Shown in pieces: positions 1 to 64,000 of a DNA stretch of 64,000 nt (positions within the stretch are counted from its first letter, which is position 1; each line of letters opens with the position of its first letter). Source of the stretch: Gammaproteobacteria bacterium. GTDB taxonomy: Bacteria; Pseudomonadota; Gammaproteobacteria; Steroidobacterales; Foliamicaceae. The position numbers and the translations under genes are program-made. The DNA lies in assembly GCA_963666765.1 (NCBI GenBank), contig OY762933.1, forward strand, positions 833,814 through 897,813, given 5' to 3'. A model generated the notes under the pieces. That model had not been told where the DNA came from. It saw only the letters and a list, made by a program, of their open reading frames with translations, and did no database searches.

Positions 1-26
1 CCACGGCCGGGCGGACAAGCCAGCGC

Positions 27-401
27 ATGGATCTCGCCTCGCCACCGCTGTCCTTCGGGGCGCACCCCGTGTCCTGCGATGTGCTGCACTGCGCCCGCTT
101 TGATCACTCCTCGCAACTGAATCCGCAACCGTGCCGCGGCGTGCTGATGTCTTCGCCCGAGCATGACGGATGCTCCGGACCCAACTTGTGCTCCATCAAG
201 TTCGACCTGGAATACCTGGGACGCGAAGAGGTCACCGTGCCGGCCGGCACCTTCGAAACCGACCATTACCGCTTCCTGCTCGACCATCACCCTGCCGAAG
301 ACGTGTGGTGCACGACCGACGGATTTCTGTTCGTCAAGATCACCGTTGGCGGATACATGAACGCCCATTTCGATCTCGTCGAGTACGATGAGCAGTATTA
401 G
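27..401 (+). CDS. hypothetical protein, possibly 5'-truncated by the window edge
   Basis: ORF-track ORF. The frame stays open back to nt 3, so the true start may lie upstream. No family recognised. Confidence 0.35.
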   Translation: MDLASPPLSFGAHPVSCDVLHCARFDHSSQLNPQPCRGVLMSSPEHDGCSGPNLCSIKFDLEYLGREEVTVPAGTFETDHYRFLLDHHPAEDVWCTTDGFLFVKITVGGYMNAHFDLVEYDEQY

Positions 402-420
402 CGTTTGAGAGGGGGAAACC

Positions 421-1050
421 GTGCCTTCAACTGTGTTAGCTTCGCTTCGGGCGATTTTTCTCTTGGGGGTGGCCTTGACCATGACCGCACTTGCCATTGA
501 CTCGGCCCGCGCTGCCGAGCAGGACGACATCGCTGCCATAGAGGCAGTAATTCACGAGACTGCGGAACGATGGAACTCTCAGGATTTCCGTACGGTCCTG
601 GAGCTTTGGGATCCAGACCAGGAGGTACCCTTTTATCTTGCCGAGGAGCAGGATGACTGGTTCATCGGCTGGGAGGCGTTACGGGCATACCTCACTCCGC
701 CGATGCCGAGCCCGGCGGTAGAAGGCCTGCGCGAGGAGATGTACGACATTTCGGTCAAACTCATCGCCGACGATCTGGCCATCGCCGCGTGGAACATGCA
801 CTTTGAAATGAAAATTCGCGGCAGGAACCCCATAGGAGAGGATGTTCGGGTAAGTGCGGTGTTGCGCAGGAAGCCGGAGGGCTGGCGCTATATCCATTGG
901 GCGGAGTCCCCCATGGCGCCCCTGGTTTATATCGACAAGCTCTTCCAGCGGGACGTGGATCACGAAAAGTTCACGCCCCTGATCGCGCGCTCGCGTGCGG
1001 TAAAGGAAGCCTGGAGAGCCGAGGCAGCGGAGAAAGCCGCCGCCGAGTAG
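421..1050 (+). CDS. secreted SnoaL-like/DUF4440 (NTF2-fold) protein
   Basis: GTG start preceded by GAGGGGGA Shine-Dalgarno. N-terminal signal peptide ending SARA/AE. The IHETAERWNSQDF...WDPD pattern is typical of SnoaL_3/DUF4440 proteins. Confidence 0.55.
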   Translation: MPSTVLASLRAIFLLGVALTMTALAIDSARAAEQDDIAAIEAVIHETAERWNSQDFRTVLELWDPDQEVPFYLAEEQDDWFIGWEALRAYLTPPMPSPAVEGLREEMYDISVKLIADDLAIAAWNMHFEMKIRGRNPIGEDVRVSAVLRRKPEGWRYIHWAESPMAPLVYIDKLFQRDVDHEKFTPLIARSRAVKEAWRAEAAEKAAAE

Positions 1051-1072
1051 AGCCGCGCGATGGCGCGCATAG

Positions 1073-1372
1073 CATGCCGGTAGGAGCCATTGGAACGGCG
1101 ACGACGCCGTCGACCGATACCGCCAACGCTTCGAGGCGCAGCCGCCGACTCTGGCGCTGCTTCAGCGAGGGCTAAGGGCTTACGGTTACGACGTGGACGA
1201 TACAGGCGAGTATGATCCGCTGACCCAGGTCGCACTCAGGGCGTTTCAGATGCATTTCAGGCCGATGGACTGGTCCGGACTGCCCGATGCCGAAACGGCC
1301 GCCATCGTGTTTGCGCTGCTGGAGAAATACCGCCCCCGGGCGCTGACTCGTCTGCTGAATTCGTCGTTGTAG
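1073..1372 (+). pseudogene. remnant of an N-acetylmuramoyl-L-alanine amidase (AmpD/AmiD-like) with PG_binding_1 C-terminus
   Basis: Frame-2 translation has no start codon. It reads HAGRSHWNG (compare the AmpD WHAGVSYW motif), then LLQRGLRAYGYDVDDTGEYDPLTQVALRAFQMHF (peptidoglycan-binding repeat). Most of the catalytic domain is missing. Confidence 0.5.
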
Positions 1373-1404
1373 CAGTCGCTGCTGCGCCGGGTCCGGAGCG
1401 ACCG

Positions 1405-1542
1405 CACAACGCCAATGAGAATCTGGTGCACATCTTCGTGCACAACCTTCGCCGCAAGCTCGGCGACGATGCGGCGAACCCGAAGTACGTCTTCAACGTT
1501 CGCGGCGTCGACTACCGCGTGGCGGAGCCCGGCGGGGCCTGA
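1405..1542 (+). pseudogene. C-terminal fragment of an OmpR-family response regulator (winged-helix Trans_reg_C)
   Basis: Frame-1 translation NENLVHIFVHNLRRKLGDDAANPKYVFNVRGVDYRVAEP* matches the recognition helix and wing of the OmpR/PhoB DNA-binding domain. There is no receiver domain and no start codon. Confidence 0.55.
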
Positions 1543-1618
1543 GCCCGCCCGGCCGGGCGATCCCGTTCAAGGCAATCGGTGACGGATGCGGGCAACTGCG
1601 CCAATAAGCGTCTAGGGA

Positions 1619-1897
1619 TCATAGCCGTGATCTCCGCCGTTGTGGCACGAACCCGACTGTGTAGCCGAAAGGTCGCCCAATCTTGTTCAAGGTCTCGACG
1701 GTTGGGTTGCCTTTGTTGAGTTCGATTTGGGCGAGGATACGTGGCGCGATGCCGACAATGCGCTCGGCATACGCTTTCTGGCTCAGGCCCGTGATCTTGC
1801 GCATTCGTTGCGCAGCTTGTCCCAGGCTGAGATTGCCATTCTCGATCGCCGTCATCAGCTCATGCTTTGCGGCCGTTGTGTCGTCCGGTAATCCCAT
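1619..1897 (-). CDS. XRE-family helix-turn-helix protein, putative antitoxin/regulator of the adjacent HipA kinase
   Basis: 92 aa with an HTH_XRE signature (LSLGQAAQRMRKITGLSQKAYAERIVGIAPRILAQIELNKGNPTVETLNKI). It starts 11 nt downstream of the hipA stop on the same strand. Confidence 0.75.
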   Translation of the reverse strand: MGLPDDTTAAKHELMTAIENGNLSLGQAAQRMRKITGLSQKAYAERIVGIAPRILAQIELNKGNPTVETLNKIGRPFGYTVGFVPQRRRSRL

Positions 1898-1908
1898 GGC
1901 GATCTCTC

Positions 1909-3216
1909 CTACATTTCCAGCAAGCGTTTGGCGTGCCTCGCCGCGTACGGGGCGCAGCGATCAATGATGTCGTCGTCGACCCCACAGCTTTGCATCGTCT
2001 CTGGCAGCCGCTGCAATTGCGTGCCGAAGCCGCGCAACTCGATTCGCAATCGTTCTTTGTAATCGGGGAACAGCTTGATGACGCCGACCCAGTCCGGGTC
2101 CCCGGCCTGCTCAATGTCCACGTTCCAGCGACACACACGCGCAATGCCCTCGGGGTCCAGGTACATAGGCGCAAAATCGAACACCGGCGCGAGCACAACG
2201 CGGCCGTCGTCGTGCCGAAGCAACGCGGTATTGCGATCGTGGTTGTCCTTGTTGCCCATCACGACATTGACTACATCGCGTTTGACGTACTCGATCAGAT
2301 CCTCCGCAGGTTCAGTACAGTGCTCGGTAAGCGCGTCGCACAGTACTTCGTGCGGTACGCGCGCGCCATATTCGGCGATACCGGCTGCGGAATAGAGACT
2401 CTCCATGCCATAGCGCAACACTTCGCCATCGCGTACCTCGCGATCAAAGCGCGGTATGAACAGGCTGTCTTCCTCCCACTTGAGGTCGGCGTAGGTCCGC
2501 AGACCGAGTTGATCGGCGACGCGCATATAGGCAGCTTCGTTGCGTAGCACCTGGCGGTCGTCGGCACGATCGCCGCGAGGCCGCTTCACCAGCCAGTGCG
2601 ATTGCACTTGATTGTCAGCAAGCCGACCCTCGGCATGCCAGGCACCGTCATGATCCTGTGCGAGCAGCAACTTGGGCGCGACACCCTGAACATAGGATGC
2701 GCCGGCCGCGTAGATGCCGTGCTGAAAGGCGTACTCGACGAAGGTCTCCTTGCGCGCCAGGATATCGTCGCGCGCAAACCCGGGGTGGTCTTTCATTGAG
2801 ACGACATCACCCGCAGCCGTCGGAACCGGGGTATTGAAGTCTCGGGCTGCGACGGCTTCGGCCACACGAAGGTTGCCGGGCGGAAACGCTGTGCCGGCAA
2901 GCAGCAACGGCCAATCCGCCCCGGGACCCTCCTGAAGGCCGAGCTGCTCAAGCCACTGCTGGCGACCGTAGCCACCCGGTAAAATATCAAGCGCAAAAGC
3001 AGGCCAGCGCCCAAGACTATGCAGTTGGAAATCGACCGGGTAGCGGCAACTCAGGCCCGCAGCCGCAGCCGTGTCGGGACCGGCCGCATCGACCGCGTAT
3101 TCCGTATCGTATTCAAAACGGCAGGCACTCGTAATCCCCGCCGCGTCATCGGCGGGCGTCAGCGTCGCGGCCAGCTGCCAACGACCGCCACGGTAGATTT
3201 CAAAGGTCGCTTTCAT
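1909..3216 (-). CDS. hipA: HipA-family serine/threonine kinase (type II toxin)
   Basis: 435 aa. Catalytic-loop-like GNKDNHDRNTALL and Mg-binding-like LAPVFDFAPM motifs are characteristic of the HipA C-terminal domain. The length matches full-length HipA. Confidence 0.8.
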   Translation of the reverse strand: MKATFEIYRGGRWQLAATLTPADDAAGITSACRFEYDTEYAVDAAGPDTAAAAGLSCRYPVDFQLHSLGRWPAFALDILPGGYGRQQWLEQLGLQEGPGADWPLLLAGTAFPPGNLRVAEAVAARDFNTPVPTAAGDVVSMKDHPGFARDDILARKETFVEYAFQHGIYAAGASYVQGVAPKLLLAQDHDGAWHAEGRLADNQVQSHWLVKRPRGDRADDRQVLRNEAAYMRVADQLGLRTYADLKWEEDSLFIPRFDREVRDGEVLRYGMESLYSAAGIAEYGARVPHEVLCDALTEHCTEPAEDLIEYVKRDVVNVVMGNKDNHDRNTALLRHDDGRVVLAPVFDFAPMYLDPEGIARVCRWNVDIEQAGDPDWVGVIKLFPDYKERLRIELRGFGTQLQRLPETMQSCGVDDDIIDRCAPYAARHAKRLLEM

Positions 3217-3235
3217 TCTAGGAAAAGCTTAACAG

Positions 3236-3291
3236 TTCACTATAGGGAATCATAAACCCTATTATTTCACTAAATCAAATCACTATAGTGA
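3236..3291. promoter_or_regulatory. putative operator array upstream of hipA (TCACTA half-sites; perfect palindrome TCACTATAGTGA)
   Basis: AT-rich leader. TTCACTATAGGGAA at 3236-3249, TCACTA at 3267-3272, perfect 12-bp palindrome TCACTATAGTGA at 3280-3291. Confidence 0.55.
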
Positions 3292-3355
3292 TCTGTATTC
3301 GATGAGTGTCGCCAAACCACCAAATTCGCCGCACACACCGTTGTCAAACGTTATT

Positions 3356-3446
3356 TGGCGGAGAGGGTGGGATTCGAACCCACGATACGGTATGACCGTA
3401 TACCTGATCTCCAATCAGGCGCCTTCGTCCACTCGGCCACCTCTCC
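3356..3446 (-). tRNA. tRNA-Ser (anticodon GGA), CCA encoded
   Basis: The reverse complement folds by hand as a class II tRNA. Acceptor GGAGAGG/CCTCTCC, anticodon stem CCTGA/TCAGG with loop TTGGAGA (GGA), long variable arm TATACGGTCATACCGTATC, T-arm GTGGG-TTCGAAT-CCCAC, 3' GCCA. Confidence 0.9.
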
Positions 3447-3458
3447 GGCGATACGCCA

Positions 3459-3737
3459 TTATCCCGCACCCGGCTGTTCTATCACCGGAGGCTCTTCCAG
3501 ACAGGCGCCGTTGTTCCGGCGGGCCTGACCCTCGAGAACCTCGCCCTCGGGAATCTCGAGATTACCGAAGGCCCGGGGAGTCTCCAGTCCCTCGGGTGCG
3601 ACCAGCGGATCGGCGGCTACGGCATCCAGGTACTCCTGCGGACTCTCGCACGGAGGCGTTCCGCCGCCGAACAGCCCGCATCCCTGCAGGGCCAGGGCGA
3701 GCGCCGCAAGTCCCGCGGCAAGAACCCCGGTCCTCAC
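3459..3737 (-). CDS. small lipoprotein in the dapA-downstream (BamC/NlpB) position; resembles only the N-terminal segment of BamC
   Basis: GTG start overlaps the dapA stop (GTGA). Lipobox LALQGC. The mature N-terminus PQEYLDAVAADPLVAPEGLETPRAFGNLEIPEG resembles the E. coli BamC N-terminal region. Only 92 aa. Confidence 0.5.
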   Translation of the reverse strand: MRTGVLAAGLAALALALQGCGLFGGGTPPCESPQEYLDAVAADPLVAPEGLETPRAFGNLEIPEGEVLEGQARRNNGACLEEPPVIEQPGAG

Positions 3738-4609
3738 GGCAAAGCCCCCGCTTCCTCAAGCGCGCCCTGCAAGCGCGCGTGATGCGGTTCGGATAGCCGG
3801 GTCAGCGGCAGCCGGATGCCGCGCCCGATCCTGTTCATGCGATTGAGGGCCCATTTCACCGGAATCGGGTTGGACTCCACGAAAAGCGCATCGTGCAATG
3901 AAGCCAAAGGCGCGTCACGTTCGCCGGCGAGCGCGGAATCGCCGGTCAGCGCTGCGTTGCACATCTCCGCCATGCCCTGGGGCGAGACATTGGCAGTCAC
4001 CGAAATCACGCCGTCGCCGCCGGCCAGCATGAAGGCTCTCGCCGTCGCATCATCGCCGCTGTACAAGGAAAACCCCTCTCCGCAAAGCGTTCTCAGGCGC
4101 TCAACCCGTTCGACCTCGCCGGTTGCTTCCTTGAGGGCTCCGATCCGGGGATGTTCCGCCAGGCGGCCCACCGTCCCGGGCAACAGGTCCACCGCCGTCC
4201 TGACCGGCACATTGTAGAGGATCAGGGGCTGCTCAACGGCGTCCGCAATGGCCGTGAAGTGCCGGACCATCCCTTCCTGGGTGGGCTTGTTGTAGTACGG
4301 CGTCACGACCAGACAAGCGGCGATCCCGGCGCCGGCCACAGCCTTCGACAAGGCAATCGTCTGCGCCGTGGAATTGGACCCGGTGCCGGCCACGACCGGA
4401 ATCCTGCCGCCGGCCTGTTTCGCGACGTAACGAATGAGTTGCGCATGCTCGTCATGGGTCAGCGTTGCCGACTCGCCCGTGGTTCCGGCCACGACCAGGG
4501 CGGAGGTGCCGGCTTCGACATGCCAGTCAATCAACTCGTCCACGGCGGAGTAATCCACGGCGCCGGCGGCGTCCATGGGCGTGACTAGAGCTACCAGGCT
4601 TCCGCGCAT
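3734..4609 (-). CDS. dapA: 4-hydroxy-tetrahydrodipicolinate synthase
   Basis: MRGSLVALVTPM...AGTTGES...TPYYNKP...YNVP motifs. Start chosen at internal ATG 4609; the 361-aa ORF-track version carries a non-homologous 70-aa extension. Confidence 0.92.
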   Translation of the reverse strand: MRGSLVALVTPMDAAGAVDYSAVDELIDWHVEAGTSALVVAGTTGESATLTHDEHAQLIRYVAKQAGGRIPVVAGTGSNSTAQTIALSKAVAGAGIAACLVVTPYYNKPTQEGMVRHFTAIADAVEQPLILYNVPVRTAVDLLPGTVGRLAEHPRIGALKEATGEVERVERLRTLCGEGFSLYSGDDATARAFMLAGGDGVISVTANVSPQGMAEMCNAALTGDSALAGERDAPLASLHDALFVESNPIPVKWALNRMNRIGRGIRLPLTRLSEPHHARLQGALEEAGALP

Positions 4610-4654
4610 GACCGCGCGGCATTTTATCGCTCCAAAGTGTAAGCTAGCCGAAAG

Positions 4655-5185
4655 ATGGAAAAACTGTTGGCGATATCGGCCCTGGGACCGCATGAAGAGA
4701 CGTCCGCGCGCGAACTCAGCGAAGTCGTGAGCGAGGCGGGCGGAGACATCCGCGACGCCCGCATGACCCAGCTGGGAAACAGCTTCGGAGCCCTGCTGCT
4801 GGTCAACGGCAACTGGCATGCAATGAACAAGGTGCGCACGGCGCTGGAGCGCTACAGCAAGCGAACCGGCTGCCAGATTTCATTAAGCGAAACGGCGTCG
4901 CGGAAAACAAACGCTCCCGCGGCGCCCTATCACGTCGAGGCCGTGGCGCTGGAGCGGGACAATCTCGTCCTGGCGCTGGTCAGTTTCTTTGCTCGCCGCG
5001 AGCTGTCCGTCGCCGAGGTCCATGCGCGGCGCTACAATGCTCCGAGTACCGGAGCGGCCATGCTGGCGGTACGCATTGAGGTGCATGTGCCGCGTGAGGT
5101 GGGCATTGCCGTGCTGCGCGAAGACTTTCATGACTTCTGCGACAAGAACAATCTGGACGCGGTGATCGAACCGATACACGGCTAG
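4655..5185 (+). CDS. gcvR: glycine cleavage system transcriptional repressor-like (tandem ACT domains)
   Basis: 176 aa with a two-ACT-domain pattern. Conserved neighbourhood dapA-gcvR-bcp as in E. coli. Confidence 0.7.
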   Translation: MEKLLAISALGPHEETSARELSEVVSEAGGDIRDARMTQLGNSFGALLLVNGNWHAMNKVRTALERYSKRTGCQISLSETASRKTNAPAAPYHVEAVALERDNLVLALVSFFARRELSVAEVHARRYNAPSTGAAMLAVRIEVHVPREVGIAVLREDFHDFCDKNNLDAVIEPIHG

Positions 5186-5217
5186 TTGGCAACAGAGGAA
5201 ACCTGAGGAGAACCGGA

Positions 5218-5685
5218 ATGAGCACAACCGAAGTGGGCGCGCCGGCGCCCGAGTTCGAATCCGCCAGCACCAACGGCGGCCGGCAGACGCTGAGCGATCT
5301 CAAGGGCAGCAAGCTGGTGCTTTACTTCTATCCCAAGGACAACACGTCCGGATGCACGCTGGAAGGCCAGAATTTCCGGGACCTGCACGACGAATTCACC
5401 GCCGCCAACGCCGTCATACTGGGCGTGTCGCGCGAGTCCATTCGCTCGCACGACAACTTTCGCGGCAAGCACGATTTCCCCTTCCACCTGCTGTCGGACC
5501 CGGAGGAAACGCTTTGCAACGCCTATGACGTGATCAAGGAAAAAAGCATGTACGGGCGCAAGTACATGGGTATCGAACGCAGCACCTTCCTGATCGACGA
5601 AAATGGCGTGCTGCGGCGCGAGTGGCGCAAGGTAAAGGTGAAGGGGCACGTCGAAGAAGTGCTGGAGGCCGTTCGCTCGTTGTGA
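5218..5685 (+). CDS. bcp: thioredoxin-dependent thiol peroxidase (Bcp/PrxQ)
   Basis: YFYPKDNTSGCTLEG peroxidatic-Cys motif, 155 aa. Confidence 0.9.
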   Translation: MSTTEVGAPAPEFESASTNGGRQTLSDLKGSKLVLYFYPKDNTSGCTLEGQNFRDLHDEFTAANAVILGVSRESIRSHDNFRGKHDFPFHLLSDPEETLCNAYDVIKEKSMYGRKYMGIERSTFLIDENGVLRREWRKVKVKGHVEEVLEAVRSL

Positions 5686-5717
5686 ACGCCGCCCCGCCAG
5701 CGCAGGGGACACCATTC

Positions 5718-7223
5718 ATGCGCGCGGCAAGCGTAGCGCTCATGCTGGCCGTTGCCCTGCAGACGCTGCCGGCCGGCGCCCAGATGCGCGGCGGGACCGA
5801 ATTGCCGGACATGGGCAGCGCCGCGGACACGGTATTGACGCGCGAGCAGGAGCGGGAAATCGCGCTGAGCGTCATCGAGCAGTTTCGCAACGCCGGCAGA
5901 CTTGTTACAGACCCGGAAATCAACGAATACGTGGCCAACCTCGGCCGGCGGCTGGCCTACCGGGCACAGAACGGGGACCACCAGTTCCACTTTTTCGTCG
6001 TCAAGGCCTCATCAATCAACGCCTTTGCGCTTCCCGGGGGCTATATCGGCGTACACACGGGCCTGCTTGAGGTGACCGCCAACGAAAGCGAACTGGCCGG
6101 GGTGCTGGCGCATGAGATTGCCCATGTCACCCAGAACCACATATCGCGGCAGATCCAGGCCATGCGCGGAACTTCGATCATGACCATGGCCACGATGCTC
6201 GCCGCCCTGCTGGTGGGAGGACTCATGGGGGGCGGTGGCGACTTCATGCAGGGCGCCCTGATGGCGGGCACGGGACTGGCGCAGCAGCAGCAGATCAATT
6301 TCACCCGGGCGCACGAGCACGAAGCCGACCGCATCGGCATCGGGACTCTCTACGCCGCCGGTTTCGACCCCCGCGGCCTGCCCTCATTCTTCGAGACCAT
6401 GTCGCGCGCGGAATCGCTGTCCGTCAAGGCCATACCGGAAATCCTTCGCACGCACCCCGTAAACGTCAACCGAATCGCCGAAGCGCGCGCGCGAATTACT
6501 CCGGACATGATTCGCAACGTCGACAACAGCCTTAACTACTACCTGGCCCGCGCCCAGGCCCAGTTACTGGGGAGCGAGAGCCCCGACGAAGCCTTGCGGG
6601 CTTTCCGCTCGCGGCCGTTGACGGAGACCGAGGCGGACGTTGGCAGGTTCTATGGACAGGGCCTGGCCCTTCTGGGCATGGGCCGCGCCGACGAAGCGCA
6701 GTCGGTCCTGAACAACCTGCTTGCCGAGTATCCGGACTCGATACCGCTGCGAATCGCGGTTGCGCGAGCCAGCGCGGCCGCCGGCGAAACACGCTCGGCG
6801 CGGAAGATATTCGAGGACGCACTGGCGCTCTTTCCGGGCAACATGAGCCTGGGTCATCGCTACGCGGAGGCCTTGCTGGCCGAGGGACAGGCGCCGATGG
6901 CCCGCGACCTGCTGATGGACTACCTGCTTGACGACAGGATGAATCTCGAGACCATGCGTCTCCTGGCCCAGGCCAGCGGCGAGTCCGGCCGAATGGCCGA
7001 CGCGCATTACTACATGGCCGAGTACCAGCTCATGCGCCGCAACCTGAACAGCGCGCACACCCAGCTCCAGCTCGCGCTGAAGGCTGCCGAACAAGTCGAC
7101 GACGTGCGGCGCAGCCGTATCGAGGCGCGCCTGGAGCAGGTCGAGCTGATGGCCGAGGACGGCGGCAGGCGCGAGAGGAAAGACGAAGATTCCGATGAGG
7201 AACCGGCGGAACAACGCGGATAG
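5718..7223 (+). CDS. bepA: M48-family periplasmic metalloprotease with TPR domain (BepA/YfgC-like)
   Basis: Signal peptide from internal ATG 5718 (MRAASVALMLAVALQTLPAGAQ). HEIAHV zinc motif plus EHEADRIG. C-terminal TPR-like helices. Confidence 0.85.
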   Translation: MRAASVALMLAVALQTLPAGAQMRGGTELPDMGSAADTVLTREQEREIALSVIEQFRNAGRLVTDPEINEYVANLGRRLAYRAQNGDHQFHFFVVKASSINAFALPGGYIGVHTGLLEVTANESELAGVLAHEIAHVTQNHISRQIQAMRGTSIMTMATMLAALLVGGLMGGGGDFMQGALMAGTGLAQQQQINFTRAHEHEADRIGIGTLYAAGFDPRGLPSFFETMSRAESLSVKAIPEILRTHPVNVNRIAEARARITPDMIRNVDNSLNYYLARAQAQLLGSESPDEALRAFRSRPLTETEADVGRFYGQGLALLGMGRADEAQSVLNNLLAEYPDSIPLRIAVARASAAAGETRSARKIFEDALALFPGNMSLGHRYAEALLAEGQAPMARDLLMDYLLDDRMNLETMRLLAQASGESGRMADAHYYMAEYQLMRRNLNSAHTQLQLALKAAEQVDDVRRSRIEARLEQVELMAEDGGRRERKDEDSDEEPAEQRG

Positions 7224-7238
7224 AGGGGGACCCTGACC

Positions 7239-8561
7239 ATGGCGAATCGACTACAGGAATGGTGGACCTTGCAGGCCGAGGAGGAGCAGCAAAGCGCCGA
7301 CAACCCGCTGACGCCGCTCAGCGACGCGCAGCGGCGCAACACGCTGCCACTGCTGACGCTCGCCTTCGGATGGGGTTTTCTGGTGACCGGCCTGCTGACC
7401 GGCGGCGCCCTGGGCAAGGGCATGACGTTCTGGCCCGACGCCGTTCAGGCTTCGTTCTACGGCAACCTGGCCAACTTCGCGATCGGCGCCGTGGTCGGCT
7501 ATATGGGTTACAAGACCGCCTGCAACAGCGGCCTCCTGTATCGGCTGGTCTACGGACGCTTCGGCGCCTACATACCTGTGCTCTTTATAGCCCTGTTGAC
7601 CATCGGCTGGCAGGGCATCGTGGTGGGCGCCTTCGGCTTCGCCTGGGCGCAGGACTTCGACAGCACGGCGTTTTATGTCGTTGCGCTGCTCGCCGGCCTG
7701 CTGTTCACCGCAACGACCTATTTCGGAGTCAGGGCGCTGGAGTGGGTCAGCGTGCCTTCGGTGGTGATTCTGGTGGCGGTGGGGCTGTATTCCATCGACC
7801 TGAACATGGGCCAGGCCGGCGGCTGGGACGCCTTCCTGGCGCTCTCGGCGGACAAGGCCGCAAATGCGGAATCGCCCCTGAGCGTGCTCAACGGAGTCAA
7901 CGTCGTCATCGGTTCCTGGATCGTCGGGGCGGTGGTGATGGCCGAATACACCCGCTTCGCCAAGCGCGCCTGGGTGGCCATCGCGATACCGTTCATCGTC
8001 CTGATCATCGCGCAGTGGTTCCTGCAGATCGTCGGCGCCCTCGGCGGCGTCGTTTACGGCGGCGACGGCGATTTCACTTCCTACCTGCGCGAGCAGGCGG
8101 GGCTGATCGCATGGCTGGGCGTCATCGGAATGAGCGTCGCGCTTTGGACCACCGGCGACGCGAACCTGTACCTCCCGGTCATCCAGACCTCAAGCATCAT
8201 GCGCCGGCCACGGCGGGTCATGACCGTGATCTGCGGCCTGCTGGGAACCCTTCTGGGCCTCGGGATCTATCAGCAATTCCTGTTCTGGATCGGAGCGCTG
8301 GCGATCTGGGTGCCGCCCCTGATCGGGCCGGTCATCGCGCACTACTATTTCGTGGCCCGCGGCAGGATGGACGCCGGCGAAGGCGCCCGTTTACCGGTCG
8401 TGAACTGGGCAGCGCTGCTTGCCTACCCGCTGGGGCTGTTGAGCTATTACTACGCGCCCGAATGGCTGGTGCCGGCGCTGTCCGGCCTCGCAGGCTCGAT
8501 GGTCGCGTACCTGATCCTGTACCACCTGGTCCCGCCGCTGCGCGGCGTCGCTAAAGCCTGA
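7239..8561 (+). CDS. NCS1-type (cytosine/purine-like) permease
   Basis: 440 aa with about 12 hydrophobic segments. The N-terminal pattern resembles CodB-like permeases. ATG preceded by AGAGGGGGA. Substrate not inferable. Confidence 0.55.
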   Translation: MANRLQEWWTLQAEEEQQSADNPLTPLSDAQRRNTLPLLTLAFGWGFLVTGLLTGGALGKGMTFWPDAVQASFYGNLANFAIGAVVGYMGYKTACNSGLLYRLVYGRFGAYIPVLFIALLTIGWQGIVVGAFGFAWAQDFDSTAFYVVALLAGLLFTATTYFGVRALEWVSVPSVVILVAVGLYSIDLNMGQAGGWDAFLALSADKAANAESPLSVLNGVNVVIGSWIVGAVVMAEYTRFAKRAWVAIAIPFIVLIIAQWFLQIVGALGGVVYGGDGDFTSYLREQAGLIAWLGVIGMSVALWTTGDANLYLPVIQTSSIMRRPRRVMTVICGLLGTLLGLGIYQQFLFWIGALAIWVPPLIGPVIAHYYFVARGRMDAGEGARLPVVNWAALLAYPLGLLSYYYAPEWLVPALSGLAGSMVAYLILYHLVPPLRGVAKA

Positions 8562-8574
8562 GATTCCCGGGAGT

Positions 8575-8594
8575 GTGGGGGGCATGCCCCCCAC
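8575..8594. terminator. possible bidirectional terminator hairpin between convergent genes
   Basis: Perfect 20-nt palindrome GTGGGGGGCATGCCCCCCAC between the permease stop (8561) and the aldolase stop (8636). No flanking U-tract. Confidence 0.4.
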
Positions 8595-8635
8595 AGCGTC
8601 CCGCCCTCCACGAGGACAGGAAGTCCTCGCTCCCG

Positions 8636-9652
8636 CTACGCCGCCTCCAGCTCCGGGCGGTAATCGCCGGTTCGGGCGAGGCCGTTGAGCCGGGCGCGCT
8701 CGCCGAACGCGCGCTGGGCATCGACCAGCTGGTCCGCCCGGCCCTGCCAGGCCGCCAGGGCCGGCGCCTGTAGCGCGCGCCCATAGGAGAACGACACCTC
8801 CCAGGGGTGAGGTCCCCGCGCGTTCATTGCGCTCAGATGCGCGGTCGCATCTTCCGCCGACTGGCCCCCGGAAAGGAAGGCGATTCCCGACACGGCGGCA
8901 GGCACATGCGCCTTCAGCGTCCTCAGGGTGGCCTCCGCCACCTCTTCCACTCCCGCCTGCGCCGGACATTCGCTGCCGGACACCACCATGTTGGGCTTGA
9001 GCACGATGCCTTCCAGCTCCACGCGGTGGCGCTCCAGCTGGTCGAAGACTTCGTCGAGCGCCGCGCCGGTTACCTGCTCGCAACGGGAAATGGGATGCGG
9101 CCCGTCCATCAGCACCTCCGGCTCCACGATAGGCACAAGGCCGGCCTCCTGGCATAGCGCCGCATAGCGCGCCAGGGCATGGGCATTGGCGTGCACGCAG
9201 CAGTCGCTGGGCGCGCCCTCGCCGATTGCGATCACCGCCCGCCACTTGGCGAAGCGGGCGCCAAGGCCGCGATATTCCGCCAGCCGTTTGCGCAGCCCGT
9301 CAAGCCCTTCCGTCACCTTTTCGCCCGGGCAGCCTGCCAGGGGCTTGGCGCCCTTGTCCACCTTGATTCCCGGGATCATGCCGCGACCGGCCAAGTATTG
9401 CGGGATCGGTTCGCCGTCCGGCATCGATTGCCTTAGGGTTTCGTCGAACAGGATCACGCCGCCGATGTACTGCTCCGCGGAAGGTGCGGAAAACAGCATG
9501 GAGCGGTAGTCGCGGCGCAGCGGCTCGGTCGATTGCACACCGATGCCGGCAAAGCGCTTGCCGATCGTGGGAGTGCTCTCGTCGGCCGCCAGAATACCCT
9601 TGCCGGGCGCTACCATGGCTTGTGCCGTTTCGCTCAAGTTCGCGTTCGTCAT
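8636..9652 (-). CDS. fba: class I fructose-bisphosphate aldolase
   Basis: MTNANLSETAQAMVAPGKGILAADESTPTIGKRF... is the typical class I FBA N-terminus. Start at internal ATG 9652 gives 338 aa. Confidence 0.88.
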   Translation of the reverse strand: MTNANLSETAQAMVAPGKGILAADESTPTIGKRFAGIGVQSTEPLRRDYRSMLFSAPSAEQYIGGVILFDETLRQSMPDGEPIPQYLAGRGMIPGIKVDKGAKPLAGCPGEKVTEGLDGLRKRLAEYRGLGARFAKWRAVIAIGEGAPSDCCVHANAHALARYAALCQEAGLVPIVEPEVLMDGPHPISRCEQVTGAALDEVFDQLERHRVELEGIVLKPNMVVSGSECPAQAGVEEVAEATLRTLKAHVPAAVSGIAFLSGGQSAEDATAHLSAMNARGPHPWEVSFSYGRALQAPALAAWQGRADQLVDAQRAFGERARLNGLARTGDYRPELEAA

Positions 9653-9797
9653 CCGCCGATTTCTCCCCTTACCATCGTCTCTGGCGTGTAGTGTATTCAT
9701 ACCCTTGCCCATCCGCCACCTCCTTTCCCCGTAGGCGATAATCCGGGTTTCCGGGAGTCCTCCACAACACCTGATTTCTGCAGCCGGAACAGTAACC

Positions 9798-11036
9798 ATG
9801 AGCATTACCGTATTTGACAATTGCCGTATATTCAACGGCCACGGACCCGAGTACATCGAAGACCATCGAGTGGTGGTTGCCGAGGGCCGGATACAGGCGC
9901 TGGAGCCGATAAGAAGCAAGCCGCCGCAAGACGCCGATATCGTCGATTGCGGCGGGCGGGTGCTGATGCCGGGGCTGATCGACTGCCATTTCCATGCCTA
10001 CGGGGTGAGCTTCAGCTTCTACGAGCTCGACCGCATGCCGCGCGAGCTGCTGGCGCAGCACGGGGCCAAGACCATGCGTGACACCCTGCATCGCGGCTTC
10101 ACCACGATTCGGGACGCGGCCGGCGCCGACATCGGCCTGTGGATGGCGCTGGAACAGGGACTGATCGAAGGGCCGCGCCTGTTCTATCCGGGCCGGGCGC
10201 TCTCGCAAACGGGCGGCCATGGCGACATGCGCCCCGGCGACCAGATCGAGGCCTCCGCCTGCGCCTGCGGCTACATGGGGAGCCTCACCGTCACCGCCGA
10301 CGGCCCGGACGAAGTGCGCAAGGCCGTTCGCGAGGAACTGCGCAAGGGCGCCCACCAGATCAAGATCTTCATATCAGGCGGCGTGGTCTCGCCCACCGAT
10401 CCGCTGTGGATGCCGCAGTTTTCCGATGAAGAGGTGCGCGCGGCCGTCGAGGAAGCGGCGAGCCGGCGCACCTACGTGATGGCGCACTGCCATACCGACG
10501 ACGGGGCCCGCCGTTGCGTGGAACTGGGCGTTCGCACCATCGAGCACGGCTCGGAGATTCTCGACGACACCGCAAAGGCCATCGTCAAGGCGGGAGCGTA
10601 CGTGGTCCCGACCCTGTCCGTAATGCACGTGATCAAGGACTACTCCGGGCAGCTTGGCCTGCCGTCAAGCAGCCACGGCAAGATTCTGCGGGTCCACGAG
10701 ACCATGCTCGCCGCGATGGAAACCTGCGCGCGCCACGGGGTCAAGCTGGGCCTGGGGTCGGACCTCCTGGGCCACGAATACATGAAGCTGCAAGGCAGGG
10801 AGTTCGCCTATCGCGGCGAGGTCCACCCACCCCTGGAAGTGCTGCGTTCGGCCACTTCCGTCAATGCCGAGATCCTGCGCGAGGAAGGCAATCTCGGCTG
10901 CATCGCTCCGAGCGCGCATGCCGACCTGCTGGTGCTGGAGGACGACCCGATGAAGGACCTGAGCCTGTTCGGTGATGCGGCCAACATGCCCATCATCATG
11001 AAGGCGGGCCGGTTCATCCGCCGCGCTCCGCTCTGA
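9798..11036 (+). CDS. amidohydrolase-family metal-dependent hydrolase
   Basis: PGLIDCHFHAY (HxH metal motif), KIFISGG and AHCH motifs of the amidohydrolase_1 superfamily. Substrate unknown. Confidence 0.75.
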   Translation: MSITVFDNCRIFNGHGPEYIEDHRVVVAEGRIQALEPIRSKPPQDADIVDCGGRVLMPGLIDCHFHAYGVSFSFYELDRMPRELLAQHGAKTMRDTLHRGFTTIRDAAGADIGLWMALEQGLIEGPRLFYPGRALSQTGGHGDMRPGDQIEASACACGYMGSLTVTADGPDEVRKAVREELRKGAHQIKIFISGGVVSPTDPLWMPQFSDEEVRAAVEEAASRRTYVMAHCHTDDGARRCVELGVRTIEHGSEILDDTAKAIVKAGAYVVPTLSVMHVIKDYSGQLGLPSSSHGKILRVHETMLAAMETCARHGVKLGLGSDLLGHEYMKLQGREFAYRGEVHPPLEVLRSATSVNAEILREEGNLGCIAPSAHADLLVLEDDPMKDLSLFGDAANMPIIMKAGRFIRRAPL

Positions 11037-11256
11037 TCCAAAACGGAAGTTCAGTCTCGCGGCTTGGATTTTGACAACGTGCAGCTCCGCCTCAGCATCT
11101 CCCTTCTGCGCGCTTCGGCATCGTCGGCCACGGCGATTCCAGGAAAGTGGCTTTCGGTTTGCATACGACAGCGCCTCGTAGCCGCACCCTGCGGGACTGA
11201 CTTCTATAAAATAGAGGCATGGACAGTCTGGGGCGGTTTTCCTGATCGGATTGAAG

Positions 11257-12657
11257 ATGCGGAGTAATAGGCGAAGCGCCGGACGCCGCAACGGCCTGCT
11301 TTTGCTATTGACGTTGTCGGCTCTATGCCTGCAAGGGGCGGATGCCCAGGAGCCGGTTCGCGCTTACCTGATGACGAGCACGGCAGCAAGTCCTTTAGGG
11401 CCTGTGGTGGAACTGCATATCATCAACACGTCCGATTTCGATTTGCGATTTACCGGGACGTTGTATGACGCTCAGGGCATGCAACTAGGCGAGGCGGGCA
11501 AAGCCTTGAGCGAATTGCCCATAAATGCAAATGCCCGCTTGATTCTTACATCCAGGGAACTGGAGCAACGCTTCATGATTGGCGCCTGGGTTCAGCCGGC
11601 AATGCTGGAGATCATGGCCGATGTTGACGGTGCGCCCTTTGTGGCGATGGTGAAGCTGCGCAGCAGGCCGGGCGCATCGATGAGCAACGTCAACTGCGTT
11701 ACCGAAAACTCGGTGCATAACATCGCAGGCTTCAATCAGCCGGATCAAACATTCGTTCGCTTTATCAATACGGGCCCCGAGGCGATCTCCGACGTGCGCG
11801 GCACACTGCGTGACGCCAACGGCAACCTCGTTGGGCTGGCCGATCGCGTGTTGTTTGACTCACTGGGAGCAAAGGTTCACACGTGGATCAGCGGACAGGA
11901 GCTGGCCACGCTGGTTGGCGGAGCGTGGGACGGGCAGGCTAGTTTGTACGTGTCCCGTCATTTCGGATTGAAATTGATGAACATGAATCTGTCGGCCAGC
12001 GGAACGTTCGACAATTTTTCCTGTCACGAGCAGGCGTTCGATCAGAATCGTTTTGCGTCAAGCGCCAGCTATACGGTTACATTCACCGCTCGGTGGACCG
12101 ATAGAGATCACGGCTTTGTGCCCGCCTCAGCCCACTTCACCACGCTGGTGGGCGCGGCAACGAACAAGCGTGCGAATCTGTGGGCGCCAGGAGAACTGGC
12201 GAGCCTGGGCCTGGAGAATGTGGCGGAGTTGGGTAGTACCGGGCAGTTCCTCAACGAGATTGACGCTGCCGTGGCGAGCATGACCGCGGCAGCAGCGGTG
12301 ACGGCCGGCGGCACCGGCAGCACGGGCACGAGTTCTTTCGATTTGAGTCTGAACCGGGACATGCCGCTGTTCACCTTCGCCAGCATGGTGGCGCCAAGCC
12401 CGGACTGGTTTGTCGGCTTGAGCGCATTCTCGCTGCTCGACCACCAGGGCGGCTGGATCAAGGACACGGGGCACATGAATCTCGCGGTTTGGGACGCAGG
12501 AACGGAAACCGGCAACCAGTTCAGCCTCAACGGCACGGCAACCAATCCGCCCCAGTCCATTGAGCGGCTGACCGCGACAGTCGGCGACGTGGAAATCGTC
12601 AACGGCGTCGTAAACGGCGCGTACCTGGCCAGCATTCGCTTACAGCGCAATCCCTGA
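11257..12657 (+). CDS. secreted protein with C-terminal spondin_N-like domain
   Basis: Signal peptide (LSALCLQGADA/QE). The C-terminal ~200 aa (YTVTFTARWT...AHFTTLVGA...PSPDWFVGL...WDAGTE) match the bacterial spondin_N pattern. The N-terminal ~260 aa are unassigned. ATG 11257 preferred over TTG 11251. Confidence 0.6.
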   Translation: MRSNRRSAGRRNGLLLLLTLSALCLQGADAQEPVRAYLMTSTAASPLGPVVELHIINTSDFDLRFTGTLYDAQGMQLGEAGKALSELPINANARLILTSRELEQRFMIGAWVQPAMLEIMADVDGAPFVAMVKLRSRPGASMSNVNCVTENSVHNIAGFNQPDQTFVRFINTGPEAISDVRGTLRDANGNLVGLADRVLFDSLGAKVHTWISGQELATLVGGAWDGQASLYVSRHFGLKLMNMNLSASGTFDNFSCHEQAFDQNRFASSASYTVTFTARWTDRDHGFVPASAHFTTLVGAATNKRANLWAPGELASLGLENVAELGSTGQFLNEIDAAVASMTAAAAVTAGGTGSTGTSSFDLSLNRDMPLFTFASMVAPSPDWFVGLSAFSLLDHQGGWIKDTGHMNLAVWDAGTETGNQFSLNGTATNPPQSIERLTATVGDVEIVNGVVNGAYLASIRLQRNP

Positions 12658-12818
12658 AGCCACCCTCAGCGGCCTGCGCCGAAAATTTCTTCAGGAGCGG
12701 GCAGGCCGTGTTCCGGCAGCCGTTATGCGTAGAGTAGAAGATGGTTTGCGGCTGGTACTTTCCTTAACGCCTCGCCCCCGGGGCCAAGACTCCTGGGTCT
12801 GCTTGCTCTTGTGATTCT

Positions 12819-12833
12819 GGACTAAAATAGTCC
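12819..12833. promoter_or_regulatory. putative Rrf2-family operator overlapping a -10-like TAAAAT
   Basis: Perfect inverted repeat GGACTA-AAA-TAGTCC located 22 nt upstream of the Rrf2 regulator start. TAAAAT at 12823-12828. Confidence 0.5.
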
Positions 12834-12854
12834 TGTTTGAATTGGAGCTTGAGG

Positions 12855-13313
12855 ATGCTGAAAGTCAGCAGGCTTACCGACTATGGGACCATGATCCTGG
12901 GTTGTCTGGCGCAGGCGGACGGGGAATCACTGTCCGCCAAGCGAATCGCCCAGGCTACGGGGCTGCGGCTGCCCACCGCGCAGAAGCTGCTTAAGCAATT
13001 GAAAGTGCGCGGCCTGGTGCAGTCGGAACGCGGCGCCCTGGGTGGCTACCGTCTGGCGCGCACGGCTGCCGAAATCAACGCGATGGAGATTCTCGAAGCG
13101 CTGGAGGGGCCAATGGCGCTCACCGAATGCAGCCACTCCGAGGGCCAGTGCGAGCTGGAGTCGTTCTGCAGCGTAGGCGGAGCGTGGCGTCAGATCAATC
13201 AGGCGATTCGCGGGGCGCTTACGGAAGTGACGCTCTCCGATCTGCGGCGCTCAGCCCCTGGTTTTCGCACGCCGAGGCTGGCGGCCGACCTCACGGCGAG
13301 GATGGGACGATGA
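12855..13313 (+). CDS. Rrf2-family transcriptional regulator heading the suf operon (IscR/SufR-like)
   Basis: [19 protein letters not shown]... Rrf2 wHTH. Cys-rich C-terminal part ([14 protein letters not shown]) suggests an Fe-S ligand set. Stop overlaps the sufB start (ATGA). Confidence 0.85.
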
Positions 13314-14767
13314 GCCCGGCGGCTGGCCGCAACCCCCAGATCGAGGAACTTCTGCAGCGGAAGTACCGCCACGGCTTCGTTACCGACATCGAGTCCGACA
13401 CCCTGCCGCCAGGGCTGGATGAGGACGTTATTCGCATTATTTCCGCGCGCAAGGATGAGCCGGAGTTCTTGCTGGACTGGCGGTTGCGCGCCTTCCGCTA
13501 CTGGCGCGAAGCTGTCGAACCTTCCTGGGCCAAGCTCAATATTCCGCCCATCGATTACCAGTCGATATCCTATTACTCCGCGCCGGGGTTGGCGAAAGAT
13601 GCGCCCAGGAGTCTGGACGAAGTGGACCCTCGCCTTCTGGAAACCTATGACAAGCTTGGCATTCCGCTGCATGAACGGGCCCGCCTTGCGGGAGTGGCGG
13701 TGGATGCCGTATTCGACAGTGTTTCGGTGGCCACGACCTTCAAGAGCCGCCTGGCCGAAGCCGGGGTGATCTTCTGCCCGTTCTCCGAGGCCGTGCGCGA
13801 ACACCCGGAACTGGTGCGCAAGTACCTGGGCAGCGTGGTGCCGTACCGCGACAACTACTTCGCGGCGCTGAACTCGGCCGTGTTCACCGACGGTTCGTTC
13901 GTCTACATTCCGAAGAACACCCGCTGCCCGATGGAGCTCTCGACGTACTTCCGCATCAACGAGCAAAACACGGGCCAGTTCGAACGCACCCTGATTGTCG
14001 CCGACGAAGGCAGCGAAGTCAGCTATCTGGAGGGCTGCACCGCGCCGATGCGCGACGAGAACCAGCTGCATGCCGCGGTCGTGGAACTGGTGGCGCTCAA
14101 GGACGCCCGGATCAAGTATTCGACCGTCCAGAACTGGTATCCCGGCGATGAAGAGGGACGTGGCGGAATCTACAATTTCGTCACGAAACGGGGCGATTGC
14201 CGCGGCGAGAATTCCGCGATTTCCTGGACCCAGGTGGAAGCGGGCTCGGCGATCACCTGGAAATACCCGAGCTGCATCCTGCGCGGCGACAACTCCACCG
14301 GCGAGTTCTACTCGGTGGCCGTGACCAATAACTTCCAGCAGGCCGACACCGGTACCAAGATGATCCACATCGGCCGCAACACCAGCAGCAACATCCTGAG
14401 CAAGGGCATCTCGGCGGGCCGGGCGCAGAACACCTACCGCGGGCTCGTGAAAGTGTTCCCGCGGGCCGAGGGTGCGCGCAACCGCACCCAGTGCGACTCG
14501 CTGCTGATCGGACACGACTGCGGCGCCCACACCTTCCCGCACATGGACATCGCGCACCCGCGGGCGGTAGTGGAGCATGAAGCCACCACCTCGCGGATCT
14601 CCGAAGACCAGTTGTTCTATTGCCGCCAGCGCGGCCTGGACGAGGAAGACGCCGTCAACCTGATCGTCAACGGTTTCTGCAAGCAGGTTTTCAACATGCT
14701 GCCGATGGAATTCGCGGTGGAGGCCCAGGCGCTGATGAACGTCAGCCTGGAAGGAGCGATCGGATGA
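13310..14767 (+). CDS. sufB: Fe-S cluster assembly scaffold SufB
   Basis: Strong SufB similarity throughout (e.g. [30 protein letters not shown]). Start at ATG 13310. Confidence 0.95.
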
Positions 14768-15525
14768 ACGCCCCGCTGCTGGACATTCGCGAACTCAGAG
14801 TCCGCGTCGAGCAAAAGGAAATCTTGAGCGGTCTTTCGCTTGAAGTGCGGGCCGGCGAAGTGCACGCCATCATGGGACCGAACGGCGCCGGCAAGAGCAC
14901 ACTGGCGCAGACGCTGGCGGGCCGCGACGGCTACGAGGTCACCGGCGGCAGCGTGCTGATGGAAGGCGAGGATCTGCTGGAAATGAGCCCGGAGGAACGG
15001 GCCTGCAAGGGGCTTTTCCTCGGTTTTCAGTACCCGGTGGAGATACCGGGCGTGAGCAATATGTACCTGCTGCGTTCGGCCGTGAACGCGCAGCGCAAGG
15101 CAGCGGGACAGGAGGAAATCAATGCCGCGGCCTTTCTCAAGCAGGCCCGCGGGGAAGCGGCCCGTCTCAAGCTGAAGCCGGAATTGCTCAAGCGCGGCGT
15201 CAACGAAGGCTTTTCCGGCGGCGAAAAGAAGCGCAATGAGATCCTGCAACTTGCCGTTCTGCAGCCCAGGCTGGCGGTGCTGGACGAGACTGACTCGGGG
15301 CTGGACATCGATGCGCTCAAGGTAGTGGCGGCAGGCATCCGCGCGCTGCGGGACGGACAACGAGCCTTCGTTCTGATCACGCACTACGAACGAATCCTGA
15401 ACCTGGTATCGCCGGACCGGGTGCATGTGCTGGCGGGAGGACGAATCGCCCGTTCCGGAGGGGCCGAACTTGTGAGCGAACTGGAGGCTTCCGGATACGA
15501 AGCCTTCCTGCCGGAAGCGGCATGA
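14764..15525 (+). CDS. sufC: Fe-S cluster assembly ATPase SufC
   Basis: Walker [13 protein letters not shown] signature FSGGEKKR, Walker [17 protein letters not shown] overlap with sufB. Confidence 0.95.
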
Positions 15526-16385
15526 CCCAGGCATTGTCGGAAATCGTCGTCGCCGCCGGCGAAAGGCGCTCGGAAGTGCTCCGCATCGATCATCGGCAGG
15601 GAGAGCGGCAGACGCAGATCTTGCGCATACGGCTTGAGCCCGGCGCCGGCCTTGAGTTGCAGGAACTTCACCAGGGCAGTGGCCGCTGCGATGTACGGCT
15701 GGAGGTGGAGCTGGAACTTGGCAGCGGCGCCAGAATGCGCCACGCGGCCGTAGTGGACGATGCCGGAGAAGGGCATTTCGAAATCTACCGCCAGGTGCGC
15801 CTGGCCGATGATGCCCAATTGGATTACGCCCGCGTGGGATCCGGCGCCGCCAGCGACCGCGAGTACCTGCGCACCCGCATGGAGGGCGCCCGCGCCCGGT
15901 TCCGGCACAAGGCGCTGATGATGATGGATGGAGGCCGGCGGGCCGAACTGGACATGGAAATCGCCCACCATGCAAGAAACGCCGAGAGCGACAGCCTCTG
16001 CCGCTGCGTGCTGGGCCCCGGAGGCAATGGCCGCTTTGCGGGAAAGATCCTGATCGTGCCGGAAGGCCAGGGAGCCGACGCCCGGCTGCGGAATGACAAC
16101 CTGCTGCTGGACGAATCGGCCCAAATGGAAACCCGCCCGGAACTCGAGGTATACGCCGACGAAGTGCAATGCGCCCACGGCGCGGCCACCGGCGCCCTGG
16201 ACGAGGCCGCCCTGTTCTACCTCAGGACCCGCGGCATGTCGCCGGACCAGGCCCGGGCGATGCTGGTGCGGGCCTTTGCGTCGCGCATTACCGCAGCCAT
16301 CGATTTCCCCGAAGCCGCAAGAATGGCCGGCGGCATGCTCGACCGGGATCTGAACGACGCCACTCCACTCGAGCTGGCCGCCTGA
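15522..16385 (+). CDS. sufD: Fe-S cluster assembly protein SufD (short form, 287 aa)
   Basis: Conserved C-terminal SufD core (ELEVYADEVQCAHGAATGALDEAALFYLRTRG). ATGA overlap with sufC. Lacks about 130 aa relative to E. coli SufD. Confidence 0.85.
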   Translation: MTQALSEIVVAAGERRSEVLRIDHRQGERQTQILRIRLEPGAGLELQELHQGSGRCDVRLEVELELGSGARMRHAAVVDDAGEGHFEIYRQVRLADDAQLDYARVGSGAASDREYLRTRMEGARARFRHKALMMMDGGRRAELDMEIAHHARNAESDSLCRCVLGPGGNGRFAGKILIVPEGQGADARLRNDNLLLDESAQMETRPELEVYADEVQCAHGAATGALDEAALFYLRTRGMSPDQARAMLVRAFASRITAAIDFPEAARMAGGMLDRDLNDATPLELAA

Positions 16386-16390
16386 AAACG

Positions 16391-17644
16391 ATGAGCCGCG
16401 TTACCGCCCAACTCGCCGAAGTCCAGGCGCCGCTGTCGGCCGAAAGCCTGCGCGCCGACTTCCCCAGCCTGGCTACCCGTGTGCACGACAAGCCGCTGGC
16501 CTACCTTGACAACGCCGCCTCCACCCAGCGGCCGCAGCCGGTAATGGACGCCCTGACCGAATACGAGGTCGAAATGCACGCCAACGTGCACCGCGGCGTG
16601 CATGCACGCTCGGACCGGGCCACGGCCGCTTTCGAGGGGGCGCGGGAGCGTGCCCGGGCCTGGCTGAACGCCGCCTCCGGCGATGAACTGGTTTTTACCC
16701 GCGGAGCCACCGAATCGATCAACCTGGTGGCGCGATGCCTGGACGACCGCATGGATTCCGGCTCGGAGATCCTGTTGACCGGCATGGAGCACCATTCCAA
16801 TATCGTGCCCTGGCAGCAGCTTTGCCAACGCACCGGCGCGCGTCTGAAGGTCGCACCGGTACTGGACTCGGGAGCGCTGGATATGGACGCCTTCCGTGGC
16901 CTTGTCGGCCCGCGGCTCGGCCTGATCGCAGTGACCCACGTATCGAACGCGATGGGCGTGATCAACCCGGTGGACGACATCTGCCGCATGGCCCGACAGG
17001 CGGGCGTTCCCGTCCTGATCGACGGCGCCCAGGCGGCGGGCCACATTCCACTGGACGTGCAGGCGCTGGGCTGCGATTTCTATGCGTTCTCCGGCCACAA
17101 GATGTACGCGCCCACCGGCATCGGGGCGCTCTACGCACGCGCTCCGTGGCTGGACGACCTGCCGCCGTTCCTGGGCGGCGGCGAGATGATCCTGGAAGTG
17201 CGTTTCGACGGCGCCACCTACAACACGCCGCCGCACAAGTTCGAGGCCGGAACACCCAATATTGGCGGCGCAATCGCGCTGGGCGCAGCCATGGACTACC
17301 TGGCCGGCCGCGGACTTTCCCGTCTTGCGGCGCTGGAGCATGAGCTGCTGGAATACGCCACCGAGCGCCTGCTGGACGTCCCCGGCCTTCGGATCATCGG
17401 CACGGCGTCCCCCAAGTCTGCCGTGATTTCATTCGTGATCGACGGCATCCATCCGCACGATCTCGGGACGGTGCTGGATCACGAGGGCGTTGCGATTCGG
17501 GCCGGTCACCACTGTGCGATGCCGCTGATGGACCGCTTCGGCGTGCCGGGCACGGCGCGCGCTTCGTTTGCCTTTTACAACACACTTGAAGAGGTGGACC
17601 GGCTTGTGAGCGGAATCGGCGCCGCGCGCAAACTGTTCGCTTAG
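16391..17644 (+). CDS. sufS: cysteine desulfurase SufS (group II)
   Basis: YLDNAASTQ, HSNIVPWQ, SGHKMYAPTGIG (PLP lysine) and RAGHHCA (active-site Cys) motifs. Start at ATG 16391. Confidence 0.93.
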   Translation: MSRVTAQLAEVQAPLSAESLRADFPSLATRVHDKPLAYLDNAASTQRPQPVMDALTEYEVEMHANVHRGVHARSDRATAAFEGARERARAWLNAASGDELVFTRGATESINLVARCLDDRMDSGSEILLTGMEHHSNIVPWQQLCQRTGARLKVAPVLDSGALDMDAFRGLVGPRLGLIAVTHVSNAMGVINPVDDICRMARQAGVPVLIDGAQAAGHIPLDVQALGCDFYAFSGHKMYAPTGIGALYARAPWLDDLPPFLGGGEMILEVRFDGATYNTPPHKFEAGTPNIGGAIALGAAMDYLAGRGLSRLAALEHELLEYATERLLDVPGLRIIGTASPKSAVISFVIDGIHPHDLGTVLDHEGVAIRAGHHCAMPLMDRFGVPGTARASFAFYNTLEEVDRLVSGIGAARKLFA

Positions 17645-17647
17645 GGC

Positions 17648-18109
17648 ATGGGTGAAGAGCTGCAAAGCCTCTATCAGCGAACGGTGCTGGAGCACTGCCG
17701 CTCGCCGTGCAACTTTCACGCCATGGACCGGCCTGACCGGGTGGCCGAAGGTTTCAATCCCCTGTGCGGCGACAAGGTGACCGTATATTTGCGCGTCGGG
17801 AGAGAGGGCCGCCCGGCGTCCATTGCGGGAATCAGCTTCGAGGCCGCCGCCTGCGCCATCTGCCTGGCTTCGGCTTCCATGATGACGGAACTGCTCGGCG
17901 GCGAAGACGCGCGTGAAGCGAGGCAGCAGGCCGAAAAGGTCCTGGAGGCTTTCAAACCCGAAGCGGAGAACGGCCTGGCGGACCTCGGCGAAATCGTCGC
18001 CCTGGGCAGCGTCCGCGCCTACCCCTCCCGGATTCGCTGCGTCACGCTCCCGTGGCGAACTTTCACGGCCGCGCTGGATCGCGACGCGAATACCGTGAGC
18101 ACCGAGTAA
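17648..18109 (+). CDS. sufU: SufU/IscU-like (NifU N-terminal family) sulfur-transfer/scaffold protein
   Basis: NPLCGD...AACAICLASASMM...three-Cys pattern typical of SufU-type proteins. Starts 3 nt after the sufS stop. Confidence 0.8.
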   Translation: MGEELQSLYQRTVLEHCRSPCNFHAMDRPDRVAEGFNPLCGDKVTVYLRVGREGRPASIAGISFEAAACAICLASASMMTELLGGEDAREARQQAEKVLEAFKPEAENGLADLGEIVALGSVRAYPSRIRCVTLPWRTFTAALDRDANTVSTE

Positions 18110-18114
18110 ACGCC

Positions 18115-18666
18115 ATGTTCGGAAACCAGAGCGAGCCCGTCACGCTGACCCGCAACTGCAAGGCCGTCATCATTCCGGCGGGCGAGGAGGCGCAACTGAA
18201 CGCCGGACAGCTGGTATTCATCACCCAGTCGCTGGGCGGCAGTTTCACCGTTTATGTGGACGGCTGGCTTTACCGCATTGCCGGCGCCGATGCCGATGCG
18301 CTCGGCAAGAAGCCGCCCGAACCGCCCAGACTGCCTGCGGGCGCGGGCGATGCCGACGTGGAAGCAGTGGTGTGGGAGCAGATGAAGACCTGCTACGACC
18401 CGGAAATCCCGGTCAACATCGTCGACCTCGGACTCGTGTATCTCTGCGAAGTCAAGCGCCGCGCCGACGGCAAGCGCGACGTGGCCGTGGAAATGACGCT
18501 TACCGCCCCCGGCTGCGGCATGGGCGAAATCCTGGTGGAGGATGTGCGCGAGAAGATCGCCATCATCCCCACCATCAACGAGGTCGCCGTAGAGCTAGTC
18601 TTCGCCCCCCCCTGGAACCAGAGCATGATGTCCGAGGCCGCCCAACTGGAGGCCGGCCTGATGTAG
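18115..18666 (+). CDS. sufT: SufT-like Fe-S assembly protein (DUF59/MIP18 C-terminal domain)
   Basis: C-terminal YDPEIPVNIVDLGLVY...TLTAPGCGMG DUF59 motif. Start at internal ATG 18115. Confidence 0.75.
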   Translation: MFGNQSEPVTLTRNCKAVIIPAGEEAQLNAGQLVFITQSLGGSFTVYVDGWLYRIAGADADALGKKPPEPPRLPAGAGDADVEAVVWEQMKTCYDPEIPVNIVDLGLVYLCEVKRRADGKRDVAVEMTLTAPGCGMGEILVEDVREKIAIIPTINEVAVELVFAPPWNQSMMSEAAQLEAGLM

Positions 18667-18743
18667 CCCCGCGCATCCCGCTAACCTGCACGGGCTGAAG
18701 CAACGTAAAACTGGTCACAGTTTCCCGAATTACAATTGTCGCA

Positions 18744-28863: not shown

Positions 28864-29379
28864 TCAACCCGCCCTGGGGGAGCCAGCCGTTCCCGCGCTC
28901 CCGGCGAGCCGACCATGCCGCAGCAGGGAAACCATGTGAACCAGGTGAGCACCCGCCATCACGGCAAAGGCGGCAGGCAGGATGGCCTCGAATATCCAGC
29001 GCGGCAGGCCGCCCAGGGTGGTTTCGCCGTAGTTAATCGTGTCCAGCCAGTACGACCCGCAGATCAACAGCAGCGCCACGCAGGCAAGCATCGCGAAGAC
29101 CTGGGCCGCGACGCCGGCCCACCTGCGGGCCGATTCCGAAAGCACCTGCGAAAGCGCGTCTATCGTGATATGGCGGCTGCCGACGCTGGCGGCCATCGCG
29201 CCCAGCATGGCGATCCACAGCACCAGCCATTCCAGCAGCTGTTCGCTGTACGGAATGGACATGCGGAAGACGTTGCGCCAAAGGATCTGCGCCGCCGCCA
29301 GGACAAGCATCGCACCCAGGCAGGAGGCCAGCAGGCCAGTGAGAAACCGCCCGGCAATCTTGCCCGCCCTGCCCGCCAC
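28864..29379 (-). CDS. dctQ: TRAP transporter small permease
   Basis: 171 aa with 4 hydrophobic segments, sitting between dctP and dctM. GTG start is uncertain. Confidence 0.75.
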   Translation of the reverse strand: MAGRAGKIAGRFLTGLLASCLGAMLVLAAAQILWRNVFRMSIPYSEQLLEWLVLWIAMLGAMAASVGSRHITIDALSQVLSESARRWAGVAAQVFAMLACVALLLICGSYWLDTINYGETTLGGLPRWIFEAILPAAFAVMAGAHLVHMVSLLRHGRLAGSAGTAGSPRAG

Positions 29380-29408
29380 CGGAGCCCCCCGCTAGTTCCG
29401 CACTTGAA

Positions 29409-30434
29409 TCAGCCGGATCCCGATTCGGCGCGGAAATCGTGAAGCGCCTGCATGATTTCTTCATGCATGTCGCGCGAGATCCCCGCTTCGCGCACCAGTT
29501 CGGGGTAGATCTCGGTGAATGCCTGGCGCCAGCGGAGAATTTCTTCGGACGTCAGCGCCAGGTATTCAAGCCCGGAATTCTTCAGCGCCTGCGTGGCTTC
29601 CCTATTGTCCTGGGCATCGCGGCGGTCAAGCTGGGCCGCCAGCACGCCGAATTCCTCGCGGACTATCGCCTGGTTGGACTCGGAAAGCCGGCCGAAAGCC
29701 CTCCTGTCCATCGCCAGCAGTCCGAAAGCAAATACCACGGGAAAGTCCGTGACATAGCGCAAACGGGTGTGCCACTGCAGCAGGATCGCGCCCGACGGCG
29801 GCGTGACGATAACCTCCACCAGCCCCGTCTGCAGGCCCACCAGCACGTCGGATACCGGCAGCTGGACGGGGGCCAGGCCCACCGAACGCATTGCGCGCAG
29901 CCCGATGTCATCGCCGTCGGGCACCCAGATCTTGAGCCCGCGCGCGTCTTCAAGCCGAACCACCGGCTTCCTGCCCGACATGATGAGGGCGAAGCCCAGG
30001 CTGCCGAAGCCGAAGGTCTCGTATCCGCTGTCGCGCAGGCCCTGCTCCAGCACGGGATCAAACCGCCGGCGAATGAAAAGCATTTCCTCGCGCGAACGGA
30101 ACATCAGCGGAAGGCCGTACTGCAGCACGTTCGGATACCTGCCGGCCAGCGCGCTGGAAGTCAGCACCGCTCCCTGCAGTTGGCCTGTGCGAATCTTGCG
30201 CAGGACCCTGAGGTCGTCGCCCATCACGCCGCCACCGTAGAATTTCACCTGCACCTCACCCCCGGTGCGCTCGCCAATCTCCGCGCCCGCGGCACGCATG
30301 TCGCGCATCCAGGCCGACCCCTCGGGCGTAACCGTTGCGATCTTGAGCGTCTGCGCCGAAAGCGGCCCGGCCGCCAGCAGGGCCGCCAAAATCAGCGCGG
30401 CGGACTTCGGCTGACGGGACTCAAAAATATTCAT
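29409..30434 (-). CDS. dctP: TRAP transporter substrate-binding protein (DctP family)
   Basis: Signal peptide, then LKIATVTPEGSAW... DctP-type fold pattern. Its start overlaps the tatT end by 14 nt. Confidence 0.85.
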   Translation of the reverse strand: MNIFESRQPKSAALILAALLAAGPLSAQTLKIATVTPEGSAWMRDMRAAGAEIGERTGGEVQVKFYGGGVMGDDLRVLRKIRTGQLQGAVLTSSALAGRYPNVLQYGLPLMFRSREEMLFIRRRFDPVLEQGLRDSGYETFGFGSLGFALIMSGRKPVVRLEDARGLKIWVPDGDDIGLRAMRSVGLAPVQLPVSDVLVGLQTGLVEVIVTPPSGAILLQWHTRLRYVTDFPVVFAFGLLAMDRRAFGRLSESNQAIVREEFGVLAAQLDRRDAQDNREATQALKNSGLEYLALTSEEILRWRQAFTEIYPELVREAGISRDMHEEIMQALHDFRAESGSG

Positions 30435-31266
30435 CGGCAGTACTCAGCAATTCCCTGGCGTCGGCCTTGGCCAGGTTGTTGAAAAGCGTCAGGCCCGGCT
30501 GATCGACCGGGGCGTCGACCGCCTCTTCAAGCAGCCTGTCATGCAACTCGCGATCATAGAGCAAGCGGGCGCAGTTTCTCGCATACTCCACCAGTACGCT
30601 CAGGTCCTTGCGCTGTGTCAGACGCAACGCCTCATCAAAGTTCCGCATGCCCTCTTCCGGTTCGCCGCCCAGCGAGGCCGGGCGCAGGCATTGCAGCACG
30701 CCCATGTACATGTGCGCGCGCCCGCGAATGTCCGGCGGCGCGACATCCAGCAGCCGTTCCAGCGCCACCTGCAGACGCGGCAGCCGGGCCAGCGCCTCGT
30801 AGTCGCCACGGGCCTGGATCCAGGAAAGATAGCCGATCACGTAGTCATACAGGGCTTGCGCCCTGGCGGCCGGATACGCGCCTATCCGGGCCTCGTATTC
30901 GTCGAAACCCAGCTGCTGCACTCCGCAGCCGGCCCGGTCGGCGGCGCACAGGGCCCTGCGGCCGTAACCATAGGCCCGCTCCGTCAGCTTGTGAGTCCGT
31001 TCGGGATCATTGACGAAGACCACGCCGTAGGCGGCATACAACTGGGCGGCGGAGCCCAGGACCGCGGGGCCTGCGTCCTCACCGGCCAGGCTGTCGATCA
31101 GGATGAGCAGCGTGGGGGTGGCTTCGCGAACGAGTTCGGGATCGTCGTGGCCGAGAACGGCATCGCCGAGCTGTTCGGTCAGGCTGCTGGTTGCGGACTG
31201 AATCAGCGATCCGCAGCCGGAAAGGCCTATCGCCGCGAGAGCAAGCGCCAGGCCCTTTCGCCTCAT
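30421..31266 (-). CDS. tatT: TRAP-associated TPR lipoprotein (TatT family)
   Basis: Lipobox LSGC. Helical-repeat protein with the [23 protein letters not shown]-terminus typical of TatT components of TPAT-type TRAP systems. Sits immediately upstream of dctPQM. Confidence 0.7.
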
Positions 31267-31607
31267 AGCTTCTCGCGAATTCTCGCGCTCCGCCCGCGCC
31301 GCTGCCGAAGGTAATAGAGCTTTGCGCGCCGCACGTCGCCGCGGCGCTTCACCGTGAGACCGGCAATCATCGGGCTGTGTGTCTGAAAAACCCGCTCGAC
31401 CCCTTCGCCGTGCGATATCTTGCGCACGGTAAACGAGGAATTAAGCCCGCGGTTGCGCTTGGCGATTACGACGCCTTCAAAGGCCTGCAAACGCTGGCGC
31501 TGCCCCTCGTGCACCCGCACCTGCACCACGACCGTGTCTCCCGGAGAGAAGTCCGGAAGGTCGGTGCGGAGTTGTTCCGCTTCAAGTTGTTCAATGATGT
31601 TGGTCAT
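31263..31607 (-). CDS. rplS: 50S ribosomal protein L19
   Basis: [32 protein letters not shown]... Start at internal ATG 31607. Confidence 0.95.
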
Positions 31608-32364
31608 CTTTCGCGTCTCGTATTTTAATGTCGTATTCCGCTTGGAATTCCGCCAGCAGACGCCGTTCCTGCTCATTCAGCTCAAGAGCCGTGAACAAAT
31701 CCGGCCGGCGCTTCCAGGTGCGCCCCAGCGACTGCTTCAGGCGCCAGGTCCGCACCTGCTCGTGATCGCCGCCCAGCAGCACTTCCGGCGCTGCCCGGCC
31801 TTCCACCACGGCGGGTCGAGTGTACTGCGGAAAATCCAGAAGGCCAACAGAGAACGAGTCCTCCTCGGCCGAGCGATCATCACCCAGGGCGCCGGGCAAC
31901 AGCCGCACCACTGCGTCGATGACCACGCAAGCGGCCAGTTCGCCGCCACTCAGGACAAAGTCTCCCAGTGACAGTTCTTCGTCGGCTTCCAGTTCCACCA
32001 CGCGTTCGTCAATCCCTTCGTAGCGCCCCGCGACCAGCACCATGCCGCGGCCGGACGCCAGTTCCCGCGCGCGCTGCTGGCTGAAGCGGTCGCCTTGCGG
32101 AGTCAGAAAGATGACCGGCGCGCCGCCGGGCGCCTCGGCGCGCGCCGACCTGATCGCCGCCAGCATGGGCGCGGGGCTCAGGACCATGCCGGGGCCTCCG
32201 CCGTAGGGACGGTCGTCCACGCTGCGGTGCGGCCCGGCGGCGAAGTCGCGCGGGTTCACGCATCGCAGGCCGGCCACGCCAGCTTCCAGCGCACGCCCGC
32301 AAACGCCGCCCCTGAAGGCGTCCAGCACCATTTCCGGGTGCAGGCATACGGTAGTGATTTGCAT
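31591..32364 (-). CDS. trmD: tRNA (guanine37-N1)-methyltransferase
   Basis: [13 protein letters not shown] and [11 protein letters not shown] motifs, 257 aa. Confidence 0.93.
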
Positions 32365-32376
32365 CCGGGGCCCGCC

Positions 32377-32967
32377 CTAATCCGCCGGGTCCCAGTCGAC
32401 GATCAGCCGGCGCTCCTGGAGGTTGACCTCGCGCACCCGGCTTCCCGGCACAAAGGGAATCAGCCGCCTGCGCCTGCCCTCCACGATCAGCACGTCATTG
32501 GCGCCGGTGGCCATCAGGCCGCTGACCCGGCCCAGGGGCTCGCCCTCGAGATTTCGCACTTCGAGGCCTTCCAGGTCGGCCCAATACCATTCATCCTTGC
32601 CGGCCGGCGGCAGATCCGCGCGATTCACCCGGATCTCCGCGCCGCGCAGGCCTTCCGCCGCATCGCGCGTATCTATCCCTTCCAGGAGGCATTCCAGGCC
32701 CCGGGGAGTGATCCGAAAGCGCTGCAAGGTCATCTCCCTGCACTGGCCGTTCACGAGCAGATTCCAAGTGCGGTAGTTCTGAAGTTGTGCGGGCGGGTCG
32801 GCAAAGGATTTCACCCTGAGCCAGCCCTTCAGTCCCCGGGCGGCGCCCAGCCGGCCCATGGGAATCAGTATTGCTTCCGGCGTCTGGTTCTCCGGCTGTT
32901 CCGGCTCAGCCCGAGTCCTTGCCGGTCGCGGTGGCGCCTTGGCCATCTTCCTGCGCGCCGCCGTCAT
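32377..32967 (-). CDS. rimM: 16S rRNA processing protein RimM
   Basis: [18 protein letters not shown]... and PRC-barrel C-terminus. The start is uncertain (32967, 32946 or 32859). The two longer options overlap the rpsP tail. Confidence 0.85.
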
Positions 32968-33601
32968 CCGGCGCGTCCTCGTCTGGTTCTTCCCCGGCCT
33001 CCGCCGCGGCCTGTTCGGCTTCGCCCTCGCCTTCCGCCGCTTCTTCTTCGGATGCCGCCGCTGCTTCCTGTTCGGTCTCGCCCTCCTCTTCCGCTACTGC
33101 TTCCCCGGCGGTCGCCGCTTCCTCCGCGTTCAGCTCTTCCGCGGCAGTCTCTTCGGCTTCGGCCGCAGGCTTGCCGTCCGTCTCGGCCTGGGCCGCTTCT
33201 TCTTCGGCAGCCTCGGCGGTCACAGCCTCTTCCTCAGAAGCCTCCTCGACCCTGGCTTCTTCTGCCGGAGCCGTCTCCGCGGCAACATCGGCGGCCACGT
33301 TCTCCGGAGCCTCGTCCGCAACAGCAGCCTCCTGCGCCTCACTGGCCGCCTGGTCCCCCTCCATGCGCCGGCGGCGAATCAGTTGCCGCACGCGCTCGGA
33401 GGGCTGCGCACCCTGTCCCAGCCAGTAATCGACCCGATTCAGAGCCAGCTTCAGGTGCTGCTCCCCGCCGGTCGCGATGGGGTTGTAGAAACCCAGGCGC
33501 TCGATAAACCGACCGTTGCGCTTGTTTCGCCGGTCGGTAACGACGATGTGATAAAAAGGTCTTTTCTTGGCCCCGTGACGGGAAAGCCTTATGCCTACCA
33601 T
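32906..33601 (-). CDS. rpsP: 30S ribosomal protein S16 with a ~150-aa Glu/Ala-rich C-terminal extension
   Basis: [41 protein letters not shown]... canonical S16 core (~85 aa). It is followed in-frame by an acidic low-complexity tail to the stop at 32906. Confidence 0.88.
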
Positions 33602-33819
33602 GGAAAATAATCCCGCGGCCAAGCCGCTCGTAAAACCTGTAGATTGTACCAAATCTGATCCTGTTTCCCGCTCATCATTACGCTTACCTGACACACTCCT
33701 GCATAACCTGGGGACGTGGACCTCACCTCGGGTTAAATGGAAAGCAAGTTCGGCGTAAGTTCGCAAGCGCTGCCGACCGTAGTATATTTTCAATAATATC
33801 TGTAGGTTAGAATGATAGT

Positions 33820-34443
33820 ATGCGGAAAATATCAAGAACATTAGCCTGGCTTGTCGTTACCGCAGTGCTGGCCGCAGTTCTTGGCCTGTTATTCGGGGCC
33901 AATGTCGAAAAGGCACCGGAATCATCCGCTGTGATGTCAGGCGAGTCTCCGGATCCCGCGCAAACCACCCGGACTGATCAAGCCGCAACCGGAATCGCAA
34001 CCCCTGGACGGGCCTGGAACACCGTCGATCCCGATCAGGTTGAGCGCCTGCCGCCCTACAAGGAAACAGTCCCGGGCAGGCGGCTGGTTCGTATTGCGGA
34101 TTCGATACAGAACTGGAAGGAGGGCGACGAGGTGGCTTTTGAGGTGAAGCAACTGGGAAGGACTCTCGACGGCCTGGTGGAGCAGGTTAAGGTGGATGGT
34201 TGGGGGAACCGCTCCTACGTGGGCTCAATCAAGGAGCCCGGAACACGAAGCTACAGGTTTTTGGTTACAGTTGGAGCCCGAAACACCTTTGCCTATCTGG
34301 ACACGCCACAGGGAACCTTTGAACTTGTTGCGTTGAATGATCTGGGCTGGCTCATGCCCACGGCAGGCATGGATCAGCATGTGGATTTCAGCCGCCCTGA
34401 CATTATCGGACCGGAAGCGGAGCGTTACCGGCGACCGCGCTAA
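33820..34443 (+). CDS. hypothetical membrane-anchored/secreted protein upstream of the giant metzincin gene
   Basis: N-terminal hydrophobic anchor ([20 protein letters not shown]). No family recognised. Same strand as the giant gene and 20-80 nt upstream of it. Confidence 0.5.
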
Positions 34444-34504
34444 GGCCCGGGGCGCTACAGGCTCAGGTTTGAAAACTCACGCCATTACATCAGGCAGTCT
34501 TGCC

Positions 34505-37500
34505 TTGGGGGATCCCAAGCGATTGCCCCATTGGCCGATTCGCGCACTACTTGCAGTGGGGAGCGTAGCGCTTCTGGTATTGCCTTCGCCGCGAGCGCAG
34601 GCGCATCAGCATATCGAGCTGGTTTGCCCCTGTCGCGTAGAAACCTCCAATCTGACCTCCGTCACGCTGACTTTCGGCCTCCGCAATCTTAATGATGAAG
34701 AAGCCGACGGGCCCTTCCGGATCGTGCTGCTCGGGCGCAGCGCTGATTCGAAAGGCGAATGGAAAGAACTGGCTACCGCGCACGCCCCGGTGGTACAGGC
34801 AAGTTCAGAACATGCGGTTCAGGATTACACGGTGGCGCTCAAGGAACCCGAACGAAGCGGCAGATACGAATTCGGGTTGGAGGTGTACGAGGAAACGGAG
34901 GATTACTGGCCGGTTCAATCCATCTACTGGATTGCCGAAACAGTGGAACTGGAAACCGGCGGAAGCGCTTTTTCCTCCGCTTATTTCGAGGGCGCCCCCT
35001 CCATCCGGATCAGCGGTGAAAGCGCCACGCTGAATCTGCCCATCATCCGCAATGCCCCCAAGGGGCCGTCCGCCGGTCAAGTGAAGGCCGCGCTAATGGC
35101 CACTGAGCAAAAGGAGTTCGATTCGCCGCGCTCGACCATAGCGGAACGGACGATCGGCGAATTACCGCCGGGGGGCGAAATCCCGGCGGTAAGACTGACA
35201 TTTTCTTATTCGCCCGCCGCCGGAAGAAACTACCTGCACGCAGTGATACTGAACAGCGAGGGTGGCCTGCTTGCATATCAGACAATAGTCGTTCCGCCGG
35301 GGGGAAAGCTTCCGGAGCGAAGGTTCGCCACGTCCGACGCCGACATGCTCAAAGACACGGACGGCGACGGCGTAGGTGACGTCAACGAACGGCTTGAAGG
35401 CACCGATCCGAACGACGGCAACTCCACTCCCGGCGACTCCACAATTGACGTGCTGGCGCTTTACAGCCCCGGCCTGGCGGAACTGTACCGGGGCGACGCC
35501 GTCTCCCGCATCAGTCATCTGATGACGCTTACCGATGAAATATTCAGAAACAGCGGCTCAGGGATGCGCATCCGTCTGGTGGGTATCAGCGAAGCCGCGA
35601 TCGATGACACTGTGACCGACTCCACCGTGCCCGAAGGAGAGCTGCGCGAACTCACGGAACTGCACGGCGCGGACATGGCCGTGATGTTCCGGCCGTTTGT
35701 TGAAAACACGGGCCTGTGCGGATGGGCGCCTGCTATAGGAGGGTATCAGGACAACGGCATCATTAACGATTTCATTGACGCCCCCTTAGGCCATGTTTTC
35801 GGTGACTGCGGCGCGATCACCACGGCCCACGAGCTGGGACACCTCATGGGCCTTGGACATTCTCAAGCGCAGGGCGAGGTAGGCACTTTCCGATGGGCGC
35901 GGGGTCACGGCGTATGGGAGGAGTTCGTGACGGTAATGGCGTACAGCAGCGCCTACGGCCATCCCGAAGAGATCGGCTTGTTCTCCAGTCCGCAGCGGGA
36001 TTGCAACGGCTTCCCCTGCGGGATCGGCGCTGGAGCGGCGGACAGCGCGGATGCGGCGAGAACGCTCGGCGTCGTGCGGTTTCAACTGGAGGACATCAAC
36101 GAGCAGAAGCCGGATTCCGATAATGACGGATTCATTGATACCGTTGACGCATTTCCTGATGATCCGAACGAACTGCGGGACACCGACGGCGACGGCATCG
36201 GCGATAACGCCGACCCCGACGCCGATAACGACGGCGTGTTGGACGCCGTCGATTTCTATCCGCTGGACCCACGTGAATGGGCGGACACCGACGGCGACGG
36301 CGTGGGGGACAACGCGGATGCCTTCCCCGAGGACTGGCTGGAAACCAAAGACACCGACAGCGACGGGGCCGGCGACAATTCAGACCGTTTCCCGCTGGAT
36401 CCTTCGGAAACGGTGGACACCGACAACGACGGGGTCGGGAATAATGGCGATCCGTTTCCATTCGATTCGCGCGAATGGGCGGATACCGACGGCGACGGCA
36501 TCGGCGATAACGCCGACCCCGACGCCGACAACGACGGCGTTCCGGACACACAGGATGTGTATCCTCGCGATGCCACGCGGTCAGAATACTCCTCGTACAG
36601 GTTCATCGGCGAAGGTTTGCTGGGCGAGCCGAAGTTGTCGTCCGCTGGCGACCTCGACGGCGATGGCCGCTCCGAACTGCTTGTCGGAATGCCCTGGACA
36701 TGGAACGGCGGCAAGCGAGGAGGAGGCTGGCTGCTTGCGGCCGCGGACCTGCGCGCGGCGGACGAAGCTGATGGCGTAGCGGATCACATTATCGATCTGG
36801 ACCAGACCGGCCCCCTGCCCGGGTCGTGGAGGTTTTCCGCTGAATCGGCTGGAGACGAGGCCGGAAGCAGCGTCGCCAGGGCTGGCGACATCGATGGCGA
36901 CGGCGTCGCGGATCTGCTGATTGGAGCCCAGAATCACGGACCTGCGGAACAGCTCTGGTTCGCTGGCGCAGCGTATCTGATCTCGGCGGGAGACCTGACA
37001 GCGGCGGACGTAGAGGATGGCGAGGCGGATCGTGTTATCGAACTGAAGCATATCGCCCGGCAGCAGAACTCATGGAAATTCGTCGGGGGGACGGAACATA
37101 CCTACGCCGGCTTTCGCGTAGGTGGCCTGGGCGACTTTAATGGAGACAGCCGGGATGATCTCGTGATTGCCGCCCGTACCGAGGCCGGGACGATTTACGT
37201 AGTGTCCGGCCGTGAACTTGCCGCCGCAGACGAAGCCGACGGTACAGCGGACAGTCTCATTTCATTGTCCCGGATAGCCGAAAGGCCCGGGTCCTGGAAA
37301 CTGGTCGGCGCGCAGGAAGAGGATTACGCGGGCTATGTGGCCCCGGTGGATGATATCGACGGGCATGGCGGCAGGGGCTTGATAATGGCCTCCGGGCTCC
37401 ATTCGGGAGAATCAGGCAGAGGTATCGGAGCGGTCTATCTGGCGGCGGCCTCCGATCTCCCGGCGGTAGATCAGGCCGATGGCGCTGCGGATGGCGTAGT

Positions 37501-40500
37501 TGACCTTGGCCGGATATCCGAAGGACAACATTCCTGGATATTTCTGGGCGCAGTGAACGATCCCCTGCGGCACGCCGTTTCCCTTGGACCCGCAAATGTC
37601 GGCGATCCTCCGGACATGCTCTTGATGAGCGTCAACACGATCTTCTATCTCAAGGGCGCCAGCCTGGCCGAGGCGGACCAGGCTGATGGCGATTCAGATC
37701 ATGTCATTCGCCTCGATGTGGCCGATTCTCCGACCACGCCCCTGGCGAAAATCAACTCCTTCAACATATTTGGGTTTGCGTCTTTGGGAGACGTGGATGG
37801 TGACGGGATGTCCGATCTGTTTTTGCCCGGAATCCATGGGCATCTTATTGGCCGGCAGGAGTTAAGCGCCTTGAAACCTGGCGATGACGTCCGGATCGAA
37901 GACCTCCACGCGCGCGGAGAATCCTGGAAGCTTGTCCAGACCGGGGATTTCCATCACGTGCTTCCGGCGGGAGATGTGGATGGCGACGGGCGCACGGATG
38001 TTCTCGCAGCCACGCAGGACGAGTTCTATCTTCTGGCTTCTTCCGACCTCGTCCTTCTTGACAGCGCCAACGGGGCCCCGGACAGAACAATTGAAATGGC
38101 CCAGGTTGGCGGAGACGAAAACGGCGACGGAATCCCCAACATTGTCGATCAGGATGACGATGGCGATGGCTACCTGGACAGCGTGGACCGCTTCCCTTCC
38201 GATCCGGTCGACTGGATTGATTCGGATGGCGATGGCGTAGGCGACAACAGGGATTTGTTTCCGTCCGACCCTTTCGAGCACTCGGACACGGATGCCGATG
38301 GTCTGGGTAACAGCGAGGATCCGGATGACGATAATGACGGCATTATGGATTGGAACGACCCATTCCCCCGGGACACCGACGATGACGGAACGGAAAACGC
38401 ATATGACGAGGATGACGACGGCGACGGCGTGCCGGACAGGAACGATCACTTTCCGCTGGACCCCTCTGAATCGAGGGACACGGATGGCGACGGGACCGGT
38501 GACGCTGCGGACGGCGATGATGATAACGACGGCGTTGCCGACGAAGAGGACCACTTGCCGCTGGATCCCTCCGAATCGGTGGACACGGATGGAGACGGCG
38601 TCGGAGACAATAGCGACGCCTTTGCCGACAATCCTCAGGAGTCGTCGGACCATGATGGCGACGGCGTAGGCGATAACAGCGACAGGGATGATGATGGAGA
38701 TGGAGTGCCCGACCTGAGTGACGCCTTCCCCCTGAACTCCGCTGAGTCATCCGACAGCGACAGCGACGGTGTGGGCGATAACTCGGATGCATTTCCGCGT
38801 GATGGATCCGAGTGGGCGGACACCGACAACGACGGACTGGGCGATAACACCGATGATGATGATGACAACGACGGATATACGGATAATGCCGACGCGTTTC
38901 CGCTGCGCCCGAATCAAACACGGCTGTTTCATTACCGGCTGCAGGGAGAAAGACCGGGCTCGCGCGCCGGCGCAGCTGTTTACCCGGCGGGCGATAGCGA
39001 TGGCGACGGACTCGATGAAGCGTTGATCGGCGCACCGGCGGTTAGCTGGCCCGGCGGGATCATTTCCTTCGGCGCCGCGTACCTGGTCTCCGGCGCTGAC
39101 CTGGATGCCTCGGACCGTGCGGACGGTATCGCTGACGGCGCAATTGATCTTGGAAACGCGCCGGCGCAACCATCCTCATGGGCAGTAACCGGAAGCCTGG
39201 TCCGTGATCAGGTCGGGCGCTCCATCACGCGGCGGGGCGAAGGCGGCGGCCTATGGACCATCAGCGCGCATGGGCATGAGAATCACCGGGGATCGGTATT
39301 TCTGACCTCCTCCGAACGGATTGCGGATGCCGACAGGGAGGACGGGCAGGATGGGATTGCGCGAACCGACTATTTGCGGCATAAGTCCGGCGTCTGGGAA
39401 TTGATCGGCGAAAATGAAGCAACAGATACCGGTTACTCCGTATCTTCCGCGGGGGACGTGCATGCGGATGGTCACAATGACGTGCTGGTGGGCGCGCCTC
39501 TGTATGGCGACCGGGGCGAAGGCGCCGCCTACCTGATTTCAGGCGCTGATCTGGAAGGACTGGACGCCGCGGATGGCCAGAGCGACGGGCGTATCGAGCT
39601 GGCCCGCGCCGCCGCGCAGACCGGATCATGGAAATTGGTGGGCAGTGACGGGCAGGCGGGCGAACATGTGGCGTTTGCCGGCGACATCGACGGCGATGGC
39701 CGCTCCGATCTGATCATCGGCGCACCCTTCGGTTCGGAAGGAGAAAGGCTGCGGGGCATTGTGTATCTCGTGGCCGCGGCGGATTTGAGCGCCGCGGACG
39801 GAGCCGACGGCCAGACGGACGGCGTCATTAATCTGGATAACGTTGCAGAACAGGCCGAATCATGGAAGTTCCTTGGCGAGGAAATGCTCAATTTCGCGGG
39901 GAGCGCCGCCATGGCGAAAAACATGGACGGAGACGGAAAGCCGGAATTGGTGATTACGGCGCCAGGACACGGCCAGGGCAGCGGAGCAATCTACATTCTT
40001 CCGATGGACCATCTGGCCGCGGCGGACGCCGCGGATGGAACCAGCGACCATGTGATTCTCCTGAATGAATTCCCGGATTCTCTGGAAGGCGCATGGAAAC
40101 TGACAGGCGAAGGCAACGCCTTCTGGAGCTTTGGCGTGGGCAGTGGGGCGGGAACCTCCCTGTCCGGTCTGGACCTCAACCGCGATGGCCGGACGGAACT
40201 GCTGATAGGCGCCCCGAACTACATGGAACGTGGCATCTGGTGCGCGGAGGCGGGGCGGCAGCAGCAGCCCGGCGCCGTGTATCTCATCTCAAGTGATGAC
40301 CTGGCGCGCGCGGACGCCGCGGATGGTGAAACGGACAGGGTGGTCAGGCTGGCGAAAACGATCGGAGCGGGCAATTCGTGGAAATTCGTGGGCGAAGCCA
40401 CTGACCGTATGGGATCGAGCATTTCCGGCGCGGGCGACCTGAACGAGGACGGAACGGTGGATCTCATTTTTGGAGCGGCGGATCAGTTCCGGCGCGCAAG

Positions 40501-47753: not shown

Positions 47754-47876
47754 ATCGAAATCAAAGGCAAGCGGATATCGAGCTTTTGTAACTTAAGTTC
47801 TATTTATTCTATTGAATAAAATTAGTGCATGATGTAAATTTACTTCCCAATCTAATCATGCATAAGGATACTGTTC

Positions 47877-49088
47877 ATGATTGAACTTGCTAATCCATTC
47901 AAACCAGGTGCCGGTCACCAGCCCCCATACTTGGCAGGCCGTCAAGCCGAAAAGAGGGAATTCTTACGGCTACTGAAGCAGGACACCATTCTTGAGAACA
48001 TGGTACTCACAGGCCTTCGAGGCGTTGGCAAGACCGTTTTGTTGGAAACTCTCAAACCACTTGCCTCCGAGAAAAACTGGATGTGGGTAGGGGCTGACCT
48101 ATCCGAATCTGCCAGCCTTACGGAAGCGAGCATTGCAACACGACTTTGCACGGACCTGTCGCCAATTACCTCCACCGTCATCGTTTCCAAAAAGCATGTC
48201 TATCCCATCGGATTTGCGGGCAGGGAGGAAACACTGGAGATGACTCTCAACTACGCCGCGCTTCTTGGTATCTATTCACACACGCCAGGGCTGGCTCTCG
48301 ATAAGCTCAAGATGGTGCTCGAAAGTGCGTGGGATGTGCTTTCAAGCGCAGGCGGTGTCCGGGGAATCATTTTTGCCTATGACGAAGCGCAAAACCTGGC
48401 TGACCATTCAGGAAAGGAAGAATTCCCTCTTTCCCTGTTGCTTGACGCCTTTCAATCTCTTCAACGTAAGGGCCTCCCACTAATGTTGGTCTTGACGGGA
48501 TTGCCAACCCTATTTCCGAGGCTTGTTGACGCACGTACATTTTGCGAGCGCATGTTTCGCGTTGTATTCCTGGAGAGCCTTTCTGATGCACATAGCAGGG
48601 AAGCAATCCAAAGACCTTTTGAAAGCATGCCCAATGTACCGACGCTTGACGAGTCGTCAGTAGACACAATCATTGGCATGTCCGGAGGCTACCCCTACTT
48701 TATCCAGTTCATTTGCAGGGAAGTCTATGATGTCTTTGTGCAATGTTGGCGTCGGGAAGAACCAGCTTCGGTTCCAATACATGAGATCCAACAAAAGTTG
48801 GATACAGACTTTTTCTCCGCGAGATGGGCACGAACGACAGACCGACAACGAGACTTACTTTTCGTGATCTCGCACTTGCCGGATTGTGATCGTGAATTTA
48901 CTGTGCAAGAGATTGTTGAAAAATCAAAAGAAGTGCCGGGAAAGTCCTTTAGCGGAAGTCACGCAAATCAGATGCTCTCCGCACTCGCCCGCCAAGGTCT
49001 CATCTTCAAGAACAGACATGGCAAGTACTCATTTGCCGTTCCGTTGCTTGGTGATTACATTCGCCGCAACTTCGAGGTCGCCCAATAG
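47877..49088 (+). CDS. AAA+/STAND-like ATPase (archaeal-ATPase/ORC-Cdc6-like type) with probable C-terminal winged helix
   Basis: ANPFKPGAGHQPPYLAGRQAEKREF N-terminal motif, Walker A GLRGVGKT, Walker B IIFAYDEAQ, C-terminal FTVQEIVEKS...LARQGLIFKNRHGKYSFAVPLL wHTH-like segment. AAGGA Shine-Dalgarno. Low GC. Confidence 0.7.
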   Translation: MIELANPFKPGAGHQPPYLAGRQAEKREFLRLLKQDTILENMVLTGLRGVGKTVLLETLKPLASEKNWMWVGADLSESASLTEASIATRLCTDLSPITSTVIVSKKHVYPIGFAGREETLEMTLNYAALLGIYSHTPGLALDKLKMVLESAWDVLSSAGGVRGIIFAYDEAQNLADHSGKEEFPLSLLLDAFQSLQRKGLPLMLVLTGLPTLFPRLVDARTFCERMFRVVFLESLSDAHSREAIQRPFESMPNVPTLDESSVDTIIGMSGGYPYFIQFICREVYDVFVQCWRREEPASVPIHEIQQKLDTDFFSARWARTTDRQRDLLFVISHLPDCDREFTVQEIVEKSKEVPGKSFSGSHANQMLSALARQGLIFKNRHGKYSFAVPLLGDYIRRNFEVAQ

Positions 49089-49203
49089 TCGAGGCGCGCG
49101 CCAATACCTGGATTGTGCAAGGCCACTCTCTACAGACAATTTACCAGCCCTGATCGTAAGGTGCAGGGGTGCTGCTCCAAGGTCGTTACAGGCCGGGGCG
49201 TTT

Positions 49204-50160
49204 CTATGAGCTGTTGTCGCGGAGACTCACTCGGAAGCGCGAGGGATCCATGCCAACGCTACGGATCACGAATGCCGTTCTGCCTAACATCCCGACTGCA
49301 TTGGCGTGTCTTGAGATATAGAAAGAACCAACCTGGGCCAGATTGACAAACGCTTTGCCCGAAGGATGGACCGGCCTCGTATTCACTGCGCAACTGCGGC
49401 CACCCGGGTTTCCTATCGGACACATATGCTCTTTCAAATGGCCGTGGCGAGCGAGCCACTGGACAGCCTCTTTTAGTACCTGCCACCAGAACCGTACTTC
49501 AACTGTTGTGTTGTCCGGTAAACAAACGCGGGAAACATGATGACCGACCTCGTTCTTAAGCTTTGTGATTGATGCCGGCAATGGCATATATCCATCCTCC
49601 GGTGGCGCCGGAGATGGCGGCAAAACAGTGTCACCCTCGTCAGGACCCTCGCGAAGCCCATTCAACATTGGAAGGGGCTGCAAGCTCCCGTCAAGAACGG
49701 CGGGACGCCAAATGGCCAGCGCATTCCGGCAGGCTTCGGCAATCGAGTTGCCAAGTTCGAAAGAAACAATCCGCTTATCTGTCAGCGGCACGGGTTTGTG
49801 CGTTTCATACACATCCCAGCGTTGGCCGTCCGTAACCGCAAAATACAACACGCCTTTTTGCAAAGTGTATTGAATACCCTGCTGGGTAGCCCTCTCAAGG
49901 CGGTCGCCTAGTTTCTTGGCCTCCACCATGATGACTGGCTTGCCGGCGCTGTTAAGCAGCGCATAGTCGGCGCGCCCTCCAGTAGCTGGATATTCCGGCG
50001 CTACGACAGCGGGATCCTCCGTATCCCAGTCCAGCGCCCGGAGTAATGGATCAATCAGAGCATAGCGGGTAAGAGTTTCGCTCTTGCTCAACGAATCCCG
50101 GTGCTCATCGATTCGGCGTGACAGCGTTTCGATGAGTTCGAGAAAATCGCGAAGCGCCAC
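49204..50160 (-). CDS. PD-(D/E)xK nuclease-fold protein (type I restriction HsdR N-terminal-like domain) with an unassigned C-terminal domain
   Basis: N-terminal TLTRYALIDPLLRALDW...GGRADYALL...PVIMVEAKK (D65, E80, K82 by ORF numbering) matches the HsdR_N-type core. About 170 C-terminal aa are unrecognised. GTG start uncertain. Low GC. Confidence 0.6.
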   Translation of the reverse strand: MALRDFLELIETLSRRIDEHRDSLSKSETLTRYALIDPLLRALDWDTEDPAVVAPEYPATGGRADYALLNSAGKPVIMVEAKKLGDRLERATQQGIQYTLQKGVLYFAVTDGQRWDVYETHKPVPLTDKRIVSFELGNSIAEACRNALAIWRPAVLDGSLQPLPMLNGLREGPDEGDTVLPPSPAPPEDGYMPLPASITKLKNEVGHHVSRVCLPDNTTVEVRFWWQVLKEAVQWLARHGHLKEHMCPIGNPGGRSCAVNTRPVHPSGKAFVNLAQVGSFYISRHANAVGMLGRTAFVIRSVGMDPSRFRVSLRDNSS

Positions 50161-50192
50161 TTTAGATTGCTTGGACTGGAGGGACGGCGAGA

Positions 50193-52121
50193 TCAGTGCT
50201 GTTCGGCAGGCTTGCCGATATCGGCGGCGGGCGGTCGCTTGCGTTTCTTGCCTGCGGCCTTTTTCTTCTTCTTGCCTGTCTTGCCCCAGCCCGGCGGAGG
50301 ACTGGGCTCCTGCCCGCCCATGATCTCCCCGATCTGGAACTGTTCGATCGTCTCGTACTTGAGCAGTGCGTCCGCCATGGCGTGCAGGCGCTCCATGTTG
50401 TCGGTAAGGATCTTCCTGGCCCGCTCGTAGGCGGTATCAATGATCTCCCGCACTTCCTTGTCGATCGCATGTACCGTGGCGTCCGACACCTGCTTGTGCT
50501 GGGTGACGGTTCTGCCGAGGAATACCTCGCCGTCCTCCTCGCTGTAGGTCAGCGGACCGAGACGGTTGGACAGCCCCCACTTGGTGACCATGTTGCGCGC
50601 GATCGCGGTGGCTCGTTCGATATCGTTGGCCGCCCCGGTGGTCACCGCGTCCTTGCCGAATATCAGCTCCTCGGCCACGCGGCCGCCGAACAGGCTGGTG
50701 ATCTGGCTGATCAGCCGCTGCTTCGAGTGGCTGTGGCGATCGACTTCCGGCAGGAACATGGTCACGCCCAGGGCGCGGCCGCGCGGGATGATGGTGACCT
50801 TGTGCACCGGATCGTGCTCGGGCACGTTCAGGCCCACGATGGCATGCCCGGATTCGTGGTAGGCGGTGAGCTTGCGCTCCTCGGGGCTCATCACCATGGA
50901 CTTGCGCTCGGTGCCCATCAGGATCTTGTCCTTGGCCTTCTCGAACTCCTCCATGGCCACCGACTTGTTCCCGACCCTTCCGGCCAGCAGCGCCGCCTCG
51001 TTTACCAGGTTGGCGAGGTCTGCGCCGGAGAAACCGGGCGTTCCGCGGGCCAGGGTGCTGGCCGACACGCTGTCGTGCACAGGCACCTTGCGCATGTGCA
51101 CCTTGAGAATCAGCTCGCGCCCACGAATGTCCGGAAGCGGCACCACCACCTGGCGGTCGAAACGGCCCGGGCGCAGCAGCGCCGGATCGAGCACGTCCGG
51201 CCGGTTGGTGGCGGCGATGACAATGATGCCTTCGCTGCCGGCGAACCCGTCCATCTCCACCAGGAGCTGGTTCAGGGTCTGCTCTCGCTCGTCGTGGCCG
51301 CCGCCCAGCCCGGCGCCGCGATGGCGTCCGACCGCGTCGATCTCATCGATGAAGATGATGCAGGGCGCCTGCTTCTTGGCCTGCTCGAACATGTCGCGCA
51401 CGCGTGATGCGCCCACGCCCACGAACATCTCCACGAAATCCGACCCGGAGATGGTGAAGAACGGGGCCTCCGCCTCGCCGGCAATGGCGCGTGCCAGAAG
51501 GGTCTTGCCGGTCCCCGGCGAGCCGACCATCAGCACGCCCTTGGGGATCTTTCCGCCCAGCCGCTGGAACCTGGAAGGGTCCTTCAGGAACTCGACGACC
51601 TCGGCAACTTCCTCCTTGGCTTCCTCTACGCCGGCCACATCCTCGAAAGTGACCGGAGTCTGGTCCGGATTCAGCAGGCGGGCGCGGCTGCGGCCAAAGG
51701 ACATGGCCCCGCCGCGGCCGCCAACGCCCCCCTGCATCTGGCGCATGAAGTACAGCCAGATGCCGATCAGCAGCAGGAACGGCAACAGGTTGAGCAGGAA
51801 GGAAAGCCAGGCGCTTTCCGACTTCGGCTTGGGCGAATGCACCTCCGCGCCGCTCACGGTGAGCTCGCGGACCAGTTCGGAATTGTCGGTGGACGGAGGA
51901 CTGTAGGTTACGAATTCTCCGCCGCCGACCTGTTCGCCGCGAATTGTGCGGTCTTCCAGGATCTCGACTTCCTTGATCCCGCCGTTGCCGACCAGTTCAA
52001 GGAACCGGGAAAAGTTGATCTCCTCGGCCGGGGTCCCCCGGTTGTTCAGGGGCTGCAGCAACATCATGAGGGCCAGCGCTATGACCAGCCACAGGAAGAG
52101 ATTCTTGGTGAACTTGTTCAT
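50193..52121 (-). CDS. ftsH: ATP-dependent zinc metalloprotease FtsH
   Basis: Walker A GSPGTGKT, Walker [21 protein letters not shown] zinc motif, 642 aa. Confidence 0.97.
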
Positions 52122-52221
52122 TACCCGGCGCCGTCTGGCCGTACAACCATACAGGAAGGGCCCCGGCGCGAGAAATACGCCGAGGCGGTCTTCGGTTTAT
52201 GGCATGAGGGCGCCGCAGGAC

Positions 52222-52881
52222 TCATTCGGGCTGCGGCACGATCCGAAGATAGGGCTTGGGAGATTCCCACCCGTCGGGGAACTTCTCCCTGGCCTGCTCG
52301 TTTGAGACCGCGGGAACGATGATGACGTCCTCGCCCCATTTCCAGTTCACCGGGGTCGCGACCTGGTGCGTAGCGGTCAGCTGGCAGGAGTCCAGCAGCC
52401 GAAGCACTTCGTCAAAGTTTCGCCCGGTGCTCATGGGGTAGGTCAGCATGGCCTTGATCCGCTTGTCGGGACCGATGACGAATACCGAGCGCACGGTGAG
52501 GTTGTCCACAGCAGTGCGGCCTTCGGAGGTTTCACCGGCGCCGGCCGGCAGCATGTCGTACAGCTTGGCGATCTCGAGGTCCGAATCGCCAATCAGCGGA
52601 TAGGTGACGGCATGTCCCTGCGTCTCTTCGATGTCCTTGACCCACGCGTTGTGATCGCTTACCGGGTCGACACTCAGCCCGATCACCTTGGCATTGCGCC
52701 TGGAGAACTCCGGCATGAGCCCGGCCATGTAGCCCAGCTCGGTGGTACACACCGGCGTGAAATCCTTGGGGTGTGAAAAGAGAATGGCCCAGCCTTCGCC
52801 GATCCACTCGTGGAAACGAATTGCGCCTTCGGTCGTCTCGACCGTAAAGTCCGGTGCCACATCGTTGATTCTCAAGCTCAT
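52222..52881 (-). CDS. 1-Cys peroxiredoxin (Prx6-like)
   Basis: WAILFSHPKDFTPVCTTELG peroxidatic-Cys motif, 219 aa. Confidence 0.88.
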   Translation of the reverse strand: MSLRINDVAPDFTVETTEGAIRFHEWIGEGWAILFSHPKDFTPVCTTELGYMAGLMPEFSRRNAKVIGLSVDPVSDHNAWVKDIEETQGHAVTYPLIGDSDLEIAKLYDMLPAGAGETSEGRTAVDNLTVRSVFVIGPDKRIKAMLTYPMSTGRNFDEVLRLLDSCQLTATHQVATPVNWKWGEDVIIVPAVSNEQAREKFPDGWESPKPYLRIVPQPE

Positions 52882-53047
52882 CAGGTGCCTCCTTGATGAT
52901 TACGGCCCCCTGCTATGAGGTCCGGATTGGCCCGTGAATTGTACCAAACAGGTGTTCTTGCAGGAGACAGAAGGTTGACACGTACGGACAGTTTTCTTCT
53001 ACCCGGATTTGAGGGCGACAAAGGTATTCTTCAAGTTCCGAAGGAAA

Positions 53048-53629
53048 TCAGGCGCGCCCCACCAGGTAGGTCTCGCGGCTGGCCTTTCTGGAAGCCCCGG
53101 GCGTCCGCAGCCGCACCTTGCGCAGTCTGGCGCGAGCGCCAGCCACGAACTCCTCGAATCCGGCGCCCTGAAAGAGCTTGGTCACGAAGGCTCCGCCCGG
53201 ACCCAGGAGCGCCAGGGCCGCCTCAAGGGCCATGGCGGCCAATTCCATGGATACAGCCTGGTCACGATCGCGGTTGCCGCTCAGTTTCGGCGCCAGGTCC
53301 GAGATCACGGCATCCGCCGGCCCAGCCAGCATGCGCCCGAGATCCGCAATTGCAGCCGGATCGGCAATGTCCCCCTGAATCACCGTCACGCCTTCGAGCG
53401 GCTCCATGGGCTCGATGTCCATGGCCAGAACCAATCCGCCCGGCGCCACCCTGCGCGCCGCGTACTGGCTCCATCCCCCGGGCGCCGCTCCCAGGTCGAC
53501 AATTCGCCCGCCACGGCTAAAGATACGGTCGCGGCGATCGAGTTCCTCAAGCTTGTATACGGCCCGGGACCGCCAACCTTCGGCGCGGGCGCGCCGTGTC
53601 CAGTGATCCGCCCAGGCGCCGGCCTTCAT
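53048..53629 (-). CDS. rlmE: 23S rRNA (uridine2552-2'-O)-methyltransferase
   Basis: WRSRAVYKLEELD and VDLGAAPGGWSQ SAM motif. Conserved position between greA and ftsH. Confidence 0.9.
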   Translation of the reverse strand: MKAGAWADHWTRRARAEGWRSRAVYKLEELDRRDRIFSRGGRIVDLGAAPGGWSQYAARRVAPGGLVLAMDIEPMEPLEGVTVIQGDIADPAAIADLGRMLAGPADAVISDLAPKLSGNRDRDQAVSMELAAMALEAALALLGPGGAFVTKLFQGAGFEEFVAGARARLRKVRLRTPGASRKASRETYLVGRA

Positions 53630-53635
53630 CCGCGC

Positions 53636-54112
53636 TTACTCGTAATTTACGGCCAGGATTTCATAGCGCCGGACCCCGCCCGGCGTGCTGAACGAGATCT
53701 CGTCTCCTTCGTACTTGCCGATCAACGAACGGGCCATCGGCGAGACAAAGGAAATCGCGTCGTCCCGCACCCTGGCCTCGTCCTCGCCGACGATCTGGTA
53801 ACGGACCGGCTCACCTTCGTCGAGACTCCTGAGATCGACCGTAACGCCGAAAACCACCCGCCCGTCATGCGGAATCCGGTCCAGATCGATGACCCGGGCG
53901 TAGGCCAGCCGGCCTTCGATGTCCCGGATGCGGGCCTCGACCAGACCCTGTTGCTCCTTGGCGGCGTGATATTCGGCGTTCTCGCGCAAATCGCCATGCT
54001 CGCGCGCCTCGCCTATGGCGCGCGCCAGACGCGGTCGTTCCTCGTTCCTGAGCCGCTTCAATTCGTCGCGCAGCGCCTGTTCACCGGCGCGGGTCATGGG
54101 AACCTGGGTCAC
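53636..54112 (-). CDS. greA: transcription elongation factor GreA
   Basis: GTG start gives [18 protein letters not shown], collinear with E. coli MQAIPMTLRGAEKL. 158 aa. GTGA overlap with the carB stop. Confidence 0.93.
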
Positions 54113-57100
54113 GTCGCCATCGCCTCGTGCAAGTCCTGTAATCGCGATACCGCGCCTGCGCCGTAGTAGTCGATGGCTCGGCAGGCCGCGGCGGCGGCCG
54201 CCAGGGTGGTGAAATAGGTGACGTTGTTGCGGACCGCCTGGGCGCGTATTTCGCGCGACTCCAGGATAGAGGCGCGGCCCTCGGTGGTGTTCACGATCAG
54301 GTCCACTTCGCCGTTGCGGATCAGGTCCACGATGTGCGGACGCCCTTCGCGCACCTTGTTGATGCGCTTGCAGGAAACCCCGTGGCGGGCCAGGAAGCTC
54401 GCGGTCCCGTGCGTGGCAACCAGGTCGAACCCCTTCATCCGGAGCATGCGCGCCAGGTCCACCGAATCGGACTTGTCCGGATCGCGCAGCGACAACAGCG
54501 CCGCGCCGCCCCGTTTCAGGTCCACGCCGGCGCCTTCCTGAGCGCGGGCGTACGCCTCGGCAAAGCTGGTTCCAATGCCCATGACCTCGCCCGTTGACTT
54601 CATTTCCGGACCGAGTATCGGGTCCGCGCCGGGGAAGCGCGAGAAGGGAAATACCGATTGCTTGACCGAGAAATAAGCGGGCCGCGGAGGATCCTCGACC
54701 CCCTGGCGGTCCAGCGTGCGCCCCACCATGACCAGCGCAGCGACCTTGGCGAGCTGGGTGCCCACGGCCTTGGAGACATAGGGCACGCTGCGCGAAGCCC
54801 GCGGGTTCACTTCCAGGACATAGATGTCCCCGTCCTGGATCGCGAACTGCACGTTCATCAGTCCGCGCACGCCCAGCGCCTCGGCCAGCAGCCCGGTCTG
54901 CCGGGCCAGTTCCTCCTGGACCTCCTCACCGGCGGTTGCCGGCGGCAGGCAGCAGGCGGAGTCTCCGGAATGGACGCCCGCCTGCTCGATGTGCTCCATG
55001 ATTCCGCCGATCAGGACCCGTTCGCCGTCGTAGATCGCGTCAACGTCGAATTCCACCGCCCGGGGCAGAAACTCGTCCAGGAGCACAGGGCTCTCGTTCG
55101 ACACGGAAACGGCCTCGGCCATGTAGCGCAGCAGTTCCTCCTCGCCGTGCATCACGTCCATCGCCCGGCCGCCCAGGACATAGGAAGGCCGCAGCATGAG
55201 CGGGTACTTGAGTTCCCGCGCCAGCTTTACGGCCTCATCGACCGAGCGGGCGGTCCGGTTCTCCGGCTGCCTGAGGCCCAGTTCGCTGAGCAGGTGCTTG
55301 AAGCGCTCGCGGTCCTCGGCCCGGTCGATGGCTTCCGGGGACGTTCCGATAATCGGGGCGCCGGCGCGATCCAGGGCCCGCGCGATCCGAAGCGGGGTCT
55401 GGCCGCCGTACTGGACGATCACGCCTTCCGGCTTCTCGCGCTTCACAATCTCCATGACGTCCTCGACCGTCAGGGGCTCGAAATACAGCTTGTCGGAGGT
55501 GTCGTAGTCGGTGGAGACGGTCTCGGGATTGCAGTTCACCATGATCGTTTCGTAACCGGCCTCGCGCAATGCCAGCGCCGCGTGCACGCAGCAATAGTCG
55601 AACTCTATGCCCTGCCCGATCCGGTTGGGCCCGCCGCCCAGAATCATGATCTTGGCCCGGTCGGACGGCTCCGCTTCGCATTCTTCCTCGTAGCTGGAAT
55701 ACATGTAGGCGGTGGAGGTGGGAAATTCCGCCGCGCAACTGTCCACACGCTTGAAGACCGGCCCTATCCCCGCCGCCTGCCGCCGCTCCGTCACCTGCCG
55801 CTCACTGACGCCCAGCAGATGCGCCAGGCGGCTGTCGGCAAAGCCCTTGCGCTTCAGCCGCAACAGCCAGTCATCGCTCAGGGCCTCCCAACCCGACTCC
55901 CTCACGTTCTCTTCCTCGCGCACCAGGTCGGCGATCTGGCCAATGAACCAGGGATCGATCCTGGACAGTTCGAAGACCTCCCGCTCGGCCATCCCCAGTC
56001 GCAGCGCGTCGGCCATGTACAGCAGCCGTTCCGCGCCCGCCGAGCGCAATTCCTCGCCGACGGTCGCCCGCGCATCGGGATCGGACGCGTTCACCCGCTC
56101 GCACAGACCGTCGATTCCGATCTCCAGACTCCGCAGGGCCTTCTGCAGCGACTCCTGGAAGGTCCTGCCCAGCGACATCGCCTCGCCCACCGATTTCATC
56201 TGGGTGGTCAGCCGCGCGTCGGCGCGCGGGAACTTCTCGAATGCAAACCGCGGCGCCTTGGTCACGATGTAGTCGATCGCCGGCTCGAAGGAGGCCGGCG
56301 TCAGCCCAGCGGTGATCTCGTTCCTCAGTTCGTCCAGGGTATAGCCGATGGCCAGCTTGGCCGCCACCTTGGCGATGGGAAAACCGGTGGCCTTGGACGC
56401 CAGCGCCGACGAGCGCGAAACCCGGGGATTCATCTCGATCACCACCATGCGGCCGTTATCGGGGTGAATGGCGAACTGCACGTTGGAGCCGCCGGTGTCC
56501 ACGCCGATCTCCCTCAGCACCGCGATCGACGCGTCGCGCATGCGCTGGTACTCCTTGTCGGTCAGGGTCAGCGCCGGCGCAACGGTAATCGAGTCGCCGG
56601 TATGTATGCCCATGGGGTCGACGTTCTCGATCGAGCACACGATGATGCAGTTGTCGCGCCGGTCGCGCACGACTTCCATCTCGAATTCCTTCCAGCCCAG
56701 CACCGACTCCTCTACCAGCGCCGAGTGGCTCGGCGATGCGTCCAGCGCCCTTGCCATCGCGTTCTTGAACTCGTCCGCGTCGCGGGCGATGCCGCCGCCC
56801 ACGCCGCCCAGCGTGAACGAAGGGCGGATGATGGCCGGATAACCGATCTCGCCAATTACATCCAGCCCCTCGGGAACGCTGCGCACCATCCAGGAACGGG
56901 GCGTTTCCAGTCCTATGGACAGCATGGCGTCGCGAAAGCGTTCACGGTCCTCCGCCTTGTCGATCACATCGCTGCGGGCGCCGATCAATTCGACGCCAAA
57001 CTGCTCGAGAACGCCCTCCCGGGCCAGTTCCAGCGAGGTGTTCAGTCCGGTCTGCCCGCCCATGGTGGGCAGCAGGGCGTCCGGACGCTCGCGCTCGATC

Positions 57101-57330
57101 ACCGCGGCCAGGGAGCGCGCGTTCACCGGCTCGATATAGACGGCGTCGGCGGTTTCCGGGTCGGTCATGATGGTGGCCGGGTTGGAATTCGCCAGCACCA
57201 CCCGGTAGCCTTCCTCGCGCAGCGCCTTGCAGGCCTGAACGCCGGAATAGTCGAATTCGCAGGCCTGGCCGATCACGATCGGGCCCGCGCCGATGATCAG
57301 CACGCTTTCAAGATCGTCCCTGCGAGGCAT
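54109..57330 (-). CDS. carB: carbamoyl-phosphate synthase large subunit
   Basis: 1073 aa with duplicated ATP-grasp halves; the typical N-terminus [30 protein letters not shown]. Confidence 0.97.
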
Positions 57331-57335
57331 CGCGT

Positions 57336-58457
57336 CTAGGCCCTGATCAATCCGGCGAATCGTTCGAAGGCATAGCCGAGATCATGCGGTCCCGGGCTGG
57401 CCTCGGGGTGGCCCTGAAAGCCGATGGCGGGCAGGCTGCGGTGCACCAGCCCCTGCAGGGTTCCGTCGAACAGCGAGCGATGGGTTGCCAGCAGGCAATC
57501 CGGCAGGCTTTCCTCCTCCACCGCAAAGCCGTGATTCTGGCTGCTGATGGCCACCTCGCCGCTTTCCAGGTCAACGATAGGATGATTGGCCCCATGATGT
57601 CCAAATTTCATCTTCATTGTTTGCGCACCGCAGGCAAGGCCCAGAATCTGGTGCCCCAGGCAGATCCCCAGCACCGGCGTTCCCGAGTCCAGGATTTCCC
57701 TCACCGCCTCGATCGCGTAGGTACAGGGTTCCGGATCGCCGGGTCCGTTTGACAGAAAAATGCCGTCCGGCTTGAGCGCAAGGGCCTCCGCTGCCGGCGC
57801 CTCGGCAGGCAGCACCGTAACGTGGCGGGCCAGCCGGGCCAGCGAGCGGAGGATATTGCGCTTGATGCCGTAGTCGTACGCAACGATACGATCAAATCCG
57901 GCGCCCTCGGCTCCGCCGGTCCAATCAAGATCAGGGTCGCCGGTTTCCGCCGACCATTCATACGGCGAGGTAACGCTTACAACGCGCGCCAGGTCCATGC
58001 CGACCATACCCGGCGCCGCCCGGGCCCGTGCCAGCGCCTCCTCGGCGTGGTCGGAACCGGTGAGGATGCAGCCCTGCTGCGCACCCTCTTCCCTCAGTAT
58101 GCGGGTCAGCCGCCGAGTATCGACCCCGGCGATCGCAACCGTGCCCTCTTCGCGCAGGAAATCGGTAAACGCCGTGTCCTTGCGCCAGTTGCTTTCCACC
58201 ACGGGCAGATCGCGGATGATCAGGCCCGCCGCATAAATGCGGTCGGATTCGTAATCTTGACGGTTGGCGCCGGTATTGCCCACGTGCGGGACGGTGAGCG
58301 TGACGATCTGCCGGCAATAGGACGGGTCGGTGAGGATTTCCTGATAGCCGGTCATGGCGGTGTTGAACACCACCTCGCCGTGGGTCTCTCCATCAGCGCC
58401 GATCGACCAGCCACGAAACACGGCCCCGCCCGCCAGGGCTAGCACCGCTGGAGTCAC
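57336..58457 (-). CDS. carA: carbamoyl-phosphate synthase small subunit
   Basis: [21 protein letters not shown] and GICLGHQ (glutaminase Cys) motifs. GTG start at 58457 chosen by alignment to the E. coli CarA N-terminus; it overlaps the dapB stop by 1 nt (TAGTG). Confidence 0.9.

Positions 58458-64000: not shown

Follow-up and report, generated by a model that had tools for sequence, protein, structure and literature searches.

What kind of system is represented by a giant, presumably secreted protease that carries three propeller-like blocks on one chain, and are these blocks of bacterial or of animal type? The question is raised by an open reading frame (ORF) in a 64-kb stretch of DNA from an uncultured marine gammaproteobacterium, referred to below as the window. 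The preliminary description of the locus reported a reprolysin-like protease followed by three units, each composed of an acidic calcium-binding tract and an FG-GAP block, and compared these modules with those of eukaryotic extracellular matrix (ECM) proteins. The features assigned here, with the evidence for each in brackets, are as follows.

33760–33788, forward strand: sigma-70-like promoter match preceding the chaperone gene (TTCGCA-17-TATATT, 9/12 matches)
33820–34443, forward strand: putative CpaB/BamI-family chaperone/inhibitor gene, 207 aa (NCBIfam, Pfam, synteny)
34505–42592, forward strand: giant metalloprotease gene, 2,695 aa (ORF calling, TTG start, homologue length)
34505–34603, forward strand: Sec signal peptide, aa 1–33, predicted cleavage AQA|HQ (read from the sequence)
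34610–35299, forward strand: two tandem beta-sandwich domains, aa ~36–265 (AlphaFold2, Foldseek)
35354–35395, forward strand: single calcium-loop motif DTDGDGVGDVNERL, aa 284–297 (family alignment)
35417–36109, forward strand: metzincin catalytic domain of adamalysin/reprolysin fold, Mep72-like, aa ~305–535 (Pfam, NCBIfam, Foldseek)
35828–35863, forward strand: zinc-binding motif HELGHLMGLGHS, aa 442–453 (sequence, family alignment)
35930–35944, forward strand: Met-turn TVMAY, aa 476–480 (sequence comparison)
~36110–36600, forward strand: TSP3-type calcium-binding tract 1, aa 536–700 (7 DxDxDGxxD loops, Pfam, family profile)
36608–38134, forward strand: FG-GAP propeller 1, aa 702–1210, seven blades (blade HMM, AlphaFold2, PDB structure matches)
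~38090–38940, forward strand: TSP3-type calcium-binding tract 2, aa 1195–1480 (12 DxDxDGxxD loops)
38954–40642, forward strand: FG-GAP propeller 2, aa 1484–2046, seven blades (blade HMM, homology to propeller 1)
~40610–41150, forward strand: TSP3-type calcium-binding tract 3, aa 2035–2215 (8 DxDxDGxxD loops)
41126–42583, forward strand: FG-GAP propeller 3, aa 2208–2693, seven blades (blade HMM, homology to propellers 1 and 2)

Gene boundaries and integrity

The predicted secreted zinc protease of 2,695 residues is encoded by a single uninterrupted 8.1-kb ORF (34505–42592). The longest ORF spans positions 34337–42592; a start at its ATG was rejected because this codon overlaps the upstream gene and homologues stop short of the extension. 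Translation from the TTG at 34505 yields a product exactly as long as two other proteins: one with 98.4% identity, encoded on an independent contig of 1.59 Mb, and one that differs at a single residue (99.96% identity), encoded on a 2.95-Mb contig. An alternative TTG start at position 34523, with GGGGGA just before it, is equally possible.

The gene is internally repetitive, and the preliminary description, which had recognized the intact ORF, also raised the concern that repeats in the assembly created it as an artefact. The DNA repeats within the ORF, however, are at most 150 nt long and only 60–89% identical, which makes a repeat-driven artefact unlikely. In addition, proteins of equal length occur on the two other contigs named above, and the same three-block layout is present in about 45 homologues. 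This explanation has a negligible probability and is effectively refuted already.

The preliminary description omitted a second gene located 61 nt upstream on the same strand, which encodes a CpaB/BamI-family protein of 207 aa. The 61 nt between the two genes contain no promoter-like site; together with the promoter match upstream of the first gene, this is weak evidence that they may form one operon.

The protease head and its partner protein

The signal peptide region is modelled by AlphaFold2 as a helix at aa 10–25, and its AxA motif is kept in the family consensus. A lipoprotein signal was rejected, as no lipobox precedes Cys41. About 300 residues between the signal peptide and the catalytic domain had initially been left without assignment. 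Most of these now appear to form two tandem beta-sandwich domains, while the signal peptide itself was correctly recognized. The region of aa ~36–265, which contains a conserved CPC motif (aa 41–43), is all-beta in the AlphaFold2 model, with mean pLDDT values of 10-residue blocks mostly of 85–97 (range 75–97). Its Foldseek matches are tandem beta-sandwich proteins, namely Vps26, the C-terminal barrels of transglutaminases, and RbmA of Vibrio cholerae; a Pfam scan of this region gave no match. The calcium loop DTDGDGVGDVNERL, in which D284, D286, D288, G289, D292, N294, and E295 are invariant across 41 sequences, links the beta-sandwich domains to the catalytic domain.

The catalytic domain was detected by the Pfam models Reprolysin_3 (33.3 bits versus a cut-off of 22.4) and Reprolysin_5 (29.5 versus 27), with Reprolysin_4 remaining under its threshold (20.5 versus 22 bits). 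The NCBIfam model of Mep72 (NF052434) matched with E = 3.1e-43 over profile positions 1–245 of 573, which is the whole metzincin part. The score of 148.2 bits is far under the 645-bit cut-off of this equivalog model. On this sequence evidence, the catalytic domain is homologous to that of Mep72, yet the protein is a relative and not an orthologue. The NCBIfam model of CpaA matched the protease head with E = 3.9e-4. In Foldseek searches, the catalytic domain matched ADAMTS-5 and ADAM33 at target-normalised TM-scores of 0.52–0.58, as well as snake-venom metalloproteinases; a search of PDB by sequence alone yielded marginal similarity (ADAMTS-5, E = 0.26).

The zinc-binding motif HELGHLMGLGHS begins at position 35828, where a reprolysin-like active site had been placed from the outset. 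Of the best 120 homologues, 119 carry the pattern HE..H..G..H. Canonical adamalysins possess an Asp directly after the third zinc-binding His. The corresponding residue 12 of the motif is Ser in the protease examined here, and Ser or Ala throughout the family. Judged from its sequence, the protein thus has the fold of the adamalysins without being a canonical member of this group. The Met-turn TVMAY follows 22 residues past the zinc motif, with M478 and Y480 being invariant. A five-residue Met-turn match after the zinc motif occurs in the same 119 of 120 homologues, and T.M.Y in 118 of them. The C-terminal catalytic subdomain is poorly modelled (pLDDT below 50 for aa 452–515), and assignment of the Met-turn rests on sequence comparison.

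The same protease head was found in 234 clusters formed at 50% identity (E ≤ 1e-30). In other bacteria, it is followed by many different tails: RCC1 plus FG-GAP, DUF5719, a lamin-tail domain, a second protease, or no tail at all, as in the head-only relatives of ~550 aa. This variety fits a design in which a constant protease head is combined with an exchangeable targeting tail.

The upstream partner begins with an N-terminal membrane anchor, which a variable linker connects to a lipocalin-like domain; its C-terminal tail is nearly invariant. Its hydrophobic stretch (aa 8–25) comes after RK..R and has no small-residue cleavage site next to it; the protein is predicted to be membrane-anchored at its N-terminus, with the remainder located in the periplasm. 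The partner itself matched the NCBIfam CpaB model (NF033512) with E = 8.2e-8, its score of 32.4 bits being far under the 90-bit cut-off. Within a family of 31 sequences, the CpaB model was matched by 29 and the BamI model (NF052435) by 10. Precomputed annotations assign PF27177 (BamI_lipocalin) to 30/30 homologues, including the 99%-identical protein P0139. A separate Pfam scan of the partner gave no match; the PF27177 model may be newer. These profile matches support a relationship to CpaB and BamI at the family level, not as an equivalog. PDB searches yielded nothing with the partner sequence alone and chance matches only with a six-sequence profile; with a 31-sequence profile, the sole related match was the CpaB chain 6o38_G (E = 0.34). 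Since this similarity to a solved structure is too weak, the link to CpaB is based on the NCBIfam and Pfam models.

The partner was located upstream of the protease, or fused to it, in every relative examined. It lies directly upstream in the relative loci L001–L006, the surroundings of which all differ, save for L002, which belongs to a near-identical strain. In the proteins P0055 and P0056, it is fused in frame to the protease, a short linker replacing the signal peptide of the latter. These natural fusions suggest that the partner acts like a detachable pro-domain.

The predicted calcium-binding tail

The three TSP3-type tracts (36110–36574, 38135–38929, and 40643–41104 by the limits of the feature table) agree in position with the acidic DxDxDGxxDxxD tracts of the preliminary description. 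They include 27 loops in total and are composed of 32–35% Asp plus Glu. The Pfam TSP_3 model was matched with 29.1 bits (cut-off 25), and a family profile over tract 2 detected COMP (3fby; 5.2e-28) and thrombospondin-2 (6e-22). The tracts thus share with these two proteins the tandem DxDxDGxxDxxD loops. Thrombospondin type 3 repeats of animals are disulfide-bonded. In contrast, the bacterial tracts contain no Cys, and so none of the Cys pairs and disulfides that staple the animal wire; all eight Cys residues of the protease lie outside them. The lectin-like C-terminal domain, around which the animal wire wraps, is also missing here, and the tracts serve to connect one propeller with the next. 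Their place is among the TSP3 repeats of bacteria already represented in Pfam (TSP3_bac, found in relatives).

FG-GAP repeats were detected by Pfam with E = 2e-54. Seven units per block had originally been counted by eye. A blade-length HMM made from the family also returned 7+7+7 blades, four of which, two in block 1 (blades 5 and 6) and one each in block 2 (blade 2) and block 3 (blade 6), were matched only partially. The AlphaFold2 model of block 1 (mean pLDDT 89.2, pTM 0.90) displays seven repeats of one secondary-structure unit. The HMM and folding checks that had been proposed for the catalytic domain, the tracts, and the first block therefore agree with the domain layout first described. 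Integrin alpha chains accounted for every one of the best 50 PDB matches of the propeller 1 model (E = 1e-11 to 2e-8); about 590 columns were aligned, at TM-scores of only 0.33–0.46 and a sequence identity of 12–16%. The pTM value and the integrin matches suggest that block 1 forms a closed seven-blade ring. Blocks 2 and 3 are putative propellers by their collinear homology only. The three blocks align along ~500 aa with 30–33% identity (E = 1e-59 to 1e-70): propeller 2 shares 33% identity with propeller 1 (E = 6e-70), and propeller 3 matches propellers 1 and 2 with E = 5e-60 and 3e-59, respectively. Propeller 2 contains a pair of Cys residues (aa 1913 and 2001).

The blades are ~75–80 aa long, and the 21 blades contain 12 strict and 15 relaxed matches to the DxDxDGxxD loop. 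Seven FG-GAP blades and DxDxDGxxD calcium hairpins are common to these propellers and those of integrin alpha chains, and the family profile detected the calcium-binding blades of alpha-IIb, alpha-V, and alpha-5 at ~1e-14. In integrins, calcium loops are confined to the later blades, whereas here they occur in most blades. Each blade also carries a family-specific helix plus strand insert (DLxAADxADGxxDxVIxL...SWK), which is absent from integrins, and the FG-GAP blades of these propellers form a subtype of their own. The protein cannot be called an integrin: it has three propellers per chain and none of the beta subunit, thigh/calf legs, or membrane anchor.

These differences bear on whether the protein could be a molecular mimic taken from an animal host, with integrin- and thrombospondin-like modules serving as decoys against host adhesion receptors. 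The Cys-free tracts, the additional helix and strand in blades of ~75–80 aa, and the low identity to integrins all argue against this, as do the lack of integrin legs, beta subunit, and thrombospondin C-terminal domain and the match of a bacterial TSP3 family in Pfam to relatives of the protease. The mimic explanation would agree with the profile matches to COMP, thrombospondin-2, and integrin alpha chains, with the exclusively integrin structural matches of the propeller, and with the GC3 of both genes (0.68 and 0.615 versus 0.80–0.86 in housekeeping neighbours), which is lower, as expected of acquired DNA. Also, eukaryote-like and adhesion domains are enriched and laterally exchanged in sponge symbionts (PMC8163846). 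Taken together, we regard mimicry as very unlikely. The resemblance to ECM modules first reported is evident from the profile matches; the label 'eukaryote-ECM-like' was overstated, because the tracts are Cys-free, the blades carry an insert, and Ser follows the third His. By sequence, the modules look like bacterial versions rather than recent animal imports.

Another alternative assigns the main role to the tail. Binding-type modules make up ~80% of the protein, which could be mainly a calcium-dependent adhesin or matrix scaffold, with the metzincin serving only for self-processing or release and having no external substrate. Mep72 indeed degrades itself and leaves generic substrates uncut (PMC4334185), the N-terminal beta-sandwich pair resembles the biofilm scaffold protein RbmA, and, as is typical of adhesin families, genomes carry several paralogues, with four encoded on a single 3.47-Mb contig and two in convergent orientation at locus L003. 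However, 119 of 120 homologues strictly conserve the active site. The inhibitor/chaperone is always retained, which implies a protease potent enough to need containment, and the existence of head-only relatives indicates that the head works without a tail. We therefore consider it unlikely that the protein is mainly an adhesin or scaffold.

Proposed mode of action and comparison with known systems

The reading that we regard as probable is that of a two-gene module encoding a chaperone-controlled, type II-secreted protease with a propeller tail as its targeting device. The chaperone/inhibitor gene comes first and the protease gene second. The small protein would sit in the inner membrane, facing the periplasm, and bind the newly exported protease head, with its conserved C-terminal tail filling the active-site cleft and keeping the head inactive. 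It might thereby ready the protease for type II secretion, as CpaB does for CpaA, and shield the cell, as BamI protects from Mep72. The large protein is predicted to be a Sec-exported, calcium-dependent zinc endopeptidase, the head of which comprises the two beta-sandwich domains and the Mep72-like metzincin. Calcium-stiffened TSP3-type spacers would keep the three integrin-alpha-type propellers apart. The tail is most likely a multivalent, calcium-dependent binding or targeting device in place of the carbohydrate-binding modules of Mep72, and would tether the protease to an extracellular matrix, which may belong to an animal (the host being probably a sponge) or to a biofilm. What the analysis establishes is the domain content, the predicted folds, the association of the two genes, and the kept active site; the route of secretion, the inhibitory role of the partner's tail, the dependence on calcium, the ligand, and the substrate belong to the proposed model.

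Export is the step at which an alternative has to be weighed, namely that the protein is never released from the periplasm or cell envelope and remains with its membrane-anchored partner throughout. A predicted mass of ~290 kDa would be unusually high for a substrate of type II secretion, and no gsp (type II secretion) genes were detected among the scanned ORFs of the window. Type I, type V, type IX, and PEP-CTERM-like C-terminal sorting signals were rejected, as the last blade ends two residues before the stop codon and an N-terminal Sec signal is present; no outer-membrane anchor or other secretion signal was found either. Sea water contains ~10 mM calcium, and the conserved Cys residues together with many predicted calcium sites suit an extracellular protein in this environment. 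The need for a periplasmic inhibitor also implies that the protease acts elsewhere. Although secretion systems have been reported in few lineages of sponge symbionts (PMC8163846), the type II pathway secretes both of the relatives that have been studied (PMC4334185, PMC4713064). Permanent retention in the envelope is, in our view, highly improbable, and secretion of a 290-kDa beads-on-a-string protein poses the question of the size limit of the type II pathway.

Among the best 120 homologues, three propeller blocks are present in 45, two in 70, and four in one. These proteins are named in public records only as 'M12 family metallo-peptidase', and our literature search revealed no paper describing this architecture or the samples. 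In line with the preliminary description, the architecture is undescribed in the literature searched, but it is not rare. A scan of a genome collection detected one locus, in an uncultured gammaproteobacterium (53% identity), and provided no broad taxonomic profile; a search of a plasmid collection with the upstream flank found nothing. The window also encodes a Spondin_N protein and a protein with LRR and M66 protease domains. These two proteins were taken as hints to habitat, as were the DnaK, which shares 91% identity with its counterpart in Candidatus Foliamicus sp., and the record name of the fused relatives, ROBB21-1_SAMN..._METAG. From this name and the accession series, we tentatively assume an association with sponges.

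The members of this family are probably host-associated. It is a tentative and rather doubtful extension of the two-gene reading that sponge-associated Gammaproteobacteria use the family as a tool of symbiosis, its propellers binding the host matrix with calcium and delivering a matrix-cutting protease. If so, the host mesohyl could be colonized, remodelled, or used as food by the bacterium; variation between two, three, and four propellers, together with the several paralogues in each genome, would tune host or ligand specificity; and the family would be an independently assembled bacterial counterpart of the animal ADAM/integrin/thrombospondin toolkit. It is a concrete candidate for symbiont attachment to, or remodelling of, animal matrix.

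Experimentally studied systems of this kind are the pairs Mep72/BamI and CpaA/CpaB (PMC4334185, PMC4713064, PMC7542363). The gene order at our locus is that of Pseudomonas aeruginosa PA2783/PA2782 (Mep72/BamI), with the small inhibitor gene directly upstream of the metzincin gene. The two proteases share the entire metzincin part of the Mep72 model, and members of the family of the upstream protein match the BamI model (10 of 31) and BamI_lipocalin. BamI complexes with Mep72 and relieves its toxicity; Mep72 is type II secreted, carries a Sec signal peptide and a C-terminal non-catalytic binding tail like the protease studied here, and loses its binding domains by self-processing (PMC4334185). 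Mep72 is, however, a protein of 599 aa with two carbohydrate-binding modules, whereas the present protease of 2,695 aa possesses two N-terminal beta-sandwich domains and three units of TSP3 tract plus propeller. BamI has been described as partly unfolded, while the partner has a clear predicted membrane anchor.

Such an N-terminal transmembrane anchor is also characteristic of Acinetobacter CpaB (PMC4713064), the model of which was matched by 29 of 31 members of the partner family. CpaA is a type II-secreted glycoprotease with CpaB as its membrane-bound chaperone; the tail of CpaB blocks its active site, and the strongly conserved C-terminus of the partner is a parallel to this tail. Both CpaA and our protease have Ig-like beta domains before a C-terminal-type metzincin (PMC7542363). 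CpaA differs in having four Ig-like repeats and no tail, and the gene order in Acinetobacter is opposite (cpaA, then cpaB). Sequence similarity to this pair is weak (E = 3.9e-4 for CpaA and 0.34 for the CpaB chain 6o38_G), and CpaA was missing from the top 50 structural matches of the protease head in Foldseek.

The animal adamalysins (ADAM, ADAMTS, and snake-venom proteases; M12B) provide the best solved structural matches of the catalytic domain (TM 0.52–0.58, target-normalised) and are alike in the extended zinc motif, the Met-turn, the catalytic fold, and the succession of a protease and adhesion-type modules. Similarity by sequence alone is marginal (E = 0.26). A Tyr in the Met-turn, as in TVMAY, is more like that of serralysins and astacins. 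Unlike animal adamalysins, the protease has Ser in place of Asp behind the third zinc-binding His, lacks disintegrin and TSP type 1 domains, and has no cysteine-switch pro-domain, the role of which appears to be taken by a separate protein.

This comparison leaves current understanding intact and is of value for annotation and for the experiments it suggests. Chaperone/inhibitor-paired metzincins, so far studied in two pathogens only, are seen here to form a large and modular family among uncultured marine bacteria. With its CpaB/BamI-family gene and Mep72-like head, the locus belongs to a known and studied kind of system. Judged from these homologies, it is not a wholly new system but an oversized variant of the Mep72/BamI and CpaA/CpaB pairs, which retains the protease head and replaces the small binding domains of its relatives with a propeller tail of 2,150 residues.

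Reading frame, domains and predicted structures of the giant protease

34505-42592, + strand: giant protease gene, 2,695-aa product
35828-35863, + strand: zinc motif HELGHLMGLGHS

The longest open reading frame on the + strand spans 34337-42592, and its ATG at 34337 lies inside the preceding gene. Translation from the TTG at 34505 yields 2,695 residues. Two other contigs encode proteins of exactly this length: an independent 1.59-Mb contig carries one with 98.4% identity, and a 2.95-Mb contig one with a single residue different. This agrees with the single frame of about 8.1 kb, starting at 34505, of the preliminary description. Another TTG, which lies at 34523 behind a GGGGGA, is just as plausible a start. 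Repeat-driven misassembly, considered as a risk at the outset, was ruled out because the DNA repeats within the gene are short (≤150 nt) and diverged (60-89% identity), and because the three-block layout recurs in about 45 homologues.

HMM-based domain parsing, as proposed in the preliminary description, identified FG-GAP (E = 2e-54), Reprolysin_3, Reprolysin_5, and TSP_3 Pfam domains, all above their curated cut-offs. The reprolysin-like domain and its zinc motif were located where they had been placed originally. The zinc-site pattern is conserved in 119 of 120 homologues; judging from this conservation, the protein is very probably a functional protease. The three acidic tracts are also real: they possess 7, 12, and 8 DxDxDGxxD loops, respectively, contain 32-35% acidic residues and lack cysteine. 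With an HMM of blade length derived from the family, we recovered the seven FG-GAP units that had been counted in each of three blocks (7+7+7 blades; aa 702-1210, 1484-2046, and 2208-2693), with only partial matches for 4 of the 21 blades. The three blocks are mutually collinear over approximately 500 residues and share 30-33% identity (E = 1e-59 to 1e-70). At the sequence level, the family profile matched the animal proteins COMP (5.2e-28) and thrombospondin-2 (6e-22), as well as integrins alpha-IIb, alpha-V, and alpha-5 (about 1e-14).

The suggested AlphaFold check was run on block 1 (aa 680-1215; alignment of 41 sequences) and gave a model with a mean pLDDT of 89.2 and a pTM of 0.90. It consists of seven repeats of one unit, in which a helix spanning the conserved DLxAADxADG segment is combined with four strands and one short additional strand. 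All 50 best matches among solved structures were propellers of integrin alpha-subunits (E = 1e-11 to 2e-8; about 590 columns aligned), with TM-scores of only 0.33-0.46, which we attribute to the blade inserts. We infer from this model that the ring closes; blocks 2 and 3 are assigned as propellers by homology.

The model of the first 560 residues (mean pLDDT 74) begins with a signal helix. The region at aa ~36-265, previously left unassigned, forms two confidently modelled beta-sandwich domains. Foldseek matched these to proteins with beta-sandwiches in tandem, among them Vps26, transglutaminase C-terminal barrels, and RbmA, a biofilm scaffold of Vibrio. The N-terminal half of the catalytic domain was modelled with confidence; the C-terminal half (aa 452-515), including the Met-turn, was not. 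The closest structures to the catalytic part were ADAMTS-5, ADAM33, and snake-venom metalloproteinases (target-normalised TM 0.52-0.58).

The partner gene and its linkage to the protease

33820-34443, + strand: partner gene, 207 codons, 61 nt upstream of the giant gene and on the same strand
L007 6001-12510: P0056, fusion of a BamI/CpaB-like domain with a two-propeller protease

The preliminary description parsed the domains correctly but missed the adjoining CpaB/BamI-family gene. The encoded protein has a hydrophobic anchor at its N-terminus, continues with a variable linker and a conserved domain, and ends in a near-invariant C-terminal tail. It matched the NCBI CpaB model ('metalloprotease secretion chaperone') with E = 8.2e-8. 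Among 31 members of the partner family, 29 matched the CpaB model and 10 the BamI model, and precomputed Pfam annotation assigned BamI_lipocalin to all 30 database homologues. The catalytic domain of the giant protein, in turn, matched the NCBI Mep72 model over the entire metzincin part (3.1e-43) and the CpaA model with 3.9e-4.

In all six loci examined for this arrangement (L001-L006), the partner gene immediately precedes the protease gene; the surroundings of these loci were unlike those in the window, except for the near-identical strain (L002). In two relatives with 50-57% identity, P0055 and P0056, partner and protease share one reading frame: the partner is joined to the mature protease N-terminus, and a short linker takes the place of the signal peptide. 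P0055 represents a second natural fusion of this kind, also with a BamI/CpaB-like domain at the N-terminus of a two-propeller protease. One promoter-like site was detected ahead of the gene pair and none between the two genes, which weakly hints at their linkage.

Genomic setting and possible accessory character of the module

11251-12657, + strand: 468-aa Spondin_N protein (E = 2e-32)
18744-22814, + strand: 1,356-aa protein with Big_2, a long LRR array (LRR_1 E = 3e-48) and an M66-like protease
32906-33841, - strand: rpsP (ribosomal protein S16), the acidic, Glu/Ala-rich C-terminal extension of which is unusually long
42827-44008, + strand: AAA_14/DUF4143 ATPase gene, directly 3' of the giant gene
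47800-50200: low-GC stretch (0.528 vs ~0.64)
47877-49088, + strand: AAA_16 ATPase gene, inside the low-GC stretch
49204-50160, - strand: type I restriction HSDR_N-like gene, inside the low-GC stretch
1909-3216, - strand: HipA_C toxin-kinase-like gene, adjoining tRNA-Ser(GGA)
3356-3446, - strand: tRNA-Ser(GGA), the only tRNA gene of the window
L003 16237-24157, - strand: 2,718-aa paralogue, convergent to the first copy
L004 16251-16793, - strand: ankyrin-repeat protein gene, directly downstream of a giant protease homologue in a 5.0-Mb genome

The partner gene is divergent from the rpsP-rimM-trmD-rplS cluster, in which rpsP comes first. The ATPase gene at 42827-44008 is missing in L002, where a metallo-beta-lactamase/alkyl-sulfatase-like gene directly follows the giant gene. 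Together with the low-GC stretch described next, this makes two insertions specific to the strain. The low-GC stretch is missing in a 98%-identical strain, in which decarboxylase and ftsH genes are separated by about 400 bp. This stretch is probably a small strain-specific insertion and perhaps a defence island.

The product of 18744-22814, with a partial match to Peptidase_M66 (StcE-like) near its C-terminus (aa 1096-1164; E = 4e-6), is a second large protein of the window combining eukaryote-like repeats with a metalloprotease. Spondin_N is best known from F-spondin, an animal matrix protein.

GC3 values of the two module genes, 0.615 and 0.68, are far lower than the 0.80-0.86 of neighbouring housekeeping genes, and GAT is used for Asp much more commonly in the module (33820-42592) than in these neighbours. 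Such composition suggests lateral acquisition or low expression. The genomic context of the module also differs between genomes. An accessory role in host interaction fits the low GC3, these varying contexts, and the presence of the Spondin_N and LRR/M66 proteins in the same window. In some genomes, the family is multi-copy: besides the L003 paralogue, four paralogues (P0020, P0024, P0033, and P0043) occur on one 3.47-Mb contig. The ankyrin gene in L004 is a further eukaryote-like repeat protein gene adjoining the module.

The DnaK encoded in the window is identical to that on the 2.95-Mb contig and 91% identical to that of 'Candidatus Foliamicus sp.', which belongs to the gammaproteobacterial order Ca. 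Foliamicales. Relatives of the protease are labelled in NCBI as 'M12 family metallo-peptidase [Gammaproteobacteria bacterium]' or 'hypothetical protein', and nothing more specific. The source record of one relative is ROBB21-1_SAMN13943212_METAG, which probably belongs to the metagenomes that Robbins et al. published in 2021 from sponges. According to that study, eukaryote-like repeat proteins and adhesion proteins are enriched among sponge symbionts, and the genes for them are laterally exchanged (PMC8163846).

Proposed mechanism and comparison with known systems

The P. aeruginosa metzincin Mep72 leaves the cell by type II secretion, processes itself, and carries two carbohydrate-binding modules; its toxicity in E. 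coli is relieved by co-expression of BamI, with which it forms a complex (PMC4334185). CpaA of Acinetobacter, which carries Ig-like repeats besides its metzincin domain, requires CpaB, a membrane-anchored protein, both to be stable and to be secreted by the type II route (PMC4713064, PMC7542363). By analogy with these pairs, we infer all that concerns secretion, inhibition, calcium, ligand, and substrate. The giant protein would be exported by Sec, captured in the periplasm by the membrane-anchored partner, which would hold the protease inactive, and then handed to a type II secretion system; type II secretion is probable. Outside the cell, three calcium-loaded propellers may tether the protease, with stiff TSP3-type linkers spacing them.

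Proteins with this head, of ~390-3,150 residues, fall into 234 clusters (50% identity) at E <= 1e-30 and into 948 when the limit is relaxed to E <= 1e-10. Either no tail accompanies the head in these proteins or a quite different one: RCC1 together with FG-GAP, DUF5719, a lamin-tail domain, or another protease. Of the 120 closest homologues, two propeller blocks are present in 70, three in 45, and four in a single one. Since the same head is found with no tail or with different tails, and propeller number varies, the tail seems to be a targeting device that can be exchanged. Members of the family are widely distributed in metagenomes, but no description or characterisation of them was found in the literature searched. 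Possibly, the module is a symbiont tool that binds and cuts animal matrix, which would be the more exciting reading, if true.

The head is homologous to the heads of Mep72 and CpaA and, by analogy, would work alike, but it is no orthologue of either since its scores are far below the equivalog cut-offs. It shares the fold of adamalysins, but Ser replaces their Asp behind the third histidine, and its Met-turn contains Tyr. Although it has propellers of integrin-alpha type, the protein is no integrin: it has neither beta subunit nor leg domains, bears three propellers per chain, and contains an insert in every blade. The TSP3 tracts resemble those of COMP and thrombospondin by profile match but, being devoid of cysteines, group with bacterial TSP3 repeats. 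The metzincin, TSP3-like tracts, and propellers of the earlier interpretation stand; the locus, however, belongs with the known Mep72/BamI and CpaA/CpaB kind, as a chaperone/inhibitor-paired metzincin with an unusually large three-propeller tail.

Follow-up and report, generated by a model that had tools for sequence, protein, structure and literature searches.

Two genes lying between ftsH and a decarboxylase gene in a Ca. Foliamicus-like gammaproteobacterial lineage are probably functionally independent accessory genes that occupy an old, locally variable slot. Both are located in the window, i.e., the whole 64-kb stretch of DNA. Gene 1 (positions 47877-49088, plus strand) is an ORF for a 403-aa AAA+/STAND-like NTPase with a predicted NBD, helical lid and winged helix. 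Gene 2 (49204-50160, minus strand) is an ORF for a 318-aa protein with an HsdR_N-type PD-(D/E)xK domain and a C-terminal domain. The initial annotation proposed that the two genes form one NTPase plus nuclease module, with the caveat that they may be two unrelated orphans; the evidence below favors the caveat.

Neighborhoods of the two genes

NTPase-plus-nuclease pairs are a common defense architecture, and the ATPase and the nuclease could in principle be parts of one two-gene anti-phage system, with the NTPase acting as a sensor or motor and the nuclease as the effector. The genes are adjacent in the window and in three related loci (L001, L004 and L191), and both are AT-rich and of an accessory type. 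However, this adjacency is limited to one lineage with common synteny. When neighborhoods within +/-10 kb were analyzed for 82 gene 2 loci and 100 gene 1 loci, gene 1 was found in only two of the 82 (both close relatives with identical synteny) and was missing from the other 80, and gene 2 was missing from all 100 gene 1 loci. The co-occurrence on which the initial annotation had staked its own proposal is absent. Clustering of ORFs from the same loci revealed no conserved partner gene for either gene; it yielded just paralogous metabolic families and, in 13 of the gene 1 loci, an IS1-family transposase.

Searches against PADLOC, including models of known and candidate systems, likewise gave no significant match for either protein. 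The best hits were E = 0.0088 for gene 1, at the P-loop only, and 1.1e-05 for gene 2, across 59 residues of PDC-M54B. Overall, PADLOC, NCBIfam and PDB sequence searches provided no informative assignment for either protein. Thus, neither conserved neighbors or an operon nor a significant HMM match to a component of a catalogued system was found for the pair, and the module is not supported because neighborhood co-occurrence and a PADLOC system match are both missing. Two further observations speak against it. A very close relative, L189, retains gene 2 while a PIN-domain gene replaces gene 1, and the two genes are convergent, gene 1 having its own conserved predicted promoter and operator. The two-gene system is already refuted by the neighborhood test within +/-10 kb, and we regard it as very improbable.

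Composition and history of the slot

The slot has conserved borders. On the left is a gene for a PLP-dependent decarboxylase (46332-47753, plus strand; Pfam Pyridoxal_deC, E = 2.9e-108), which is 83-98% identical and syntenic in seven related loci. On the right is ftsH (50193-52121, minus strand), assigned from its translation and 88-99% identical in relatives. As initially described, the two convergent ORFs lie between the ends of the decarboxylase gene (47753) and ftsH (50193), with a 115-nt spacer between their stop codons (49089-49203). A consensus scan found no convincing terminator in this spacer, and across 47754-50192 the promoter and terminator scan gave nothing exceeding shuffled expectation; an Rfam scan of 30000-55000 at the gathering threshold produced no match. 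A feature missed in the first reading is that gene 2 and ftsH share orientation: the GTG start of gene 2 is 32 nt past the ftsH stop, and the intervening spacer (50161-50192, minus strand) contains GGAGGG. Co-transcription of the two genes is possible, and expression of gene 2 probably accompanies that of ftsH or follows it closely.

The G+C content of 47754-50192 is 0.518, versus 0.627 and 0.654 in the 10 kb on each side, and is the minimum among all equal-length windows of the 64 kb (mean 0.633, sd 0.027; about -4.3 sd). The low-GC patch is therefore real, and the hand counts first reported for it (33, 27 and 39 G+C per 60 nt) were essentially right, the actual values being 33, 26 and 40. 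GC3 is 0.53 in gene 1 and 0.59 in gene 2, compared with 0.71-0.86 in neighboring genes. We considered recent acquisition as the cause of this composition and rejected it. Low GC3 is kept in all relatives, and a shift toward AT is seen for both families in nearly all hosts: their members are AT-richer than the flanks in 57 of 59 gene 1 loci and 66 of 68 gene 2 loci. Since low G+C persists in relatives and is a family trait, it marks an accessory gene class and not recency.

A recent insertion at ftsH, which had also been suggested, finds no support in related loci. The conserved synteny is greA-rlmE-(prx)-ftsH-gene 2-[slot]-decarboxylase, and eight related loci were examined for it. Seven of them keep the order from ftsH to the decarboxylase, including loci whose FtsH identity is as low as 88-90%. 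All eight contain gene 2, which directly follows ftsH in seven; in the exceptional locus, methylase/HNH fragments and an IS1595-family transposase are found upstream of gene 2. The content of the slot varies. It is gene 1 in the window, L001, L004 and L191; a PIN-domain gene with a small upstream ORF in L189, whose FtsH is 99.2% identical; and, in L190, an HNH gene together with a gene 1 remnant of 107 aa. The slots of L003 and L005 are empty, and each bears the sole copy in its 21-kb locus of TAAATTTA, the core of a palindrome found upstream of gene 1 (see below), apparently as an operator remnant. Such remnants in relatives lacking gene 1 speak against a recent insertion, as does the identity of gene 1 among relatives (81-88%), which tracks that of the decarboxylase (84-88%). 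No terminal inverted or direct repeats bounding gene 1 were detected in the window or L001. In this lineage, gene 1 has been inherited vertically and lost repeatedly. The cassette as such spreads horizontally and is found in prophages, beside IS1-family elements and in variable regions.

Gene 2 as a putative solitary nuclease

The HsdR_N-like PD-(D/E)xK assignment of gene 2 holds. Residues 1-160 (49681-50160, minus strand) match Pfam HSDR_N (PF04313) with 28.1 bits versus a cutoff of 25.1, and the fold of this N-terminal domain matches the nuclease domains of BpuSI, DrdV and HsdR, with 3h1t and 2w00 among the matching structures. The nuclease core seen initially, RADY...VIMVEAKK, corresponds to the putative catalytic residues D65 (49966-49968), E80 (49921-49923) and K82 (49915-49917), which are invariant in 29 homologues. 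This domain is followed by a proline-rich flexible linker (residues 161-187; 49600-49680, minus strand), with pLDDT <50 at 164-187, variable length in the alignment and dN/dS of about 1.1. For the whole gene, dN/dS relative to L189 is 0.36, versus 0.00-0.22 for flanking genes.

The C-terminal domain (residues 188-318; 49207-49599, minus strand) is modeled with pLDDT of 90-98. The unrecognized C-terminal sequence of the initial annotation is real, as no Pfam family and no PDB match by sequence were found for it, but it comprises about 130 residues rather than ~170. The domain occurs, singly or in tandem arrays of up to four copies, in 1,863 representative proteins; its partner is always a nucleic-acid enzyme, in most cases HSDR_N and in one case an SF2 helicase.

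Gene 2 shares the PD-(D/E)xK fold and the D...ExK motif of its first 160 residues with type I HsdR and the type IIG enzymes BpuSI and DrdV. Unlike these, it has no SF2 motor, methyltransferase or specificity domain, and no HsdM or HsdS, and its 318 residues end in an unrelated domain. Of the features of HsdR, only the nuclease domain is present. We agree with the earlier conclusion that this is not a type I restriction-modification system; the protein has no helicase domain and the window neighborhood has no methylase or specificity gene. Mrr, MspJI and PvuRts1I/AbaSI are solitary modification-dependent (type IV) endonucleases, in which the nuclease is combined with a separate DNA-reader domain. 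Gene 2 likewise codes for a small single chain with a PD-(D/E)xK domain, an independently folded second domain and no cognate methylase, and its catalytic motif is intact by sequence. Where it differs is the second domain, which does not detectably resemble SRA, winged-helix or other known DNA readers. A methylase partner was found neither in the window nor as a consistent neighbor elsewhere; an N6/N4 methylase-HNH gene lies near gene 2 in L001, L191 and five other loci. With no methylase partner, the architecture of gene 2 resembles that of solitary type IV-like modification-dependent restriction nucleases. Gene 2 may accordingly be described as a putative solitary HsdR_N-type PD-(D/E)xK endonuclease, in which the flexible linker would tether the catalytic domain to one copy of the C-terminal domain (2-4 copies in some relatives). 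Judging from the architecture alone, the C-terminal domain would recognize the target nucleic acid.

Gene 1, its palindromic sites and its possible role

The Walker A (GLRGVGKT, residues 46-53, nt 48012-48035) and Walker B (IIFAYDEAQ, residues 164-172, nt 48366-48392) motifs first noted in gene 1 are indeed present and are invariant across homologues. The lid motif GGYPYF is also invariant (G271, Y272, P273, Y274 and F275), and we interpret it as a possible STAND GxP motif. The protein passes the Pfam AAA_16 cutoff (36.3 bits vs 32.6) and matches phrog_6841 over residues 4-397 (E = 2.8e-67). With an AF2 model (pLDDT 76.6) as the query, the top PDB matches in Foldseek were Orc1/Cdc6 (E = 3e-09 to 2v1u, 2qby and 1fnn), SSO1545 and NLR NOD modules; a BFVD fold search gave generic AAA+ matches only. 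Pfam and the fold search uphold the earlier AAA+ plus winged helix call, and the modeled protein has an Orc1/Cdc6- and STAND-like fold composed of an AAA+ domain, a lid and a winged helix.

Gene 1 could be distinguished from both groups of known proteins. Archaeal Orc1/Cdc6 and SSO1545-type 'archaeal ATPase' proteins (Pfam ATPase_2, PF01637), its top structural matches (2v1u, 2fna, 2qby and 1fnn), are also about 400 aa long, with an AAA+ P-loop, a helical lid and a C-terminal winged helix. The architecture is thus that of Orc1/Cdc6, but the sequence family and the origin or replicon association are not: gene 1 reaches only 19.7 bits with ATPase_2 (cutoff 33.2) and matches no NCBIfam orc1/cdc6 model, and it sits in the chromosome as a single-gene cassette, with neither replication genes in its vicinity nor a replicon context. 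With STAND NTPases (NLR/NB-ARC NOD modules and bacterial Avs), gene 1 shares the NBD, helical domain and winged-helix core and the GxP-type lid motif, if GGYPYF is so interpreted; TM-scores to the NOD modules of NRC3, NRC4 and Roq1 are up to 0.51. It corresponds to the NOD core only, as NBD, lid and winged helix fill the 403 residues and leave no sensor repeat or effector domain. The nSTAND6 match is below cutoff (E = 0.044), and no STAND/Avs model is among the PADLOC matches of gene 1, all of which are P-loop-level and of sub-significance.

The gene 1 family includes more than 7,978 homologues (clusters at 90% identity), which are 66-92% identical, with 74% mean column identity across phyla. 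It occurs in many metagenomes from soil, wetlands and symbionts. Members were seen in phage contigs, beside IS elements and, in prophages, immediately upstream of the terminase region; defense genes are only mildly enriched among their neighbors. The gene evolves slowly, in a manner similar to housekeeping enzymes, and is absent from PADLOC, which is unusual for a defense gene. Gene 1 also resembles phage morons and other autoregulated single-gene cassettes: it is AT-rich relative to the host, has its own predicted promoter and operator, occupies the same prophage position and is gained and lost as a unit. Its conservation across phyla is far above that usual for such cargo, and it further differs in its long vertical inheritance in this lineage.

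The region upstream of gene 1 (47754-47876, plus strand; G+C 0.31) is AT-rich, and we read it as a promoter with operators. A sigma-70-like candidate promoter was recognized by eye at 47812-47840 on the plus strand (TTGAAT at 47812-47817, a 17-nt spacer and TAAATT at 47835-47840); it fits the consensus at 8 of 12 positions and is under the consensus-scan threshold. The predicted transcription start is near 47847. Two operator-like 10-bp sites overlap it. Site 1, ATAAAATTAG (47816-47825), has two mismatches to the family consensus of these palindromes, CTAAATTTAG, and site 2, GTAAATTTAC (47834-47843), is a perfect palindrome. They lie 18 bp apart, as do 28 of 37 such pairs in the family, where this spacing dominates, and many homologous loci have the same layout, with TTGAC beside site 1 and TAAATT within site 2. 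The TAAATTTA core occurs once in the 64-kb window (0.03 expected), 35 nt before the gene 1 ATG. Of 85 distinct homologues, 66 have it upstream, where its density is 5.6 per kb versus 0.012 per kb in the flanks (about 480-fold), and 83 have the 10-mer with <=2 mismatches. The palindrome is conserved in hosts whose flanking G+C spans 0.39-0.74. Homologues at 28-31% identity have other upstream inverted repeats and another predicted recognition helix. The predicted sites therefore co-vary with the protein as well as overlap the candidate promoter, as would be expected for autoregulation. Because the palindromes overlap gene 1's own predicted promoter, they point to autorepression. As the promoter elements that they overlap are consensus-like, the conservation of the palindromes could in part be that of the promoter itself. 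A literature search gave nothing relevant on the palindrome, Cdc6-like anti-phage proteins or 'Foliamicus'.

Repeated DNA sites adjoin the gene in Orc1/Cdc6 as well. By analogy with archaeal orc1/cdc6 genes beside origin recognition boxes, gene 1 and its palindromes might represent the initiator and origin, or a maintenance module, of an integrated mobile element that has decayed. The Orc1/Cdc6 fold as the top PDB match, the repeated palindromes in AT-rich DNA directly upstream of gene 1 and the occurrence of the family in phage contigs are consistent with such a module. It would, however, consist of a single gene, as helicase, primase, integrase and partition genes are missing in most loci, and only distant homologues (28-31%) are plasmid-borne. 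In addition, the sites coincide with -35/-10-like elements, as for a repressor-controlled promoter and unlike the sites of Orc1/Cdc6. Together with the lack of an NCBIfam orc1/cdc6 match, these observations make an initiator module highly improbable.

Alternatively, both genes may be domesticated, gene 2 as a repair or recombination nuclease co-expressed with ftsH and gene 1 as an ordinary ATP-dependent transcription factor. The retention of gene 2 after ftsH in related loci and its location amid metabolic genes in other phyla (e.g., Dehalococcoidia) agree with this possibility, as do the strong purifying selection on gene 1, its DNA-binding-type winged helix and its specific upstream site. 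On the other hand, gene 1 is patchy even among genomes with 99% identical FtsH and is found in prophages and beside IS elements. The palindrome site occurs only at the gene 1 promoter in the window, and just nine TAAATTTA cores were found in about 765 kb of DNA flanking the 85 distinct loci, so no local regulon is visible. Gene 2, for its part, evolves faster than its neighbors and was found in only about 260 stretches among 185,579 species genomes, scattered over unrelated phyla. We consider domestication of both genes distinctly unlikely.

For gene 1, the likeliest class is that of conflict or exclusion factors related to phages or mobile elements, and not that of housekeeping genes. As such a factor, gene 1 would be a self-contained single-gene cassette coding for a minimal Orc1/Cdc6- and STAND-like NTPase. 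The protein would bind the two 10-bp palindromes 18 bp apart over its own promoter, presumably through the winged helix, and repress itself, and its working step may be ATP-dependent oligomerization upon some signal. In a more far-reaching form, which we propose tentatively and hold to be rather unlikely as a whole, the family would be an unrecognized, extremely widespread single-gene conflict or mobile-element-maintenance system that has no separate effector, reads CTAAATTTAG through its winged helix and acts directly on DNA, for example by ATP-driven oligomerization that blocks replication or transcription of an invader; the same proposal would see in the C-terminal domain of gene 2 a new nucleic-acid reader employed by nucleases and helicases.

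This locus is a clear case in which adjacency, low G+C and a plausible ATPase/nuclease pairing wrongly point to a defense operon; neighborhood statistics and sister genomes reveal instead two independent genes in an old variable slot. If neither gene has a conflict role, they would be ordinary accessory cargo. In gene 2, the C-terminal domain is a well-folded module that lacks annotation and could be a new DNA-recognition domain. The gene 1 family is among the larger uncharacterized families of bacterial and phage ATPases, and its nearly universal palindromic operator offers a directly testable handle on binding, autorepression and the induction signal.

Two accessory genes between ftsH and a decarboxylase gene

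Two convergent genes with a gap of 115 nt lie between a gene for a PLP-dependent decarboxylase (46332-47753; Pfam E = 2.9e-108) and ftsH, which spans 50193-52121 on the minus strand. Gene 1 (47877-49088, plus strand, 403 aa) codes for a predicted NTPase, and gene 2 (49204-50160, minus strand, 318 aa) codes for a predicted nuclease. This is the content described in the initial annotation, and the motifs reported there (GLRGVGKT, IIFAYDEAQ and RADY...VIMVEAKK) were all found. It had missed that gene 2 is co-directional with ftsH and starts 32 nt past the ftsH stop, preceded by GGAGGG. The islet formed by the two genes (47754-50192) has a G+C content of 0.518, the minimum among all equal-length windows of the 64 kb (mean 0.633, sd 0.027); the composition drop had been noticed from hand counts, which were off by at most one base. 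GC3 is 0.53 in gene 1 and 0.59 in gene 2, versus 0.71-0.86 in neighboring genes.

The two genes had been proposed to form an NTPase-nuclease defense module. When a single genome was scanned for each species, approximately 260 places proved to encode gene 2 relatives, mostly in Dehalococcoidia, other Chloroflexota, Latescibacterota, Binatia and Ca. Foliamicus-like Gammaproteobacteria. The species-representative genomes among them (L003-L082) are almost only MAGs, and isolate names such as SB06xx_bin, APA_bin, IRC2_bin, Langseth_MAG and Plut_ presumably denote sponge or coral microbiome MAGs. In 82 gene 2 loci (the best 80 of these places and two fetched separately), just two (L001 and L004) had gene 1 within 10 kb of gene 2; these are gammaproteobacterial relatives that share the synteny of the window. 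We also examined 100 metagenomic and viral loci with gene 1 relatives, and gene 2 was absent from every one. Clustering of all ORFs of the gene 1 and gene 2 loci revealed no conserved partner for either gene. The neighbors of gene 2 were paralogous metabolic families, each present in at most 23 of the 82 loci, and those of gene 1 were a mixture of glycosyltransferases, a few TIR, R-M and PD-T4-6 genes, IS1 transposases, phage genes and housekeeping genes. In PADLOC, neither protein had a significant match to a system model. On these counts we rejected a single module; the initial caveat that the genes may be unrelated orphans proved right, which leaves a pair of separate, uncharacterised accessory genes.

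History of the slot beside ftsH

We compared the window with seven related loci (L001, L003, L004, L005, L189, L190 and L191). The conserved order is greA-rlmE-(prx)-ftsH-gene 2-slot-decarboxylase-small ORF-(O-methyltransferase)-MBL hydrolase, the slot being the interval between gene 2 and the decarboxylase gene; the exception is L191, in which methylase/HNH fragments and an IS1595-family transposase gene lie upstream of gene 2. All seven loci keep gene 2. The slot is occupied by gene 1 in the window, L001, L004 and L191. In L189 (GCA_001752985.1) its occupant is a PIN-domain gene with a small ORF in front (8958-9743); by eye, this ORF looks AbrB/VapB-like and the pair VapBC-type. The L190 slot (9345-11434) contains a DUF222/HNH gene and a 107-residue remnant of gene 1. 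The slots of L003 (10970-11162) and L005 (10961-11821) have no gene and only operator remnants: the sole copy of TAAATTTA, the core of the putative gene 1 operator, in each of these 21-kb loci falls exactly in the slot.

Since empty slots retain this sequence, gene 1 must be ancestral here and must have been lost or replaced several times. One such event is very recent; L189 comes from nearly the same organism as the window (FtsH 99.2% and peroxiredoxin 100% identical). Gene 1 is 81-88% identical between related genomes, in step with the decarboxylase (84-88%), which fits vertical inheritance. In the Foliamicus-like lineage the slot is a small cargo hotspot, old and variable, rather than a fresh insertion at ftsH as previously suggested. 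The absence of folP-glmM, taken earlier as a sign of insertion or rearrangement, is a lineage-wide arrangement.

Low G+C is common in mobile or accessory genes. Across hosts with a flanking G+C of 0.39-0.74, gene 1 has a lower G+C than the adjoining DNA in 57 of 59 loci (median -0.077) and gene 2 in 66 of 68 (median -0.066). The GC3 of gene 1 is 0.53-0.59 across the related genomes measured. That of gene 2 is approximately 0.58-0.59 in all five genomes measured (the window, L001, L003, L004 and L005), with flanks at 0.76-0.86, and is un-ameliorated despite synteny and pairwise distances roughly congruent with those of flanking genes. This shift in so many hosts, together with long residence, indicates that low G+C is a family trait and no evidence for recent arrival. 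Gene 2 evolves faster than its neighbors: it is 85% identical between the window and L189 (flanking proteins, 94-100%), with a dN/dS of 0.36 (flanks, 0.00-0.22) and a dS that is also raised.

Two further window features differ in L189. An ORF at 42827-44008 (plus strand), 3.9 kb from the islet, encodes a 393-aa ATPase with AAA_14 and DUF4143 domains that matches the PADLOC single-gene candidate PDC-S01 (E = 9.8e-81); its L189 orthologue consists of two ORFs (271 and 123 aa) and is possibly a pseudogene. Between rpsP and this gene, a 2,751-aa ORF (34337-42592, plus strand) encodes a eukaryote-like surface protein with a reprolysin-like metalloprotease domain, thrombospondin type 3 repeats and many FG-GAP repeats. 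L189 has no room for it, with approximately 270 nt from the DUF4143 ORFs to the next gene.

The gene 1 family and its putative operator

The gene 1 protein scored above the Pfam AAA_16 threshold (its ATPase_2 match was weak) and matched phrog_6841, a family of unknown function, over its whole length (E = 2.8e-67). In its AlphaFold2 model (pLDDT 76.6), a P-loop domain is joined by a helical lid and, at the C-terminus, a winged helix, in agreement with the initial assignment as an AAA+ ATPase with a winged helix. The best PDB matches were archaeal Orc1/Cdc6 (2v1u, 2qby, 1fnn) and the archaeal ATPase SSO1545 (2fna), together with eukaryotic ORC/Cdc6 and plant NLR NOD modules. Both Walker motifs (A and B) and the GGYPYF motif of the lid are invariant in homologues. 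The family is very large (more than 7,978 matches, a lower bound from 8,000 scored candidates) and unusually conserved, with best matches 66-92% identical to the query and a mean column identity of 74%.

Gene 1 is found in several mobile contexts. In prophage contigs it sits just upstream of the terminase region, and in some genomes it occurs in defense-island-like contexts. A divergent IS1-family transposase gene adjoins it, just upstream, in 13 of 100 loci. In one locus (L111), perfect 17-nt inverted repeats (8449-8465 and 11626-11642) bound a 3.2-kb segment holding transposase and gene 1, arranged as for a passenger-carrying IS; in another (L155), the repeats enclose the transposase alone. 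In an 8.7-Mb genome (L187), the two copies of a 191-nt direct repeat (5500-5690 and 7285-7475, 83% identical) lie on either side of gene 1 and correspond to the 3' end of an amidohydrolase gene, which suggests that the cassette came in with a copy of its target gene's end. No terminal repeats bounding gene 1 were found in the window or L001.

The 123 nt upstream of gene 1 have a G+C of 0.31 and contain GTAAATTTAC (site 2; 47834-47843), whose core TAAATTTA occurs once in the 64-kb window versus 0.03 expected. In 85 distinct homologous loci, this core is present at 5.6 per kb upstream of gene 1 versus 0.012 per kb in the flanks, and 66 have an exact copy within 200 nt upstream. At least one 10-mer with no more than two mismatches to the perfect palindrome CTAAATTTAG was detected in 83 of the 85, and at least two in 60. 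A spacing of 18 bp predominates (28 of 37 pairs), and ATAAAATTAG (site 1; 47816) forms this family layout with site 2. By eye, a putative promoter consists of a -35-like TTGAAT (47812-47817), 17 nt, and TAAATT (47835-47840) within site 2, followed by AAGGA and then ATG; TTGAC adjoins site 1 in many homologues. Because the palindromes coincide with these elements, the sites would overlap the promoter, a layout as for a self-repressed gene.

Residues S361, H362, N364 and Q365 of the predicted recognition helix are kept across the conserved subfamily. In plasmid-borne homologues of 28-31% identity, the upstream inverted repeats differ (GTTTAT/ATAAAC; CAGTTTAC...TAAACTG) and so does the predicted recognition helix. 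This co-variation supports binding by the gene 1 protein itself, and we infer that it binds this putative, nearly universal operator and represses its own promoter.

Gene 2 and possible roles of the two proteins

The gene 2 product scored above the Pfam HSDR_N threshold, and D65, E80 and K82 are invariant among 29 homologues. Its model (pLDDT 86.9) divides into a nuclease domain (residues 1-160) whose fold matches BpuSI, DrdV and HsdR nuclease domains, a disordered, proline-rich linker (164-187), and a confidently modelled alpha/beta domain (188-318). The last has no match in Pfam or PDB, in agreement with the earlier description of an HsdR_N-like nuclease with an unrecognised remainder. A profile of residues 188-318 matched 1,863 representative proteins (E <= 0.001) carrying one to four tandem copies joined by proline-rich linkers. 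Of ten such proteins scanned, seven contained an HSDR_N nuclease and one an SF2 helicase (ResIII and Helicase_C); the other two had no informative partner, with coiled-coil-type matches at most. For a separately folded module that is tethered to enzymes acting on nucleic acids, substrate recognition would be the simplest role.

DNA methylases were not consistent companions of gene 2, and none was near it in the window. A short N6/N4 DNA methylase-HNH fusion gene, absent from the window, sits between carA and carB in L001 (2603-3274), and a gene of the same type, in two pieces, lies directly upstream of gene 2 in L191 (1165-2371).

Gene 1 most likely encodes an ATP-switching Orc/STAND-like protein that would be seated on its own promoter through the winged helix and would change state on some cue. 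It is patchily distributed and turns up in prophages, beside IS elements and in a variable slot, all of which favors a role tied to conflict or mobile elements; housekeeping-like conservation and absence from defense catalogues argue for caution. Gene 2 most likely encodes a solitary endonuclease whose tethered C-terminal domain would pick the target. Since no methylase accompanies it, its most plausible role would be type IV-like restriction; it may instead act in repair or recombination, with which the stable position behind ftsH agrees. Overall, gene 1 has a newly noticed putative operator, and gene 2 carries an unannotated domain.
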